A stretch of 64,000 nucleotides of DNA from an uncultured delta proteobacterium (GTDB lineage Bacteria > Myxococcota > Myxococcia > Myxococcales > UBA5297). The notes beneath the pieces were generated by a model. The model was not told the origin of the DNA and did no database searches. It saw nothing but the letters and a program-made list of their open reading frames with translations. The DNA is taken from positions 41,724 to 105,723 of the forward strand of contig CAVYWD010000010.1 in NCBI GenBank assembly GCA_963772225.1, written 5' to 3'. Made by a program: the position numbers and the translations under genes. Within the stretch, counting starts at the first letter, position 1. The number at the start of each line of letters is the position of its first letter. Of this stretch, positions 1 through 64,000 are shown piece by piece.

Positions 1-24
1 CCCCGCTTTGCGGGGAGGGGGAGG
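1..24. repeat. Window-truncated copy of GC-rich palindromic REP-like element
   Basis: The sequence ccccgc-ttt-gcggggagggggagg matches the core CCCCTCCCCGC N2-3 GCGGGGAGGGG seen at 13423, 15704, 19237 and 34326. Confidence 0.6.
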
Positions 25-41
25 ACGGCCCCGGCTCCGGT

Positions 42-743
42 ATGCTCTCCGCCATGGAGCCATGGAGAGTGCTGGCCAGGGAGTTTTCCCCGGAGGGCAA
101 GGAGCTGGTCCTACATGAGCGGGACGGCGTTTACGTCATCCGGGTCGGTGGCCGGGAGCTGATGTCCAGCGCGCGCCACGGCTCCGAGGAGGCGATGGCG
201 GAGGCGGGGCTCGAGGGTCTTGAGGGCGGGTCCCCGTCCGTTCTGATCGGGGGCCTGGGGCTCGGGTACACGCTGCGCGCCGCGCTCGACCGGCTGCCTT
301 CCAGGGCGAGCGTGGTGGTGGCGGAGATTTCGGCCCCGGTGGTGGCGTGGAACCGGGGGCCGCTGGCGCACCTCGCAAGAGCACCGCTCGACGACCCTCG
401 GGTGGCCGTCGAGGTCGCCGAGGTCAGGCGGTTCCTCGCCACGGCCCGCCGGCGCTTCGACGCCATTCTCCTGGACGTGGACAACGGCCCGTCGGCGCTC
501 TTTCGCGCCGGAAACCAGGCGCTGTACGAGCGGTCGGGGCTCGCCGCATTCTCCCGTGCGCTGCGGCCGGGAGGCGCGCTCGTCGTCTGGTCCGCCGGCG
601 AGGCCCCGCGCTTCCTCGAGGAGCTCGGCCGGGCGCACTTCGAGGCGAAGGAGACTCGGGTCCCCGCGCGCCCCGGCGGCGGCAAGGCTCACCACGTGCT
701 GATCGTCGGGCGGCGCTCTCGAGACGGGCACCGAACGGAATAG
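42..743 (+). CDS. Spermidine-synthase-like SAM-dependent methyltransferase
   Basis: 233-aa ORF. It has a glycine-rich SAM loop (VLIGGLGLGYTL) and an acidic ILLDVDNGP segment typical of spermine/spermidine-synthase-like folds. Third-position GC is high. Confidence 0.7.
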   Translation: MLSAMEPWRVLAREFSPEGKELVLHERDGVYVIRVGGRELMSSARHGSEEAMAEAGLEGLEGGSPSVLIGGLGLGYTLRAALDRLPSRASVVVAEISAPVVAWNRGPLAHLARAPLDDPRVAVEVAEVRRFLATARRRFDAILLDVDNGPSALFRAGNQALYERSGLAAFSRALRPGGALVVWSAGEAPRFLEELGRAHFEAKETRVPARPGGGKAHHVLIVGRRSRDGHRTE

Positions 744-762
744 GAGGGCCTGCCGGTCGGTG

Positions 763-1161
763 CTAGCGACCTGGTCGAGTCTTCGTCGCCGCGAACCGCC
801 GGAAGAAGGCGACCACCCTAGGCTCTGGGTCGAGGCTCGCATCCAGCGAATCGCCGTCGACAAAGGCGCGGCCGCACTCCTCGCAGACCTCGTAGAACTG
901 CGGGTCCTGGCGATCGCCGCCTTCGAAGAGCGTCAGGTCGACGTGGCAGGTGGGGCACTCGCCAACATCCCCATCGGGGACCACCCGGCCGCCCTGCGCC
1001 TCGATTCCCGGGAGGTTGTTGTGCAGGAGGATCGGGTTCAGGTCGGTGAGCTCGGCCGTCAGGCCGCCGCACTCCGAACAGACGCGCAGTGGCACTTCTT
1101 GTCCGACTTCAGGGTCCTGCATCTCGGCATCACAGCCAGGGCAATTCACAGAGTTCGCCAT
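763..1161 (-). CDS. Double zinc-ribbon protein (zf-TFIIB-like)
   Basis: 132-aa ORF with two CxxC...CxxC units (CPGCDAEM...CSECGG and CPTCHVDL...CEECGR). Confidence 0.65.
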   Translation of the reverse strand: MANSVNCPGCDAEMQDPEVGQEVPLRVCSECGGLTAELTDLNPILLHNNLPGIEAQGGRVVPDGDVGECPTCHVDLTLFEGGDRQDPQFYEVCEECGRAFVDGDSLDASLDPEPRVVAFFRRFAATKTRPGR

Positions 1162-1489
1162 TTCCTGCGAGAAAAGGGTCAGCGGGAGCTTTTCGCCAGG
1201 CGCTCACCTTAAGCCACATGGGGCGCCAGAGACAACCTCCGCGAAGCCCCTCCGCGAAGCCCCAACGGAGCGGAGGTGGAATAGCCCTTGGGGGTGAGGC
1301 GATCGGCGAGCCGAGCCCTCTCGCAAGCGAGAGCTCCTGCGACTGCATTCTCCAGGCGTGCTGAGTGTCTATTAGGACAACTCATCGATTAGCCTGCGAA
1401 GGTCGCCTGGGGGAGCGGGCACGCCGCTGGCCGGCCGGCCGCGGCGCAAGGCGCTTGAGACGCCCGGCGCTTCTGGCTACCTTCGGCCG

Positions 1490-2776
1490 ATGAGGCGCTC
1501 GCATCTCCTTGGGGCGGTCGCGCTTTCGGCCGCTCTGCACGCCGGGCTCTTGGCCCTGTCGATGCGCGCGCGCCCGCCGATCGAGCCTCGGCGCGAGCGG
1601 GTCGAAATCGAGATCCGGGTCCAGCACCGGCCACCGGCCCCATCGCCAACGCCTCCGCCCGCGCTCCGTGAAGCCGTCCCTCCGGGCGAGCGAGCGAAGG
1701 TCGCCCAAATCCCTCCCCGAGCGAAGAGCGGCCCGAGCGCGGCGCCTCCTGCGGCCGCAGCCCCGTCCAGGTCTGCCGGAAGCGACGAAGCGCCCGGAGC
1801 GGCGGAGGCGGCCCAAGGCAAAGGCTCCGAGCGGCCGGCGGACCGCGGCCTGGCGCTGGACGACCTGCCCCGGGGCCTGCCTGCCGGCCCGTCGGCGGAG
1901 TTCGGCGAGCGGATCCTCGAGCAGGGCGGCCGGGGCTCCAAGGCGTTCGGCTCGCTGATTCGCAACGAGCCCGGCTTCGGGCCAGGGCGGCAGGCGCTGC
2001 TCGACGCGGAGGGCGCGGCGGTCAAGAGCAAGGTCGACGGCTGGATGGCCGACGGCGCCGCCGAGGCCCGCGTCAACGGCGGCATCGTCGACGACTACTT
2101 CGGCCAGATGAAGCGCAACCTCGAGGCGAAGCTCGACAAGCCGGGGGACGTCCTGAGCGGGAGCTTCGTCAAGGACTTCGCCCAAGCCTACGGCCACGCC
2201 GCGCAGCAGTACGCCGCCACGGGCAATCCGTACCGGCAGGGCGAGGTCGTCGGCTCGGCGCCCGAGATCGACGGCGACACGCCCTTGGCGACGATGGCGC
2301 AGCGCTACCAGGGCTCGACCACCGAGGACGCGGCGAAGAGGTTCGCCCAGGGCCGGATGCTGCGCGACTTTGCCGACGGCAAGTTCGGCCAGGGCCTCAT
2401 CGCCGTGGTCGAGCTCCGCCAAGGCGCGGACGGGCACCTGCTCTCCGCGAAGCTCCTCGAGGCCTCCGGCAGCGCCGAGTTCGACGCCCACGTGATGAAG
2501 GTCGCGCCCCAGGCGCTCTCGCTCCTCGGGCCGCCGCCCGACCACGTCAAAGTCGCCGAGGGTGGGCTGAAGAGCCACTGGGCCTTCGAGGGGCACATCG
2601 TCTACAAGCGAAAGCTGCGCGAGACGAACCTCGTCCAGGACGGCTGGTACCTGGCGCTCGCGGGAATGTCGGGGCTGATGACCGGCGACTTCGATATGGG
2701 CGGCGACGCGACCTACGTCGACCTGCGCCACCCGGAGCTCAAGGTGAAGGCGCGGCTCCTGCGCCTCTACCAGTGA
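1490..2776 (+). CDS. TonB-like membrane-anchored protein
   Basis: 428 aa. It has an N-terminal anchor (LLGAVALSAALHAGLLAL), a Pro/Ala-rich linker (PPAPSPTPPP) and a C-terminal TonB_C-like region. Its stop is 1 nt from the convergent mtnA stop. Confidence 0.65.
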   Translation: MRRSHLLGAVALSAALHAGLLALSMRARPPIEPRRERVEIEIRVQHRPPAPSPTPPPALREAVPPGERAKVAQIPPRAKSGPSAAPPAAAAPSRSAGSDEAPGAAEAAQGKGSERPADRGLALDDLPRGLPAGPSAEFGERILEQGGRGSKAFGSLIRNEPGFGPGRQALLDAEGAAVKSKVDGWMADGAAEARVNGGIVDDYFGQMKRNLEAKLDKPGDVLSGSFVKDFAQAYGHAAQQYAATGNPYRQGEVVGSAPEIDGDTPLATMAQRYQGSTTEDAAKRFAQGRMLRDFADGKFGQGLIAVVELRQGADGHLLSAKLLEASGSAEFDAHVMKVAPQALSLLGPPPDHVKVAEGGLKSHWAFEGHIVYKRKLRETNLVQDGWYLALAGMSGLMTGDFDMGGDATYVDLRHPELKVKARLLRLYQ

Positions 2777-2777
2777 C

Positions 2778-3818
2778 TCACCCGAACAGCCGCGGCAGGC
2801 TCTGCTCGTAGGGCGCTCGGGCGATGCCCTTCTCGGTCACGAGGGCGCCGACGAGCCGCGCCGGGGTCACGTCGAAGGCCGGGTGCCGCGCGCGGACGCC
2901 GGCCGGCGCGATGGCCTTTCCGCCGATGGAGGTGACCTCGTCCGACGAGCGCTCTTCGATGGGGATCCGCGAGCCGTCCGCCAGGCTCAGGTCGATGGTG
3001 GAGAGCGGCGCCGCCACGTAGAAGGGCAGGGCGTGCTCGCGGCAGAGGATGGCCACGGTGTACGTGCCGATCTTGTTGGCGACGTCGCCGTTGCGCGCGA
3101 TTCGGTCGGCGCCCACCACGGCGCAGGTGATCTCGCCGCGCGCCATGAGGTGCCCGGCCATGTTGTCGGAGATGAGCGTCACGTCGATGCCGTCGCGGTG
3201 CAGCTCCCAGGCGGTGAGGCGCGCGCCCTGGAGGTAAGGGCGCGTCTCGTCCGCGACGACCTTGATCCGCTTGCCGGCCTCGACGGCGGCCCGTATGAGG
3301 CCCAGCGCCGTGCCGTAGCCCCCGGTCGCCAGCGCGCCGGCGTTGCAGTGCGTGAGGACGGTGGCGCCGTCGGGGATCAGCTCGGCGCCCAGGCGCCCCA
3401 TGGCGCGGCAGGCGGCCACGTCCTCTTCGAAGATGGCCTGGGCCTCGGCCAGCGCCGCGTCGGCGAGGTCGTCGCGCTCCAGGTGCGGCGCCAGCGCGCG
3501 CTCCATCCGCTCGACCGCCCAGGCAAGGTTGACCGCGGTCGGCCGCGCCGCCTTGAGGGTGGCCGCCGCAGCGTCGAGCGCCGTCTTTCGCTCGGCGCCC
3601 GAGCGGGCCTGGGCCCGCGCCTGCCGCGCGGCGAGCGCCATGCCGAAGGCCGCCGCGATGCCGATGGCCGGGGCGCCGCGCACCACCATGTCCTGAATGG
3701 CCTTCGCGACCGATGGCGCGTCGTCGAAGGCGAGGTGGCGCTCCTCGGCGGGGAGGAGCCGCTGCTCGATGAGGTAGAGCCTGCCGTCCTTGAAGTAGAC
3801 CGGGTGGAGCGGGTGCAT
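2778..3818 (-). CDS. mtnA: Methylthioribose-1-phosphate isomerase
   Basis: Motifs [31 protein letters not shown] and FYVAAP are typical of the MtnA/eIF-2B family. I chose the start at [12 protein letters not shown] (ATG at 3818); the ORF stays open to 4058. Confidence 0.85.
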
Positions 3819-4090
3819 GCGGTCCAAGCCCTTTCTCGAGCATTCCGTCGGCAGAGGCTTCTCTAGCATTCGCGCGGCGAGGCCGGCAACGCCGGCGCGG
3901 TGGGGTAGCGGGGCACAGCCGAAGAACTTGCCCGGGCGCCGATCTGCGGGAGACTCTTGGGCCAGCGCGAGCGGGGACCTGTCGAAGGCTCGCCGGCGCG
4001 CCGTCCGAAAGCTCGAGCCAGGGGTCCTACCGCGCCCCTGGATTCGAACGACCCCCAAACTGAAGTGCTCAGAAAAACGAGGTCAGCACG

Positions 4091-4417
4091 ATGATGACGC
4101 GAATCGCGATGACGGTGGCCGTGGTTTCCCTCTTCGCCGCGGCGCCGGCGTTCGCGCAGGGCGAGACCCCCGCGCCGAAGGAGCAAAAGGCCGTCAAGGC
4201 GGCAAAGGGCAGCCCCCAGACCCATCACTGCTACAAGGACGGCAAGCTGCTCGCCGACGTGACCAAGAAGAAGTGCGCGGGCGAGGGCGGAAAGTGGGAC
4301 AAGGACTCCGCGCACGCGGCGAAGGCGGAGCCGGCCAAGGCTGAGCCCGCCAAGGCCGACGCGCCCAACCCTGAGGCCTCGCCGGCCCCCGCGGCCGAGC
4401 CCGGCAAGGCCCTGTAG
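4091..4417 (+). CDS. Small secreted Lys/Ala/Pro-rich protein
   Basis: 108 aa. It has a signal peptide ([18 protein letters not shown]), two Cys residues and a [12 protein letters not shown] repeat. Confidence 0.55.
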
Positions 4418-4548
4418 CGGTCGGATTCATTTCGCGAGACAGACGCGGCGCGGTGGCGCTCTTCGGGCGCCGCGGCGCCGCGCTCGTTTGGTGGCCGCTC
4501 TCGCCACGCGGCGCGCCGGCTCCAAGGGGCGAGCGCGGACGGCGGGCT

Positions 4549-4721
4549 CTCGCCCTGTTCGGACCGCGCCGAGGCGTCATCCGCGAAATCGAGCGCCGGC
4601 TGGTGGTCGGCCGGGCGCTCGAGGCCGGTCTCCCCTGCTGGACGGCGGCACGCTCGTCCTCGACGAAGTGGGCGAGCTTCCCGCGCCGCTCCGGGTCAAG
4701 CTCTTGCGCGCGCTCCAGGAG
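4549..4721 (+). pseudogene. Remnant of a sigma54-dependent (NtrC-family) AAA+ activator
   Basis: [26 protein letters not shown] matches the Walker B region consensus GGTLFLDEIGEL...Q.KLLRVLQE. LFGPRRG...GRALEAG lies just upstream in another frame. No intact ORF, Walker A or HTH is present. Confidence 0.35.
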
Positions 4722-4886
4722 ACCAGGCCCAACAGATTGAAACGCAGCAGCTCGCGCCCTCCACCCTCCAAGGCGAAGCCCTGGCGCAAGACCTCGGTGA
4801 AGCAGGTGGAGCCCGAGCCCGCGCCGAAGAGCCCTCTGTAGATCCGGCGGCGCCATTGGCCGCAGGCGCCGCGGCGCGCGACGAGC

Positions 4887-7208
4887 TCAGCTCCTTGGGG
4901 AGCGACCGGCGCTCACGGCCCCAAAGGCCCGGGTGAGCGCCTCCGTGGGCGCGCCCGCCGCGAGCTTTCGCGGCCGCGACCGCGCGCGGAACATGCGCAC
5001 GGCGAGATAGACGATGGGGAGAATTCCGCCGGCGATGAAGAGCGCGTCCCCGGGAAGGCGCAGCCATTCTAGGAAGCGGACGCTCGGTCGCTCATAAAAC
5101 TCGGGCGTTCGGGCGTGCCAATACCCGTTCTGAAAGCTGTCGAAGAGCTGAAGCATGCCGATGGGCGCCAGGTTGACGAAGAGCATGGCGCCCAGGCCGA
5201 TGTTCAGGCTCCAAAATGAGGTCTTCATCGCGCGCTCGCTCCAAGCATCGGGCGGGACGAAGTAGCGGGCGACGAACACGAAGAAGCCCACCGCGAGCAT
5301 GCCGTAGACGCCCATGAGCGCGCCGTGGCCGTGGTTCGCGGTGAATTGCGTGCCGATTTCGTAATAGCTCACGATGGGCAGGTTGATGAGGAAGCCGAAG
5401 ACGCCGGCGCCCAAGAAGTTCCAGAAGCCGACGGCGATGAGGAACATCAGGGCCCAGCGGTGAGGAAACGGCTGGCCCGGCACGGCTGTGCTCGAGCCGC
5501 CCAGGCGGATGAAGCGATAGGCCTCGAAGGTGAGGAGGACCAAGGGGATGACCTCCATGGCCGAGAAGAAAGCCCCCGCCGCCATGTGCACCGCCGGCGA
5601 GCCGCTGAAGTAGAGGTGGTGCATCGTCCCGATGACCCCGCCGATGGAGTAGAGGATCGCGTCGAGATAGATGACCCGCGTCGCGGTAGCGCGCGAGACG
5701 GCGCCGAGCAAGACGAAGATCAAGGCCACCATGATGGTCGTGAAAAGCTCGAGAAAGTCCTCGACCCACAAATGGACGACCCAAAATCGCCAGAAGTCCA
5801 CGATGACGAAATGCGAGTCTCGGTCGAAGAGCATGCCGACGGCGTAGAAAGCGGGAATCGACAGGGCGCTGTAGAGAAACAGAAAGGGCAGGCTCCCCGG
5901 GTGTTCCTCGCGCAGCCGCGCGCGCAGTCCGCGAAAGAGAATGGCGACCCAGAAGAGCATGCCGGCCGTGAGGAGCAGTTGCCAAAGGCGTCCGAGGTCC
6001 AGGTACTCCCACCCCTGGGAGCCGAGCCAAAACCATGGGCCGTGGCGCTTGATGACGTCCTTCACGCTGAGCGCCTCGCCGGCGAGGCTCCCGACGACGA
6101 CGACGACCACGGCGCCGAACAGCGCGATGGCGAGCGCGTCCTGGCCCTTGGGCTCGCTGCCGGCGAGCATCGGCGTGATGAAGATGCCCATCGCCAGGAA
6201 GGAGGCGGAGACGAAGAACAGCGCGAGTTGCACGTGCCAGGTTCGGGAGAGATTGTACGGCAGCCAGCCGGCGAGGTTGAGCCCGTAGAAGCCGCCCGGC
6301 TCGGCGTGGTAATGAGCATTGACGCCACCGAGCAGCCCCTGGGCCAAGAAGAGCGCCGCAACGACCAAGAAATACCAGGCCGTCGCGCGCTGGGAGGGCG
6401 TGAGGCCGACCTCCTCGGGCGGGCGGAACTGAACGGGCTCGGTTCCCTCTTCGTCCGCGCGATGCCAGCCCAGCACCTTGAAACGGCCGAAGACGTAGAA
6501 GACCAAGCCCGTGCCGCAGAGCAGGGCGATGAGGCTGATCACGCTCCAGAAGAAGTTCTCCGCGGTCGGCCGATTGCCGACCAGGGGCTCGCCCGGCCAA
6601 TTGTTGGTGTACGAATAGATTTCCCCGGGGCGGCGCGCGCTGGAAGTCCAGGCTGCCCAGGCGAAATAGGCCGTCAGCCTGCGCACCTCGGCGAGGTCCG
6701 CGATGGCCGGGCGCTTGAGCCCGCTCTGCGTCTCGAGCGCGCCGAAGAAGGACCGGTAGAAGCGCTCCATCGCCTCGAAGGCGTGCGCCTGGCCCGCAGA
6801 GAAGGGCAGGGAATCGGCCCCTGCCTCGTACGCGTTGGCCTTGGACTCTCGGGCGACCCGGTCTCGGACCTCGGGAAGCGGGGCCCCCCTCTCCCCGTAG
6901 AACAACAGCATGTCCAGGGCGGAGCCGTGAAGGTATTGCGCGGTGAAATCGGGTCCCAGGTATGCGCCATGGCCGAACAGCGTGCCGTATTGCATCAGCT
7001 CGTATTTCTGGAAGACCTGCTGGCCCGCGAGGATGTCGTCGCGCGTGAAGAGCACGCCTCCGCCCGGCGTTGTCACCCGCGCGGGGACGGGCGGTTGTCG
7101 CGAGTAGACGAGGGCCGCCAAGATGCCCAGGACCGTGAATCCCAACAGAAACGTCAGCGCCGCCGCCTGAGGCCACGCTCTGGAAATGGCCATGCTGCCG
7201 CGGGACAT
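4887..7208 (-). CDS. norB: Quinol-dependent nitric oxide reductase (qNOR, NorB/NorZ type, single-subunit)
   Basis: 773 aa. The N-terminal extension (FTRDDILAGQQVFQKYELMQYGTLFGHGAYLGPDFTAQYLH) is followed by a 12-TM heme-copper oxidase core with conserved His residues (HHLYFSG, HGHGALMGVYG). Confidence 0.9.
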   Translation of the reverse strand: MSRGSMAISRAWPQAAALTFLLGFTVLGILAALVYSRQPPVPARVTTPGGGVLFTRDDILAGQQVFQKYELMQYGTLFGHGAYLGPDFTAQYLHGSALDMLLFYGERGAPLPEVRDRVARESKANAYEAGADSLPFSAGQAHAFEAMERFYRSFFGALETQSGLKRPAIADLAEVRRLTAYFAWAAWTSSARRPGEIYSYTNNWPGEPLVGNRPTAENFFWSVISLIALLCGTGLVFYVFGRFKVLGWHRADEEGTEPVQFRPPEEVGLTPSQRATAWYFLVVAALFLAQGLLGGVNAHYHAEPGGFYGLNLAGWLPYNLSRTWHVQLALFFVSASFLAMGIFITPMLAGSEPKGQDALAIALFGAVVVVVVGSLAGEALSVKDVIKRHGPWFWLGSQGWEYLDLGRLWQLLLTAGMLFWVAILFRGLRARLREEHPGSLPFLFLYSALSIPAFYAVGMLFDRDSHFVIVDFWRFWVVHLWVEDFLELFTTIMVALIFVLLGAVSRATATRVIYLDAILYSIGGVIGTMHHLYFSGSPAVHMAAGAFFSAMEVIPLVLLTFEAYRFIRLGGSSTAVPGQPFPHRWALMFLIAVGFWNFLGAGVFGFLINLPIVSYYEIGTQFTANHGHGALMGVYGMLAVGFFVFVARYFVPPDAWSERAMKTSFWSLNIGLGAMLFVNLAPIGMLQLFDSFQNGYWHARTPEFYERPSVRFLEWLRLPGDALFIAGGILPIVYLAVRMFRARSRPRKLAAGAPTEALTRAFGAVSAGRSPRS

Positions 7209-7292
7209 GGCGCCTCCTGGGGCGAGGCCTCAATGTTGCGGCGGCGGGGCTCGGGCGCAAGGAGAGGTCCTTTGCCGGTTCGGCGAGCCATC

Positions 7293-8774
7293 ATGGATTC
7301 CCAGACACAGAGTTGGGCGGGCGTGCCGATCTTCACCATCGGCCACTCGACGCACCCACTGGACGAGCTCGTCTCCCGGCTGAGATCGCTTCAGGTCTCA
7401 ATCTTGGTCGACATCCGGACGATTCCGCGCTCGCGGCACAATCCGCAGTTCAACGGCGATGCGCTCCGCTCCGCTCTGAAGAAACGAGGCCTTCGCTACG
7501 TTCACCTGCCGAGGCTCGGCGGCCTTCGGCGCGCGCGCGCCGATTCGCCCAACACGGGCTGGCGAAACGCGAGCTTTCGGGGATTCGCCGATTACATGCT
7601 GACGGCCGAGTTCGAGGCCGGGCTCGCAGAGCTTCGCGCACTGGCGGCGGAAGGCGTCGTCGCGATCATGTGCGCGGAGGCCGTGCCCTGGCGCTGCCAT
7701 CGGTCTCTGGTGGCCGATGCGCTTCAGGCTCGCGGCGCCCGGGTCGAGCACATCGTTGGCCTCTCGCGCGCGAGCCAGCATCGCCGGACGCCCTTTGCGG
7801 TGGTGCGCGACCTTCGCGTCGTCTATCCCGGCGAGCCGGAGTCGGACGAGCGGCTCTCCGCCGTCGGTCCGCTGCACCTGGAGGCGACGGCGCGGGTGCT
7901 GCAGCGCCTTCCGTCGAATCGGGTCGACCTCTGGGAAGAAGACGAATACCGCCGCGCCCTGTCCACGCCGGAGGGGCTCGCGCTCGCCCGGGTGAGCAAT
8001 CGGGGAAGCTTCGAGGAGCCCGAGCTTCGGCTCGAGGTCATGCCCCGTCGACTCTCGGCGGCGGTGCGCGCGGACGTCGCGGGCGCCGTCCGCCGCATTC
8101 TCGGCCTCGAGGTGGATCCCGCGCCGCTGCAGCCGCTGGCGCGCGCCGCGCTGGGCCCCGCCGCGGCCGCCCTGCGCGGCATGCGGCCGCCTCGCTTCCC
8201 CGGGCTCTTCGAGGCGTTCGCGAACGTCGTGCCCTTTCAACAGGTCAGCCTCGAGTCGGGGCTGGCCATCGTCGGCCGGCTGGTCGAGCGCTTCGGCCCG
8301 CGCTTGGAGCTCGACGGGCGCCGATACCTCGCGTTTCCAGAGGCGCCCGTCGTCGCCGAAGCCCCGGCGTCGGCCCTGAAGGCGTGCGGGATGAGCGCGA
8401 GGAAGGCGGAAGTCCTCCGGGGGCTCGCGGGGAAGGTCGCCTCCGGCGAGCTGACGGAGGAGAGGCTCGCGGCGTCGGGAACCGAAGACGCGCTCGCCTT
8501 TCTCGAAGAGCTGCCGGGCATCGGGCCTTGGAGCGCGGGGCTCGTCCTGCTGCGCGGCCTCGGGCGCCTCGACGTGTTTCCCCCGGGCGACGCCGCCGCC
8601 ACCCGGGCGCTGGCCGAGCAGATTCGCCCTGGGATGACCCTCGAGGCCATCGTCGCGCGGGCGGGCGGGCGAGCGCCGCGGCTCTGCTGCATTTCCGCAG
8701 GGAGCCCGGCGTTTCCGGCGTCGGCGGCGAGCGACTCGCGCGCCTGCGCCTGGGGCCTATTCCGGTCGTCGTAA
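7293..8774 (+). CDS. DUF488 domain fused to an AlkA-type HhH-GPD DNA glycosylase
   Basis: The N-terminus has the DUF488 signature (IFTIGHS...LVDIRTIPRSRHNPQF...MCAEAVPWRCHRSLVA). The C-terminus has an HhH-GPD module (LPGIGPWSAGLVLLRGLGRLDVFPPGD). The start is MDSQTQSW inside a 1149-aa shadow-extended ORF. The last ~35 codons may be frameshifted. Confidence 0.8.
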   Translation: MDSQTQSWAGVPIFTIGHSTHPLDELVSRLRSLQVSILVDIRTIPRSRHNPQFNGDALRSALKKRGLRYVHLPRLGGLRRARADSPNTGWRNASFRGFADYMLTAEFEAGLAELRALAAEGVVAIMCAEAVPWRCHRSLVADALQARGARVEHIVGLSRASQHRRTPFAVVRDLRVVYPGEPESDERLSAVGPLHLEATARVLQRLPSNRVDLWEEDEYRRALSTPEGLALARVSNRGSFEEPELRLEVMPRRLSAAVRADVAGAVRRILGLEVDPAPLQPLARAALGPAAAALRGMRPPRFPGLFEAFANVVPFQQVSLESGLAIVGRLVERFGPRLELDGRRYLAFPEAPVVAEAPASALKACGMSARKAEVLRGLAGKVASGELTEERLAASGTEDALAFLEELPGIGPWSAGLVLLRGLGRLDVFPPGDAAATRALAEQIRPGMTLEAIVARAGGRAPRLCCISAGSPAFPASAASDSRACAWGLFRSS

Positions 8775-8973
8775 GGCTTGCGCACGGCGTCGATGGCGTC
8801 GAGCATCGCGACCGCCGCCTGGCCGGCGCGGCTCAGCAAGGCGAAATGGATCTTGAATGGCGGGCTCGCGTACGATGACGCACTCACAAGCTTCCCGCGC
8901 GGCCCACGCGATTCTTCTCGAGGCGCGCCGACGAAGCCATCGCTCGCCAAGGCGCGAGGAGGTGACAGCGACC

Positions 8974-9444
8974 ATGAATCGTCACGAGACCCAGATGATG
9001 CTCGCCCTGGCCGCCGTCGCTGCCCTCGCGGCGTGTGGTTCCTCGCAATCGTCGAGCGCCTTCACCTGCTGCTATGACGATGCGTATTACAATTGCAGCA
9101 GCCAGAGCGCATTGGACGCCTGCAGCAAGGGAAGCTTCTCCGGCTGCGCCCGCGATTCGAGCAAGGATGTCAGCGTTTGCAACGCGCCGACGTCCACCGG
9201 CGATTCGAAGGCGTGCACCGTCGTTGGCTCGGTGAGCAGCTTCCAGGTCACCTGCTCGAAGGCCATCGAGTCCGTGACGGCACTGGGCGTCACGTCGCCG
9301 AGCAGCATCCGGATCAACGACATCGCGCTGACCGTCACGGACGCCTACCACATTGCCGGCAGCGCGCCCGGGCAAAGCTCGCTCTCTTTCACCGTCGCGC
9401 ACACGGACGGCACGTTCAGCGACGTGTCGATTGCGGCACTTTGA
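8974..9444 (+). CDS. Cys-rich lipoprotein
   Basis: Signal peptide with lipobox (LAALAAC|GSS), an AGGAGG RBS at 8957-8962 and a Cys-rich N-terminal region (CCYDDAYYNCSS). Confidence 0.65.
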   Translation: MNRHETQMMLALAAVAALAACGSSQSSSAFTCCYDDAYYNCSSQSALDACSKGSFSGCARDSSKDVSVCNAPTSTGDSKACTVVGSVSSFQVTCSKAIESVTALGVTSPSSIRINDIALTVTDAYHIAGSAPGQSSLSFTVAHTDGTFSDVSIAAL

Positions 9445-10096
9445 TGACCCTCTTCTCGCATCCATGGCGGGGCTCGAGCGCAGGGATGAACGCCCGCCGC
9501 CGCTGAGCTCGCGGTCCGCTGAGCCCTGGTCTGGGCGCCATCGACCTCGTCTTCGGCCAGGGCGCGCGAGATGCGCTTGGCGAGGCCGGCGAGGCCGACA
9601 GAAGAAAGCGACAGCCCCGCGGGCCCCGTGGCCAATCCGATAGTCAGTCTCCGAATCGACGATCGCATCGGCCGCTGTTTCCGCCGACGGGCCGGATGAC
9701 GCCGCCGGCGATGAAGGCGAGGGTGCCGACGGCCAGGCTGCCGTACGCGCGGGAGGGCGCTTTGCAACCTCTTGCTGGGAGGCATCGGCCGCGGCGCGCT
9801 GGGGCGACTCCGAGCGGCGAAGGTGCGGGTGTTCCTGGCGCACGAGGCCACCGTCGAGGCGGCGCTAGCTAGCGGCGCTCAAGGCCGGGGAGTTGGCCGA
9901 GGCGTCTCCGGATGGGGCGTGCGGACATCACGACCACAGCTCGCGCGGCGATGGGGGACCGCATGGCCACGGCCACTGCGGCGGAGCTCAGCACTGAGCG
10001 AGCTCGAGAATCCGCCGGCGCTCCGGGAATTGGAGTGCGGGCGAAGCTGGAAGGGGCCGCGTGCGCCGCTTTCGCCCCTTCCAGAGCGCCGGCGGT

Positions 10097-11812
10097 TCAG
10101 CTGTCCGGATCCGCCTGCGGCCCCGCCGCGGCTCCGACGCTCGCCGGGACCTGCGCGGAGCTCAGCGGCGTCACCGCGCCCATGCCCGTGACGTAGGCCG
10201 GCGTCGCCTGGATCGCGGGCATGACCGTCGCGTCCATGATGAAGTCGGCGCTGCCGCTGCTGGCGCGGTTCCCCGAGCAATTGCGCCCCAGCGCGGCCTG
10301 GCAGTCGACGTTTGCAGTTGCGATCGCCGCGTCGAGGGGCGCGAAGACGGGAAGGCCGCTCGGCTGCCAGATCGGCTCGAGGCCCGAGGCGTCGGAGAAG
10401 TAATTCCCCTCGACGAGCGACAGGATGCCGCTGGCGGGGATGATCGCCTTCTGGGAGAGGGCGTCGTAGTAGTTGTTCACGAGGTGCACCGCCCCACCGC
10501 TCGCGCCGGACGGCGGCGTCCCGAGCTGGGGCGCGTCCCCAGACATGCTGTAGATGCGGTTCCCGATGAACGTGATGCTCTGGTCCGCGCCCGTGAACAG
10601 CGCGTTCCAGTAGTGCCGCCCGTCGCAATAGTGGCCGCACAACGTCGTGCCGTCGAAGGTGTTGTTGGAGAGGGTGACGCCGGCGGCGGTGCCAAAGCCG
10701 CTCACGATCATCATGCGGCCGATCCTCGCCAGGTAGTCGTGGTCGATCCAGACGCCGCTCACGCCGTCCATGGCGATGCCGTCGCCCGCCCAGATGATCC
10801 CCTCGTTGATGTCGGTGATGGACAGGTTGCGGATGATGACGTTGGAGACGCCGCCCTTCAGGAGCAGCCCCTTGCCCTTCCAGCCGGCGCTCGCGCCGAT
10901 GCCGATGACCGTCTTGTTGGACCCCACGAGCATTGGGTTCGTCCCCGCGGCGTCGTAGGTGATGGAGGAGAGTGTCTTGCCGGAGCAGAACGTCTCTTGG
11001 TTCAGGACCAGCTCGGTGTGCCCGTTCAAGGTGCAGCCGTTGTCCGCGTACACGCACCCCTGGCTCGTCGCCGTCCCCTCGGTGCTTCTGAAGTCGATGA
11101 CGGACTCGAGGCGGATGGTGCGCGGCGTGGCGTCCGCGCAGGCGCCGCTCACGACCGAGTCGCACAGCGCCGCCGCCAGCTCCGCCGCGGTGGTCGCCGT
11201 GACGACGGCGCCCCCGTGCCCGCCGGTGACGCCCCGCCCGAAGCCGATGGGCACCTTCCCAATCTCGACGCCGACGGCGTTGTCCTCGCCGATGGTGACA
11301 GAGCAGAGCGCGGCGGTGCCGCACGATGCGGCGTCGCCCGTCCAACCCCAAACACCGTAGGTCGGGTCGGGGAGGATCGCGGTGAGGTTCACGGTGGACC
11401 CGTACGGATAGGACACTCCCGACGCGGCGCCCGAGATCGTCCCGTGGGCTGGCGCGGAGATCATGAGCGTGTACGACTGAGGAGAGCAGGCGCCGCCCGT
11501 CAGCTGGTAGTGGTCGAGGCAGGTGAAGCCCTGGCAGGCGCCCCAGGTCTCGCCGCCGTCGGAGCTGATCTCCGTTCCGCCCTCGCTGTTGAGCGGCTGC
11601 AGCGCGCAGGCGCGCGTCAGCAGGGCTCGGGCCACCATGTCCTCGTAGCGGCAGGCGGTCGCTCCCATGAGCGCGAGCGCCAGCGCGTGCCACCGCGCGA
11701 ACACGCCCAGCGAGTGCCGCGCGCGCGCGCCGCGCGCGTTCCGCCGAGGGCTATTGGGTGAGCACGGGTTCACTTGCGAGGGATGCTTTCGCTCAGGTTG
11801 CCGATCCGACAA
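10097..11812 (-). CDS. Secreted pectate/pectin-lyase-fold protein (PL1-like) with an N-terminal InlB-B-repeat-like domain
   Basis: Parallel beta-helix motifs are present (VIIRNLSITD, GDGIAMDG, GVWIDHDY, AVHLVNNYYD). The signal/lipobox is ALALMGATAC. The start is uncertain: ATG at 11812 or in-frame GTG at 11704. Confidence 0.75.
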   Translation of the reverse strand: MSDRQPERKHPSQVNPCSPNSPRRNARGARARHSLGVFARWHALALALMGATACRYEDMVARALLTRACALQPLNSEGGTEISSDGGETWGACQGFTCLDHYQLTGGACSPQSYTLMISAPAHGTISGAASGVSYPYGSTVNLTAILPDPTYGVWGWTGDAASCGTAALCSVTIGEDNAVGVEIGKVPIGFGRGVTGGHGGAVVTATTAAELAAALCDSVVSGACADATPRTIRLESVIDFRSTEGTATSQGCVYADNGCTLNGHTELVLNQETFCSGKTLSSITYDAAGTNPMLVGSNKTVIGIGASAGWKGKGLLLKGGVSNVIIRNLSITDINEGIIWAGDGIAMDGVSGVWIDHDYLARIGRMMIVSGFGTAAGVTLSNNTFDGTTLCGHYCDGRHYWNALFTGADQSITFIGNRIYSMSGDAPQLGTPPSGASGGAVHLVNNYYDALSQKAIIPASGILSLVEGNYFSDASGLEPIWQPSGLPVFAPLDAAIATANVDCQAALGRNCSGNRASSGSADFIMDATVMPAIQATPAYVTGMGAVTPLSSAQVPASVGAAAGPQADPDS

Positions 11813-11962
11813 GACGGGACTTTAGTATAGCGGCATCCTCTGCCGGTCCAATCGCCTCATACACCGAGAGGGCAAGCCAGGGGCGGCGCGCTCGGCGGAC
11901 GGTCGCGAGGCACCCACCCTGCGGACTTAAGCCCGCCGGCGCCGCCTCGTGCGCGAAGCGTG

Positions 11963-13399
<1,437 letters not shown>

Positions 13400-13444
13400 G
13401 GAGAGGCAGCTCCTTGCAGTTTCCTCTCCCCCTCCCCCTCCCCG

Positions 13445-14923
<1,479 letters not shown>

Positions 14924-14946
14924 GGCGGCCTTGGCTGACTCGATGG

Positions 14947-15237
14947 CTATTCGATGATTTTGGGCACGGCGATGCTCGAACCCGCTCGGTGGGGCGCATT
15001 CTGCACCGCCGCCTCGGGCGGGAGCGAGGGCTCGACGGCGTCGTCGCGCAGGAACGTCTTCAAGTCCGCGGCGTGCGCGGTGGGCGCGATGCGGGAGGTG
15101 TCCACCTCCTTGAGCTCCTCGGCGTAGGCGAGGATGGCGGAGAGCTGCGCCGCGTAGCGCTTCTCTTCCTCGGGGCTCAACGAGAGCCGGGCGAGCTTCG
15201 CCACGTGCCGAACCTGGTCGATGGACAGCGTCGTCAT
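14947..15237 (-). CDS. gatC: Glutamyl-tRNA(Gln) amidotransferase subunit C
   Basis: 96 aa starting at [20 protein letters not shown], which is a typical GatC N-terminus. It lies 23 bp upstream of gatA. Confidence 0.9.
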
Positions 15238-15263
15238 CGGTGCACCTCGTCTTTGTGAGGCGG

Positions 15264-15596
15264 CTACTTCGCCTTCTTGGGGTCCCCGAAGATCTGGAGA
15301 ATGGAGCTCACCACCGCGCCCTTCTGCTCGCTCTCGCGGACGGCGAGCTTCTCGAGCGCCCCGGCATCCAGCCAGGTGCCATGGCAGTGGAAGCAGCGGT
15401 CGATCTCCACGCCGTGGAACGTGATGGTGTGCAGCTCGAGGCCGCATTTCGGGCAGTGCATCCAGTGGAGCTCTTTGAGCTGCTCGCGCTCCTTCTCGCG
15501 CAGGGCCTGGGCCTGCTCGAGCGCCAGCTTCTGCTTCTTGAGCGCCTCTTCCCGGGCGAAGAATTCCCCTTCGTTGGATGGCGACTTCGTGCTCAT
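15264..15596 (-). CDS. zf-TFIIB-type zinc-ribbon protein with an N-terminal coiled coil
   Basis: 110 aa from [10 protein letters not shown]. The ribbon is HCPKCGLEL...[19 protein letters not shown]. It lies 26 bp upstream of gatC. Confidence 0.75.
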
Positions 15597-15703
15597 GCGC
15601 TCTCCTGTCGAGCGGCCTGATGGACCCAGGCCGCGGCCGCGGTGGTGCGAGCGCCTCGTCATAGCCCAGGTCCGCGCTTCTTTCACCGGCGAAATGCGAA
15701 ATG

Positions 15704-15755
15704 CCTCACCCCCCGGCCCCCTCCCCGCATTGCGGGGAGGGGGTGAAGGGGGAGG
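15704..15755. repeat. GC-rich palindromic REP-like element (full-length copy)
   Basis: The sequence is cctcaccccccggccccctccccgc att gcggggagggggtgaagggggagg, and it is intergenic. Confidence 0.85.
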
Positions 15756-15869
15756 TCTTTTCCGCCAAAGCGGGGTCCCTGCTGAACTATCAGGTATCGA
15801 CGCGAGGCTGCGCCGTATACTGCGCCGTACCCTCTCCAACATGTTTCGTCGGTCTGGGGCGCAGCTTCG

Positions 15870-17297
15870 CTACTCCTTGCTCAGGCGCTCGATGTTGTTG
15901 CGCGCCAGGTTCGCGTCGGGCCCGTTGGGGGCGGCGTCCAGGTAGCGCTGGTAGTTCTCGATGGCCCTCGCCTTGTCGCCCTTCTCGCGATAGGCCTCCG
16001 CCAGGCCCAGGATGGCGTCGTGAAAGCGGGCGTTGCGGCGCAGCGCTTCCTTGAATTGGTCGACCGCAGCGTCGAACTGCCCGAGGTCGATGAAGCAAAA
16101 GCCCTTGCCGTTGGGCGTCTCGGCGCTCCGGGAGTCGAGCGCTTCCGCGCTCTCGTACATCTGGAGGGCGGCCTTGGACTGGCCGCGCTCGCGGAGCGAC
16201 AGCCCTTGCTGGACGTACCAGTCGAAGGGCTCGGCCCCCGGCGGCGGAGAGGCGACCGCCGCGGCCGGTTTGGGCGCAGGCACAGCCGCGTCGGCAGAGG
16301 CGGCTGCGGCGGTTGTCGCAGGCGCCGGTTTCGGGAGCGCGGACCCTGAGTCCGGCGAGGAGCCGCCGCTGAGCGCCGCCGACGGGCCCGCGTCGGTCGC
16401 CGCGGGAAGGGCCGAGGCTGGCTCGGGCGACGCGCTCGCCGAGGCCGGAGAAGGCGCGGGCGCGGGCGCGGTTGCCGCGGGGGTTGGTGCCGGCGTCGGA
16501 GGGGTTGCGGTGGCTTCGGGCTCCGGCAAAGGCGCGCGCCCTGGGCGCGCCCGGCCGAAATGGAGGCCGATGGCGCCAAGGCTTAGGGCCGCCACGGCGA
16601 GCGAGACGTAAAGAGGCCAGCGCGAGCTGCGAATGGCCGCGACCTCGGCCGCCTCGAGCTCGCTGGAGGCGTGCGAGGGGCTGGTGCTCCAGGCCGGCTC
16701 GCGGCTGTCGGTCGCCGGAGCGCTCGCGCCCGCTCCCTCCCAAGCGGCTCGCCGGATCGCCTCGTCCGAAGGCGCTGCGCCGGCCGAAGGCTCGAGCGAT
16801 GAGGGCTCCAAGCTCACGGCTGCCGGCTGCCTAGAGGTGGGGAAGGCGGGAGGAGCGGCCCGCGCGGGCGGAGCGCTGAACGGCGCAGAGAGGGGAATGG
16901 CCCCCTCGATGGCGGTGGCGCGCTCGGCCGCCTCGACTACCCGGAAGAAGCTCGCCAGCTCCGCCACGTCGCCCAGGCGCTTCCACGACTCGCCGGTCAG
17001 CGAGATCTCGTCGTCGCGCGCGACCTTCCGCTCGACAATCCACCGCTGGAGCAGCGTCAGCTCCCGGAAGGCGACGAGCTTGCCCCCGGCCTGGCGCAGC
17101 TTCCACTCGCGCGCCGGCGCTGCAGCAGCGCGCGGCGTGGAGGCGGGCAGAGCCGGGGCCTGGCTCGGGGCGGGCGGCCGCCGCTTCACGAGGAAGACGT
17201 GCGAGCAGACGGTGCAGCGCACGGTGATGCCGGCGTCGGTGATCTTGGCGTCGTCGAACTCGTACTCTGTCCGGCAGCGCTCGCAGCGTACGTCCAT
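15870..17297 (-). CDS. MJ0042-type zinc-ribbon / GYF_2-like / TM / TPR protein
   Basis: 475 aa. The N-terminus is MDVRCERCRTEYEFDD...VRCTVCSHVF. A GYF-like segment (WKLRQAGGKLVAFRELTLLQRWI) and one TM follow. The protein continues with an Ala/Pro-rich linker and C-terminal TPRs. Confidence 0.8.
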   Translation of the reverse strand: MDVRCERCRTEYEFDDAKITDAGITVRCTVCSHVFLVKRRPPAPSQAPALPASTPRAAAAPAREWKLRQAGGKLVAFRELTLLQRWIVERKVARDDEISLTGESWKRLGDVAELASFFRVVEAAERATAIEGAIPLSAPFSAPPARAAPPAFPTSRQPAAVSLEPSSLEPSAGAAPSDEAIRRAAWEGAGASAPATDSREPAWSTSPSHASSELEAAEVAAIRSSRWPLYVSLAVAALSLGAIGLHFGRARPGRAPLPEPEATATPPTPAPTPAATAPAPAPSPASASASPEPASALPAATDAGPSAALSGGSSPDSGSALPKPAPATTAAAASADAAVPAPKPAAAVASPPPGAEPFDWYVQQGLSLRERGQSKAALQMYESAEALDSRSAETPNGKGFCFIDLGQFDAAVDQFKEALRRNARFHDAILGLAEAYREKGDKARAIENYQRYLDAAPNGPDANLARNNIERLSKE

Positions 17298-17523
17298 GAC
17301 GTTCCAGTCCCCTCGAGGACGGCGGCCGCGAGGCGCGGCGACCCGATCATCGATGTCAGGGGTGAAAAACCATACTTTGGACCAAAGAAGCCCCGCAAGG
17401 GTTCCCGCGCCGCCGGGCGCGGGCCTCCATCGACAATCCGATTGCGCGTGGGCGCCCTGCTCTGAGAGAAGAGGAGAACGACTTCTGAGGGGGAAATTTT
17501 CGACGATTCTCTAAGGAGCCGCG

Positions 17524-19212
<1,689 letters not shown>

Positions 19213-19236
19213 CCAGAGCTTCTGACGAAAGTCGCG

Positions 19237-19280
19237 CCTCACCCCCCAACCCCCTCCCCGCTCGCGGGGAGGGGGTGAAG
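19237..19280. repeat. GC-rich palindromic REP-like element
   Basis: The sequence is cctcaccccccaaccccctccccgc tc gcggggagggggtgaag. It starts 25 bp downstream of the mutase stop. Confidence 0.85.
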
Positions 19281-19491
19281 CTTTCGGGCCTAAGTGTCTT
19301 CGGGAAATCCGCGGCGCGGCCGCGCCCTCGCCGACGCGTCGATTTTGCATCTCGCGTTTGATTCGGGCTCGAGCGCCGAATGAATGCCGCAAGTGTCGAC
19401 TGGGCCTCACGCGCGGCGTTGGGCGATGGAGATCGCTTCTCTCATCCCCTTCGGCGCGCGCTATGAAGGTTGCGCTGCTCGGCGCTCTCCC

Positions 19492-22431
19492 ATGTCCTGT
19501 CTCGACGAAAATGCGCTCCAGGCACTCGCCGGAGGAACGCTCGGCGCGAGAGAGCTGGCGAGCGCTCACCAGCACCTCGACGTCTGCCCGTTGTGCCGCC
19601 GCCTGGCGGCAGCAGTGGCCGCGGGCGGGTCCACGGGTTCGCAGGCCGTCTCGACCGAGCCGCAAGCGCTCCCGGGGGCGTCCGAGGCCTGGGGCCGGGC
19701 CGCCTATTCCCTGCGGCGCTACTTCATCATCGAGTCGTTGGGCCAGGGCGGGATGGGCCAGGTGCTCCTCGCTTACGACGCCAAGCTCGATCGCAAGGTC
19801 GCGCTCAAGCGGGTCCGGACGCGCGAGGCTCGGCTCCCCCTGGACGCCCAGGCGCTCCTGCTTCGCGAGGCGCAGGCGATGGCGCGCCTGTCCCATCCCA
19901 ACGTCCTCACGGTCCACGACGCCGCCGAGATCGACGGCGAAGTGATCATCGCCATGGAGTACGTGAAAGGGCGCACCTTGCGCCACTGGCTCCAGGAACC
20001 CAGGAGCTGGCGCGAAGTCCTGGCGATGTTTCGCGCGGCAGGAAAAGGGTTGGCGGCGGCTCACCGCGCCGGGCTGATTCACCGCGACTTCAAGCCCGAC
20101 AACGTCCTCGTCGGCGAGGACGGCCGCGTTCGCGTGACCGACTTCGGGCTCGCGCGCCCTGACGAGGCGCCCGAGCTTGCCAAGGACCTGGCGCCCGAAG
20201 GCGCCCCCAACTCCGCGACCGTGCGGACCGACGCCGGCGCGCTGTCGGGGACGCCGGGCTACATCGCGCCCGAGGCGCTCCAGAGGCAGCGAGGGCCGCT
20301 CTCGGACCAGTTCAGCTTCTTCGTCTCGCTCTATGAGGCGCTCTACGGCGAGCGGCCCTTCGAGGGCTCGTCCGCCGGCGCTCAGCTCAAGGCCGCGTCG
20401 CAGGGCCAGGTGCGCGCTGCGCCGCCAGGGCGAGGCGTCCCCAAGTGGCTGCGGCGCCTGGTGCTCATCGGCCTCTCGAAGGACCCCGGCCAGCGGTTTC
20501 CTTCCATGGCGGTTGCCCTCGACGCGCTGACCCGCGCGTCGCAGCGCTCGCGGCGCCGCTCGCGGAGGGTCGCGGCGGTGGCGGGGTTCGCCGCGCTCGG
20601 GGCGGCGATGGCCTGGGCCGTCGGGAGGCCGGCGCGCCTCTGCGCCGGCGAGGAGCGGCAGCTGGCTGGGATTTGGGACGAGGCGGCCAAGCAGAGGCTG
20701 CGCGCCGCCTTCCTCTCGACCGCTCTTCCGGAGGCCGAGGCGGCGCTCCAGGAGACGTCGCGGGCGCTGGACGCGTGGGCCGGCGCCTGGGTGAGCATGC
20801 GCACCAAGGCCTGCGTCGCAACCCGGGTCGCCGGCGAGCAGTCGGTCGAGGTTCTGAACCAGAGAATGGCCTGTCTCGACCGCCGCTCGATGGACTTCGA
20901 GTCGCTGGTGCGGCGGCTTTCGACCGCGGGCGAGGTGCCCGTTGGCGAGGCGGTGAAGGGCGCCGCGGGTCTCCCCGGCCTGTTCGAATGCGTGAACCCG
21001 TCTTCGCTCGCGGCCCAGGCCGTCCCCGAGCGCGGCGCCGCGAGGGAGCGCTTCGACGAGCTCCGCCGGGACCTGGCCCGGGCGCGCTCTCTCCAGCTCG
21101 TGCGCGCCGTCGAGCCCGGCCTAAGGCTCGCGCAGGAGGTGGAGCAAAAGGCCAAGGTCCTGCAGCTCGACGGCCTGCGCGCGGAGGCGCTGCTCGTCGT
21201 CGCGCGGCTCGACGACGCCGCCGGCGACTACCTCAAGGCCCAGGAGAGCCAGCTTGAGGCGCTGCACCTCGCCCAGGCGCAGGGCCAAGACGTGCTCGTC
21301 GCCGAGGCCTGCATCGGGCTGGTGGAGAGCGTCGGGGCGCGCCAATACCGCTTCGACGAGGCGCATCGCTGGGAGAAGCTGGCCCAGGCCTCCATCGCGC
21401 GGGCCGGGCTCGCCGGGCAGGAGCAGGAGGCCACGTTCTTCAACAGCGCCGGGAGCGTCGCGCTGCACGAGCGCGAGTACGAGCGGTCGTACGACCTCTA
21501 CAAGAAAGCCCTCGCCCTTCGCGAGCGACTCCACGGCAAGGAGCACGTCTGGGTCGCAGACACGCTGAGCAACCTCGCCTGGACGTGCAACGGACTCGCG
21601 CGCCGCGAGGAAGCGCTGGAGCACGCGCGGCGCGCCCTCGCCATCCGCGAGAAGCTCCTCGGCCCCTCGCACCGGGACGTCGCCGTTTCGCTGCATGGCC
21701 TGGCGACCATTCTCAGAGAGACGGGCCAGGTGAAGGAGGGCTTGGCGCTGAGCGAGCGCGCCGTCGCCCTGGACGAGCGCACCCTCCCGTCCGCACACCC
21801 ATTTCTGGCTGCGTCCTTGAACGACCTGGCTGTCGCTCGAATCTCCGCGGGCGATGTGCACGGCGCTCGGAAGGCCGTGGAGGACGCCCTGGCCATCAAG
21901 CGCAAGCGCCTGGGGGAGGACCACCCCGATATCGGATCCTCGCTCCTCAACCTCGCGGGGATCGAGGTTCTCGGCGGCGACTACCGAAGGGCCATCGAGC
22001 TGGGCGAGGAGATCGTCCGCCGGTTCCCCGCCGAGAAGGCGGGCGCCCTCCGGTACCAGGGCGAGGCCCATCGGAGGGCGGGCGATCTCGGGGAGGCCCA
22101 GCGGAGCTTCAAGCTCGCGCTGGAGACCCTCTCCGCCAAACCGGACGAGGACGTGGAGGCGATGGTCCTGACCGGTTTGGCGGAGTGCGAGCTCTCCCGC
22201 GGCCTTCGGGCCGAAGCCCGCGGCCGTCTCGAGCGCGCTCTGGAAATCGGAGAGAAGTCCCGCTTCCCCCCGCAAGACCTGGCGCAGACGCGGTTTGCCC
22301 TCGCGCGCGCTCTGCCGGCGGCCCAAACCGACCGAGCTCGCGCCTTGGCGCGCGAGGCCAGGGCCTGGTTCGAGACGACCGGGCGGCAGGCCGAGCGCGC
22401 CCAAGCCGATCGCTTCCTCGCAGGCTTGTAG
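19492..22431 (+). CDS. Ser/Thr protein kinase with a C-terminal TPR array
   Basis: Kinase motifs are present (GQGGMGQV, VALKRV, HRDFKPDNVLV, DFGLAR, GTPGYIAPE). One TM follows, then ~500 aa of TPR-like repeats. I chose the start at MSCLDENALQ (ATG at 19492); the ORF is open from 19384. Confidence 0.9.
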   Translation: MSCLDENALQALAGGTLGARELASAHQHLDVCPLCRRLAAAVAAGGSTGSQAVSTEPQALPGASEAWGRAAYSLRRYFIIESLGQGGMGQVLLAYDAKLDRKVALKRVRTREARLPLDAQALLLREAQAMARLSHPNVLTVHDAAEIDGEVIIAMEYVKGRTLRHWLQEPRSWREVLAMFRAAGKGLAAAHRAGLIHRDFKPDNVLVGEDGRVRVTDFGLARPDEAPELAKDLAPEGAPNSATVRTDAGALSGTPGYIAPEALQRQRGPLSDQFSFFVSLYEALYGERPFEGSSAGAQLKAASQGQVRAAPPGRGVPKWLRRLVLIGLSKDPGQRFPSMAVALDALTRASQRSRRRSRRVAAVAGFAALGAAMAWAVGRPARLCAGEERQLAGIWDEAAKQRLRAAFLSTALPEAEAALQETSRALDAWAGAWVSMRTKACVATRVAGEQSVEVLNQRMACLDRRSMDFESLVRRLSTAGEVPVGEAVKGAAGLPGLFECVNPSSLAAQAVPERGAARERFDELRRDLARARSLQLVRAVEPGLRLAQEVEQKAKVLQLDGLRAEALLVVARLDDAAGDYLKAQESQLEALHLAQAQGQDVLVAEACIGLVESVGARQYRFDEAHRWEKLAQASIARAGLAGQEQEATFFNSAGSVALHEREYERSYDLYKKALALRERLHGKEHVWVADTLSNLAWTCNGLARREEALEHARRALAIREKLLGPSHRDVAVSLHGLATILRETGQVKEGLALSERAVALDERTLPSAHPFLAASLNDLAVARISAGDVHGARKAVEDALAIKRKRLGEDHPDIGSSLLNLAGIEVLGGDYRRAIELGEEIVRRFPAEKAGALRYQGEAHRRAGDLGEAQRSFKLALETLSAKPDEDVEAMVLTGLAECELSRGLRAEARGRLERALEIGEKSRFPPQDLAQTRFALARALPAAQTDRARALAREARAWFETTGRQAERAQADRFLAGL

Positions 22432-22538
22432 CGCGCGCCCAGTCCCATTCGCTCGATCGGGCCGGGGACGATGAGGTCCGCCGGCACGTTCTCCGGCCGA
22501 AGGCAGAACGGTCGCAAATGGCGCACAGCTTGTCCGTG

Positions 22539-24470
22539 CTACGGCACCGTCGCCAGGAATCCATTCGATCCGACTACCGTCAAGAGGCGCTCCGCCGGCG
22601 ACCAAGCGACGTCTTCAAAATGGAGCGTGTAGGAAAAGCTGCCGGGGGCATAGGGCGTCGCCTGACGGCGCCACGCCGCGCCGTCGGCGGAGCGGAGCAG
22701 CGTCGCGTTCGTCCCCACAGCGGCAAACTCGGCCCCGGTCCAGAGGACCCCGTGGAGGGACTCGGACGTGCCGGAAGCCCGCGGGCTCCAGGTCTCGCCG
22801 CCGTTGTCGCTCGACAGGATAGTGCCGCCGTCGCCCACGACGACGAGGCAAGCGCCCGACCCCGCGGCGCCGTTGAGCGCCGCGGCGACCCCGCTCGCGC
22901 GAGCTGTCCAGACCGAGCCGTCGGCGGGCGCGGTGGCGAGCGCGCCGGCCGGCCCCACCGCGACGAAGGCGCTGCCTGTCCAAAAAGCGCGGGTCAGTTG
23001 CTTGTCGCCCGGGACCGCGCGCGGCGTCCACGTGGTCCCGTCGGTCGAGGTCGCCAGGCATGGCCCGGTCAGCGATCCCCCGACGTTCACCAGCGTCGTG
23101 CCCGAGGATGCGAGGCCGATGTAGCACGGTGCATTGCCGATTCGAGTCCAGCTCTCTCCGTCGGCTGACCGAAACAACGCCTGGTTGGCGGCCTCGACCG
23201 ACATCGCGCCGAAGGCGTTCAGCGCCGGCGCCCAGATCACGTTGTCGAAGGCGTCCCCCGCACCTATCCCGGAATCCCGAAGGTAGCGATAGGCCCACGC
23301 GCCGCCGTCGGGCGCCACCTGGAGCACGTCCCCGCCGGTGGCGACCATTCGCCCCGAGGCGGGATCCCTCGCGATGGACCTGGTGTCGCCCGCCACGGCC
23401 AGCGGCTCCCAGACAAGACCGTCGGTCGAGGTGAACACCGCTCCGCTGCTGGTGGCGAGGTAGCGCTGGCCGTCGAAGATGGCCGCGCCGAGGATGGCGG
23501 GAGCGGTGCCGGTCTTCCAGGTGACCCCGTCGGCCGACGTGGCCGAAGCGTATTCGCCCAACGCGAGGTATTGGCCGTCGAGAAAGGCGACGCGGCCGAC
23601 GTAGCCCGCCGCCGAGTTGGCCGTCCACGACTTCAGGTCCGCGGACGAAAGGAGCTGGGACGGGATCGCGTTGGTCGAAGCCACCATCGATGTCGCCGAG
23701 GCAGCCGCGATCGACACGAGGTCGGAGGTCGTGGCCGCGGGCTGCAGCGTCCAGCTCAGGCCGTCGGGCGAGGAGACCACCGCGCCCTCCCTCCCGACGG
23801 CGACGAACTGGCCGCCCGCCCAAGTGACCGCCATGAGATCTTTCGAGGTCGGCGGAGGCGCGACCAGGGTCCAGGTGCTCCAGTCGCCGGGCTCGGAGGC
23901 TGCGGCGTGCAGGATGGCCCCACCGCTCCCCACGGCGACCCAAAGGCTGCCGGAAGAGGCAATGCCGTAGAGGCCTGGCCCGTTCAACGAGGGCATGGCG
24001 CTCTTCCAAATCAAGCCGTCGCTGGAGACGGACACGGACGCGCTTTCTCCGACCGCAGCAAAGTTGTGCCCGTCCCAGGCGACGTCGCGGAAGGAGGCGA
24101 AGGCTTCGCCGTCCAGCCACACCTTGGCATCGACGGACGACCACCGGCCGGGGCCCCCACCCACGGTGACGAAGCGCTTCCCGCTCCAAGCGAGCGCTCC
24201 GACGGGCGCGACAAACACTTGCGTGGTCCACCCGAGGGAGTCCGCGGCGCCGGCGCCGCTCGCCGCGCCAGCCGCGGAGTCGCGGCGGCACCCGGCCGCG
24301 AGCAGGGCTGCCGCGGCGAGGGCCGCCCGCGCGGCAGCATGGCGGCGCCGGCCGACGGCCGGTCCTCGGCCCGGGAGCGATGGGCCGAGCGAGAAATCGG
24401 CCTGGACCCGGTCGTCAGCCCTTCGACGAAGCGGCAGAAGGGCCCTCTCGGTCCGTTCCAAGTCGCACAT
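22539..24470 (-). CDS. Beta-propeller lipoprotein with BNR/Ycf48-like repeats
   Basis: There are at least 8 SxDGxxW-type repeats (SSDGLIW, SPDGLSW, SADGVTW, STDGLVW, SADGESW, STDGTTW, SDNGGETW, SADGAAW). The lipobox is LLAAGC. The true start is uncertain. Confidence 0.75.
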   Translation of the reverse strand: MCDLERTERALLPLRRRADDRVQADFSLGPSLPGRGPAVGRRRHAAARAALAAAALLAAGCRRDSAAGAASGAGAADSLGWTTQVFVAPVGALAWSGKRFVTVGGGPGRWSSVDAKVWLDGEAFASFRDVAWDGHNFAAVGESASVSVSSDGLIWKSAMPSLNGPGLYGIASSGSLWVAVGSGGAILHAAASEPGDWSTWTLVAPPPTSKDLMAVTWAGGQFVAVGREGAVVSSPDGLSWTLQPAATTSDLVSIAAASATSMVASTNAIPSQLLSSADLKSWTANSAAGYVGRVAFLDGQYLALGEYASATSADGVTWKTGTAPAILGAAIFDGQRYLATSSGAVFTSTDGLVWEPLAVAGDTRSIARDPASGRMVATGGDVLQVAPDGGAWAYRYLRDSGIGAGDAFDNVIWAPALNAFGAMSVEAANQALFRSADGESWTRIGNAPCYIGLASSGTTLVNVGGSLTGPCLATSTDGTTWTPRAVPGDKQLTRAFWTGSAFVAVGPAGALATAPADGSVWTARASGVAAALNGAAGSGACLVVVGDGGTILSSDNGGETWSPRASGTSESLHGVLWTGAEFAAVGTNATLLRSADGAAWRRQATPYAPGSFSYTLHFEDVAWSPAERLLTVVGSNGFLATVP

Positions 24471-24826
24471 GACGTCTCCTTGAACCCCTGGGAAACCAGA
24501 AGGCGTGAATCGGTCCGCGGCGCGAGCATAGTGCAGGCTGGCAAAGACTCCAGGTTCCAGACCCCAGGCTCGCGGGAAATGCAGCTCCTGAAGCCAGGAG
24601 TCTGGAGCCTAAGGCAACCCTCATTGGTTCCGGCTCGGCCGGGCTAGGTCAACGGAGGCCGGGGGGGCGAGTCCCGCGCGCGAGCCCCCGCCGGCGAGCT
24701 GCGCAACGCCCCATCGGCATCGGCGAGCCGGCCACCCGCCTGTCGCGCCGGCGCGCGAACGCGCTGTCGAACGAAGCCGCCTGCGGCGGCAGCTGGGGAG
24801 GTGAATCGGGTCTGGGACGTCGACGC

Positions 24827-24902
24827 TTGACGTGGACGTGGACGTGGACGTGGACGGCGACGGCGACGGCGACGGCGACGCGGCCGTGGGCGGTCGTGTC
24901 GG
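24827..24902. repeat. Left arm of long inverted repeat; contains (GTGGAC)x4 (24832-24855) and (GGCGAC)x4 (24856-24879)
   Basis: The reverse complement of 25267-25337 aligns over ~71 nt. The inner 21 nt (ggccgtgggcggtcgtgtcgg) are identical, and the arms differ by one GGCGAC unit. Confidence 0.85.
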
Positions 24903-24905
24903 AGA

Positions 24906-25244
24906 TCAGCGACAGAGCTTGGTCAGCATGGCGACGATGCGCTCAAGCAGCTCGCAGCCTCGCCGATGTGCGGCAGCGTCGATGACCTTGAGCACGAGCA
25001 GGGCACCCAGGGCGGCGGCGCACTCCATCGCCGAACCGCGGGCGATGGCGTAGGTACGAGCTGCGTCTGCTTGTCCTGTCCGTCCAGCTGCTTCGGCGAT
25101 GTTCAAGGGGATCGAACTGGCTGCTCGCCGAAGCGGGTCCAAGACTGCGGAGTTCCCTCGAGGTGCATCGGATGAAAGCTGCGAAGCCAAGGCAAGAAGC
25201 TCGATGGATCGCTAGTAGACATCCATCTTCTGGAAGCTGAGCAT
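24906..25244 (-). pseudogene. Four-helix-bundle protein (23S rRNA IVS protein / Avd family) with an in-frame amber codon
   Basis: The translation is MLSFQKMDVY*RSIELL...DPLRRAASSIPLNIAEAAGRTG...ARGSAMECAAAL...ERIVAMLTKL. It fits the family pattern (dvw/y-q...L.dQLrRAa.SI.lNIAEG.gR...GS..E). The TAG is at 25212-25214, where Gln is expected. Confidence 0.7.
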
Positions 25245-25266
25245 TCTGATCGCAGAGCAAGCACCG

Positions 25267-25337
25267 CCGACACGACCGCCCACGGCCACGTCGCCGTCGC
25301 CGTCGCCGACCACGCCCACGTCGAGCGCCCACGTCAA
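25267..25337. repeat. Right arm of long inverted repeat flanking the four-helix-bundle gene
   Basis: See the left arm at 24827-24902. Confidence 0.85.
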
Positions 25338-25501
25338 CGTGCGTGCCCGAAGAGGCGGTATGCTCGGCGGCGCTGGCATGCGGAGAAATCGACGCTCTCT
25401 GACCCCTCGCTCTCCAGCAGCGGGGGAGCCTGAGGACACTCTGCCGATGGGTTCTCTGTCCCTCGTGAATCCCGAGGCAAGGTGCCGACGCCGGCTCAGC
25501 T

Positions 25502-26518
25502 TCAACCTTGGCTGCGGCGCCGCGGCTTCGGCTTGAAGGTCGAAGGCGGAACGCCCTCCCAGCGCTTGAACGCTCGCCGAAAATTCGCGAGGTCCGAGTA
25601 GCCGAGAAGGTACGCGACCTCCTGCATGCTGAAGCGCCCAGAGCGCACCTGCTCGACGGCGAGGGTGTGGCGCACGTCCTCGAGCAACGTCCGAAAAGAC
25701 GTCCCCTCGTCGAGCAGGCGCCGGTGGAGCGTGCGCGGCGTCAAGTGGAGCATCCGCGCGGTCATTCGAAGCGAAGGGAATCCGTCCTGCGATTCGAGCA
25801 GGGCGCGGCGCACTCGGGTCGCCACCGCCTCGCCGGCCGTCACCTTCTCGAGCTCGCGCTGGCAGATCAGCGCCGCCTCCCGAAGCGCCTCCGGGTCGGC
25901 GGTCTTCAACGGCGCGTCCAGCGACTCCGAGGGGATTTCGAACCCGGTCCACGAGGCCCCGTACCTCACCTCGCACCCAAACATCTCGCGGGCCAGGGCC
26001 GCGTACTCCGGCGCCTCGAACGAGAAGGCCGCCGCGCTCGCCTGGCTGCCGCCGGCGGCGAGCGCGCTCTCGATGCTGAGCACGATGGCCTCGAGGACGG
26101 GGCGGCGGATGTCTCCGAGAGGGCGGTTCTCCTCGAACTGCAGGCGAACCCCGCGCGGGGCGCCCGTGACCGCGATGGAGATCAAGTTGGTCCGCAGCTG
26201 CGTGTAGCGCGCGATGAGCTCGAGCCCCTCGCGGACGGTGCCGCAGCTCATGGCCGCGAAGCCGACGATGCCGTGGCTGCTCGCCACCAAGCGCCGGCCC
26301 ACGAAGAGCCCGAGCGCCGGCTCGCGCGTCGTCGCGAGCGCGTTTCGGATGAGCTCGTCGAAGCGCTCGTGGTCGAGCGTGAAAGAGGCGGACGCGAGCC
26401 GGGCCTCGGACAGACCGCTCAACGAGAGCCATCGCCCGACGTCTCCCCCCGCCGCGCGAACGCCCTCCGCGACGTACCGCAGGTACGAGACCGGCAGCCT
26501 GAAGCCTTCGTTCTTCAT
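25502..26518 (-). CDS. AraC-family transcriptional regulator (OruR/AlkR-like architecture)
   Basis: 338 aa. The C-terminus carries a double HTH (LHLTPRTLHRRLLDEGTSFRTLL...VAYLLGYSDLANFRRAFKRWEG). It is divergent from the AlkB fusion gene across a 129-bp gap. Confidence 0.85.
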   Translation of the reverse strand: MKNEGFRLPVSYLRYVAEGVRAAGGDVGRWLSLSGLSEARLASASFTLDHERFDELIRNALATTREPALGLFVGRRLVASSHGIVGFAAMSCGTVREGLELIARYTQLRTNLISIAVTGAPRGVRLQFEENRPLGDIRRPVLEAIVLSIESALAAGGSQASAAAFSFEAPEYAALAREMFGCEVRYGASWTGFEIPSESLDAPLKTADPEALREAALICQRELEKVTAGEAVATRVRRALLESQDGFPSLRMTARMLHLTPRTLHRRLLDEGTSFRTLLEDVRHTLAVEQVRSGRFSMQEVAYLLGYSDLANFRRAFKRWEGVPPSTFKPKPRRRSQG

Positions 26519-26647
26519 GCCTCGCGTCCCCGCTTCCGGTTGGCGATGAATGACCCACGATTGTCAATACCAGACCTTACCTGCCACCAGAATCATTGCT
26601 TATCGTTCCTTCTCATCCCGAAGACCGGGGATCGACTCGGAGCGACC

Positions 26648-28879
26648 ATGGCCACTTCCGCTTCTTCGAAGCCGCTGCTCGCCGTTCGCATCAACGATCA
26701 AACCATCCGAGCGCAGCCCCGCGAGACGATCCTGCAGGCCGCCCTGCGGAGCGGCATCGAGCTCCCGAGCAACTGCCGCGTCGGAGGCTGCGGCACCTGC
26801 AAGTGCCGTCTCGTCGAGGGCCAGGTGAAGGAGCTGACCGAGGCCGGCTATCTCCTCACGGCCGAGGAGATCGACCAGGGCATGATCCTCGCCTGCCAGA
26901 GCGTGCCGCGCTCCGACGTCCGGATTCAGGTCGACCTTGGCGTGAGCGCTTCGCGGCGCAGCGTGCGCGGCCGCGTCGTGGCGCAGGAGAAGGTGACCCA
27001 TGACATCGCTCGGCTGACGGTCGCGTTGGAGGAGCGCCTGCCCTACCGAGCGGGCCAGCATGCGGAAGTGGAGATCGACGGTCTGGCTGGGGTGGTGCGG
27101 AGCTACTCCTTCGCCACTCCTCCGAGCGACGACGGGCGGGTTGTCTTCTTCGTGCGCGAGGTGCCCAGGGGCCAGCTGTCGACGATGGTCAACGACGAGG
27201 ACCTCGTGGGGCGGGGGGTCCAGGTCGACGGCCCGTCGGGCGACTTCTGGCTGAGGCCCGGCGACGCGCCGCTGCTCTTCGCCGCCGGCGGGAGCGGCCT
27301 CGCGCCCATTCTCGCCATCCTGAAGGAGGCGCTCGCGGCCGGCTCCTCTCGCTCGGTGACGCTGCTCTTGGGAGCGCGGGAGGAGAAGGACCTCTTCGCC
27401 CTCGACGAGATCGCCGCCTTCGCCCGCGCGTGGCGCGGCAGCTTTCGCTTCGTGCCCGTGCTCTCGGCCGCCGGTCCGGGAGGGACGTGGAGCGGCGAGC
27501 GCGGCCTCGCGGCCGAGAAGCTTCCGGCGCTCCTCGAGCCCGGCGCGCACGCCTACGTCTGCGGCCCGCCGGCGATGATCGACGGCGCCCTCGCGGCCCT
27601 GAAGGCGCAAGGCGTCCCGCAGGGCCGCGTCCACGTCGACCTCTTCGCGGCGCAGGGGGAGGCGACCGGAGCGCTCGGCGCGGCTGACCGCCCCGACCCC
27701 GAGGGAGCTCGGTACGCCGGCGCGCTTCACTACTTGAAGTACTTCTTGTTTCACGCCATCGGGCTCTACTCGGTGGCCGCGATCGCCCTCGGCGGCTCCA
27801 GGGTCGCCGAGGGGACGTTCGGGCTGCTCGTGATCTACCTGCTGGGAGACGCTCTGTGCGGCGAAGACACCTCGTCGCCCCGGTTCAAGCACCCGTGGGT
27901 GCTCACCGCGCAGCTCTGGCTGGCGCTCCCACTCCTCGGGCTGATTGTCTTCATGACGGTGTGGAGCGTCTGCCCGGGCGATCCGCTCGGCTTCGGAGCG
28001 TTCCTGACGCGGGCCATCGGGCGCGACGTCTTCGCCTCTCGGGCCGCCAGCTCGCTCGGGAACCAGGTGGCGAGGTGGCTGGCCACCGGGCTCTTGATCG
28101 GGATGATCGGGACCATCACCGCCCACGAGCTCACGCACCGCACCTGGGACAAGGTCTCGATGCTCATCGGGCGCTGGCTCCTGGCCTTCAGCTTCGACAC
28201 GGCCTTCGCCATCGAGCACGTCTACGGCCATCACCGCTACGTCGGGACGACAGAGGATCCGGCGACCGCGCCCCGAGGTCGCAGCGTCTACGCCCACATC
28301 GTCTCCTCGACGATCCGGGGAAATGTCAGCGCCTGGCGCATCGAGGCCGAGCGGCTCAGGAAGAAGCGCCAGGCGGTGCTCTCCTGGCACAACGCCTACC
28401 TTCGAGGACAGCTGATGAGCGCCGCGCTCCTGGCCGCGGCCTTTGCGATGGGGGGGTGGAGGGCGGCGGCCTTCTTCGCGGCGTGTGCGCTCTGGGGCAA
28501 GGCGCTGCTGGAGATCGTGAACTACATGGAGCACTACGGCATGGTGCGAGACCCGGCGAAGCCGGTGCAGCCGCGCCACTCCTGGAACACCAACCAGCGC
28601 GTCAGCTCGTGGACGATGTTCAACCTGACTCGCCACTCGCACCATCACGCGCAGGGCGAGGTGCCCTACCAGGACCTGAAGCCATATCCGGCCGCGCCGA
28701 TGATGCTCAACGGGTACCTGGCCACCATCGCGCTCGCGCTCATCCCGCCGCTCTGGCACGCGCTGATGACGCCCAAGGTGCTCGCCTGGGACCGCGACTT
28801 CGCGAGCGACGAAGAGCGGGCGCTGGCGGCCCGCGCGAACGCCCGGAGCGGGATCCGCGCCCTGCAGGCGCACGCGTAA
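26648..28879 (+). CDS. alkB: Fusion of a 2Fe-2S ferredoxin, an FNR-type ferredoxin reductase and an AlkB-type membrane alkane 1-monooxygenase
   Basis: 743 aa. The ferredoxin part has CRVGGCGTCKC...ACQS. The reductase part has RSYSFA, GGSGLAPI and YVCGPPAM. The AlkB part has TM helices and His boxes HELTHR, EHVYGHHRYV, NYMEHYG and LTRHSHHHA. Confidence 0.9.
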   Translation: MATSASSKPLLAVRINDQTIRAQPRETILQAALRSGIELPSNCRVGGCGTCKCRLVEGQVKELTEAGYLLTAEEIDQGMILACQSVPRSDVRIQVDLGVSASRRSVRGRVVAQEKVTHDIARLTVALEERLPYRAGQHAEVEIDGLAGVVRSYSFATPPSDDGRVVFFVREVPRGQLSTMVNDEDLVGRGVQVDGPSGDFWLRPGDAPLLFAAGGSGLAPILAILKEALAAGSSRSVTLLLGAREEKDLFALDEIAAFARAWRGSFRFVPVLSAAGPGGTWSGERGLAAEKLPALLEPGAHAYVCGPPAMIDGALAALKAQGVPQGRVHVDLFAAQGEATGALGAADRPDPEGARYAGALHYLKYFLFHAIGLYSVAAIALGGSRVAEGTFGLLVIYLLGDALCGEDTSSPRFKHPWVLTAQLWLALPLLGLIVFMTVWSVCPGDPLGFGAFLTRAIGRDVFASRAASSLGNQVARWLATGLLIGMIGTITAHELTHRTWDKVSMLIGRWLLAFSFDTAFAIEHVYGHHRYVGTTEDPATAPRGRSVYAHIVSSTIRGNVSAWRIEAERLRKKRQAVLSWHNAYLRGQLMSAALLAAAFAMGGWRAAAFFAACALWGKALLEIVNYMEHYGMVRDPAKPVQPRHSWNTNQRVSSWTMFNLTRHSHHHAQGEVPYQDLKPYPAAPMMLNGYLATIALALIPPLWHALMTPKVLAWDRDFASDEERALAARANARSGIRALQAHA

Positions 28880-29601
28880 GCGACCGCGGGTGGCGGCGCC
28901 GAAGCCGCGCTCGACCGCGGGGCGACGTGCATCATCCAGGCCTGGGACAGCTCCCAGGCGAACCGCGCGCGAAGCGAGCTCGCGCCTCCATCACCACGAC
29001 TTACCCCTGCCACGAGGACCTTTCCGATGGGGAGCCACGTCGCGGTGTGATGGACCTCGCCTCGGGGGCGATCTCGAGCCTCGAGCGGAATTTCATGAGC
29101 CTCGACCTGCGCGTCGGGCTCGGCACGGACAGCATCCAGAGTTCGTTCCAGCAACACGGCGTAAAGGCTCGCCGTGTTCACGGCCGGCGCGGCGACCGTG
29201 GGCGCGGCCTTCTCGCTCGCGAATGCGGTGGGCCGGCTCGGGCAGTCGATCGCGGAGGAGGCCCAGGCGGAACGAAACACTTCAGAGGCCCGGCGCTCAC
29301 TCGCTGTCTCCGCCATTTACCAGTTTGTATCCTTTGACCCCTGGGACCGGCTGGGCCCCAGGTGCGGCACGAGGAGGTTCGCGCCCTTCTGGTTGCCGAG
29401 CCGGTACCTCAGCGCTGCGCGATGGCTCTGCCCTCGGGAAAGCCCAGACGCACGGAAACCGCTTGTCTTCGGGGCTGAAGTCACGAGGCGGGCCGCACCT
29501 TGCGCGCGCGCTCCGCGGCCCGGCACCGTGGCCAAGCTGCTGAGCCTCTTGGAGGCGTGAGGCCTGGGGCCGGGAGCGCACCTCCCGGCGTACGCCGCAC
29601 G

Positions 29602-29988
29602 CTAGGACAAAGCCGGGACCGGGGACTTGCTCTCGAACCACTGGAGCACGTCCTGCCCCGCTGTCGTCTCGTCGACCTCGAAGTCGACGGGGCCCTGCCT
29701 CCCGCCGTGCCGGATGTGCCCGGCATCCTTCGAGAACGACAAGAAGTACGTCACGCCCTTCAGGTCGAACCAGCAAGAGCCCAGGTGGTGACCTTCGCGA
29801 ATGCCCGGCTTGAGGGTGCCGGGCTCGTGGTAGGTCGCCACCGCGCCGGTCAGGGTGAGCAAGACGTGCTCGAACTCCGGCGCCTGATTCTTCGCCTTCC
29901 CGAGGGCCGTCCTGGCGACCTCGCGCAGCACGTCCATCTCAAGCACCGTCGGCATCGTCATCGCGGACCTCTTCTGGTCGAGGGACAA
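29602..29988 (-). CDS. Hypothetical cytoplasmic protein
   Basis: 128-aa ORF with protein-like composition and high third-position GC. I recognised no family. The start may be an internal Met (MTMPTV). Confidence 0.5.
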   Translation of the reverse strand: MSLDQKRSAMTMPTVLEMDVLREVARTALGKAKNQAPEFEHVLLTLTGAVATYHEPGTLKPGIREGHHLGSCWFDLKGVTYFLSFSKDAGHIRHGGRQGPVDFEVDETTAGQDVLQWFESKSPVPALS

Positions 29989-30176
29989 GCGCGATCTTCG
30001 CCGGGCGAGCCATCGCGCCGTCGCGCGAGGGTAGCACTCCCGGGCGGCGAGGGAGTCGCTGCTTGATCTTCAGCGTCCCGTCGAGGCGAATCGGACCGTT
30101 CTCGCCCAGGATCGCCCCGGAGAACGTGACCGTCCCGAAGAGGGGATCGACCACGACGCCAGTCCAGAACCCAGTC

Positions 30177-30218
30177 CCATTCGCTCGGCCGGCCCGTGCG
30201 CTCCGGCCGAGCGAATGG
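30177..30218 (-). terminator. Perfect 16-bp stem hairpin 14 nt downstream of the phosphoesterase stop
   Basis: The hairpin is ccattcgctcggccgg - cccgtgcgct - ccggccgagcgaatgg. It has no U-tract, so its role as an intrinsic terminator is tentative. Confidence 0.5.
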
Positions 30219-30231
30219 AAATGCTCAGTCG

Positions 30232-33123
30232 TCAGCGCGGGCCGTCTTCTTCTTTCGGCGCTTCGGCGCGCGCCCTCGGGTAGGGCCTGCCGCCCATCAG
30301 GCCTTCCCAGAGGATCTTGTTGTAGACGGCCGAGTCCAGCCGGTCCTCCGCCGAGAAATCCATGCCGCGGGTCTTCTCGGCCCAGTAGGCCGCGCCGTGC
30401 GTCGGCGCGAGCTTCGCCGCCGCGGTCGCCTTCGGCAGCGGGAGCTTTGTGCTCGAGAGCAGCGGCGACGGCGTGGCCTTGAAGGTCCACGCCTTCTTGC
30501 GCACCTCGAAGGCCTCGGTCATCGGCTCGGCGGCGGCGTCGAAGAGCCCCAGGTGGTCGAGCCCGAGCACGTCGGTGATGGTCCGCAGGACGTTGACGGT
30601 GGTGTAGTGGTGGCTCACCACCGCGCCCTGCTTCACGTGAGGCCCGACGACGAAGGCGACGCTCCGGTGGGCGTCGACGTGGTCGGGGCCGTCCTGGGCG
30701 TCGTCCTCGAAGACGAAGACGACCGTGTCCTTGGCGTAGGGGCTTTGCGCCACCGCCTCCAGGAGGCGGCCCACCGCGTAGTCGTTGTCGGCGACCTGGA
30801 GCTCCGGCGTGGCGACGCCGTCGATGGCCGAGCCGTAGCTGCCGGTGTGGTCATTCATGAAGCGAACCAGGCTCAGGCTCGGCAGGTTTCCATTCTTCAC
30901 GAATTCGGCGAATTCGCTCTCCCACTCCTGCTCCCGGTAGAAATCGGGGTAGGCGTCGTCGAAGCCGCGGAAATAGGGGTCGGTCAGGGCGACCAGGTCC
31001 GGGTTGGCGACGTAAGCCTGGAAAGGATCGGCGCTGGGCCCCGATTTCTTGAATGGCGGCCTTTGCAGCGGAATGGCCAGGCTCGCGTAGGGCGTTCCAC
31101 CCAGCCGGTAGCGCGTCAAGTCGACGAGGAACCCGTAGTTGCGGACGGTGAGGCCCTTGCGAAGCGCCGCATTCCACAGATACCCCTGCTGGACCTCGCC
31201 CGAAGGCCCGTCCGGCGCCGCCACGTCGCCCGTCCCGGGCAGCGTGTCCGGGTCGAGCGCGGCCGTCAGCGGATTGGCCTGAACCCGCGCCGCGCCCGTG
31301 AGGCCGACGTTCACGTTCCGATTCGTCCCCTCCCAGTCGTAGGAGCCGCCGCGCCCCTTGTTGCAAGCCGGACCGCCCAGGGGGCTGCAGGCGTAATTGA
31401 CCGGCAGCATCTTGGCGCCCGCATCCGACTCGCGCGCCGACGTGCTCCAGGGCCAGCCGTTTCCGCTGACCTCGCCGGAGTCGTAGAAGTTGTCCAGCGT
31501 CACGAAGCCCGCGGCCGCGGCATGCAGGTTCGGGGTGGTCGCGGCCGGGAACTCCGCCAGCTCCTTGTCGCCGTTGCCCTTGCCGAGGTCGCCGAGGATC
31601 TGGTCGTAGGCCCGGTTCTCCTTGACGATGTAGATGACGTGCTTGATGGACCCGCGGAGCGCCTCCATCACCTGGCGGTCACGGCCGCTCGGCTCGTATC
31701 CGACTCGGTTGTTTTGGGCGACCTGCCAGGTCAATCGCTCGAGCTCGCGCGACGCGGGGACCGGAACCGTCTGCAGCCCGCCTTTGTTCAAGTTCTCCAC
31801 GTACTGATTGGCGTCGAACTTCACGGGCGTGTCCTTTACCGGGCACGGGTAATATTGGTAGCCCAGGCAATTGCCCGCATTGGGGCCCGGCACGCTCTTG
31901 GTGTTGACGACGTAGAGCATGCGGCCGAGGGCCCCGACGGCGACGTCCGACGGATACCAGGCGGTCGGCACGAGCCCGACCACCCGGGGCGCGCCCTCGT
32001 CCAGAGCGATGATTGCCACCGAGTTTGTTCCGCGGTTCGTCACATACAGCTGCTTCTCGTCCGGCGAGAGCGCCAGGGCGTTGGGCGAGGCGCCCTTGTA
32101 GCGAGGCAAGCCCTTCGCGTCGCAGTCGGCCTCGGGGCCCACCGTGGCGACCTGGCGGGTCACCTTTCGGGTCGCGGTGTCGATGATGGAGACGACGTCC
32201 GCGTTGTCGGAGGTCGCGAAGAGCCGGCGGTGCGCGCGGTCGAGCAGGAGTCGATTGGGGTTGCCTGCGACCCGGATGCGCGCGGCCACCGCGGGCGCGG
32301 CCCCGGAGAGGTCGACCTCCACGATCTCGCGGTCGCGCTCGCTCGAGACGTAGGCGGTGGCGCTGCCGGCGATGGCGACCGAATTCGGGTATTCGCCGCC
32401 CGGAGTGCCCGCGGCCCCGCCGCTCTTTCCGGGGCGCAGGTCGAGCTCGGCCACCTTGCCGGTGGAGAGGTCGACGACCGAGATGGAGTCGTGGTAGCGG
32501 TTGGCCACGACGGCGCGCTTGCCGTCGGCCGTCACGGCGAGGCCCGAGGCGAGCGGCCCCTGAGACAAGCCATTCCCGGCGCCGTGCCCGAGCGCGATGG
32601 GCGCGCCGGCCTCGGCAAAGACCCCCTTCGCCGAGGCGAAGACGTGGAGGTTGTCGTCGCCGCCTCCCGCGACATAGAAGCGCGAGTCGTCGGGCCCGAA
32701 GGCGATGCCGACGTAGGTGTCGGGCACCTGCAACACCTGCTTCTGGACCGGCTCCTCGCGGCTGACGTCGAACACGAAGACGTACTCATTCGACGCGCCG
32801 ACGGCGATGGGAAGAGTGCTCGGCTTCGAAACCGAGCCGGCCGAGGCGTCGTAATTGTTGTTGTAGCCGCTGGTGAGGACGAGCAGCGTCTTTCGGTCGG
32901 GGCTCAGCGCGAGAGAAATGGGCTGGCCGGCCACGAACTCCGGAAAATCGTGGAGCCCGGGGTTGAGCTGCCGGTAGGTCGACCCCGGCGCGGCCCTCGG
33001 CGTCATCGATTGACCGGTGGGAAGAAGGATGGGGACGAGCTCCGGCGGCTGAGCCGCGAGCAACGACAAGAGGGGCAAGGCGACGGCATTTGGAATCATC
33101 GAAGGGATCTCCCGTAACGACAT
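30232..33123 (-). CDS. Secreted beta-propeller (YVTN/YncE-like) fused to a phospholipase C / acid-phosphatase (phosphoesterase) domain
   Basis: 963 aa. The N-terminal half has a signal peptide and propeller repeats (YVAGGGDDNLHVF, LYVTNRGTNSVAII). The C-terminal half has IKHVIYIVKENRAYDQILG and FVFEDDAQDGPDHVDAHRS, typical of PF04185-type phosphoesterases. Confidence 0.85.
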   Translation of the reverse strand: MSLREIPSMIPNAVALPLLSLLAAQPPELVPILLPTGQSMTPRAAPGSTYRQLNPGLHDFPEFVAGQPISLALSPDRKTLLVLTSGYNNNYDASAGSVSKPSTLPIAVGASNEYVFVFDVSREEPVQKQVLQVPDTYVGIAFGPDDSRFYVAGGGDDNLHVFASAKGVFAEAGAPIALGHGAGNGLSQGPLASGLAVTADGKRAVVANRYHDSISVVDLSTGKVAELDLRPGKSGGAAGTPGGEYPNSVAIAGSATAYVSSERDREIVEVDLSGAAPAVAARIRVAGNPNRLLLDRAHRRLFATSDNADVVSIIDTATRKVTRQVATVGPEADCDAKGLPRYKGASPNALALSPDEKQLYVTNRGTNSVAIIALDEGAPRVVGLVPTAWYPSDVAVGALGRMLYVVNTKSVPGPNAGNCLGYQYYPCPVKDTPVKFDANQYVENLNKGGLQTVPVPASRELERLTWQVAQNNRVGYEPSGRDRQVMEALRGSIKHVIYIVKENRAYDQILGDLGKGNGDKELAEFPAATTPNLHAAAAGFVTLDNFYDSGEVSGNGWPWSTSARESDAGAKMLPVNYACSPLGGPACNKGRGGSYDWEGTNRNVNVGLTGAARVQANPLTAALDPDTLPGTGDVAAPDGPSGEVQQGYLWNAALRKGLTVRNYGFLVDLTRYRLGGTPYASLAIPLQRPPFKKSGPSADPFQAYVANPDLVALTDPYFRGFDDAYPDFYREQEWESEFAEFVKNGNLPSLSLVRFMNDHTGSYGSAIDGVATPELQVADNDYAVGRLLEAVAQSPYAKDTVVFVFEDDAQDGPDHVDAHRSVAFVVGPHVKQGAVVSHHYTTVNVLRTITDVLGLDHLGLFDAAAEPMTEAFEVRKKAWTFKATPSPLLSSTKLPLPKATAAAKLAPTHGAAYWAEKTRGMDFSAEDRLDSAVYNKILWEGLMGGRPYPRARAEAPKEEDGPR

Positions 33124-33427
33124 TCGCAGCGGCGACGCGCCATCCCAGGCCTCTGCCAGCTTACAAGGCGCACAAACAGGCGAAGGGCTCGGGGTCTCGG
33201 CCCATCATTGACGCCTGCGCGGGTGTCCAGAGCGTGACCGGCAAGGCGCATCGGCGTGAACCGCCCGAATTCGACGAGGCGCGGAGCAGCGGGGCTCAGA
33301 TGCTGCTGGCCTGCCGACCGATTTCTCGCGCTTGTCACCAGGGCTTCGCGAAAACGGTCCCGCCAGCGCGCAACCATCGCCGCTCTGAATTGGAAGCGCC
33401 CTCAACCGGAGCAGAGGAGCTCGGGAA

Positions 33428-34279
33428 ATGGATACGATTCGAACGGAAATCCGGCCGGCCGTATCTTCGCGCCCGAGTTGGGTGCTGGCGGCCATTCTTC
33501 TTTTGGCGTCGGGCACCGCATCTGCCACTGAGCAGGGAGTGGAGCTCACGGAGCCGAGCGGCAAGGACGAGGCGCGGGTCACCGCCGAGCAGCGCCCCTT
33601 CGCCTTCCTGACGGACCCCTCGACGCCGAGCGCCGGCGTGTTCACCGCGAGCTATCGCTTCGGGCTGGGTTCGGGGATCTCGGCGGATCGCCCCATTCCG
33701 GTCGTCCTCCAGAACCAAGGGGTGAGCAACACCTTGGCTCTGGGCTACGGCATCACCGGCGCGCTCGAGGCGATGGCGAACGTGAGCATCCATCCTGGCG
33801 CGGCGACCAACTCCCTCGTCGGCGACGGCGTCGTGGGCGTGAAGCTTCAGCTCACGCACCCCGATTCGCGCTGGCGGGCCGCCGTCCTCGCGGGCGCGCT
33901 GCGCGAGGGGGAGTCCCGGAGCTTCGGCGCGTGGGCGCAGGCGACCGGAAGCTTCAGCGCCGGGCCGGTCCTCCTCGAGGCGAACGCCTACCTCGAGCAC
34001 GTGTTCGCGCAGAACCGCGATGCGCTGGACTACCTCGGGATGCTCGGCGCGTCGTATCGCGTTCTCGACGGGCTTCGCGTGGGCGCCGAGTTCGTGGGCC
34101 AAGACCTGGAAGAGATCGCCGACCCGGGCGCCGAGGGCGGCGCGCGCATGGGAGTCGGCCCGGACGTCGCCGTCGACCTCTACCGCGGCCGCATTCAGCT
34201 CGTGGTCGCCGCGCTGTTCGGCCTGAATTCCGTATCGCCGGGCGCCATGGCGCGCGTGGGAATCCTCGGCAGCTTCTAG
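33428..34279 (+). CDS. Outer-membrane beta-barrel protein
   Basis: 283 aa. It has a signal peptide (LLLASGTASA), alternating-hydrophobic strands and a C-terminal ...VGILGSF aromatic end. Confidence 0.65.
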   Translation: MDTIRTEIRPAVSSRPSWVLAAILLLASGTASATEQGVELTEPSGKDEARVTAEQRPFAFLTDPSTPSAGVFTASYRFGLGSGISADRPIPVVLQNQGVSNTLALGYGITGALEAMANVSIHPGAATNSLVGDGVVGVKLQLTHPDSRWRAAVLAGALREGESRSFGAWAQATGSFSAGPVLLEANAYLEHVFAQNRDALDYLGMLGASYRVLDGLRVGAEFVGQDLEEIADPGAEGGARMGVGPDVAVDLYRGRIQLVVAALFGLNSVSPGAMARVGILGSF

Positions 34280-34325
34280 CGAGAGCCAGTTACGAAATGG
34301 TCTCCTCGCCACTCGAGCGACATCT

Positions 34326-34374
34326 CCTCCTTCGCCCCCTCCCCGCGAGCGGGGAGGGGGTTGGGGGGGTGAGG
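34326..34374. repeat. GC-rich palindromic REP-like element (opposite orientation to the 19237 copy)
   Basis: The sequence is cctccttcgccccctccccgc ga gcggggagggggttgggggggtgagg. It starts 47 bp downstream of the OMP stop. Confidence 0.85.
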
Positions 34375-34730
34375 AACCCGAGCGACAGGCGCCGACTTTC
34401 GTCACAGGCTCTAGCGAGGCTGCGCCTCAGACCGACGAGGCATGTTGGAGAAGGTGCGGCACCGCCTCGCGTCGATGGTCGATGGTCGGTGGCAGGCCTG
34501 ACGGGCCTCGCGAGGCGGTCGGCGCGGAAGGAGCGCCGCCGCTCGACGCAGGGAGGGGCGAGCGAGCCAACCACGCTCGCAATGGCCAACTGCGCCGAGG
34601 TCAAGGGAAAAGGAGCCGGGCACGATTCGTCGCCGTGAGCCGCGCATTCGTCGAGGCCTGGGCGGAGGACTCTGCTATCCTCCGAAGACCGACCGACCGG
34701 CAAACGAATCGAAGGGCGACGCGAAGCGAG

Positions 34731-36683
34731 ATGGCCGAGGAACCCCGCCAATTCTGGGTCCGCAGCGACAAGGGCAAGGTTTGGGGCCCGCTCACCTACG
34801 CCACCCTCGAGCTCCTCGTCGCCAACGGGCTCATCGACGGCAAGCTGCAGGCGAGCCGCGACGGTATCCGCTTCGCCTTCCCGGGCCAGTTTCCCGAGCT
34901 GCGCGACGCCTTTCCGCGCGAGCTCTGGGGCGTCTACGACGAGCTGCCTGAGAGCGGCCCTTCGGGTGGCGTGCTGGCGCCGGCCGCGCGGCCGCCCGCG
35001 AGCGCGCGCCCGGTGCCGCCGTCGTCCGGACCGCCTCCCGTGCTTCGGAGCGAGCCCGCGGCGCCGGCGCCGCCCCCCAGGGTCGAGACTCCCCGGCGCG
35101 CCGCGGCCGGCGACCTCGCGGCGCACTCGCCGCTCTCCCTTTATTATCGGCTGGCTGCCGAGGGCTTCACCGGGCGGCTGGCGCTCACTTCGGGCTCCTC
35201 CGGCTACGAAATCTTCTTCAAGAAGGGCGCCCCCGAGGCGGTTCGGCCGTCGCGCGCCGAGGAAGACCTGGGCACGTTCCTGGTCGAGCGCGGCGGGCTC
35301 GCGCCGAAGGCGCTGGAGGACGCGCGGCGCGCGGCCCAGAGCAAGGGCGGCGACGTGGTGGCCGGGCTGTTCGCGCTGCAGCTCATCAACCCGGCGCAGG
35401 CGTTCACGGCCATCGGCGAGCACGCGGTGGGACTGTTGCGCCGTGCGCTGGCGCTGAAGGCGGGGAGCTATGCCTTCGAGGAAGGCACCCCCCTCCCGAG
35501 CATCGCCATGCCGTTGGGCGATCGCTGGGCCCTCGCCTGCGACGCGGTGCGCGCGCTCCCCGCAGTGGAGATCAAGTCCCGCCTCGGCGAGCGCTTCGAC
35601 CTGCCCATCATGAGGAGCGGCGGGCGCATCGAGCTCGGCCAGCTCCGGCTGACGCCGCAGGAGGCGCGCGCGGCCTCCGCCTTCGACGGCGTGCGCTCGG
35701 TTGCCGCCCTCGTCGCGCGGATGCCGGCCGAGGCGGACGCGCTCACCCGGACGGCGCTCCTGATGGCGAGCTTCGAGCTGGTCTCCTTCGCCGCCGAGAG
35801 GCCCGAGCCGTCCGGGGCCGCCCAAGCTCGCCCACCCGAGCCGGCGCCGAAGGCCGCCGCTCCACCGCCTGGCCCCGCGCGCCCGGCGCCCGCCGCCGCG
35901 CCGCGCGCCGCCGCGCCGCCCGTCTTTGCGCCGCGCCCTCCGCCCGTCGCCTCGAAACCCGCGCCAGCCGCCAGCGCCCCCGCCGCGGACATGGCCGCGG
36001 CCGCCGTCGACCTCGACAAGCTGCGCGCGCTCGCGGGCTCGCTCAGGTCCAGGAACCACTTCGACGTGCTGGGTCTGCCGAAGGAGGCGCTCGGGTCGCA
36101 GGTCAAGCAGGCCTATTTCGCGCTCGCGAAGCTCTACCACCCAGACACGATTTTGGCCGGCGGGCCGCCCGAGGTCGCCCGGCTCAAGTCCGAGGTCTTC
36201 ACCGTCATTGGCGAGGCTTACCGCGTGCTCGGGGACGACAAGGCGCGCGCGGCCTATCTCGAGGAACTGAAGGCGGGCGGCGGCAGCCAGGAGCAGCTCG
36301 ACGCGGCCGCCATCTTCGCGGCCGAGGAGGCTTTTCAGAAGGGTTGCGTCCTCGTCAAGGCGCGCAAATACGCCGACGCGGTGGCCATGCTCGAGGAGGC
36401 GGTGCGCCTCAACGAGAAGGAGGGCGAGTTCTGGGCGTGGCGGGGTTGGGCGGCCTTTCTCGCCTCCAAGGACAAGGTGATGGCGCGGGCGGCCGCTCTC
36501 AAAGACGTCGATTTGGCGCTCAAGCTCAATCCCAAATGCGCCCAGGCCTGCTACCTCGCCGGGCAAATTCTCAAGCTCACGGGCGATGCGGCCGGTGCGC
36601 TCAAATGGTTCAAGAAGACGCTGACGGTCGACCCGAAGCACATCGACGCCCAGCGAGAGGTTCGCTTGGCCGGCGGCCGATAG
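34731..36683 (+). CDS. J-domain protein with GYF_2-like and DUF4388-like N-terminal modules and C-terminal TPR
   Basis: The start is MAEEPRQFWVRSDKGKVWGPLTY (GYF-like). A DUF4388-like segment follows (LYYRLAAEGFTGRLAL). The J domain is HFDVLGLPKEA...LAKLYHPDT, and the TPR tail has LKLNPKCAQACYLAG. Confidence 0.85.
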   Translation: MAEEPRQFWVRSDKGKVWGPLTYATLELLVANGLIDGKLQASRDGIRFAFPGQFPELRDAFPRELWGVYDELPESGPSGGVLAPAARPPASARPVPPSSGPPPVLRSEPAAPAPPPRVETPRRAAAGDLAAHSPLSLYYRLAAEGFTGRLALTSGSSGYEIFFKKGAPEAVRPSRAEEDLGTFLVERGGLAPKALEDARRAAQSKGGDVVAGLFALQLINPAQAFTAIGEHAVGLLRRALALKAGSYAFEEGTPLPSIAMPLGDRWALACDAVRALPAVEIKSRLGERFDLPIMRSGGRIELGQLRLTPQEARAASAFDGVRSVAALVARMPAEADALTRTALLMASFELVSFAAERPEPSGAAQARPPEPAPKAAAPPPGPARPAPAAAPRAAAPPVFAPRPPPVASKPAPAASAPAADMAAAAVDLDKLRALAGSLRSRNHFDVLGLPKEALGSQVKQAYFALAKLYHPDTILAGGPPEVARLKSEVFTVIGEAYRVLGDDKARAAYLEELKAGGGSQEQLDAAAIFAAEEAFQKGCVLVKARKYADAVAMLEEAVRLNEKEGEFWAWRGWAAFLASKDKVMARAAALKDVDLALKLNPKCAQACYLAGQILKLTGDAAGALKWFKKTLTVDPKHIDAQREVRLAGGR

Positions 36684-36717
36684 CGGGCCGTTTCCGGCTC
36701 TGAAGAAAGGCAGATTC

Positions 36718-37128
36718 GTGGCAGATTCGAAAGTGACTTTAAATGGTAAGCAGCGGAGGGCGCTGCGGGCGCTGGGGCACCACCTCGAGCCCGTGATCCT
36801 CGTGGGCAAGGAGGGCGTCAGCGAGGGGCTCATCGACGCAGCCGCGCACGCGCTGAGCGATCACGAGCTCATCAAGGTGAAGGTCGGCGAGGGGTCGCCG
36901 CTCGACCGGCGCGAGGCGGCCGAGGCGCTCTCCTTGGCCACCGAGTCCCAGGTGGCCCAGGTGCTGGGGCGCACGCTGCTCTTGTTCCGGCGAAACGAGG
37001 ACGCCCCGAAGCTCGACCTGCCGGGGATGCCCAAGCCCGCGCCCAAGGCCCAGCCCCCTGCGCCGAAGGTGACCCCCAAGCGGACCCACGGGGGCAGGGG
37101 GAAGAGGCCGGGGAGCCGGCGGGAGTAG
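36718..37128 (+). CDS. yhbY: YhbY-type CRM-domain RNA-binding protein (ribosome assembly)
   Basis: 136 aa with TLNGKQRRALRALGHHLEPVILVGKEGVSEG...ELIKVKV and a basic C-terminal tail. It has a GTG start. Confidence 0.8.
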   Translation: MADSKVTLNGKQRRALRALGHHLEPVILVGKEGVSEGLIDAAAHALSDHELIKVKVGEGSPLDRREAAEALSLATESQVAQVLGRTLLLFRRNEDAPKLDLPGMPKPAPKAQPPAPKVTPKRTHGGRGKRPGSRRE

Positions 37129-37138
37129 CGCCCATTCC

Positions 37139-37555
37139 TCAGCGCTGCAGCGCCGGCTGCCGGTCGGGGGCGAGGCTCGGCTCGGAGTCCTCGGGCAGCG
37201 GTCGCTCGCCCATGAAGGCCTTGGCCTGCTCGGACGTGGGGCCGTTCGCGATGGGAAAGCGGAAGCGGACGTCCAACACGGTGATCAGCATGAGGATGGC
37301 GACGAAGCTCAGGGCGACGGCGATGGCCAGCCGGCTCGCGCCCCGGTGATCCCACAGGTGCATGAAGAACAGCGCCACCAGGGAGGCCTTGACGAAGGCG
37401 ATGGCCACCGCGGCGACGAAGTTCCACGGCCCCAGCGAGATCCGTGAAATGCCGTAGCTCGCCGCCGCCAAGGCAATGAGCGCCACGAACACCGCGGCGT
37501 AGCGCAAAGGCGAGCTGTGCGAGGCCCGGTCGGGCGATTCGGCCGTCTCGCTCAC
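37139..37555 (-). CDS. Cytochrome c oxidase subunit IV (prokaryotic COX4 family)
   Basis: 138 aa with 3 TM helices (AAVFVALIALAAASYG; FVKASLVALFFMHLW; AVALSFVAILMLITV). It lies directly downstream of ctaE. Confidence 0.8.
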   Translation of the reverse strand: MSETAESPDRASHSSPLRYAAVFVALIALAAASYGISRISLGPWNFVAAVAIAFVKASLVALFFMHLWDHRGASRLAIAVALSFVAILMLITVLDVRFRFPIANGPTSEQAKAFMGERPLPEDSEPSLAPDRQPALQR

Positions 37556-37583
37556 GGGCTTTCTCGCGTTTTCATGCGGGCCT

Positions 37584-38225
37584 TCACAGCAAATAGAGGA
37601 GCGGCCAGAGGAAGATCCAGATCGTATCGACGAGGTGCCAATAGAGCCCGCCGAGCTCGACCGGCGTGTGGTACTCGGGCCCGAAGGCGCCTCGCCAGGT
37701 CAGGGTCGCGACGACGCCCAGCACGCCCAGGCCGGCGGTGACGTGGAGCGCGTGGAGCGCCGTGGCGATCCAATAGACCGACATGAAGACCGCCGCGCCC
37801 TGGGTGCGCACGGTGGGCTCTCGGAGCAACCGTCCCGGCAGGAGCCCCTCCAGGATGTCGGCGCGGTATTCGGCGGCCTTGAGCCCGAGGAAAGCGAAGC
37901 CCAGGAGCATCGCCAGGCCAATCATCGCGGCGCAGACGCGGGGGCGGCCCTGGCGGATGAAGTGGAGCGCGAGCGCGACGAAGAAGCTGCTGGTCAGCAG
38001 GATGAACGTGTTGGCAGTGCCGATGCCGAGCTTGAGGTGCCGGCTCGTCACCTCGAAGTCGTGAGAAAACTGCGCCCGATAGTTTCCGTAGGCGATGAAG
38101 AGCCCGCTGAAGAGGAGGATCTCCGTGGAGAGAAAGACCCACATTCCCAACCGCGCCGCGTGCTCTTGCTTGCGAGGCGATTCGAAGTGCTCTTGCAGAA
38201 ATGGTGGGTGCGCCTCCTCGCTCAT
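37584..38225 (-). CDS. ctaE: Cytochrome c oxidase subunit III
   Basis: 213 aa from MSEEAHPPFLQEHF with LGMWVFLSTEILLFSGLF...YWHLVDTIWIFLWPLLYL. There is a 4-bp overlap with the ctaD stop. Confidence 0.9.
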   Translation of the reverse strand: MSEEAHPPFLQEHFESPRKQEHAARLGMWVFLSTEILLFSGLFIAYGNYRAQFSHDFEVTSRHLKLGIGTANTFILLTSSFFVALALHFIRQGRPRVCAAMIGLAMLLGFAFLGLKAAEYRADILEGLLPGRLLREPTVRTQGAAVFMSVYWIATALHALHVTAGLGVLGVVATLTWRGAFGPEYHTPVELGGLYWHLVDTIWIFLWPLLYLL

Positions 38226-39859
38226 GAGCCCTCCGGAGCAACGGCGGGCGGGGGCTCCTCGAGCTGCTCGTAGTTGTGGGGCCCCGGCGAGAAGTCGGGG
38301 AGCGCCTCCCAATTGTGCTTGGGGGGCGGTGAGGCCGTGAGCCACTCGAAGCCCCGCGAGCCCCATGGGTTTTGCCCGGAGGGTTCCCCGGCGAACAGCG
38401 CGACCCCGAGGTCGATGGCGACGATGACGAGGCCGATGAACAGGAGCGAGGCGCCGGCGGTGGACGCGACGTGCAGGGTCTGAAAGCGCTCGGGGTACGT
38501 GTAATAGCGCCGCGGCATGCCGCCGTTGCCCAAAAGGAATTGCGGCAGGAAAGTGGCGATGAATCCGAAGGAGATGATGAAGGCGGCCACCATGGCCCAG
38601 CGCTCGTTGTAGAGCCGACCGAACATCTTCGGGAACCAATAATGCAACCCCATGAGGAAGGCCATGATGGTCACGCCCACCATGATGAAGTGGAAGTGCG
38701 CGACGACGAAATAGGTGTCGGTCCAGTGCACGTCCAGGGAGACGGTCGCCACGCCGATGCCCGTCATCCCGCCGAAGACCAGGAAGAAGAGGAAGCCGCA
38801 GATGTAGATGAACGGCGCGTTGATGGCGATGGAGCCCTTGTACAGCGTGCCGACCCAGTTGAAGACCTTGATGGCGGTGAAGATGCCCACGAACATCGAG
38901 AGCACGCCGAAGACGCCCGAGGCGAACGTCGATTGCCCCGAGACGAACATGTGGTGGCCCCAGGTGAAGAAGCCGACGAAGGCGATTCCCACCGAGGAGT
39001 AGGCGATGGCTTTGTAGTTGAACGGGCTCTTGCGCGAAAAGGCGCAGACGCACTCGCTCATCACCGCGAACGCGGGCAGCACCATGATGTAGACCGCCGG
39101 GTGGCTGTAGAACCAGAAGAGATGCTGGAACAGCACTGGGTCGCCGCCGGCCGACGGGTCGAAGAGGCCGAAGCCGAAGGCGCGCTCGACAGCCACCAGG
39201 AGCAGCACCAGCCCCAGGACCGGGGTCGCCAGGGTCTGGATGATGCTCGTGCCGTAGATGGACCAGACGAAGAGCGGCATCCGAAACCAGGTGATGCCCG
39301 GCGCTCTGAGGGTGTGCGTGGTGACGATGAAGTTCACCCCGGTGAGAATGGTGGAGAAGCCGATGACGAAGACGCCCAGGAGGATGGGCACGACCTCGGT
39401 CGCGGTGGTCGTCGAGTAGGGCGTGTAGAACGTCCAGCCGGTGTCGGCGCCGCCGTGGATCATTCCCCACAGGGCGATGACCGAGCCCAGGGCGTACAGG
39501 TACAGCGACAAGAGGTTCAGCCGCGGGAAGGCGACGTCCTTGGCCCCCAGCATCAACGGCAGCATGAAATTGCCGAAGATGGAAGGAATGGCCGGAATCA
39601 TGAAAATCCAGACCATGATGACGCCGTGGAGCGTGAAGAGTCGGTTGTAGTCGATGGCCGAGACCAGGGCCGGCCCGGGCACGAGCAGCTTGAGGCGCAG
39701 GAGCATCGCGAACATCCCGCCCAGGAAGAAGCCCGCCAGGATGAGCACGGCGTACATGAGCGCGATGCGCTTGTGGTCGCGCGTGAGGAGCCACGAGCGC
39801 ACGCCGCGGTCGGCGTTCAAGTACGTGACGGGCGGCGCTTCACCGCTTTCGGGGTTCAT
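38222..39859 (-). CDS. ctaD: Cytochrome c oxidase subunit I
   Basis: 545 aa. Canonical heme-copper motifs are present (WFYSHPAVYIMVLP, WGHHMF, VVAHFHFIMVG). Confidence 0.95.
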   Translation of the reverse strand: MNPESGEAPPVTYLNADRGVRSWLLTRDHKRIALMYAVLILAGFFLGGMFAMLLRLKLLVPGPALVSAIDYNRLFTLHGVIMVWIFMIPAIPSIFGNFMLPLMLGAKDVAFPRLNLLSLYLYALGSVIALWGMIHGGADTGWTFYTPYSTTTATEVVPILLGVFVIGFSTILTGVNFIVTTHTLRAPGITWFRMPLFVWSIYGTSIIQTLATPVLGLVLLLVAVERAFGFGLFDPSAGGDPVLFQHLFWFYSHPAVYIMVLPAFAVMSECVCAFSRKSPFNYKAIAYSSVGIAFVGFFTWGHHMFVSGQSTFASGVFGVLSMFVGIFTAIKVFNWVGTLYKGSIAINAPFIYICGFLFFLVFGGMTGIGVATVSLDVHWTDTYFVVAHFHFIMVGVTIMAFLMGLHYWFPKMFGRLYNERWAMVAAFIISFGFIATFLPQFLLGNGGMPRRYYTYPERFQTLHVASTAGASLLFIGLVIVAIDLGVALFAGEPSGQNPWGSRGFEWLTASPPPKHNWEALPDFSPGPHNYEQLEEPPPAVAPEGS

Positions 39860-40883
39860 AGACCGGTCCCTGCGCAGGAAGCGGCCGGAGCGCGCCGCTC
39901 TGCAGCGTTTTCATGAATTCGAGAATCGCCGCCGCCTCCGGCGCGGTGAGGATGCCCTGGAAGGTGGGCATCACGTCCTGATAGCCGAGGACGACCTTCG
40001 CGCCGGGGTCCATCATCGACTCGGTCAGGTAGGCCTCGTCGGCGAAGACCGTCCCGCCCCCCTCCAAATTCTCGGTGCGGTGGTACAGGTCGAGCCACGT
40101 CGGGCCGATGTGCGGCGCGCCGTCCAGGGTGTGGCAGGCCAGGCACCCGCGCCGCACGGCGGCGAGCCGGCCCTGCTCCACGAGCGTGATGGGATTAAGC
40201 GGCGCCCCGGCGTCCTGGCGCGCGATGAGCCCGCGGCGCTGGTCGGCCAGCCAGCGGTCGAATTCGTCCGCCTTGAGGACCACGACCTCGGCGCGCATCA
40301 TCGAATGGGAAAGGCCGCAGTATTCGGCGCAAAAGACCTCGTAGCGCCCGGGCTTCGTCGCTTGAAACCAGGTCTGGGTGTATCGGCCGGGCAGCGCATC
40401 TTGCTTGACGCGAAACGCGGGCACGAAGAAGGAGTGGATGACGTCACGGCTGGTCAACAGGGCGCGCACCGGGCGCCCAGCGGGGACCGTCAGCACCTCC
40501 ACGCTCGAGGGGCCGTTTGGGTAGCTGAACTTCCACATCCACTTCTTGGCCGTGACGTAGACGTCCATCGCGCCTTTGGGCGGGCTCTGCAAATAGACGT
40601 AGTCGTAAAAACCGATGGCGAACCAGAGCAGGAAGAGGCTCAGGGGGCCTCCGACGATGAGCGGCTCCAACCACCTCGGAGGGTCGTAGCGCCCGCCGCT
40701 CTCACGGCCCGGCCGCCGCCGATAGCGGACCATCCAGGTCAGCGCCGCGAGGGCGATGACGCTGGCCGAGGCCATGGTGACAGTGATGACGAAGAAATGG
40801 AGGCGATCGACCCGGAAGGCGAAGGTGGACGCCGCCTCCGGCAGGTAGAGGATGGCGCGCAGCCAGCGCTCGACGTCGCTCAT
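39840..40883 (-). CDS. ctaC: Cytochrome c oxidase subunit II with a fused cytochrome c domain (caa3 type)
   Basis: 347 aa. The CuA site is CAEYCGLSHSMM and the C-terminal heme c site is CLACH. There is a 20-nt overlap with the ctaD start. Confidence 0.9.
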   Translation of the reverse strand: MSDVERWLRAILYLPEAASTFAFRVDRLHFFVITVTMASASVIALAALTWMVRYRRRPGRESGGRYDPPRWLEPLIVGGPLSLFLLWFAIGFYDYVYLQSPPKGAMDVYVTAKKWMWKFSYPNGPSSVEVLTVPAGRPVRALLTSRDVIHSFFVPAFRVKQDALPGRYTQTWFQATKPGRYEVFCAEYCGLSHSMMRAEVVVLKADEFDRWLADQRRGLIARQDAGAPLNPITLVEQGRLAAVRRGCLACHTLDGAPHIGPTWLDLYHRTENLEGGGTVFADEAYLTESMMDPGAKVVLGYQDVMPTFQGILTAPEAAAILEFMKTLQSGALRPLPAQGPVYEPRKR

Positions 40884-41734
40884 GCCGCGGGTGCCCCCCG
40901 CCCGCGCCGCGCCTCGCGCCGAAAGAGGTGCGCGACGAGAGAGGCCAGCGAGCCGAGGACCAGCGCCCCGCCGGCCTTGAACCAGACCGAGAGGAAGAGG
41001 GCATAGCGCCGGGTCGCGGGGTTCCAACGAAAGCAGGTCAGGAGGACGCGATTGAGCGTTGCGCCCACCTTGCCGTCGCTCGCCTCGATGAGGGCGTACT
41101 TCAAGTCGCGGGGCGTGAATCGGATGCCGTAGAGGTAGCGGCTCACCCGGCCGTCGGGCGTCAGGACCATCGCGACCGCGAGGTGCGCCCATTGCCCGGT
41201 CTTCTCGTCGCGCCGATAGGAATACCCGACCGCGTTGGCGAGCGCCCGGATCGCCGCGCCCTCGCCCACCAGGAAGGACCAGCTCGCCGCGGCGTCCGGG
41301 CGCCCCAGCGCCTGCAAATAGTGGCCCTTCTTTTCCGCGGCGGCGGCAGGTGCCTCGCGCGAATCGAAGCTCAAGGTCAAAAGGTCGTAGTCGCGCCCGA
41401 GCGAAAGGCCCGTCTCCGAAAGCGCGCTTGTGAGCCCGCTCAGCTCCAAACCGCAGAGCATGGGGCATTCGAAATAGACCAACATGAGGATGGCCGGGCG
41501 CCCGCCGCGGCCGACACGGTCCTTCAGCCGAACGCTTTCGCCTCCCGAATCGGTGAAGACGAGGTCCAGCGGAATCGGGTCGCCCAGGTGCTCCACGACC
41601 TCCGCGCCCTGGACCGAAGCGGGCGCCGCCTCCGAAGCCTCGGGTCCGTCTGCCTCCGCGTTGAACGGCAGCGCGTTCGCCCGCGCCGGCGCGAGCGCGG
41701 CCAGGGTCGCCAAGGCGAAAAGGCGCGCGCTCAC
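40880..41734 (-). CDS. SCO1/SenC copper chaperone
   Basis: 284 aa. It has a signal peptide, a thioredoxin-fold CxxxC (YFECPMLCG) and a C-terminal TM. There is a 4-bp overlap with the ctaC start. Confidence 0.85.
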   Translation of the reverse strand: MSARLFALATLAALAPARANALPFNAEADGPEASEAAPASVQGAEVVEHLGDPIPLDLVFTDSGGESVRLKDRVGRGGRPAILMLVYFECPMLCGLELSGLTSALSETGLSLGRDYDLLTLSFDSREAPAAAAEKKGHYLQALGRPDAAASWSFLVGEGAAIRALANAVGYSYRRDEKTGQWAHLAVAMVLTPDGRVSRYLYGIRFTPRDLKYALIEASDGKVGATLNRVLLTCFRWNPATRRYALFLSVWFKAGGALVLGSLASLVAHLFRREARRGRGAPAA

Positions 41735-42102
41735 GGCCGCTGCCCCGCCAGATAGAGCTCCATCGCGCGATCGATGGGCACGTGGATCACGCCCCGCGGG
41801 CGATCGACCCAGCCGTAGGATTCAAGGCGCCGCTTTTGCGCAGCGTGCAGGGCGAGCCCGCCCGCGAAGGCGTCAAAGGGGATTTGAAAGACCGCGCCGA
41901 TCTCCGCCTGGCCGATTTCGCTCGGAATGGGCGGAGGACCGGTCGGCTGCCATCGCTTTTGGCCCACCCTCCAAAGCTCCGTGGCTCCGAGGGAGCCGAG
42001 CGTAAAGAGGACCATCGCGGCGAGCCCGATAAGGGTGATCCTCGTGGTCGGGATCAGATCCGGAAGCTGGCGAGGCTCGATTTCAGGGGCGGTGGCATTC
42101 AT
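41731..42102 (-). CDS. Single-TM membrane protein, first gene of the oxidase operon
   Basis: 123 aa with TM ITLIGLAAMVLFTLGSLGA. There is a 4-bp overlap with the SCO1 start. Confidence 0.6.
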   Translation of the reverse strand: MNATAPEIEPRQLPDLIPTTRITLIGLAAMVLFTLGSLGATELWRVGQKRWQPTGPPPIPSEIGQAEIGAVFQIPFDAFAGGLALHAAQKRRLESYGWVDRPRGVIHVPIDRAMELYLAGQRP

Positions 42103-42409
42103 GGGCGATGGGCCGGCAACTTGGCCACGGCTCGCGCAGGGTGTGAGCCGCCCGGTTGAGGGCCGTCAGGGCGGACCCTAACGGTGGAGCGCGCGCCGAG
42201 CGGCGAGGGGGGCGGTGGCCTGCAAAGAAGGGCGCGGGCGGCAGGGAAGGAAGGCGGCGGGGCAGTCCGCGGCCAGTCGAGCCCTCGGGGACCCGCGCCA
42301 CCGGGAGGCCGGGCGCGGACCTTCGAGCGCGTGGCGCTCTACGTCCCGAAGGGTCAGCTTTGAGGCTCGGGCAAGCACTGAGAATGCTCGAGCTCGGGAG
42401 GGGACGCCA

Positions 42410-43201
42410 ATGCCGACGCTTTCGACTTATCACGTCAAACGATACGGGTGGATTCGAGACCTGCCCGACCAGCGAGACCTCATGTACGCGGCGCCCATTC
42501 CGCCGCTCGCGCTTCCCACCAAGACCGATCTCCGCACCGAGATGCCGCAGGTCTACGACCAGGGCGACCTGGGGAGCTGCACGGCCAACGCCATCGGCGC
42601 GGCGGTGCAGGTCGCGCGGCGCAAGGAGAAGCGGCAGGACTTCATTCCTTCGCGCCTCGCCATCTACTACGACGAGCGCGTCATCGAGCGCACGGTCGAC
42701 CAGGACTCGGGCGCCCAGCTGCGCGACGGAATGAAGGTCGTGGCCCGGGTCGGCGTCTGCGCCGAGGCGAGCTCGCCGCCCGAGTCCTACGACTGGTCGT
42801 ACGATATCTCCAAGTTCAAGGACAAGCCGCCGGAGCCTTGCTACGACTTCGCAAAGGACAATCAGGTCATCGTCTATCGGCGCGTGCCGCAGCTCTTGTC
42901 GCAGATGAAGGGGTGCCTGGCCTCCGGCTATCCGTTCGTCTTCGGCTTCAGCGTCTACCAGAGCTTCGAATCGCCGGAGGTGGCGCGCACCGGGGACGCC
43001 AACCTCCCCGGGCCGAAGGAGGAGATGCTCGGCGGCCACGCTGTCCTGGCGGTGGGCTACGACGACGCCTCCCAGCGATTCCTGGTGCGAAACTCCTGGG
43101 GCTCGAGCTGGGGGCAGCAAGGCTACTTCACCTTGCCTTACGCCTATCTGAGCGAGCCGCACCTCTCGTCGGATTTCTGGACCGTGCGGCAGACGGAATG
43201 A
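42410..43201 (+). CDS. Papain-like (C1 family) cysteine peptidase
   Basis: 263 aa. The catalytic residues are QGDLGSCTANA (Gln/Cys), GGHAVLAVGYD (His) and NSWGSSWG (Asn/Trp). A purine-rich RBS lies upstream. I saw no signal peptide. Confidence 0.85.
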   Translation: MPTLSTYHVKRYGWIRDLPDQRDLMYAAPIPPLALPTKTDLRTEMPQVYDQGDLGSCTANAIGAAVQVARRKEKRQDFIPSRLAIYYDERVIERTVDQDSGAQLRDGMKVVARVGVCAEASSPPESYDWSYDISKFKDKPPEPCYDFAKDNQVIVYRRVPQLLSQMKGCLASGYPFVFGFSVYQSFESPEVARTGDANLPGPKEEMLGGHAVLAVGYDDASQRFLVRNSWGSSWGQQGYFTLPYAYLSEPHLSSDFWTVRQTE

Positions 43202-43216
43202 GCGGGTGCGCCGGGC

Positions 43217-43561
43217 TCACCCTCGGCTCTTAATTCGAAGGGTAAAGCGGCGCGCGGGCTTTCGCGCCTCCCAACGGCGCGAGTAGACCATCTCCAGCGC
43301 GGCGTCTCCTTCGGATTGGACGCGCATTCGCCATTCGTGTTGGCCCGGGGCGCCCATGGCTGCGCCCAGGGGGCGGTACGAATCGTCGTCGACGCGAAGC
43401 ACCGGCGCACCGTCGGAGAGGAGCGACCAGTGGTAGCCGGTGCTCCGGTTCTCGGGAAGGGTGACTGCAAAGGCGTCGCCGGGCCGAAGGGTGGCCTCCG
43501 TGCCGTCGGCCCGCTCGTCCAGGTACATGAGCACGCTCACTCCTCTTCCGGCCGGGGGCAT
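43217..43561 (-). CDS. Chagasin-family (I42) cysteine-peptidase inhibitor
   Basis: 114 aa. NRSTGYHW matches the chagasin NPTTGY(x)W loop and its size matches the family. It is convergent with the C1 peptidase, 15 nt apart. The start may be at MYLDE. Confidence 0.7.
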   Translation of the reverse strand: MPPAGRGVSVLMYLDERADGTEATLRPGDAFAVTLPENRSTGYHWSLLSDGAPVLRVDDDSYRPLGAAMGAPGQHEWRMRVQSEGDAALEMVYSRRWEARKPARRFTLRIKSRG

Positions 43562-43777
43562 CGAAGCCCGTGCGCGCGCCCTTCCTGATGGACCTCGAGC
43601 CCTCGCCGTCGCCGCTTTAGGCCTTCGAGCTTCATATTCGGCCGGAAGTTAGTCACGCCGGACGCTCGCGATGAGGGCGGCCTCCCGCCCGCTCGGGATG
43701 GGTACCTGAGCCCGCGGCCGGGCGACGGCTCGGGTCCGCGCGAGAATCGAGGATGGCGACCGAGGCGCCGTGGCACA

Positions 43778-44227
43778 GTGGTGCCCATGAATGCTTCGAG
43801 ACCGGGGTGGCCGCGAGCGTCCGCCGGGAGGCCGCCTTGGCCGTTGGCCGTCGCCCTGGCGGCGCTCGTCGCCCTCGCTCTCTGGACCTTGCCGCAAACG
43901 CTCGTCGGCCTCGGGTATGCCGTTCTCAAGCGCATCCAGGGCCATCGGTGGATGGGGTATCGATTTGGACCGTTTCTCTTTCTGGTCGTACCGTCGGCGC
44001 CCATCGGAGGAAGAGGGATTTCTCTGGGGCTCGTCGTGCTCGCGGAGGACTGGACCCTGCTCACGCACGAGTTCTGCCACGTCTATTCGGCGCTCTGGCT
44101 GAGCTGGCTCTACTTGCCGGTCTATGGAATCGAATACCTCGCCTTCGGCCACGATCGCTCGCCGCACGAGCGGGTCACCTGCCACTTCGAGCGCAAGAGC
44201 CGCATGGCGTGGCGGCGGGTATTCTGA
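43778..44227 (+). CDS. Small membrane protein with an HExxH motif (DUF3267-like putative zincin)
   Basis: 149 aa with TM helices and THEFCHVYSALW. Confidence 0.5.
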   Translation: MVPMNASRPGWPRASAGRPPWPLAVALAALVALALWTLPQTLVGLGYAVLKRIQGHRWMGYRFGPFLFLVVPSAPIGGRGISLGLVVLAEDWTLLTHEFCHVYSALWLSWLYLPVYGIEYLAFGHDRSPHERVTCHFERKSRMAWRRVF

Positions 44228-44416
44228 ATGGGCGGCGCTTCGATTCCGGCGGGAAGGATCAGCTCAGCCACGGCCATATCGGCGGGCTCGAGGTGCCGGT
44301 GGCTGAGGTCTTGCGACAACGAGAGCGGACAGCGTGGCTCTCGAGGGAGGCGGCGAGGCCGCCGACGAGGCATTCCCCGGTAGAGGAAGGCCGATGGCTC
44401 CTTGCGCCACACTTGC

Positions 44417-45211
44417 CTATCGCGGCTCGCCGTCCTTCTCTCCGCCGCCGCCGTCGGACTCTCCCCGGCGCAGGCCGAGCATGCGCCTCAGCTCGCGCGC
44501 GGCCTGGCGGGAGACCTGCACCCCGTCCCCGCGCGACGTCCGGGCCAGGTACCCGCCGGTGTCCTGCGGCTCGAGCCGGACGACCTGCTCCAGGTTCAGG
44601 AGCGCGCGCCGGTGCACGCGCATGAAGCGCGGGCCGAGCCTCTCCTCGAGCTCCTGGAGCGACAGGTCGGTGAGCGCATCGCCCTGGGCGCTCGCGAGGG
44701 TGACGAGCTCGCCGTCCAGAACGGCGTGGCTGATTTGCCTGGGGTCGAGCAGGGCGATGCCGCTGCGCGTGGGCACGGCGATCCGGTCGAGCGCCGCCGG
44801 CGCCGCTGGGCGGTGGCGGTCGGCCTCGTCGCGAAAGCGCCGCAGCGCCTCTTGCGAGCGCGCCCGCTCGAGCGCCTTCCCCAGCCGCGCGGCCTCGACG
44901 GGCTTGAGCAGGTAGTCGAGCGCGCCGGCGTCGAACGCCTCGACCGCGTGCTCCGAGTGCGCGGTGCAGAAGATGACGTAGGGCCCGCCGGGCGGCAAAA
45001 GGCGCAGGGCGTCCAGCCCCGTCAGCTCCGGCATCTGGATGTCGAGCAGCACGGCGTCCACGCCGCCGGCCGCGACGCGCCGCAGGACCTCGGCCGCGCT
45101 CCGGCACTCGCCGCAGACCTCGATGCCCGAGAGCTCTCCCAAGAGCCGCAAAAGCCTCTTCCGGGCCATCAGCTCGTCGTCGGCGACGAGCACGCGCAGC
45201 GCCGGGCTCAC
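44417..45211 (-). CDS. LytR/AlgR-family (LytTR) response regulator
   Basis: 264 aa from GTG. The receiver domain has RVLVADDE...DAVLLDIQMPELTG. The LytTR domain has FMRVHRRALLNLEQV. A GTGA overlap joins it to the kinase stop. Confidence 0.9.
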   Translation of the reverse strand: MSPALRVLVADDELMARKRLLRLLGELSGIEVCGECRSAAEVLRRVAAGGVDAVLLDIQMPELTGLDALRLLPPGGPYVIFCTAHSEHAVEAFDAGALDYLLKPVEAARLGKALERARSQEALRRFRDEADRHRPAAPAALDRIAVPTRSGIALLDPRQISHAVLDGELVTLASAQGDALTDLSLQELEERLGPRFMRVHRRALLNLEQVVRLEPQDTGGYLARTSRGDGVQVSRQAARELRRMLGLRRGESDGGGGEKDGEPR

Positions 45212-46284
45212 GCCAACACCCCGGGTGAAGGCCCCGCCAGCGGCACGCGGAGCTCTGCCGAGGTCCGCTCTCCGCGCGCGCCGATCCGCAAGGTCGCTGC
45301 TCCGGCGTAGGCGAGGGCGAGGCGGCGCTCCAGGTCCGGCAGGCCCGAGCTGCCCGGCCGCGGCCCCGCGTAAAGGCCCGGGTTCTCGAGGCGGACGACC
45401 AGCTCCTCGGCCTCGCGCCGAACGGTGAGCTCGAGGGTCCCGCGGTGGCCCGCGCAGGGGCCGTGCTTCACCGCGTTCTCGGCGAGCGGGAGCAGGACGA
45501 GCGGCGGCACCAGGACCTCGCGCGCGGCCGGGTCGACGTCCTCGCGCAGCTCGAGGAGCTCTGGGTCCCGCAGCCGATGGAGCGCGAGGAGGTTCTCGAC
45601 CAGCTCCAGCTCCTGGGCGAGCGGCCACGCCTGCGCCTTCACGCCGCAAAGGACCGAGCGCAGCATCGCCGACAGCTGGAGCACCGCCCGCTCGGCGACG
45701 GCGCCGTCCTCGCGGCACCACTCGGCGATGGAGTTGAGCGTGTTGAAGAGGAAGTGCGGGTCGAGCTGCGCTCGGAGGGCGAGCAGCTGGGCCCGCTCGG
45801 CCTCGCGCGCCAGCGCGTCGGCCCGGGCGCGCTCGCGCAAAAGCCGGTGCTCGAGGCCGATGTCGCGGCCCAGGCCCCAGCCGCCGACCAGGAAGAGCGT
45901 GAGGCAGATGGCGAGGCTCACCCGCGCGGTCATGAAGGTGACGCCGATGCCGAAGAGCTTGGGCACCGCGACGCCGATGCTCAGCACGACGCCCGCGCCG
46001 ATGGCGGCGTAGAGGACCACGCGGATGGAGGCCCCGGCGCCGAGCGCTCCTTCCGGCGAGAGCAGCCGCCAGGAGACCGGGGCGATGACCACGAACGCGA
46101 GGCAGAGCGCGAGCCCCAGGGCCAGGGCGGCGCTGGGGCGGCTCAGGCGCGCCTGGGCGACGAGCATGGGGCCGCAGACGAGCACGATGGGGACGAGGCG
46201 CCGCAGCTCGAGCAGGCCCCGGGCGGTCTCGCGGGCGATGCGCGCCGGGTCGGCGAGGTCGGCGCCGGGCGCCTCGGGCGGCAA
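45208..46284 (-). CDS. LytS/YehU-type sensor histidine kinase (start uncertain)
   Basis: TM region followed by a His_kinase motif (LRAQLDPHFLFNTLNSI) and an HATPase motif (LLPLAENAVKHG). TTG at 46284 is a possible start. The frame stays open to 46548 and continues the sugar-transferase reading frame. Confidence 0.75.
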   Translation of the reverse strand: MPPEAPGADLADPARIARETARGLLELRRLVPIVLVCGPMLVAQARLSRPSAALALGLALCLAFVVIAPVSWRLLSPEGALGAGASIRVVLYAAIGAGVVLSIGVAVPKLFGIGVTFMTARVSLAICLTLFLVGGWGLGRDIGLEHRLLRERARADALAREAERAQLLALRAQLDPHFLFNTLNSIAEWCREDGAVAERAVLQLSAMLRSVLCGVKAQAWPLAQELELVENLLALHRLRDPELLELREDVDPAAREVLVPPLVLLPLAENAVKHGPCAGHRGTLELTVRREAEELVVRLENPGLYAGPRPGSSGLPDLERRLALAYAGAATLRIGARGERTSAELRVPLAGPSPGVLA

Positions 46285-46295
46285 GTGCCAAGCGC

Positions 46296-46849
46296 GCGCG
46301 CCGCGCTTCTTGCCGACGAGGTTGATCCATCCGGTTTGCATGAGCAGGGCGAGGTCGAAGGCGGCCGACCGATGTCGAGCGTAGTACAGGTCGAGCCGAG
46401 CCGTCAGCGCGGCTCCCCGGGCCCCGGTCACCTGCGCGAGGCCGGTGATGCCCGGCGGCACGCGAAAGCGCTCGGCGAAGGGCGGGTGGGCGCGCACCAG
46501 CCGCTCGGCGTCGGGGACCGAGAGCGGTCTGGGGCCGACGAGGCTCATGTCGCCGGAGAGGACATTGAAGATTCTGAAAGAGCTCGTCGAGGCCGCGCTG
46601 TCTCAGCAGGCCGCCCAGGCGCGTGGGCCGGCGAGCCCGCTCGTCGGCCTCGCAGGTCATGGTCCGCAGCTTCCAGATGAGGAAGGGCCGGCGGTTCAGT
46701 CCGGCGCGCGACTGCCGGAAGAAGAGGGGGCGCCCGTCGCACGCAAAGGCCGCGGCGGCGAGCGCCGCCGAGGCGGGCAGCCAGAGCGGCAGGGTGACGA
46801 AGACGACGGCGAGATTAAAAAGGCGCTTGGCTGCGGCGTTGACGTTCAT
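46296..46849 (-). pseudogene. Bacterial sugar transferase (polyprenyl-phosphate hexose-1-phosphate transferase type), frameshifted near 46573
   Basis: The start at 46849 follows a GGAGG RBS. Frame A reads KRLFNL...DGRPLFFRQSRAGLNRRPFLIWKLRTM...GLLRQRGLDELFQ. A 1-nt shift then gives frame B: IFNVLSGDMSLVGPRP...PPGITGLAQV...DLALLMQT. No stop codon precedes the kinase region. Confidence 0.7.
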
Positions 46850-47089
46850 GGCTCCTCCGAGACCGCAGCATCGCGCTCGGGCGGGCGCCGCCGGCGGCGG
46901 TTCTCCTCGAGCGGTCGCGGGGCGCGCGCGAGCGGCGCCGAAGCGGGCCCGAGCGGCGGCGCGGCCGCCCACGCGCCGCCGGGGCCTCAGGTCGCGACCT
47001 TTCGGCCGCGGATCTCGACCGCCCGGCGCGAGAGCCGCCAAGCGCTCTTCGCGCTCCTCTACCTTCGAGCCATCGCAAGGAGGATTTCG

Positions 47090-48589
47090 ATGGCCCGACC
47101 GAACGACCCGATGCAGTGTCCCCCGCCGCTCCCCTCAGGCTCCGCCGGAGCGTCGCGCCCGCGGACCGCGCTGCTCTTGAATCCCTTCTATGCCAAGGAC
47201 CCCGCGGGGAGCTTCGGCAAGCACGTGCTGACCCCGTCGCTCGCCCTCTCGAGCCTCGCGGCGGTGACGCCGCCCGAGTGGTCCGTGCGGATCTGGGATG
47301 AGAACCTGCTCCAAGGCTCCGCCCCCGTCGATCCCGTGCCGCAGGTCGTGGGGATCACCGTGCACCTGACCTTCGCGCGCCGCGCCTACGAGCTCGCCGC
47401 CCATTATCGAGCGCTCGGCTGCGCCGTGGTCCTGGGCGGACCGCACGCCCTCTCGTGCCCGGACGAGGTGGCGGCCCACTGCGACGCCCTGGCGGTCGGC
47501 AACGGCGTGCCGCTCTGGCCGCGCATTCTGCGCGACGTCGAGCGGGGCGCGCTCGAGCGCCGGTACGAGGCGCCTTTCGAAGACTTCGCCTCGGAGCCCG
47601 CGCCCGAGCGGACCGCGATTCCGGAGTGGGGCTTTCTGACCCGGGCGAGCATCATCGCCACCCGAGGGTGCCACAATCGCTGCGATTTCTGCTTTCTTTC
47701 GACCGGGCCGTCGCGCATTCGCTATCAAATGCGTCCGGTCGCCGAGGTGGCGCGCGAAATAGCCCGGAGCGGCGAGCCATATGCCGTGTTCCTGGACAAT
47801 AACCTCGGCGCCAATCGCGCGTACCTGCGCTCGCTCTGCGCGGCGCTGGCCCCCCTGGAAATCATCTGGAGCGCGGCCGTCAGCCTCGATGTGACGCAAG
47901 ACCCCGACTTGGTCCGTGAAATGGCGCTCGCGGGCTGCACCGGCGTCTTCGTGGGCTTCGAGAGCTTGAGCGACGAGAACCTGCGCGCCGCGGGAAAGCG
48001 GACGCCGCGCTGTGAGGATTTCGAGCGCGGCGTGGAGCTGTTCCATCGTTTCGGCATTCAGGTCAACGGCAGCTTCGTCCTGGGCTTCGACGGCGACGGG
48101 CCCGGGGCCTTCGCGAAGACCGCCGAGTGGATAGACCGCGTGAAGCTCGAGTCCGCGACCTTCCACATTCTCACGCCCTATCCGGGAACCCCGCTGTTCG
48201 CTCGCCTGGAGGCCCAGGGGCGCATCCTCCACCGCGATTGGAGCCAATACGACACCGCGCACGCGGTGCATCGCCCGGCCAAGATGACGCCCGAGGAGCT
48301 CGAGCGGGGGTACCGGTGGCTCTATCGGCGCGCCTTCTCGCTCCGGTCCATCTGGGCCCGAAGGCCGCGCTCGCTCGGCGCAGCGCTGGCGTACCTCGCC
48401 ATGGCCATTCTGTACAAGCGCAGCAACGGGCTCTGGAAGCTCTTGATCCAGCACCGGCTCACGCGCGCCGTCTGGAGGCCGCTCGTACAGCTCACGCGCC
48501 TGCGCCACCTGCGCTTTCGGCGGAGCCTGCGAGTGCGCGAGGCGCTCGCGGTCCCGCCGTCGGCGCTGCCCGTCCCACCGGGCGTGTGA
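47090..48589 (+). CDS. B12-binding-domain radical SAM protein (class B)
   Basis: 499 aa. The N-terminal B12-like domain has LLLNPFY...VVGITVH...VVLGGPHAL. The radical SAM cluster motif is CHNRCDFC. The RBS AAGGAGG is at 47077-47083. Confidence 0.85.
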   Translation: MARPNDPMQCPPPLPSGSAGASRPRTALLLNPFYAKDPAGSFGKHVLTPSLALSSLAAVTPPEWSVRIWDENLLQGSAPVDPVPQVVGITVHLTFARRAYELAAHYRALGCAVVLGGPHALSCPDEVAAHCDALAVGNGVPLWPRILRDVERGALERRYEAPFEDFASEPAPERTAIPEWGFLTRASIIATRGCHNRCDFCFLSTGPSRIRYQMRPVAEVAREIARSGEPYAVFLDNNLGANRAYLRSLCAALAPLEIIWSAAVSLDVTQDPDLVREMALAGCTGVFVGFESLSDENLRAAGKRTPRCEDFERGVELFHRFGIQVNGSFVLGFDGDGPGAFAKTAEWIDRVKLESATFHILTPYPGTPLFARLEAQGRILHRDWSQYDTAHAVHRPAKMTPEELERGYRWLYRRAFSLRSIWARRPRSLGAALAYLAMAILYKRSNGLWKLLIQHRLTRAVWRPLVQLTRLRHLRFRRSLRVREALAVPPSALPVPPGV

Positions 48590-48606
48590 GCGAAAGGGGG
48601 TTTTCC

Positions 48607-49611
48607 ATGAGAGCCATTGCCCTGGCGAAGCCTTTGATCGCCGCCGCGCTCGCCGCCGCGCAGGCCAACCCGCAGCCCCTCGCGCTCCCTTCGTCGGCCC
48701 GGCGCCTCCTCGAGACGGGCCAATGGGACGCGACCCCGGCAGGGCTTCGAATCGTCGCACTGTCGTTCTTGGCCGACGGCTGCGCGGCTTCAGGCGAGGC
48801 GCACGCCTCGATGCGCGCCGCGGCGCGCTCATGCGTCGAGCGCTGCCTCGCGCGCGCCCGACAAACGAGGCGCGGGCCCCTGCGGCCTGAGAGCGCCGAC
48901 GGCCTCTGGCTGAGCCATTTCGCGCTGATTCTCGGAGCGGCGGACGCGTTGGGGCCGTGCCCCGACCCCGAGGCTCACGCGGCCATCGCGTTGGCGCTGG
49001 CGAGCCGGACGCTTTCGGACCCGTATCGCCACGTCGCATCCTATGCGAGCGCCAAGGACCGCTGGACCGCAGACCAGGCGGCGGCGCTCGCGAGCCTCGC
49101 CCGGTTTGACCGCGCGCACGGGGCCCACCTGGTCGACGAGCCGCTGCGCGCCTGGCGCGACTTCGTCCTGTCCAAGGCCATGGACCGCCGTCTCGGGCTG
49201 CCATGGTCGGAAGTCACTGGAGCGCGCCGCACCTCCCGGGCGCCGCGGGGCTGCGCCCTCTCGTTTCAGACGCGCTACCTCCACGAAGTGGACGACGGTC
49301 TCGCGCGCCGCTTCTGGGCGGTCTATCGCGAGCGTTACCGGGTTCGGCACTTCGGGCTCACGGGCTTTCGCGAGTGGCCGCCGGGTCAAGAGCTCGGCCA
49401 GGACCTGGACTCCGGTCCCATCGTGATGGGCGTCGGCGCGGCGGCCACGGGCCTGGGGATCGCCGGGGCGAGGGTCATGGGCGACGAGGCGCTGGCGCGA
49501 GAGCTGGAAACGACCGCGGCGGTCGTCGATGCCTTTGCCGGCGGAATGCAGGGCGCGCGAGGCGTGCTCCCGGACGCCATTCGCTATCTGGGCGCGCAGG
49601 TCCGGCCGTAG
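48607..49611 (+). CDS. Hypothetical helical protein co-transcribed with the radical SAM gene
   Basis: 334 aa, starting 17 nt after the radical SAM stop. I recognised no family with confidence. A ~133-bp fragment of this gene is duplicated at 56223-56356. Confidence 0.65.
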   Translation: MRAIALAKPLIAAALAAAQANPQPLALPSSARRLLETGQWDATPAGLRIVALSFLADGCAASGEAHASMRAAARSCVERCLARARQTRRGPLRPESADGLWLSHFALILGAADALGPCPDPEAHAAIALALASRTLSDPYRHVASYASAKDRWTADQAAALASLARFDRAHGAHLVDEPLRAWRDFVLSKAMDRRLGLPWSEVTGARRTSRAPRGCALSFQTRYLHEVDDGLARRFWAVYRERYRVRHFGLTGFREWPPGQELGQDLDSGPIVMGVGAAATGLGIAGARVMGDEALARELETTAAVVDAFAGGMQGARGVLPDAIRYLGAQVRP

Positions 49612-49660
49612 CCCTGGCGGGAGTCTGGGCGCGCAGGTCCGGCCGTAGCCCTGGCGGGAG
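49587..49660. repeat. Perfect 37-bp tandem duplication (2 copies)
   Basis: tctgggcgcgcaggtccggccgtagccctggcgggag occurs at 49587-49623 and again at 49624-49660. Copy 1 contains the stop codon of the 48607-49611 gene. Confidence 0.95.
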
Positions 49661-49769
49661 CCTTCCGGCCCTGCCGGAGATTCGAGAAAGGCGCGGGCGG
49701 TGCCTCGCAGGCCGAGAAGGGGGCTGGTATGTTCCGGAGCCCGTTATTTTCATGGATATCTGAGGAACC

Positions 49770-50174
49770 ATGCCATCCATCTTCACGAGAATTCTCAACG
49801 GCGAGCTGCCGGGGCGCTTTGTCTGGAAGGACGACAAGTGCTTCGCCATTCTCACCGCCCAGCCCATCCAGCCGGGGCACGTCCTCGTGATCCCGCGCCA
49901 GGAGATCGACGACTGGGTCGACCTGCCGGACGACCTGCGCGACCACCTCTTCGCCACGGCGGCGGTCATCGGCAAAGCCTTGATGAAGGAATTTCAGCCG
50001 ACGAAGGTGGGGGTGGCCGTCGTGGGGCTCGAGGTGCGCCACGTGCACCTGCATTTGATCCCCATCAGCGCCCCCGAGCACATGGAGTTCGCCCGCGCCG
50101 ACAAGAACCCGGACCCCCGCGCGCTCGACCAGGTGGCGGAGCGGCTGCGCAAAGCGCTGGCGGCCACGCCCTAA
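49770..50174 (+). CDS. HIT-family (histidine triad) nucleotide hydrolase
   Basis: 134 aa with the HxHxHxx motif (RHVHLHLIP). Confidence 0.9.
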   Translation: MPSIFTRILNGELPGRFVWKDDKCFAILTAQPIQPGHVLVIPRQEIDDWVDLPDDLRDHLFATAAVIGKALMKEFQPTKVGVAVVGLEVRHVHLHLIPISAPEHMEFARADKNPDPRALDQVAERLRKALAATP

Positions 50175-50378
50175 AGCTCCGAGATCCGAGCTCGATGCCC
50201 AAGACAGGAGCAAGCACCGCCCGTTGGTCGAAGGGACATCGGGATGGGGCGGTCATCAACGCCCTTGTGGAGCTTCGGCTCGGGATCAATATCGGCGAGC
50301 CATGTTGTGCGTTGACGGCGCGACCCTGCTCTGTTCACATGATGACAGCCTCTCCGCCAGCCCAAGGGAGCTCGTCGC

Positions 50379-51095
50379 TTGGTCGCCCTCGCCGTCCTCG
50401 CGTTCGCAATGGCAGCGGCCCCTGCGCCGCCGAACGGCGCGAGCGCGCCCGCCGCCAACGAGGTCGCGGCCGTCGAAGAGACGCTTCGCATTCAGAGCCT
50501 GCTGCACACCGAGGCGCGCCGCGCCCGCATTTGGCGCTGGAGCTGGACCGGCATCTACGGCGCGCTCACCGCTGGCCAGACGGTCCCCGTCGCGTTCATC
50601 GGCGACCGGGGCACGCGGGCCGACCTCCTCGCCGGCGCCGCGACCTCGGCCGTCGGCTTGATCGGCGCAATGGCTCTGCCGCCCGAATCGATCGCGAGCA
50701 GCGAGGCGCTCGACCGCGAGCTTGCGGCGCCCGGCAAGGATCCGCTCGCGCGCCTCGCCTGCGCCCGCGCGCTCTTGAGAAACGCGGCCGACGATGAGGC
50801 CTTCGCGCGAGGGCCCATCATGCACGCCGCCAACGCCGCGGTGAACGTCGCCGCGGGGCTCGTCTTGGGCTTTGGCTACAAGCGCTGGACCTCCGCCGCC
50901 ATCACGGCCGTCAGCGGAATCGCCGTCGGCGAAGTTCAGATCTTCACCGCGCCCAAGTCCCTGCTGGACCGCTCTGTGCGGGAGGCCGGCGCTCCCAGCG
51001 CTCCGAGCGCTGCAGCCACGCCCCCGGTCCGCGCGACCGTCGCGCCATGGGTCGGGAGCGGAGGCGCCGGCCTTCGGCTCGTCGCCCAGTTCTAG
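50379..51095 (+). CDS. Hypothetical membrane protein
   Basis: 238 aa from TTG. It has a signal-like N-terminus and several hydrophobic segments, with high third-position GC. Confidence 0.5.
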   Translation: MVALAVLAFAMAAAPAPPNGASAPAANEVAAVEETLRIQSLLHTEARRARIWRWSWTGIYGALTAGQTVPVAFIGDRGTRADLLAGAATSAVGLIGAMALPPESIASSEALDRELAAPGKDPLARLACARALLRNAADDEAFARGPIMHAANAAVNVAAGLVLGFGYKRWTSAAITAVSGIAVGEVQIFTAPKSLLDRSVREAGAPSAPSAAATPPVRATVAPWVGSGGAGLRLVAQF

Positions 51096-51113
51096 AGGAC
51101 AGGAGCTTCTCGC

Positions 51114-52334
51114 ATGCTCTCCCCCGATCCGAGGCTCGCGCGCCCCTATCGCTGGGCGGTGCTCGCCGTCTACGTGGCGGTGATGGCCGTTCAGCAGATG
51201 CTGTGGCTGAACTTCGCCCCCATCCTGCTTCACATCCAGCAGCGCTACGGCGTCGGCGAGCTCACGGCCAGCTCGCTCATCATGGTGTTTCCTCTGCTCT
51301 ACATCGCGCTCTCCGCGCCGGCGGGGCGGATGGTCGACGAGCGCGGGTATCGTTTCACGGTCGCCTGGGGCGCCGCGGCCACCGCGGCCTTTTCGCTCTT
51401 GCGCGTCTTCGACGGCAGCTTCTGGATGCTCTTCGCAGGGCAGGTCGGCATCGCCGCCGCTCAGCCGTTCGTCGTCAACGGGATCTCCAAGCTCGTGGCC
51501 GACTGGTTCGACGAGGCCGAAGGCGCCCTCGCCACCGGGCTGGGCACCATGGGCATGTTCCTCGGCATGGCCCTGGGCATGGCGGCGACGCCTTGGCTCG
51601 AGGCGAGGATGGGGCTGAGCCTCTCCATGCTCGTCTTCTTCGCGGTCTCCGCCGCCGCGGCAGCGGCTTTCTTCGCCGTCGCCCGGAACAATCGGCCGCC
51701 GGAGGAGCTCCGAAGCAAGGACGGCGACGCCCACTTCGGGCCCGTTTTTCGAGTGCCGGGGATGAAGGCGCTGCTCGGCACCTCGTTTCTGGGCATGGGC
51801 GCCTTCAACGGCCTCACCACCTGGCTCGAGGCCCTCCTCGAGCCGCGCGGCATCGACGCCGAGGCCGCCGGGATGGTGGGCGGGGTCATGGTCGTGGGCG
51901 GCATCGCAGGCGCGGTGATCGTCCCGCTGCTCTCGGACCGCCTCCGGCGCCGCAAGCCGTTCCTCGCGGGCTGCGCCGCGGCCTCCACCGGGCTGATGGC
52001 GCTCATCGGCGTTCTCGGTTCCTACGGCGCGCTCCTGGGAGACGGGGTGGCGCTCGGCTTCGTGTTGCTCCCGGCCTTCGCCTTTCTCCTGGACATGTCG
52101 GCCCAGCTCGCCGGAGCCGAGCGCGCGGGGGCCGCGACGGGGCTCATCATGCTCAGCGGCAACGCGGGCGGCGTGGTGGTCATCCTGCTCGTCCCGGCAG
52201 TCCGGGCGCTGGGCGGGGGAATCGCCCCCGCCATCGCGCTGCTCGCCGGCCTGCTCGCTGCGGCCACGGCGCTGGCTCTCGCGTCCCCGGAGACCTACCA
52301 GGCCCCGGCCGAGGCGGCGCCGAAGCCGTCTTAG
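51114..52334 (+). CDS. MFS transporter
   Basis: 406 aa with about 12 TM helices and an MFS loop motif (APAGRMVDERGYR). Confidence 0.85.
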   Translation: MLSPDPRLARPYRWAVLAVYVAVMAVQQMLWLNFAPILLHIQQRYGVGELTASSLIMVFPLLYIALSAPAGRMVDERGYRFTVAWGAAATAAFSLLRVFDGSFWMLFAGQVGIAAAQPFVVNGISKLVADWFDEAEGALATGLGTMGMFLGMALGMAATPWLEARMGLSLSMLVFFAVSAAAAAAFFAVARNNRPPEELRSKDGDAHFGPVFRVPGMKALLGTSFLGMGAFNGLTTWLEALLEPRGIDAEAAGMVGGVMVVGGIAGAVIVPLLSDRLRRRKPFLAGCAAASTGLMALIGVLGSYGALLGDGVALGFVLLPAFAFLLDMSAQLAGAERAGAATGLIMLSGNAGGVVVILLVPAVRALGGGIAPAIALLAGLLAAATALALASPETYQAPAEAAPKPS

Positions 52335-52427
52335 AAGTTCGAAGTGTTGAGGGAGAGCCTCGCCGCGCAACCTGCCACGAGCGCCGAGGCGCCTTTCGCC
52401 TCGGAAGAGCCACGGAATCGAACGCCC

Positions 52428-53898
52428 ATGGGCTACGCCATCACCACCTATCCCGACGTCCCCGGCATCGAGCGCCGGCTCGAGGCGCTGATGCGCCTGC
52501 CGGTCATCCCCCTGCGCGCCGACGCCATGGCCGCCATCCTGCGCTCGCTCGACGAGCGCTGCCCGCGCTCCAAGGCGGTCATCGAGGACGCGCGCGCCTT
52601 CATCCCCGGCGGCGTCCAGCACAACCTCGCCTTCAACTACCCCTTTCCGCTGGTGATCGATCGCGGCGAGGGGCCCTACCTCTACGACATCGACGGCAAC
52701 CGGTACCTCGACTTCCTCCAGGCCGGCGGCCCGACGATCCTGGGCAGCAATCCCGAGGCGGTCCGCGAGCCCGTGCTCGAGCTCTTGCGCCGCTGCGGCC
52801 CGGCCACCGGGCTCTTCCACGAGCTCGAGCTCGCCATCGCCAAGGAGGTGAGCCGCCACGTTCCCTCGGTGGAGATGTTCCGAATGCTCGGGAGCGGCAC
52901 GGAGGCGGTCATGGCCGCCATCCGCCTGAGCCGCCTGGTCACGCGCAAGCCCTTCATCGTGAAGGTCGGCGGCGCCTACCACGGTTGGTCGGATCAGCTG
53001 GTGTACAGCCTGAAGATCCCCGGCACGCGGCGCTTCGAGGCGCACGGCATCCCGCGGGCCTCCACGCTCTTCACGGCCGAGGCGCGCCCCAATGACCTGG
53101 ATTCCTTGGAGCGGGTCCTGCGCCGCAACCGCCTCGCCGGCGGGACCGCCGCGGTCCTGGTCGAGCCGCTGGGCCCCGAGAGCGGGACCCGCCCCGTGGC
53201 CCGCGACTACAACCACGGCGTCCGGCGCCTGTGCGATCGGTACGGCGCCCTGCTCATCTTCGACGAGGTGGTCACCGGATTCCGGGTCGGCCTCGGCGGG
53301 GCGCAGGGCTATTTCGGCGTCCGGCCGGACCTCACCGTCTTCGGAAAGATCATCGCCGGCGGCTACCCGGGCGCCGGTGGTCTCGGCGGGCGGCGAGAAT
53401 CTCATGCGCCACCTCGCCGCCGGCCTCGAGAGCGGCAAGCGCCGGGCCTACGTGGGCGGCACCCTGGCCGCGAGTCCGTTGAGCGCCGCGGCCGGCTACC
53501 ACGCCATCCGCGAGATCGAGCGCACCGGCGCCTGCGAAGCGGCCGGCCGCGCGGGCGACCGCCTGACGGCCGGGCTTCGCGCCCTCATCGAGCGCCATCG
53601 TCTCCCCTTCGTCGCCTACAACCAAGGGTCCATTTGCCACCTCCAGACCGTGGGCGCCCTGTTCGTTCCCATCTCGCTCCTGCACCTCCCGCGGGCCCTG
53701 CGCGACATCAAGGAGCGCAAGCACCGCATGGAGGAATACGGCGCGGCGTTCACCGCCGAGGGCCTGGTCACCCTCGCCGGAAGCCGGCTCTACACCAGCG
53801 CCGCCGACACCGACGAGGTCATCGACGATGCCCTGAGCCGCTTCGACCGGGTCTTTCAGAAGGTGGATTGCTCGGCCCTCGCCGGAGTCTCGCCGTGA
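52428..53898 (+). pseudogene. Class III aminotransferase (glutamate-1-semialdehyde aminomutase-like) with a +1 frameshift near 53385-53395
   Basis: Frame 0 reads ...LIFDEVVTGFRVGLGGAQGYFGVRPDLTVFGKIIAGGYPGAGGLGGRRE. Frame +1 continues ENLMRHLAAG...AYVGGTLAASPLSAAAGYHAI... to the stop at 53898. The break lies in a G/C run, so a sequencing error is possible. Confidence 0.75.
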
Positions 53899-54545
53899 CC
53901 GAGGTCGCCCAGGCGCAGGAGGCGGTGCGGGCCATGGGCGTGCGCCTGTCGGAGGCGGGGCTCGTCGTCGGCACCTGGGGGAACGTCAGCGTCCGAGTTG
54001 GCGATCGCATGGCGGTAACGCCCAGCGGTGCCGACTACCGAGCCCTCGCCGCCGCCGACGTGCCGCTCGTCGAGCTCGCCACCGGCGAGTGGACAGGCCC
54101 CAAGCCCTCCAGCGAGCGCGACCTGCACCTGGCCGTGTACCGCGAGCGCAAGGAGATCAACGCGGTCATCCACGTCCACTCGCCCAACGCATCCACGGTG
54201 GCCGCGGCGCGGCGGGAGCTGCCGCCGATCCTCGACGACATGGCGCAGATCCTCGGGCCTTCGGTCCGCGTCGCCGACTACGCCCTGCCGACGACGCGCA
54301 AGCTGGTGCGCGAGACGCTTAAGGCGCTGCGCGGGCGGATGGCGGCGCTCATGGCCAACCACGGCGCGGTTTGCCTCGGGCGCGACCTGGAGGAGGCGTT
54401 CCTCTGCTGCCAGGTGCTCGAGAAGTCCTGCCGCTCGTTCATCGAGGCCGAATTCCTGGGCGGCGCCAAGAGCCTCGGCCGCGTTGAGGCGGTCCTCATG
54501 CACCAATATTTCCTGCGCAAGTATTCGCGCCAATGGAAGCCCTGA
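53895..54545 (+). CDS. Class II aldolase/adducin-family protein
   Basis: 216 aa from GTG, with a GTGA overlap with the upstream stop. Motifs: GTWGNVSVR, AVTPSG, INAVIHVHSPNAS and ANHGAVCLG. Confidence 0.85.
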   Translation: MTEVAQAQEAVRAMGVRLSEAGLVVGTWGNVSVRVGDRMAVTPSGADYRALAAADVPLVELATGEWTGPKPSSERDLHLAVYRERKEINAVIHVHSPNASTVAAARRELPPILDDMAQILGPSVRVADYALPTTRKLVRETLKALRGRMAALMANHGAVCLGRDLEEAFLCCQVLEKSCRSFIEAEFLGGAKSLGRVEAVLMHQYFLRKYSRQWKP

Positions 54546-54556
54546 GGCTGGCGGAC

Positions 54557-56146
54557 ATGACGACGGACCTCTGCGTCATCGGCTACGACATCGGGACCAC
54601 CAGCACCAAGACCTGCCTCTACCGCATCGGCGCCCACCTCGCGCTCGTGCGCCGCGCCGTCCACCCCTATCCCTTGCGCGTGCTCCCGAACGGCGGAGTC
54701 GAGCAGGATCCGGAGGAGTACTGGCGCGCCATGGCCCAGGGCACTCGCGAGGTCTTGGCGGCCTCCGGGACGGAAGCATCCTCGGTGCAGGCGGTCTCGT
54801 TTTCGAGCCAGATGCAGGGGCTGATCCTGGTGGACGAGGCTCTGCAGGCCATCCGGCCCGCGATGAGCTATCTCGACAGCCGCGCCGTCGAAGAGCATCG
54901 CAAAGGGATCAAGAGCGGACTGTGCGTGGCCGGATTGCGCGCTCGCGTGCTGCTCCCCTCGCTCCATCTGACCGGCGGCGTCTCCGCCAGCGTCAAGGAT
55001 CCCGTCTGGAAGTATCTCTGGGTCAAGAATCACGAGCCCGAGGTCTTCGCTCGCGCTCGATATTGGCTGGACATCAAGGACTACCTCGCGGCGCGCTGCA
55101 CCGGCCGCGCCACCATGGGCGAGGATTCGGCCCACGCCACGTTCCTCTTCGACAGCCGCCCCGGAAAGCGCCGCTGGAGCGCGCACCTCGCGAAAGCCTA
55201 CGGCGTTCAAATGCGCCACCTCCCCGAGGTCATCGCCTCGACCGATGCGGCCGGGCCGCTCACCGCCAGCGCGGCGCGCGACCTGGGCCTCGCTCCGGGG
55301 ATTCCGGTGGTCGCAGGGGGCGGCGACCTGACCATGACCGCGCTCGGCAGCGGCTGCGTGAATCCGGGGGAAGCCCACGTCTACATGGGCACCTCGGGCT
55401 GGGTCTCGGCGGTCTGCCAGAAGCGGCTGGTCGACGTCGGTCACCTCATGGCATCGATCATCGGCGCGCGGCCCGGCCACTACAATTACATCGGCGAGCA
55501 GGAGACCTCGGGCAAATGCCTCGATTGGGCCCGCGATCACTTGGCCCTCGACGGAATCGGGCTTTTCCCCGAGGACCTGGGCAGGCAAGCCGAGTCGCGC
55601 GCCTTCGAGGTCATGGCCTCGGCGGCCGCGGGCGCGCCCCCCGGAGCCGGCGGCGCCCTCTTTGCTCCGTGGCTGCATGGCAATCGCTCGCCCTTCGAGG
55701 ATCCCCTGGCCCGCGGCATCTTCTTCAACATCGGTTTGAACACCGACAAAGCGTGCCTCTTGCGCGCCGTGCTCGAGGGGACCCTTCAGCAGAAGCGCTG
55801 GCTTCTCGACTGCATGGCCGAGAAGGCGACGGTTCTGGAGCCGCTGCGTTTCGCGGGAGGCGGAGCTCAATCGAGGGTCATCGGCCAGCTCTTGGCTGAC
55901 ATCACGGGCCGGGCCATCGAAGCGGTGGCCGAGCCGCAGTGCGCCGGCGCGACGGGCGCCGCGGCCGTGTGCGCGCTCCACCTGGGCGCCCTCGATGGCT
56001 TCGACCGCTTGCGCCAGTCCATTCCCGTCGGCGCGGCGTACGAACCGGATGGCTCGCGGCGCGAGGTTTACGAAAGAGGCTATTCGGTGCTTCGCAGCCT
56101 GCACTCGGCCAATCGACGCCATTTCCGGCGGCTCAATGGAGGATAG
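54557..56146 (+). CDS. FGGY-family carbohydrate kinase (xylulokinase-like)
   Basis: VIGYDIGTTSTKTCLY, GGGDLTMTALGSG and RFAGGGAQS are present. An alternative upstream ATG at 54533 overlaps the aldolase gene. Confidence 0.85.
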   Translation: MTTDLCVIGYDIGTTSTKTCLYRIGAHLALVRRAVHPYPLRVLPNGGVEQDPEEYWRAMAQGTREVLAASGTEASSVQAVSFSSQMQGLILVDEALQAIRPAMSYLDSRAVEEHRKGIKSGLCVAGLRARVLLPSLHLTGGVSASVKDPVWKYLWVKNHEPEVFARARYWLDIKDYLAARCTGRATMGEDSAHATFLFDSRPGKRRWSAHLAKAYGVQMRHLPEVIASTDAAGPLTASAARDLGLAPGIPVVAGGGDLTMTALGSGCVNPGEAHVYMGTSGWVSAVCQKRLVDVGHLMASIIGARPGHYNYIGEQETSGKCLDWARDHLALDGIGLFPEDLGRQAESRAFEVMASAAAGAPPGAGGALFAPWLHGNRSPFEDPLARGIFFNIGLNTDKACLLRAVLEGTLQQKRWLLDCMAEKATVLEPLRFAGGGAQSRVIGQLLADITGRAIEAVAEPQCAGATGAAAVCALHLGALDGFDRLRQSIPVGAAYEPDGSRREVYERGYSVLRSLHSANRRHFRRLNGG

Positions 56147-56222
56147 GCGGCACGCCGACGAAAGGGGCTTCTCGCCCTCGCCGCTGCAACCAGTCCCGCG
56201 CCGCTTGTAAGGTCCTCTGCGC

Positions 56223-56356
56223 TGGGACGCGACCCTGCGAAGGCTTCGAATCGCCCGCGCTCTCCTTCTTGGCCGAGGGCTGCGCGGCTTCAGGCGAGGC
56301 GCACGCCTCGATGAGAGCCGCGGCGCTCCCTTGCGTCGAGCGCTGCCTCGCGCGCT
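56223..56356 (+). pseudogene. Orphan fragment paralogous to codons ~40-84 of the 48607-49611 gene
   Basis: By eye it is ~85-90% identical to 48724-48856 (LSFLAEGCAASGEAHASMRAAALPCVERCLAR versus LSFLADGCAASGEAHASMRAAARSCVERCLAR). It ends in a TAG and has no upstream start. Confidence 0.7.
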
Positions 56357-56388
56357 AGAGTTCCTGCAGGTCGTGAACTGGGAACCGC

Positions 56389-56757
56389 TTACTGGCAAGG
56401 GCAGCAGAAGTAGCTCCAGCCCGCCGGCGTCGGGATCCGAATGCTCTCGCAGGCCCAGGCCGGCGATGGCGAGGCCTCGTAGCACCCGACCGCGTAGCGA
56501 GCGCTCCCGCAGGTGTCGCTGCATGACTTCGAGCCGTCGGACGCCACCTCGCACGTGGTGAAGGCGTCCCAGGCGCCGCAGCCCTGCGCCACTGCTCCCT
56601 CGGCAGCGGCCTGGACGTCGCTCGGCCAGCGGCAGGATGCTCGGAGCGCCGGGTCGGAGACACCGCCGGCCTTGAGGTTCGCCGCGTCGTTTGCCGCCCC
56701 GCCCGAGCAGCTTGGCCCGAGGGCGAGAAGTACGAGAAGCAAGGCCGCGCTCTTCAT
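56389..56757 (-). CDS. Small Cys-rich secreted protein / lipoprotein
   Basis: 122 aa with a signal peptide (MKSAALLLVLLALGPSC) and 11 Cys residues. AGGAG lies 9 nt upstream of the ATG. Confidence 0.65.
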   Translation of the reverse strand: MKSAALLLVLLALGPSCSGGAANDAANLKAGGVSDPALRASCRWPSDVQAAAEGAVAQGCGAWDAFTTCEVASDGSKSCSDTCGSARYAVGCYEASPSPAWACESIRIPTPAGWSYFCCPCQ

Positions 56758-56998
56758 GGTGTGCATCTCCTGGAGCGCCGAGTTGCATCGCTTGCGCCAG
56801 GCCTCCTCTCCCTGCGTGCCTGCGGGCTGGGCGCGCGAATCCACGGAAACCGTCCACCGAGGCCTCAGGAATTTGAGGCTCGCGCCGAGGGCTCTCGGCT
56901 CTGGACTGCGCAGCGCGGCGCTTGGCTGCGCCGGGTCGATCCCTCGAGGCGAGGGCGCGTTGCCGGCGCGCGGTGCAGCTCCTATACTCTCCACCGTC

Positions 56999-57580
56999 AT
57001 GATGTCGTCGAAACACGAGGTAGGCGAGCGCATCGACCTGCACCTCACCTACGAGGACTATTGTGCCCTGCCCGAGGACGGCCGGCGCTACCAGGTCATT
57101 GGGGGGGACTTGGACGTGACGCCCGCTCCGTCGTACTCCCATCAGCGCGTTTCGCGGAATCTCGGGGCCGTCCTTCACGAGCACGTTGGCCGAAATCGTC
57201 TGGGCATCGTCCTCTTCGCCCCCATCGACGTGATCCTCGCCGACGACACCATTGTGCAACCCGACCTCGTATTCATTGCGCGCGACCACCTCTCGCGGGT
57301 CAATGAGCGCGGAATCGAAGGGCCCCCAGACCTGGTGGTCGAGATCCTCTCGCCCAGGACCCGGCGAACAAATCGCGTCATCAAGATGCGGGCCTACGCT
57401 CGTTTCGGCGTGCCGCAATGCTGGCTCGTCGACCCCGAGGCGCAGAGCCTCGAGATGTTCTCGCTGTCCAGCTCGGGGTACGTGCTCACCCGAGTTGCGG
57501 GCGGCGGCGAGACTGTGCGGTCGGAGCTCTTCCCCGAGCTGAACCTCGCGCTCGGAGAGATCTTTGCGCCGGACGCGTAG
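56999..57580 (+). CDS. Uma2-family (DUF820) PD-(D/E)xK endonuclease
   Basis: 193 aa with YQVIGG...SYSHQRVSRNL...QPDLVFI...PDLVVEILSP...D...K..Y...GV..CWLVDP, which fits the typical Uma2 pattern. Confidence 0.8.
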   Translation: MMSSKHEVGERIDLHLTYEDYCALPEDGRRYQVIGGDLDVTPAPSYSHQRVSRNLGAVLHEHVGRNRLGIVLFAPIDVILADDTIVQPDLVFIARDHLSRVNERGIEGPPDLVVEILSPRTRRTNRVIKMRAYARFGVPQCWLVDPEAQSLEMFSLSSSGYVLTRVAGGGETVRSELFPELNLALGEIFAPDA

Positions 57581-57849
57581 GACGGCACGGCCGGGCGTGG
57601 CCAGGGCGCGAAGGCTCCAGAGCGCAGACTCCCGATGGCGCGGGCCTGGCGCCTGAAGCGCACAAGGCCGTAGGAAGCCAACGCTCTCGATGTGGATTGC
57701 TCCAGGTTCCCGGTGCGCGTCACCTTCGCCCAGGTCGTCGCGCGCGGCGCGCGCCATGGCGACCGCGCCCATGGCGACCGCTGGAATTCCAATCCCGCGG
57801 CCCAGGGCGCTAGACTCCACCGCGAGCTCGCCTCCCTGCCGCTCTGAAG

Positions 57850-58872
57850 GTGGAGTCAAAGTTGACTGCCGGTGAAGCCCCGCGATTGGACGAATGGGTC
57901 GAAACCGTCGCGCCGGGCGCTGTCCGCGCCGTCCTCACCGACGACGTTGTCGGCGCTGTCTCGGCGCTCGCGGTCTGCGCCGGCCGCCGGGGCGTCACCG
58001 CGGTCCACGTCGCGCCGTCGCCGCCGAGCATCGAGGAGGCGATCGCCCAGGCCATTCGAGCGCTCGCGCAGGCCGCGCAAGAGCTCTGGCCCGACTGGTA
58101 CGGCGAGGCCGGGTCGCCCGAGGGGCCTTCGCGAGAGCGCGTCGCCGCGAGGCATCCCCGGGTGCTGGCGCGCTGGCTCACCGCCGCCGGCGAGCGGGCC
58201 CGCCGCGGGCTCGCGCCTCTCGTCCACGACCTGCCGCTCGAGGTGCAGGCGGGTCAGCTCGCTCTCGCGCTCGACCCGTCCGCGCTGGTGGTGGCGCTGG
58301 GGCTTCAGAGCGCAAATCCCGGCGACGCCAAGCTCGCCTCCTTCGCCCGGGGCGCCGAGTGGCTGGCGAGCAAGACCGCGGCTCGGGTCGTGGCCGTCGT
58401 GCCCTGGCAGCTCGAGGGAGCTCTCTGGGTCGACCCCATCGCCTACGGGGCGCTTCGGCTCATGGGCCGGGAGCCGAGCGCCGCCGCGCCAGCGCACGTC
58501 TTCCCGGTGATGGGCCGGCCGCACCCGGGGAGCGAGGCAGAGCAGGTGCTGGCCCGCGCGCTCGCCCGAGACGAGGAGCTTTGCCCCCTCTTCGAGTTCA
58601 ACCAGCGCCTATCGACGGGGCGGAGGGCCCACCCCACAGTCGACCTCGTCTGGCGAGAAGGGCGCCTGGTCGTCGAGCTCGACGGATGGGAGACGCACGG
58701 CAATCGATGGGCCTTTGCGAGCGATCGGCACCGCGACTACGAGCTCGCCCTGAGCGGATACGTCGTGCTGCGCTTGACCAACGACGAGGTCTTGCGAGAT
58801 CCCGCGCTGACGATCGACAAGATTCGAGACCTGGTGCGGGCTCGCCGCACGCTGGGAAAGGAAGCGCGATGA
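57850..58872 (+). CDS. Protein with an unknown N-terminal domain and a C-terminal DUF559 (Vsr-like) endonuclease domain
   Basis: 340 aa. The C-terminus (HPTVDLVWREGRLVVELDGWETHG...DRHRDYELALSGYVVLRLTNDEV) fits the DUF559 D...E.DG..H...D..R...L...G..V.R pattern. The start is GTG at 57850 or TTG at 57862. Confidence 0.7.
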   Translation: MESKLTAGEAPRLDEWVETVAPGAVRAVLTDDVVGAVSALAVCAGRRGVTAVHVAPSPPSIEEAIAQAIRALAQAAQELWPDWYGEAGSPEGPSRERVAARHPRVLARWLTAAGERARRGLAPLVHDLPLEVQAGQLALALDPSALVVALGLQSANPGDAKLASFARGAEWLASKTAARVVAVVPWQLEGALWVDPIAYGALRLMGREPSAAAPAHVFPVMGRPHPGSEAEQVLARALARDEELCPLFEFNQRLSTGRRAHPTVDLVWREGRLVVELDGWETHGNRWAFASDRHRDYELALSGYVVLRLTNDEVLRDPALTIDKIRDLVRARRTLGKEAR

Positions 58873-59480
58873 ACGAAGAGCTCCCGGAGAGCGCCAAGGT
58901 GTTCCTGCTCGAGCTCGTGTTCTCGGGCCGCGAGGTGATGCAGAGCAAGACCGGCCTCGAGGTGCCGATGCGCAGGCACCTCCAACAGCTTGGGCTGATA
59001 TCGCTGGAGAAGCGCGGCCCGGCTACCTATGTCGCCGCGACCGACGCGGCCTGGAAATGGGTCGAGGAGAACTTGGACCTCGCGCTCGCGCGCACCCAGC
59101 CGCGCCGCGCGCTCGAGGCCGTGCTGAAGCGGCTGCGCGAGTTCTTGGCGGCGAACGACCTGCCGCTCTCCGGGTTCGTGCGCCCCGCCGTGCCGGAGGC
59201 GTCGCCCGCGCCCGCCGAGCCGCTCGAGGCGCAGATCCGCCGCGCGTACCTGGCGCGCTCGGGCGGCGCGCTCCATGCCCGCGTGCGGCTCGCCGACCTT
59301 CGGGCGGACCTGCCCGCCGTCGACCGCGCCGCGCTCGACGAGGAGATCTTGACCTTGCAGCGGCAAGAGCGCGCCGCGCTCTTCCCACTGGACAACCCGC
59401 GGGAGGTGGGCCCCGACGACGTGCGGGCCGCCATCAATCTCTCCGGGGTCCCGCAGCACGTTCTCTACCTGAGGGGATGA
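58869..59480 (+). CDS. Hypothetical 203-aa protein (family unrecognised; possibly helical or wHTH-like)
   Basis: Its ATG overlaps the upstream TGA (ATGA at 58869-58872), and its own stop overlaps the next ATG (59477-59480). Third-position GC is high. Confidence 0.65.
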   Translation: MNEELPESAKVFLLELVFSGREVMQSKTGLEVPMRRHLQQLGLISLEKRGPATYVAATDAAWKWVEENLDLALARTQPRRALEAVLKRLREFLAANDLPLSGFVRPAVPEASPAPAEPLEAQIRRAYLARSGGALHARVRLADLRADLPAVDRAALDEEILTLQRQERAALFPLDNPREVGPDDVRAAINLSGVPQHVLYLRG

Positions 59481-62400
59481 CCATGGAGCTCACCGCGCTT
59501 CGCCTGGCGGACTTCGAGTGGACGACGCACATCGACGGCGTCTGGAGCGAGCCGCCGCACGACGTGCCGGCGCTGCACCAGAAGGTCCGCGACGAGCTCG
59601 CCTTTCAAATCGAAAGGCTGGCGCAGCGGCCCGGCGCGGCGTCGCCGCTGGGGGTCGTCCTGACCGGAGAGGCGGGCTCCGGGAAGACGCATTTGTTGTC
59701 GGCCCTTCGAAAGATCGCCTTCGGGCGCGGCGCGAGCTTCGCCCTCATCGACATGACCGACGTGAAGGACTTCTGGGCCACGGCGCAGCTCGGCTTCTTG
59801 AGCGCGCTGCAGCGCCCGGGCGCCTCGGGGCGAAGGCAGCTGAGCGAGATCCTGCAGCACATCATCGAGACCTGCGGGGGCCCCGGCAGCCGCGGGCTCG
59901 ACGTCGAGAAGCTCGCCGCGCTGCGCCCGCCGCGCCTCATCAACGTCATCGACGAGCTCATCGCCGGGCTCGGCAAGCGCTACCCGCTCGAGACGCACCA
60001 GTATCGGGACGTCATCCGCGCCCTGGCGCTCATCAACTGCGACGCCTTCGAAATTGCCAACATCGGCTACGGCTGGCTGCAAGGCATGGGGCTCGACGAG
60101 GACCACCAGCTCGTCCACGACCTGCGCAACTACCAGATGCAGACCTCGCAGCTTTTGAAGGCCCTGAGCTGGCTCAACAGCTTGCGGGCCCCCATGATCA
60201 TCGCGCTGGACCAGCTCGACGCCATCGTCGCCGAGCAGAACCTGGCGAGCGACCCGCTCTCGCCGGACCCCGCCGCCGCCGCGCGGCAGAACGCCGCGCG
60301 GGCCATCATCGAGCGCATCGCCAACGGCCTCATGGACCTCCAGGGCGCCGCCTGCCGCTCGCTGGTCGTCGTCTCCTGCCTGGAGGCGACCTGGTCGGTG
60401 CTGTCGCAGAAGGCGCTCGCCTCCGCGCCGGCGCGGTTCCTGCCGCCCATCGAGCTCGTCAAGCCGGGCGCCGACGCCTTCGCGCACCGGATGATCGCCA
60501 GCCGGCTCGCCGAGTCGTACCGCAAGCACCAGGTGACCCCGCCCCACGAGACCTGGCCTTTCGCGCCCAGCGCTTTCCAGGGGCTGACGCTCACGCCGCG
60601 CGAGGTCCTGAAGCGCTGTCACCAACACGTGCGCGCCTGCGTGGGGGCGGGGCGGATCGTCGAGCTGCAGTCGCTGGGCGCGAGCGCGGCGGCGCCGGTC
60701 GGAGCGGGCCCTTCGGACGACTTGGCGAAGCTGGACGAGCGCTACGCGGCGCTCCAGCGCGAGGCGAAGGTCCAAGGCTTGAAGTCCGAGCCCGCCGAGG
60801 CGCAGCTCGACCGCCTTCTGGAGGAGGCCTGCGTCTGCCTCACCCTGGAAGAGCCGCTCCCCGAGGGCAAGGACGCGCTCGTGGACCGGGACTTCGAGGG
60901 CGCCGGGCGGTTCGACCCGCTGCACGCGCGCATCCGCCTCGTCCACCACGACCAGGGCGACCGCGAGCAGCACTACTCCTTCCGCTTCCTGGAGCACGCC
61001 AACGCCGTCGCCTTCCAGGCCCGCCTCAACGCCGCCGTCACCGCGGCGGGCATCGACCGGCAGCTCGACTTTCGGAAGCTCGTCATCCTGCGCTTCGGCC
61101 CGCTCCCGGGCGGCAAGAAGACGCAGGACCTCCTGGCTCAGTTCGCGTCGCTCGGCGGCGTCTTCCAGGCGCCGAGCAATCAAGACCTGGGCGCGATGAG
61201 CGCCCTCGCCGCTCTGCGGGCCGAGAAGAGCGCCTCCGCGCTCGAGCCGTGGCTGCGCGCCCGGCGGCCGGCGAGCCAAATCTCCCTCTTCAAAGAGGCG
61301 CGGCAGTTCCTGTTCGGGGCCTCGCCGGGCGCGAGCCCCGCTGCGCCCACCCCTCTCGACGGAGCGCCGTCGAAGTTGCGAGAGGTCAGCGCTCCCGGCG
61401 TGAGCGCGAAACCGGCGCCGGCGCCGCACCCGTCGCGGCCTCTGCAGCCAGAGCTCGACCTCTCACCGAGCCGCAGGGCTTCACCCGCAGAGGGCCCGCC
61501 TTCGCCTCGCCCGGACGCTGCCGGCCAGCTGCCCATCGGGAACCGGATCATCGCGGGCAGCGCCGGCGCCGAAATCATCTCGGTCCCGGTCGAGCAGCTC
61601 AGCAAGCACGCCGTCGTCCTCGCCGGCGCGGGCTCGGGCAAGACCATGCTCGTGCGGCGCATGGTGGAGGAGGCCGCGCTGCAGAAGATTCCTTCCATCG
61701 TGCTCGACCCCGCGGGCGACCTCGCGCGCCTGGGCGACCCGTGGCCCGAGCCGCCGCCGGAGCTCGACGAGGCCGACCGCGAGAAGGCCCAGCGCTACCT
61801 CGCGCAGACCGAGGTCGTGGTCTTCACCCCGGGGCGCGCGGCGGGCAACCCTCTGCGCTTCGACCCACTGCCCGACCTCTCGTCCCTGGAGGGCGACGAG
61901 TACACCATCGCGCGGGACCTGGCGCGCGGCGCGCTGGAGCCTCTGGCGCTGGGGCGCACCGGCGCCGCGAAGAAGGGCCGCCTGGGCGTCTTGACCACCG
62001 CGCTCGACTACCAGGCGCAGCACGGGCCTCCAGGGCTCGACGCCTTCATCGCGCTGCTCGGCGACCTGCCCGAGGAGGCCGCCGGCGGATTCGACAAGGC
62101 CCAGAAGCACGCGCGGGAGATGGCGGACGCGCTCCGCGAACAGCAGCACATCAACCCGCTCTTGCGCAGGGAGGGCGAGCCGCTCGACCCCGCCGTCCTC
62201 TTCGGCGACGCCAAGGGCGGCAGCGGCCGGACGCGAATCTCGGTGGTGAGCTTCGTCGGCCTCCCCAGCCCCGAGGAGCAGCAGGCGTTCGTGAGCCAGC
62301 TCGCCAGGACGCTGTTCGGCTGGATCAAGCTGAACCCCAAGGTCCAGGGCCGCGCCCTGCGCGGGCTCCTGGTGGTCGACGAGGCGAAGGACTTCGCGCC

Positions 62401-62791
62401 GTCGGCGGGCGCCAGCGCCAGCGGCGCGGGCCTGATCCGGCTGGCGAACCAAGCGCGCAAGTACGGGCTGGGGCTCATCTTCGCCACGCAGGCGCCCAAG
62501 AGCATCGACCACAACATCATCGCCAACTGCGCGACGCAGCTCTACGGGCGGGCCGCCTCGCCGGCGGCGCAGGACGTGATCCGCGACCAGATCCAGGCTC
62601 GCGGCGGGTCGGGCGACGACATCGCCAAGCTCACCGCCGGGACCTTCTACCTGCACACCGAGGGGATGGCGGCGCCCGCCCGGGTGAAGACCCGCTTCTC
62701 GCTCTCGCATCACCCCAAGAACCCGCTGAGCCCGGACGAGGTGCTCGAGCGGGCCGTGCGGTCGCGCCGCGCGCTTCACCCGGGCGAGTGA
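59477..62791 (+). CDS. 1104-aa double P-loop NTPase: N-terminal ORC/AAA_16-like module plus C-terminal HerA/FtsK-like (DUF87-type) module
   Basis: Module 1 has Walker A (LTGEAGSGKTHLL) and a Walker B-like motif (MIIALDQLD). A Pro/Ala-rich linker follows. Module 2 has Walker A (LAGAGSGKTMLV) and Walker B (LLVVDEAKDF). Module 2 also has GLGLIFATQAPKSIDHNIIANCATQLYGR, which is typical of HerA/DUF87 ATPases. Confidence 0.8.
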   Translation: MTMELTALRLADFEWTTHIDGVWSEPPHDVPALHQKVRDELAFQIERLAQRPGAASPLGVVLTGEAGSGKTHLLSALRKIAFGRGASFALIDMTDVKDFWATAQLGFLSALQRPGASGRRQLSEILQHIIETCGGPGSRGLDVEKLAALRPPRLINVIDELIAGLGKRYPLETHQYRDVIRALALINCDAFEIANIGYGWLQGMGLDEDHQLVHDLRNYQMQTSQLLKALSWLNSLRAPMIIALDQLDAIVAEQNLASDPLSPDPAAAARQNAARAIIERIANGLMDLQGAACRSLVVVSCLEATWSVLSQKALASAPARFLPPIELVKPGADAFAHRMIASRLAESYRKHQVTPPHETWPFAPSAFQGLTLTPREVLKRCHQHVRACVGAGRIVELQSLGASAAAPVGAGPSDDLAKLDERYAALQREAKVQGLKSEPAEAQLDRLLEEACVCLTLEEPLPEGKDALVDRDFEGAGRFDPLHARIRLVHHDQGDREQHYSFRFLEHANAVAFQARLNAAVTAAGIDRQLDFRKLVILRFGPLPGGKKTQDLLAQFASLGGVFQAPSNQDLGAMSALAALRAEKSASALEPWLRARRPASQISLFKEARQFLFGASPGASPAAPTPLDGAPSKLREVSAPGVSAKPAPAPHPSRPLQPELDLSPSRRASPAEGPPSPRPDAAGQLPIGNRIIAGSAGAEIISVPVEQLSKHAVVLAGAGSGKTMLVRRMVEEAALQKIPSIVLDPAGDLARLGDPWPEPPPELDEADREKAQRYLAQTEVVVFTPGRAAGNPLRFDPLPDLSSLEGDEYTIARDLARGALEPLALGRTGAAKKGRLGVLTTALDYQAQHGPPGLDAFIALLGDLPEEAAGGFDKAQKHAREMADALREQQHINPLLRREGEPLDPAVLFGDAKGGSGRTRISVVSFVGLPSPEEQQAFVSQLARTLFGWIKLNPKVQGRALRGLLVVDEAKDFAPSAGASASGAGLIRLANQARKYGLGLIFATQAPKSIDHNIIANCATQLYGRAASPAAQDVIRDQIQARGGSGDDIAKLTAGTFYLHTEGMAAPARVKTRFSLSHHPKNPLSPDEVLERAVRSRRALHPGE

Positions 62792-62802
62792 CGGCGGTGA
62801 GC

Positions 62803-63990
62803 ATGGGCTCGATTTCGAAATCCCGAGTCTTCGACGCGGTGATCGTCGGAGCGGGCCCCGCGGGCTCGCGCCTGGGGGAGCTCCTCGCGCGCCGCGGCAG
62901 GAGCGTGGCCATCCTCGAGCGGCAGCGCCACCCGCGAAACAAGGTCTGCGGCGGCGGCCTGTCGCGAAAGTCCATCGATCTGCTCGGGGTCGACCTGAGC
63001 TCCGTGACGCGCCAGGAGATTCGAGGCGCGATTCTCACGTATGGCAATCGCGAGGGAATCATCAAGGACCCGGAATTCTCGGCTCATACGGTGGTGCGCA
63101 GCGAATTCGATGCTTTCCTGGCCGCGCGCGCCCGCGCCGCCGGCGCGGAGGTCTTCGAAGAGACCGCCTTCCAGGACGCGCAGGAGGCCTCCGATTTCGT
63201 GGAGGTCCGGACCAGCCGAGGGGAGCTTCGGGGAAGGCTCCTCTTCGGCGCCGACGGCGCGTCGAGCCGGGTCCGAAGCCAGCTCTTCGGGAAGGACCGG
63301 GTCCGGATGGCGCCGGCGCTGGAGGCAATCGTCCGCGTCGGCGAGGGGGAGATCGCCCGCCTGCAGAATCGGGCGGTGTTCGATTTCGGGGTCATGCCCG
63401 GAGGTTACGGGTCGATCTTTCCGAAGCGAGACCATTTGAATGTCGGGGTCTATTCGCCGAGCGCGCCGAGGAGCGGCGCCTTCCTGCGTCAGCGCCTCGA
63501 GGACTTCATGGGCCGCTACGAGATTCTGCGCGAGCCGTCTCAGGTCCGGTTCGAGGGCTCTCCCATTCCGCTGCAGAACCGGAGCGGCGAATTCCAGCGC
63601 GGCCGGACGTGGCTCCTGGGGGATGCTGCGGGGCTCGCGGAGGCGCTGTTCGGCGAGGGCATCTACTTTGCGCTCAAGAGCGCGGCGCTCGCGGCCCAGG
63701 CGGTGGAGGAGGATGGGCTCCTCGCGAGCTCTCGACGCTATTCGGCGCTTTTGCGAAGCGAGCTGCTCCCGGAGCTTCGGGCGGCGCGGTGGATGGCGCG
63801 ACTCGTCTATCGCCTGCCGCGCTTCACGTTCACGCACCTGGTGCTCCAGGGGCGCATCAACGGCGATTTTGCGGCGCTCATTGGCGGCACCCTGGGGTAT
63901 CGGCGGTGCCTCGCGCAAACGCTCTGGAGGTTTCCGCGGTGGGCCAGGAAGAGCGAGCGGCCGGAAGGCGCGCGCGCGCCGGCGCTCTAG
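62803..63990 (+). CDS. Geranylgeranyl-reductase-family FAD-dependent oxidoreductase
   Basis: 395 aa with an FAD fold (DAVIVGAGPAGS), CGGG and GDAAGL motifs. It starts 11 nt after the ATPase stop. Confidence 0.8.
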   Translation: MGSISKSRVFDAVIVGAGPAGSRLGELLARRGRSVAILERQRHPRNKVCGGGLSRKSIDLLGVDLSSVTRQEIRGAILTYGNREGIIKDPEFSAHTVVRSEFDAFLAARARAAGAEVFEETAFQDAQEASDFVEVRTSRGELRGRLLFGADGASSRVRSQLFGKDRVRMAPALEAIVRVGEGEIARLQNRAVFDFGVMPGGYGSIFPKRDHLNVGVYSPSAPRSGAFLRQRLEDFMGRYEILREPSQVRFEGSPIPLQNRSGEFQRGRTWLLGDAAGLAEALFGEGIYFALKSAALAAQAVEEDGLLASSRRYSALLRSELLPELRAARWMARLVYRLPRFTFTHLVLQGRINGDFAALIGGTLGYRRCLAQTLWRFPRWARKSERPEGARAPAL

Positions 63991-64000
63991 AGGCCTCGAG

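Follow-up and report, generated by a model that had tools for sequence, protein, structure and literature searches.

Genes and features at the locus

Our analysis of the window, a stretch of 64,000 nucleotides from the genome of a member of the Myxococcales (9.1 Mb, 96.4% complete), revealed a single gene that encodes a plant-type ferredoxin, an FNR-type reductase and an AlkB-type membrane di-iron hydroxylase in one polypeptide, with a divergently oriented gene for an AraC/XylS-family regulator next to it (Table 1). The translation comprises 743 residues with a stop codon only at the end. It contains four Pfam domains that all exceed their curated cut-offs, namely Fer2, FAD_binding_6 (residues 109-200), NAD_binding_1 (213-313) and FA_desaturase (PF00487, 477-679), the last of which is the sole Pfam match of the C-terminal half. 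The set of cofactor motifs is complete (C-x4-C-x2-C...C, RxYS, GGxGxxP and nine histidines in four motifs). Specifically, the ferredoxin and reductase part carries CRVGGCGTCKC at residue 43, RSYS at 151, GGSGLAP at 214 and CGPP at 305, and the hydroxylase part carries HELTHR at 493, EHVYGHH at 523, NYMEHYG at 625 and RHSHHHA at 662. The cluster ligands C43, C48, C51 and C83 as well as the nine AlkB histidines H493, H497, H524, H528, H529, H629, H663, H666 and H667 are invariant in an alignment of 48 sequences.

A sequence-only reading of this DNA had proposed one 743-residue reading frame of ferredoxin, reductase and AlkB, quoted its ferredoxin, reductase and His-box motifs, and placed a divergent AraC regulator beside it. 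We recovered the uninterrupted translation with its four domains in order, located every quoted motif in it, and found the regulator gene on the minus strand, with Arabinose_bd and HTH_18 domains, across a gap of 129 bp. The same reading had named a frameshift or stop between the modules as the finding that would speak against a fusion. There is no internal stop, and the four domains recur together on a single chain in more than 120 independent protein clusters, so the fusion is no sequencing artefact. The start codon is supported by the GGAG located 5 nt upstream and by many homologues that align from residue 1. Simple scans detected neither a sigma-70 consensus promoter nor a terminator 3′ of the hydroxylase gene, which is monocistronic and followed by convergent genes.

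Table 1. Features of the hydroxylase locus, in positions of the window.
Feature	Position	Strand	Basis
AraC/XylS-family regulator gene, 338 aa, divergent from hydroxylase gene	25502..26518	-	Pfam PF12625 Arabinose_bd, E 1e-36; PF12833 HTH_18, E 1.7e-18
Candidate AraC operator, direct repeat with copies at 26541-26555 and 26562-26576, spaced by 21 bp	26541..26577	+	Conserved intergenic element
Shine-Dalgarno GGAG, 5 nt upstream of start codon ATG (26648)	26639..26642	+	Read from sequence
Fd-FNR-AlkB gene, 743 codons/aa, stop included	26648-28879	+	Translation, Pfam, homologues
Fer2, plant-type 2Fe-2S ferredoxin, residues 17-87	26696..26908	+	Pfam, E 3e-17
FNR-type reductase, residues 109-313	26972..27586	+	Pfam PF00970, PF00175
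Linker, residues 334-353, joining the soluble reductase to the first TM helix	27647..27706	+	AlphaFold2 pLDDT <50
AlkB-type membrane di-iron hydroxylase, residues ~355-743	27710..28876	+	PDB matches, Foldseek, hydropathy

Affinities of the reductase and hydroxylase halves

The reductase half gave full-length NCBIfam matches to BenC and MmoC, both below the cut-off, and shares 38% identity with XylA of the TOL plasmid. Its predicted structure resembles GcoB, T4moF and BenC with TM scores of 0.64-0.67 (Foldseek). All AlkB signatures are present in the hydroxylase half (HE[LM]xH[KR], EHxxGHH, NYxEHYG and RH[SA]xHH), and hydropathy predicts six transmembrane helices, four of which precede His box 1, with a hairpin preceding the HYG motif. 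By sequence, this half matched the AlkB structures 8f6t (E 1.6e-42, 149 bits) and 8sbb (E 2e-37), and its predicted fold aligned to them across the entire membrane domain, with TM scores of 0.69 over 393 columns and 0.73 over 373 columns, respectively (Foldseek). The comparison with AlkB and xylene monooxygenase that the sequence-only reading had asked for favoured the former: plasmid-borne AlkBs reached 33-37% identity and 110-119 bits, and XylM of pWW0 only about 30% identity and 93 bits (E 9e-18). We also considered the additional histidine of box 3 (RHSHHHA, versus RHSDHHA in canonical AlkB) as a possible change of ligand and rejected this, as the position varies across the wider superfamily (H, D, S, A, N or Q). 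Within the clade of the window protein the RHSHHHA form is nearly fixed.

Regulator and candidate operator

The regulator matched the NCBIfam CypR model (NF053784) over its full length with 151.6 bits, but this is far below the 500-bit equivalog cut-off, and on sequence grounds it is a relative of CypR and not a CypR equivalog. The intergenic region contains a direct repeat that belongs to a family with the consensus TGTCAAtAAATGACC-N6-TGTCAA-N5-gaCCT, built from 47 sites, from which the window copy departs at the first TGTCAA. Among related loci, the core AATGAC-N7-9-TGTCAA was present in 51 of 61 intergenic regions, with a spacing of 7 in 46 of them, and sits mostly 66-92 nt upstream of the start codon. 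The 9.1-Mb genome holds a single copy of the exact core; 0.04 copies are expected in the window. This repeat is a candidate operator for the AraC-type regulator.

Of 80 related loci, roughly 60 have a divergently oriented AraC homologue upstream, and the pairing is conserved throughout the whole clade. The conserved neighbourhood consists of AraC, reductase and AlkB only. When all flanking ORFs of the 80 loci were clustered, no other neighbour family was found in more than nine loci, after two clusters (25 and 23 loci) had been set aside as presumably overlapping spurious ORFs in GC-rich DNA. The remaining neighbour genes of the window are absent from every related locus examined.

Family distribution and phylogeny

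Polypeptides of 713-785 aa with all four domains form the more than 120 protein clusters mentioned above (64-78% identity), and species genomes contain at least 523 relatives. The architecture is thus common in genomes, being found across hundreds of bacterial species. Of 77 loci, 45 have reductase and alkB as separate adjacent genes, and 17 of the latter have both genes in the same frame, with the open frames 3-36 nt apart. The reductase stop codon of split relatives falls within the region that matches linker residues 334-353. The split form was found in Thalassolituus, Oleispira, Marinobacter and Alcanivoracaceae, which are marine oil degraders.

The one member of the family that has been expressed reportedly came from Limnobacter sp. 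MED105, and we used the locus of Limnobacter sp. 130 as its nearest stand-in. A quick LG+G4 tree placed the window protein together with the latter in a clade of 28 members, all of them fused, with moderate support (SH-aLRT 90), at an identity of only about 53% between the two. The unconstrained tree requires at least four changes between the fused and split states. Multiple origins of the fusion are not claimed here, as an AU test does not reject the tree that unites all 33 fused rows (lnL difference 0.79, p 0.50).

These results support assignment of the window protein to the published ferr_ferrR_AlkB family, and the architecture is therefore not new. The family was predicted from sequence in 2014 with four genes from Limnobacter, Leptospira and Polaromonas (Nie et al. 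2014, PMC4021335). One member has been expressed and was active on alkanes, with NADH as sole requirement and a preference for C10-C12, according to what later papers cite of that study (Williams et al. 2022, J Inorg Biochem 228:111707, cited for activity in PMC8918992 and PMC12903215 and for cofactor and chain length in PMC12903215). The sequence-only reading had held that Fd-FNR-AlkB fusions are rarely reported. This is borne out for the literature, with its four predicted genes and one characterised enzyme, but not for genomes, given the cluster and relative counts above.

Host genome and origin of the gene

The host genome encodes a single AlkB homologue, and a profile search for rubredoxin (PF00301) found none in this 96.4% complete assembly. 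In place of the canonical AlkBGT arrangement, in which rubredoxin (AlkG) and rubredoxin reductase (AlkT) are the electron donors, the donor here is the fused ferredoxin and FNR module. The gene was absent from all 12 genomes of the same family that were searched, and the three-domain form was found in only two of 151 genomes of the Myxococcales. Its absence from the 12 family relatives makes horizontal transfer likely. AraC, reductase and AlkB move jointly as a small unit, and this myxobacterium probably acquired it by this route. To place the boundaries of an insertion, we searched these 12 genomes for the flanking genes at 22539-24470 and 30232-33123, and neither of them is conserved there.

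Proposed function and alternatives

We consider it likely that the gene product is a self-sufficient alkane 1-monooxygenase that is driven by NAD(P)H and belongs to the ferredoxin/ferredoxin-reductase/AlkB family. Judging from the domain families, NAD(P)H would reduce the FAD of the FNR module, and the electrons would then move one at a time, first to the attached 2Fe-2S cluster and from there to the AlkB di-iron site with its nine histidines. This site would then activate O2 and hydroxylate a terminal C-H, and the fused enzyme should require no rubredoxin. With a cytoplasmic reductase, the four transmembrane helices that separate it from His box 1 would place all redox centres at the cytoplasmic face. 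By analogy with the studied relatives, the substrate is most likely a medium-chain n-alkane of about C8-C12. The AraC-type CypR relative would bind the direct repeat with its 21-bp spacing, located immediately 5′ of the presumed promoter, and turn the gene on in the presence of substrate.

The same chemistry could be directed at a physiological substrate other than an environmental n-alkane, such as a lipid of the cell itself or of its prey, a fatty alcohol, an ether lipid or a hydrocarbon-like secondary metabolite of the myxobacterium. This would agree with a monocistronic gene that is followed by convergent genes, and with the finding that neither here nor in its relatives is it linked to genes of an alkane pathway, such as those for alcohol or aldehyde dehydrogenases; furthermore, myxobacteria (Myxococcales) are, to our knowledge, not known as alkane degraders. 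We nevertheless regard such a substrate as unlikely, since occurrence in none of 12 family genomes and two of 151 order genomes would be expected of an accessory catabolic trait more readily than of a lipid pathway specific to the lineage, since typical oil-degrading genera carry the same AraC-reductase-AlkB module and candidate operator, and since the studied relatives oxidise n-alkanes.

Two further readings concern the enzyme class. A fused enzyme of the XylMA type, with aromatic or terpenoid methyl groups as its target in place of linear alkanes, is suggested by the XylA/BenC architecture of the reductase with its similarity to XylA and by the detectable homology of XylM to the hydroxylase half. 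However, AlkBs score higher than XylM, both those from plasmids and those in the PDB, the protein groups with the Limnobacter lineage, whose enzyme reportedly oxidises alkanes, and no aromatic-pathway genes were found nearby, so that this appears very improbable. Still less credible is a membrane fatty-acid desaturase with a fused reductase. Such a function is what the public annotation implies, as NCBI names the relatives 'fatty acid desaturase' and Pfam matches the C-terminal half only to PF00487, but this domain spans the whole superfamily, and the protein has the AlkB-specific NYxEHYG motif, the AlkB forms of the His boxes and matches to AlkB structures at E 1e-42. In addition, the annotation of such proteins as fatty acid desaturases has been called a mis-identification (PMC8918992).

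With alkane hydroxylation as the preferred reading, a broader view can be put forward, to which we give less than even credence. AraC, the Fd-FNR reductase and AlkB might form a self-contained, horizontally mobile cassette that senses and oxidises its substrate, with a 21-bp-spaced TGTCAA-N4-TGACC direct repeat as operator that is conserved from Myxococcota to Gammaproteobacteria, and with reductase and hydroxylase fused or separated more than once. If true, its presence in a member of the Myxococcales would suggest that a predatory lineage of the soil oxidises alkanes without this having been recognised, or hydroxylates hydrocarbons of its own or of its prey. The fused enzyme represents one form of an AraC-reductase-AlkB module that is widespread and also occurs as two genes, and the natural pairs of fused and split forms could be used to test the benefit of fusion. 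The gene described here adds a fairly divergent and GC-rich member to a family that is already valued in biocatalysis, where its appeal is terminal alkane hydroxylation from a single gene with NADH alone, and the strongly conserved candidate operator could, together with the regulator, make a compact alkane biosensor. The labels 'fatty acid desaturase' and 'flavin reductase' persist in public annotation, which thus probably leads to an underestimate of the potential for alkane oxidation in Myxococcota and in other lineages of soil and freshwater.

Comparison with known systems

The window protein shares with the ferr_ferrR_AlkB family the order of ferredoxin, FAD, NAD and AlkB domains, a length of about 740-775 aa and the cysteine and histidine ligands. 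It differs in its host, a member of the Myxococcales, whereas Limnobacter is a betaproteobacterium. By description, it is also similar in size to a 754-aa oxidoreductase-AlkB fusion encoded on an ICE of Pseudomonas putida EM2-4, in which an oxidoreductase half of about 333 residues at the N-terminus is followed by an AlkB half, and which was studied in 2026 and reported as limited to n-octane and n-decane as substrates (PMC12903215). The location of that fusion on a mobile element matches the patchy distribution observed here.

Canonical AlkB of the AlkB/AlkG/AlkT system (P. putida GPo1) and the AlkB-rubredoxin fusion of Fontimonas thermophila (8f6t, 8sbb) have the same six-helix fold, nine-histidine site and HYG motif, with 30% identity to 8f6t over the 393 structurally aligned columns, although divergence from the solved AlkBs prevents HMMER from aligning the first three to four membrane helices. 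Both receive their electrons from rubredoxin and rubredoxin reductase, unlike the protein described here, and in F. thermophila the rubredoxin is fused at the C-terminus. XylM/XylA of TOL plasmid pWW0 likewise combines a plant-type ferredoxin and FNR reductase with a membrane di-iron hydroxylase of the AlkB superfamily, but as two separate subunits, with an aromatic methyl substrate and under XylR/XylS control.

AraC activators of the CypR type are responsive to alkanes of C8-C18 (PMC8784404). CypR and AlkR, the activators of CYP153 and alkM, resemble the regulator described here in being full-length AraC-type proteins encoded divergently across an intergenic region of 115-130 bp. A further counterpart is the two-gene form of Marinobacter, Pseudomonas citronellolis, Burkholderia, Aquabacterium, Thalassolituus and Oleispira, in which a BenC/XylA-type reductase gene lies directly upstream of alkB. 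Its hydroxylase is 50-73% identical and has the same His-box variants HELTHR and LTRHSHHHA, and the divergent AraC gene and the operator repeat are present as well, but reductase and hydroxylase are encoded by separate ORFs, which in the myxobacterial gene are joined in one polypeptide.

The hydroxylase gene and its product

Translation of the hydroxylase gene gave 743 residues with no internal stops, as the sequence-only reading had claimed, and its coding frame was marked by third-position GC. The start codon is sound, since GGAG lies 5 nt upstream of the ATG and homologue alignments to the window protein begin at residue 1. The claimed modules, namely a 2Fe-2S ferredoxin (Fd), an FAD/NAD reductase (FNR) and the membrane di-iron hydroxylase AlkB, were recovered as four Pfam domains, the motifs quoted for them were all found at the expected positions, and the divergent AraC-type regulator proved to be full-length. 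Further downstream, the first genes whose third-position GC looks coding lie on the opposite strand, and the hydroxylase gene is therefore probably monocistronic.

Table. Features of the hydroxylase locus and its surroundings
Feature	Position	Strand	Remarks
Open reading frame (ORF)	24943-25332	-	129 aa, just past AraC gene; no Pfam match at E 0.01
AraC-type regulator	25502-26518	-	Full-length; Pfam Arabinose_bd + HTH_18
Direct-repeat element (candidate operator)	26541-26577		Window copy of family consensus
Hydroxylase gene	26648-28879	+	Fd-FNR-AlkB
Fer2	residues 17-87		Pfam, above curated cut-off
FAD_binding_6	residues 109-200		Pfam, above curated cut-off
NAD_binding_1	residues 213-313		Pfam, above curated cut-off
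FA_desaturase	residues 477-679		Pfam, above curated cut-off
Gap after AlkB stop	28880-29600		~720 bp
ORF within gap	28890-29543	+	217 codons; failed third-position GC filter
ORF convergent with AlkB gene	29602-29988	-	128 aa
Two-domain protein	30232-33123	-	963 aa; lactonase-type seven-bladed beta-propeller + phosphoesterase (phospholipase C / acid phosphatase family)

The ORF within the gap had no Pfam or NCBIfam match and no counterpart at any related locus. Its convergent neighbor matched VCH_CASS14, a family of integron cassette proteins, weakly and below threshold (E 1.4e-4, 22.4 bits vs a 26.7-bit cut-off) and is not kept beside the module at other related loci. The two-domain protein is nearly missing from same-family genomes.

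The N-terminal 335 residues matched class-IB three-cofactor reductases over their full length. NCBIfam matches of this part were to BenC, MmoC and AntC, each below the equivalog cut-off; its closest PDB entries by sequence were GcoB, T4moF and BenC, which were also the matches of the predicted fold. The C-terminal 390 residues matched two solved AlkB structures (E 1.6e-42 and 2e-37). The HMMER alignment to these structures covered the fourth helix onward only, and the AlphaFold2 model (mean pLDDT 80.6, with linker residues 334-353 as the sole long low-confidence stretch) superposes on AlkB across 373-393 columns, that is, the whole membrane domain. Hydropathy places four helices ahead of the first histidine box and a helical hairpin ahead of the HYG motif; the cytoplasmic reductase and all histidine boxes therefore share one side of the membrane. 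Across 48 aligned sequences there was no variation in the four cysteines of the cluster, in the motifs for flavin and nucleotide or in the nine histidines of AlkB.

Distribution, fused and split forms

More than 120 clusters, at 64-78% identity, came back from a word-indexed protein search, and all of them fit the four domains into 713-785 residues. A scan of one genome per species yielded at least 523 relatives, from taxa including Myxococcales, Polyangiales, Pirellulales, Aquabacterium, Hydrogenophaga, Limnobacter, Leptospira, Marinobacter, Pseudomonas and Burkholderia. Two relatives are plasmid-borne (Polaromonas naphthalenivorans CJ2 and Hydrocarboniclastica marina). The host genome (Myxococcales; 9.1 Mb, about 70% GC, 96% complete) encodes one AlkB homologue, and rubredoxin was undetected in it. 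For a housekeeping acyl-CoA mutase encoded in the window, the nearest named relatives (72-75% identity) are from Archangium, Hyalangium, Myxococcus and Anaeromyxobacteraceae, which places the genome in Myxococcales. None of 12 same-family genomes searched contained the Fd-FNR-AlkB gene, and the three-domain form occurred in just one other genome of 151 from the same order. GC content at the locus was unremarkable. The patchy distribution, a clade of mixed phyla and a two-gene module independent of its context all point to horizontal acquisition.

Among 77 classifiable loci, 32 carried a single fused ORF and 45 a reductase gene followed directly by a separate alkB on the same strand. Reductase and alkB share a frame in 17 of the 45 split loci, close to the one-third expected by chance, with open frames 3-36 nt apart. 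At eight split loci (L004, L007, L010, L027, L031, L037, L039, L073) one stop codon separates same-frame genes, so that one point mutation would interconvert the two forms. A hydroxylase-domain phylogeny, built by maximum likelihood, placed the window protein in a 28-row all-fused clade (SH-aLRT 90) together with Limnobacter, Hydrogenophaga, Lysobacteraceae, Pirellulales and several Myxococcota; when the tree is rooted on the outgroup, split forms occupy its deeper branches (Thalassolituus, Oleispira, Marinobacter). The free tree requires at least four fused/split changes. Uniting the fused forms in one clade was not rejected by an AU test (p 0.50), so the fusion may have arisen once or more often.

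Other fusions were also seen. Two proteins from the representative search, P0129 (786 aa) and P0136 (742 aa), carry AlkB N-terminally, then Fer2, FAD_binding_6 and NAD_binding_1; at 44-48% identity to the window hydroxylase domain, they join the same partners in opposite order. P0123 (520 aa) and four frames from genomes of the same order (G008:C43, G102:C1, G117:C111, G114:C15) are two-domain ferredoxin-AlkB fusions of 495-536 aa that cover residues 5-113 of the query and, further on, about 350-740 (G114: 466-739). They have no FNR module; their reductase must be encoded elsewhere.

Regulator and candidate operator

An AraC homologue is encoded divergently upstream in about 60 of the 80 related loci compared, fused and split alike, and no neighbor besides the AraC-reductase-AlkB module was conserved across them. 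The closest relative (78% identity) carries both genes in an unrelated context, with a cadherin-like gene on one side and lepA on the other. In the window 129 bp separate the two genes. Two direct repeats, spaced 21 bp apart, recur in the intergenic regions (consensus TGTCAAtAAATGACC-N6-TGTCAA-N5-gaCCT); the core is present in 51 of the 61 regions and mostly sits 66-92 nt ahead of the start codon. The entire 9.1-Mb genome holds one copy of the exact core, with 0.04 copies expected in the window. A promoter-adjacent 21-bp direct repeat is the classic AraC-family arrangement, and we propose the repeat as a candidate operator of the regulator. The regulator itself matches the NCBIfam model of CypR, an alkane-responsive activator of CYP153 (PMC8784404), over its full length, well below the cut-off. 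Of the by-products of our analysis, we rate this conserved candidate operator and the pairs of fused and split forms as the most useful.

Predicted function and known systems

We consider it likely that the window protein is an NAD(P)H-driven terminal alkane hydroxylase that needs no separate partner and is induced via its AraC partner. A medium-chain alkane is its probable substrate. NAD(P)H would drive the hydroxylation within one polypeptide, and the AraC partner would mediate induction of the gene. We count as weaknesses of the alkane reading the identity of about 53% to the Limnobacter sp. 130 locus, that no linked downstream pathway was found, and that the host group is not known for alkane use. 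A physiological substrate other than an alkane seems unlikely. An XylMA-like specificity is more improbable still, even though XylA of the TOL plasmid shares 38% identity with the window reductase part. Least probable of all is a desaturase, although "fatty acid desaturase" is among the public names of relatives, next to "NAD(P)H-flavin reductase/ferredoxin".

The alkane hydroxylase reading also fits what has been published. The architecture was reported in 2014 by Nie et al. for four genes from Leptospira, Limnobacter and Polaromonas (PMC4021335). According to a 2022 mini-review (PMC8918992), this "ferr_ferrR_AlkB" fusion has been expressed, is active and does not epoxidise alkenes. Databases mislabel it as fatty acid desaturase or ferredoxin reductase (PMC8918992); we likewise found fused forms in public annotation without an alkane monooxygenase name. 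A 2022 primary study, as summarised in PMC12903215, described activity with NADH only, a preference for C10-C12 and a wide distribution. A similarly organised 754-aa protein is carried on an ICE in Pseudomonas putida, and for it a range limited to octane and decane was reported (PMC12903215). The observation and interpretation of the sequence-only reading are correct, and the window enzyme adds one more member to a kind that is already known, published and widespread.

Follow-up and report, generated by a model that had tools for sequence, protein, structure and literature searches.

A tightly coupled operon of a DUF559-type nuclease, a tandem winged-helix protein and an AAA+/HerA fusion ATPase with the domain set of predicted Orc/CDC6-HerA/FtsK capture systems

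Described systems built around HerA/FtsK ATPases

Orc/CDC6-HerA/FtsK capture systems have been predicted computationally (Rakesh, Aravind & Krishnan, NAR 2024; PMC10853773). Their neighbourhoods are mobile, combine mobile-element and defence features, and bring together an Orc/CDC6 ATPase, an inactive REase, an active REase, a HerA/FtsK ATPase and wHTH domains, carried on one or several polypeptides. The inactive REase is invariant and is inserted between the AAA+ core and a C-terminal wHTH, two REase families make up the active nucleases, and a subset of the systems adds a separate, fast-evolving protein of 2-4 wHTH domains. A HerA/FtsK capture mechanism directed against invaders was proposed in the same study (PMC10853773). 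MADS, in turn, is an eight-gene, methylation-based system (Mad1-8), the model of which requires Mad6, Mad7 and Mad8. It has been validated experimentally, and defence depends on both the DndG-like wHTH protein Mad7 and the HerA protein Mad8 (Maestri et al., 2023 preprint, published 2024).

The three genes and their products

We analysed a window (the whole stretch of DNA under study) of 64,000 nt from an uncultured delta proteobacterium (GCA_963772225.1 CAVYWD010000010.1:41724-105723), in which three genes occupy positions 57850-62791. A sequence-only reading had described three same-strand open reading frames linked by ATGA start/stop overlaps, and these were confirmed at 58869-58872 (gene 1/gene 2) and 59477-59480 (gene 2/gene 3). 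The features are as follows.

57850..58872, + strand: gene 1, 340-aa nuclease subunit (ORF call; alternative start TTG 57862, giving 336 aa)
57850..58494, + strand: gene 1 N-terminal alpha/beta domain, residues ~1-215 (no family match, without Walker A)
58537..58830, + strand: gene 1 DUF559/Vsr-like endonuclease domain (Pfam PF04480 and PDB 3hrl matches)
58869..59480, + strand: gene 2, 203-aa tandem winged-helix protein (ORF call and AF2 model)
58887-59069, + strand: gene 2 wHTH-1 (AF2 model)
59223-59471, + strand: gene 2 wHTH-2 (AF2 model)
59477..62791, + strand: gene 3, 1104-aa fusion ATPase (ORF call; alternative start ATG 59483, giving 1102 aa)
59477..60766, + strand: gene 3 N-terminal module, predicted Orc/Cdc6/STAND-type AAA+ (Pfam and profile matches)
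59666-59689, + strand: gene 3 first Walker A, GEAGSGKT, residues 64-71
60197-60220, + strand: gene 3 first Walker B, IIALDQLD, residues 241-248, with Gln at the usual catalytic Glu site
60794..61276, + strand: gene 3 middle domain, residues 440-600, conserved, candidate 'inactive REase + wHTH' insert
61277..61516, + strand: gene 3 Pro/Ala/Ser-rich linker, residues 601-680 (composition)
61517..62788, + strand: gene 3 C-terminal HerA/FtsK-type ATPase (Pfam DUF87, PADLOC, NCBIfam, PDB and PHROG matches)
61625-61645, + strand: gene 3 second Walker A, GAGSGKT, residues 717-723
62366-62392, + strand: gene 3 second Walker B, LLVVDEAKD, residues 964-972
62483-62551, + strand: gene 3 ATQAPKSID...NCATQLYGR motif, residues 1003-1025

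The public gene call for gene 3 (P0001) is 1102 aa long, implying a start at the second ATG (59483), which lies 2 nt past the gene 2 stop and is preceded by a better spaced GAGGGG Shine-Dalgarno sequence. For gene 1, the public call (P0142) is 336 aa long, implying the TTG start at 57862. The genes abut under both sets of start codons, and the trio is a tightly coupled operon.

The C-terminus of gene 1, taken earlier to be a DUF559-type nuclease, matched DUF559 (Pfam PF04480, E 1.9e-10, residues 230-327) and the 'endonuclease-like protein' of PDB entry 3hrl (E 4.5e-6); PDB 3r3p was a weak match (E 0.57). Residues D265, E276, D278 and H283 were invariant in the homologue alignment, and gene 1 encodes a predicted nuclease with an intact D-ExD-H motif. 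Median identity to relatives was 52.6% in the nuclease domain and 29% in the N-terminal domain, the fastest-evolving part of the whole system. The AF2 model of this N-terminal domain (pLDDT 89, pTM 0.79) gave only weak Foldseek matches, to ABC/RecA-type P-loop folds (E ~4e-3, TM 0.21-0.26). Profile comparison of gene 3 with gene 1, and likewise with gene 2, detected no internal homology.

Gene 2 had been left without a family, in agreement with our searches of Pfam, PADLOC, PHROGs and NCBIfam, which gave no significant match (the sole one listed, Maf-like, was far below threshold). Its AF2 model (pLDDT 87.8) contains two confidently predicted winged-helix domains joined by a Pro-rich linker of low model confidence. 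Foldseek matched the protein to wHTH proteins of the PadR/MarR/ArsR/ScpB type, all generic and none specific, and no likeness to DndG, SspB or FokI in particular was detected within this generic wHTH similarity. Few parts of the system are more divergent than the N-terminal wHTH of gene 2.

Gene 3 consists, in order, of an AAA+ module, a 160-aa middle domain, a Pro/Ala-rich linker and a HerA/FtsK-type ATPase; its full-length homologues, of which more than 200 were found, measure 1050-1137 aa. The two Walker A/B sets and the HerA/DUF87 motif reported from the sequence were located as listed above, and AAA_22, AAA_16 and DUF87 profiles matched the protein. At the N-terminus, AAA_22 (38.7 bits) and AAA_16 (34.5 bits) both scored above the Pfam cut-offs; among 21 homologues, AAA_16 was found in 20, AAA_22 in 6, NACHT in 3 and, weakly, BrxC_BrxD in 2. 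There were also weak matches of the N-terminal module to Hda, DnaA and IstB models, and of gene 3 to DnaC and TraD/TrwB-type models. The profiles indicate that the first P-loop belongs to an ORC/STAND-type AAA+ module, the placement of which with Orc/Cdc6 or with STAND proteins rests on weak profile matches. Residues D245, Q246 and D248 of the first Walker B are invariant among the homologues, and the DQLD motif aligns with 'IDQID' of an Msp1 PDB chain. Because its Walker B reads DQLD, the module probably binds ATP and hydrolyses it slowly.

The middle domain, with a median identity of 43.6% to relatives, carries the invariant residues H483, R485, R487, E497, H499 and R503. It lies where the capture class has its insert, and showed no Pfam match in the 21 homologues, no PDB profile match and no match in a profile comparison with DUF559. 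Its position and its pattern of strands and helices, compared with the published description (PMC10853773), make it a candidate inactive-REase insert. The Pro/Ala-rich linker noted earlier was borne out by composition (37% Pro+Ala over residues 601-690) and could be aligned in only 10 loci.

For the C-terminus, the best PADLOC match was mad8 (E 5e-28). Several HerA models also matched, and the anti-phage HerA models of PADLOC cover only the last ~110-160 residues. NCBIfam HerA models matched as well, the archaeal double-strand-break repair HerA was among the HerA matches, and the PHROG matches were FtsK/HerA-type packaging ATPases. PDB profile matches comprised the HerA chains 8xau, 8wiv, 4d2i and 8ziq, and TdpA (8wet); we take two of these HerA entries to be HerAs of defence systems.

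Comparison with known systems and distribution of the cassette

The combination of genes had appeared unfamiliar in the sequence-only reading. We found no system name for the trio in PADLOC, NCBIfam or RefSeq, and a literature search for DUF559 combined with HerA or DUF87 gave no match; the domain set itself, however, had already been predicted (PMC10853773). Like the capture systems, the trio has an apparent Orc/CDC6-type AAA+ ATPase, a HerA/FtsK ATPase, a predicted-active REase-fold endonuclease and a separate multi-wHTH protein, its domains are partly fused in one polypeptide, and its neighbourhood is mobile and variable (PMC10853773). In comparison with that description, gene 2 has two wHTH domains and no DndG, SspB or FokI signal. 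The predicted domains match the capture class, a match made at the level of the domain set rather than of accessions or nuclease families.

The resemblance to MADS lies in the pairing of a wHTH protein with a HerA protein and in the HerA module, for which Mad8 scores best in PADLOC. However, the kinase, methyltransferase and specificity subunit of MADS are absent from the operon and both immediate neighbours, and no mad model matches the N-terminal half of gene 3 or either of the other two genes, for which PADLOC gave no match of any kind, leaving a Mad8-like module only. The trio shares with DndFGH/DptFGH a multi-wHTH subunit, a large protein ending in a HerA/FtsK ATPase and the presence of a REase-fold nuclease (PMC10853773), but has no DndF-type kinase; the REase, inactive SWI2/SNF2 and Dam-like domains of DndH are missing from gene 3, which has the putative Orc/Cdc6 AAA+ module instead. 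No Dnd or Dpt model matched any of the three proteins at E <= 1, and weak matches of gene 3 to the related SspF model were confined to the P-loop. SIR2-HerA and DUF4297-HerA systems (Gao 'Her') are likewise compact operons of a HerA-family ATPase and an effector, and solved HerA chains are the nearest structures by sequence. Here, in contrast, the effector is of the DUF559 type, the ATPase does not stand alone but shares a chain with an Orc/Cdc6-type AAA+ half, a winged-helix subunit is obligatory, and no SIR2 or DUF4297 match was found. NurA-HerA also encodes a HerA-type ATPase alongside a nuclease, whereas the present operon has no NurA domain (Pfam), has extra AAA+ and wHTH parts, and is sporadic and mobile in its distribution. 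A BREX assignment was rejected, the only signal being the weak BrxC_BrxD matches in 2 of 21 homologues, with PglZ and PglX absent among the neighbours inspected and the top recurrent families. The trio is most likely a member of the predicted capture kind, distinct from MADS, DndFGH, SIR2-HerA and NurA-HerA.

Relatives of gene 3 numbered 440 among 185,579 species genomes (~0.24%) and were scattered patchily over about ten phyla, with representatives in Cyanobacteria, Myxococcota, Planctomycetota, Desulfobacterota, Chloroflexota, Alphaproteobacteria, Verrucomicrobiota, Acidobacteriota and Actinomycetota, all similarly distant (37-47% identity). The expected synteny held across genomes: in 85 of 87 loci an HMM placed gene 2 immediately before gene 3, the remaining 2 being cut at contig ends, and 65 of the 76 loci with room for gene 1 (about 85%) have it upstream of gene 2 and in the same orientation. 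The genes also abut in 64-80 other loci, where the gap between them has a median of about 5 nt. Since the same order and near-zero spacing recur in 87 loci of many phyla, the arrangement is more than chance. A recognisable nuclease gene is missing from 11 of the 76 loci, and the two-gene core is the tandem-wHTH protein plus the AAA+/HerA fusion. The coupling of the operon thus stands as originally proposed, but the fixed three-part stoichiometry does not, and cleavage by gene 1 is not a universal mode of action. The nuclease-less loci have no consistent alternative effector, their neighbours being SbcCD, EAD1-STAND-WD40, ROCO and P450 genes. By median identity among relatives, recognition-type parts of the system diverge fastest and enzymatic cores slowest.

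Flanking genes differ even in a 79%-identical relative, so that the position of the cassette is not conserved between close relatives, and transfer takes it as a block to unrelated sites. In some genomes the surroundings resemble an island: the Tsukamurella relative (WP_068741540.1) sits inside a ribosomal-protein operon and adjoins VapBC, one locus has an integrase 2.3 kb from the trio and an HTH_17 gene about 6 kb off, a TIR gene lies near another, and an EAD1-STAND-WD40 gene is directly downstream in one context. SbcD and SbcC-like genes are directly upstream at two Polyangiaceae loci. Neighbours are mostly housekeeping genes, with no clear defence-island enrichment. We found no conserved fourth gene, the commonest Pfam family among 143 neighbours being adh_short, in 4. 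Two candidates for membership suggested by the window were dropped after tblastn over the 87 loci. The downstream flavoprotein, proposed as a fourth member, was found in 0 of 87, with different downstream genes everywhere; the upstream Uma2 gene, seen as part of a scarred defence islet, recurred at one other locus only, 5 kb away. None of 50,697 phage records carried the cassette. Of 72,556 plasmid records, 6 matched, three of them substantially; two of these three look chromosomal, since one ('plasmid 22') carries ribosomal-protein genes and the other is an 11.85-Mb record. The cassette has spread by horizontal transfer over many bacterial phyla.

Possible mode of action and its alternatives

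A role in conflict or defence, as first proposed, remains the best reading of the locus. We think it probable, with some reservation, that this is a horizontally mobile cassette acting against invaders (phages or plasmids) and belonging to the predicted 'Orc/CDC6-HerA/FtsK capture' class. Foreign DNA would be recognised or located by the fast-evolving winged helices of gene 2 together with the Orc/Cdc6 module of gene 3, this module acting as a latch in which ATP is bound and slowly hydrolysed. The HerA/FtsK module would then assemble a ring and pump double-stranded DNA, and the DUF559 nuclease may dock through its divergent N-terminal alpha/beta domain and cut the captured DNA. We give a small chance to a variant in which the two-gene core suffices without the nuclease: an ATP-latched, hydrolysis-impaired loader would place the fused HerA motor on foreign DNA, which would be neutralised by pumping or sequestering, with DUF559 as an optional add-on. 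If true, the nuclease-free core would be a mode of defence without cleavage, with loader and translocase in one chain.

Among solved structures, HerA chains are closest to the C-terminal module, and anti-phage HerA models of PADLOC and NCBIfam match gene 3, as would be expected if the ring were mainly a scaffold that switches on the nuclease at infection, as in SIR2-HerA and DUF4297-HerA, leading to indiscriminate, abortive DNA cutting and no targeted capture. The separate, fast-evolving N-terminal domain of the nuclease would suit docking in such an assembly. We nevertheless regard this as unlikely: the anti-phage models reach only the end of gene 3, an Orc/Cdc6-type AAA+ N-terminal half is not found in such systems, and variants without the nuclease occur. 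DNA recognition is favoured because the winged-helix partner is obligatory.

Two further explanations dispense with defence, and we consider both quite improbable. The cassette could maintain or repair the cell's own DNA, by end resection as in NurA-HerA or by Vsr-like nicking, and the match to the archaeal repair HerA, the SbcCD genes at the two Polyangiaceae loci and the many housekeeping neighbours are consistent with this. However, a cassette found patchily in only about 0.24% of species genomes, at positions that vary even between close relatives, fits poorly with such a function; there is no general NurA or Mre11/Rad50 partner, SbcCD is not present at the related locus L089, and conflict accounts better for the fast-evolving recognition parts. 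Alternatively, the locus could be a selfish mobile element in which the Orc/Cdc6-type ATPase selects targets like TnsC, MuB or IstB, the HerA/FtsK ATPase pumps DNA for transfer or segregation, and DUF559 is a homing-type endonuclease. Block transfer into unrelated sites, the weak IstB, DnaC and TraD/TrwB-type matches, the presence of homing endonucleases within the Vsr-like fold (3r3p being a weak match) and the mixed features of these neighbourhoods (PMC10853773) point in this direction. Against it, the loci inspected show no consistent link of the cassette to a transposase, recombinase or relaxase, no terminal inverted or direct repeats other than GC-rich chance repeats surround the trio in the window, and carriage is nil among phage records and scarce among plasmid records, where most substantial matches are chromosome-like.

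Returning to capture of invading DNA, if the locus is a defence system, the family would exemplify the predicted 'HerA/FtsK capture' strategy in a form both compact and widespread. Relatives occur in cultivable carriers (Rhodopseudomonas palustris BisB18, Bradyrhizobium, Synechococcus, Kolteria and Tsukamurella); in R. palustris BisB18 the locus lies at ~1,289,000-1,292,200 of NC_007925. The invariant Gln of the first Walker B of gene 3 and the nuclease-less variants offer testable handles. As a three-part model, the trio would allow the cooperation of a nuclease with an Orc/Cdc6-like switch, a DNA-recognition subunit and a ring translocase to be studied, a question that is also relevant to the working of the HerA components in DndFGH and MADS.

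Layout of the operon and domains of its products

The nuclease gene (gene 1), the gene for the 203-aa product (gene 2) and the gene for the 1104-aa double P-loop ATPase (gene 3) form an operon, and their domains could be identified at the family level. ORF calling placed the trio in the window as follows:

57850-58872, + strand, gene 1
58869-59480, + strand, gene 2
59477-62791, + strand, gene 3

The ATGA overlaps claimed in the sequence-only reading were seen at 58869-58872 and 59477-59480. The starts of genes 1 and 3 are uncertain: the 336-aa product publicly called for gene 1 implies a start at TTG 57862, and the 1102-aa product called for gene 3 implies one at ATG 59483, 2 bases past the gene 2 stop and preceded by GAGGGG at better spacing. 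Whichever start codons are taken, the three genes abut. The GC content of the trio (0.72) is the same as that of its flanks; neither a terminator-like site after gene 3 nor terminal repeats flanking the trio were found in the window. A tandem 14-nt unit (CCATGGCGACCGCG / CCATGGCGACCGCT; 15-nt spacing; window 57754-57782) lies in the intergenic region 5' of gene 1.

As predicted earlier, the C-terminus of the gene 1 product is a DUF559/Vsr-like endonuclease domain (Pfam E 1.9e-10; PDB 3hrl, E 4.5e-6), and residues D265, E276, D278 and H283 are invariant (n=49 homologues). In the confident AF2 model (pLDDT 89), an alpha/beta domain spans the first ~215 residues; it has only a weak likeness to P-loop folds (Foldseek E ~4e-3, TM 0.21-0.26) and no Walker A motif.

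Searches of Pfam, PADLOC, NCBIfam and PHROGs gave gene 2 no significant match, the sole hit listed being Maf-like and far below threshold. Its confident model (pLDDT 87.8) contains two winged-helix domains with a Pro-rich linker between them. Foldseek matches were to generic wHTH proteins (e.g. PadR, MarR, ArsR and ScpB), and no specific relative was found in that search. One gene 2 homologue, P0137 (242 aa), lacks the N-terminal wHTH and carries the C-terminal wHTH domain twice, indicating modular reshuffling of the DNA-binding subunit.

The gene 3 product is divided as follows:

residues 1-430, AAA+ module (AAA_22 and AAA_16 over the Pfam cut-off)
residues 440-600, well-conserved middle domain, with no sequence match in Pfam or PDB
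residues 601-680, Pro/Ala/Ser-rich linker
residues 681-1104, HerA/FtsK-type ATPase, Walker A and B intact

AAA_16 was matched in 20 of 21 gene 3 homologues, with NACHT and BrxC_BrxD occasionally, and the AAA+ module also matched Hda, DnaA and IstB models weakly. The earlier HerA-type assignment of the C-terminal module was upheld by matches to DUF87, several HerA models, PADLOC mad8 (E 5e-28), and PDB HerA chains 8xau, 8wiv, 4d2i and 8ziq together with TdpA 8wet. That reading quoted the first Walker B but did not remark on one detail of it: D245-Q246-L247-D248 (window 60197-60220, residues 241-248) has Gln in the catalytic Glu position, is invariant across the family and, in a profile alignment, falls opposite the 'IDQID' of a PDB chain of Msp1. 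Wild-type Msp1 has Glu in this position, and its replacement by Gln is the mutation commonly used as a hydrolysis trap. By this analogy, the N-terminal module probably binds ATP and hydrolyses it poorly.

Distribution, conservation and neighbourhood of the family

A word-indexed search returned >200 full-length gene 3 homologues (1050-1137 aa). An exhaustive search with residues 1-620 gave 396 clusters at E <= 1e-30, the best 150 of which are mostly about 1,050-1,130 aa, so that the fusion is the standard architecture. A scan of 185,579 genomes, one per species, detected 440 relatives, all 37-47% identical to the query, in Cyanobacteria, Myxococcota, Planctomycetota, Desulfobacterota, Chloroflexota, Alphaproteobacteria, Verrucomicrobiota, Acidobacteriota and others; a separate search added Actinomycetota.

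We compared 87 related loci using HMMs built from homologues. Gene 2 lies directly 5' of gene 3 in 85 of them, and the two loci with no gene 2 match are cut at contig ends; the pairing is obligatory. The nuclease is optional: gene 1 lies just upstream on the same strand in 65 of the 76 loci with room for it, and is missing within 8 kb in eleven (L001, L020, L025, L030, L038, L044, L052, L057, L072, L079 and L081), among which no consistent replacement effector was found. The expected synteny of the trio held for genes 2 and 3 and, outside these eleven loci, for gene 1 wherever there was room for it. Intergenic spacing in the family is inferred to have a median of ~5 nt. The cassette is mobile; flanking genes are unrelated between loci even for the 79%-identical relative, which has a sugar-transport operon on one side and a histidine kinase gene on the other. 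Phage records carrying the family were not found, and true plasmids carrying it were almost absent.

The immediate neighbours in the window are:

56389-57048, - strand, putative 219-aa ORF with a Cys-rich C-terminus and no Pfam match
56978-57580, complete gene for a Uma2-family (PF05685) putative restriction endonuclease (Pfam E 2.7e-35), 270 nt from gene 1
62803-63990, FAD-binding (FAD_binding_3) flavoprotein gene, starting 11 nt past gene 3

The flavoprotein gene is probably co-transcribed with gene 3 in the window. It was found in 0 of the 87 related loci, and Uma2 in one of the 87, 5 kb off. The observation made in the sequence-only reading was confirmed and its interpretation supported in part; neither the flavoprotein, raised there as a possible fourth member, nor Uma2 belongs to the cassette. 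The 219-aa ORF and the beginning of the Uma2 reading frame overlap. The ORF's lipoprotein-like signal MKSAALLLVLLALGPSC is internal, ~107 residues from the start of its longest form, and the actual product may therefore be ~110 aa.

Among 143 neighbours from 24 loci surveyed with Pfam and PADLOC, the commonest Pfam families were ordinary (e.g. adh_short, LRR and Aldedh), and PADLOC matches were scattered (mad3 and mad8 in 3 each; mad2, IetA and AriA in 2 each; PDC-S02 and Cas7g in 1 each). Viewed gene by gene, some loci have conflict-type neighbours: a TIR gene in one, an integrase 2.3 kb from the trio with an HTH_17 gene ~6 kb off in L003, and, in loci described below, VapBC or an EAD1-STAND-WD40 gene directly downstream; further loci inspected had none. 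The context is only weakly defence-like, with no clear enrichment.

In Tsukamurella tyrosinosolvens (L086; NZ_LR134464.1, 175353-191146), the ribosomal-protein operon holds, between rpsQ and rplN, an island made up of the trio, a VapBC pair and a DEAD-box helicase. The RefSeq names of the three products go no further than 'DUF559 domain-containing', 'hypothetical' and 'DUF87 domain-containing'. This record is labelled 'plasmid 22' yet carries core ribosomal genes. A Planctomycetaceae genome encodes another DUF87/HerA_C protein, stand-alone and 746 aa long (L090 4389-6629, - strand), 1.6 kb 5' of the trio. In three two-gene loci from Polyangiaceae/Sorangium, gene 3 is followed after 9-90 nt by a large STAND-type gene (EAD1/NB-ARC/WD40), and two of these loci also carry SbcD and SbcC-like genes directly upstream. 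The positions concerned are:

L001, 2069-6948 and 11391-15668
L044, 2055-6916 and 11526-15266
L089, 13261-17517

Relation to predicted capture systems

Neither PADLOC (2023) nor NCBIfam (2026) names the trio, in agreement with the earlier reading. The best PADLOC match, mad8, spans the HerA module only. Like MADS, the trio pairs a wHTH protein with a HerA, but MADS requires Mad6, Mad7 and Mad8, which are respectively a kinase, a DndG-like wHTH protein and the HerA; MADS identity was therefore rejected.

The decisive lead came from mobile neighbourhoods in which HerA/FtsK is coupled to a particular Orc/CDC6 AAA+ ATPase (Rakesh, Aravind & Krishnan, NAR 2024, PMC10853773). Five elements make up their core: the Orc/CDC6 ATPase; an inactive REase lying as an insert between the AAA+ core and the C-terminal wHTH of that ATPase; an active REase, which belongs to either of two families; HerA/FtsK; and a wHTH. 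[quoted passage not shown] The Orc/Cdc6 part is proposed to localise the apparatus on DNA, and HerA/FtsK to intercept invader DNA and pump it to the nuclease (PMC10853773). The window trio shows four of the five features that define the class, and gene 3 has a plausible candidate, by position, for the inactive-REase insert. The locus probably belongs to this computationally predicted kind and is not a new category; literature searches found no experimental paper on the class.

We consider it probable that the trio is a capture-type anti-invader system. Gene 2 and the Orc/Cdc6 module of gene 3 would recognise DNA, the DQLD Walker B would allow ATP latching, the HerA module would form a ring that pumps DNA, and the DUF559 nuclease, docked through its own N-terminal domain, would cleave it. 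Sequence divergence by domain fits this model, with median identity to relatives of 29% for the gene 1 N-terminal domain, 33% for the first wHTH of gene 2, 36.5% for the AAA+ module, 40.5% for the second wHTH, 43.6% for the gene 3 middle domain, 48.6% for the HerA module and 52.6% for the DUF559 domain. An abortive system activated by assembly, like SIR2-HerA, appears unlikely, and a repair module or selfish-element machinery each less likely still. Since some loci have no nuclease, the system must do more than cleave DNA through gene 1, and its core may have a nuclease-independent function. The trio family provides a good, widespread test case for the predicted capture class.
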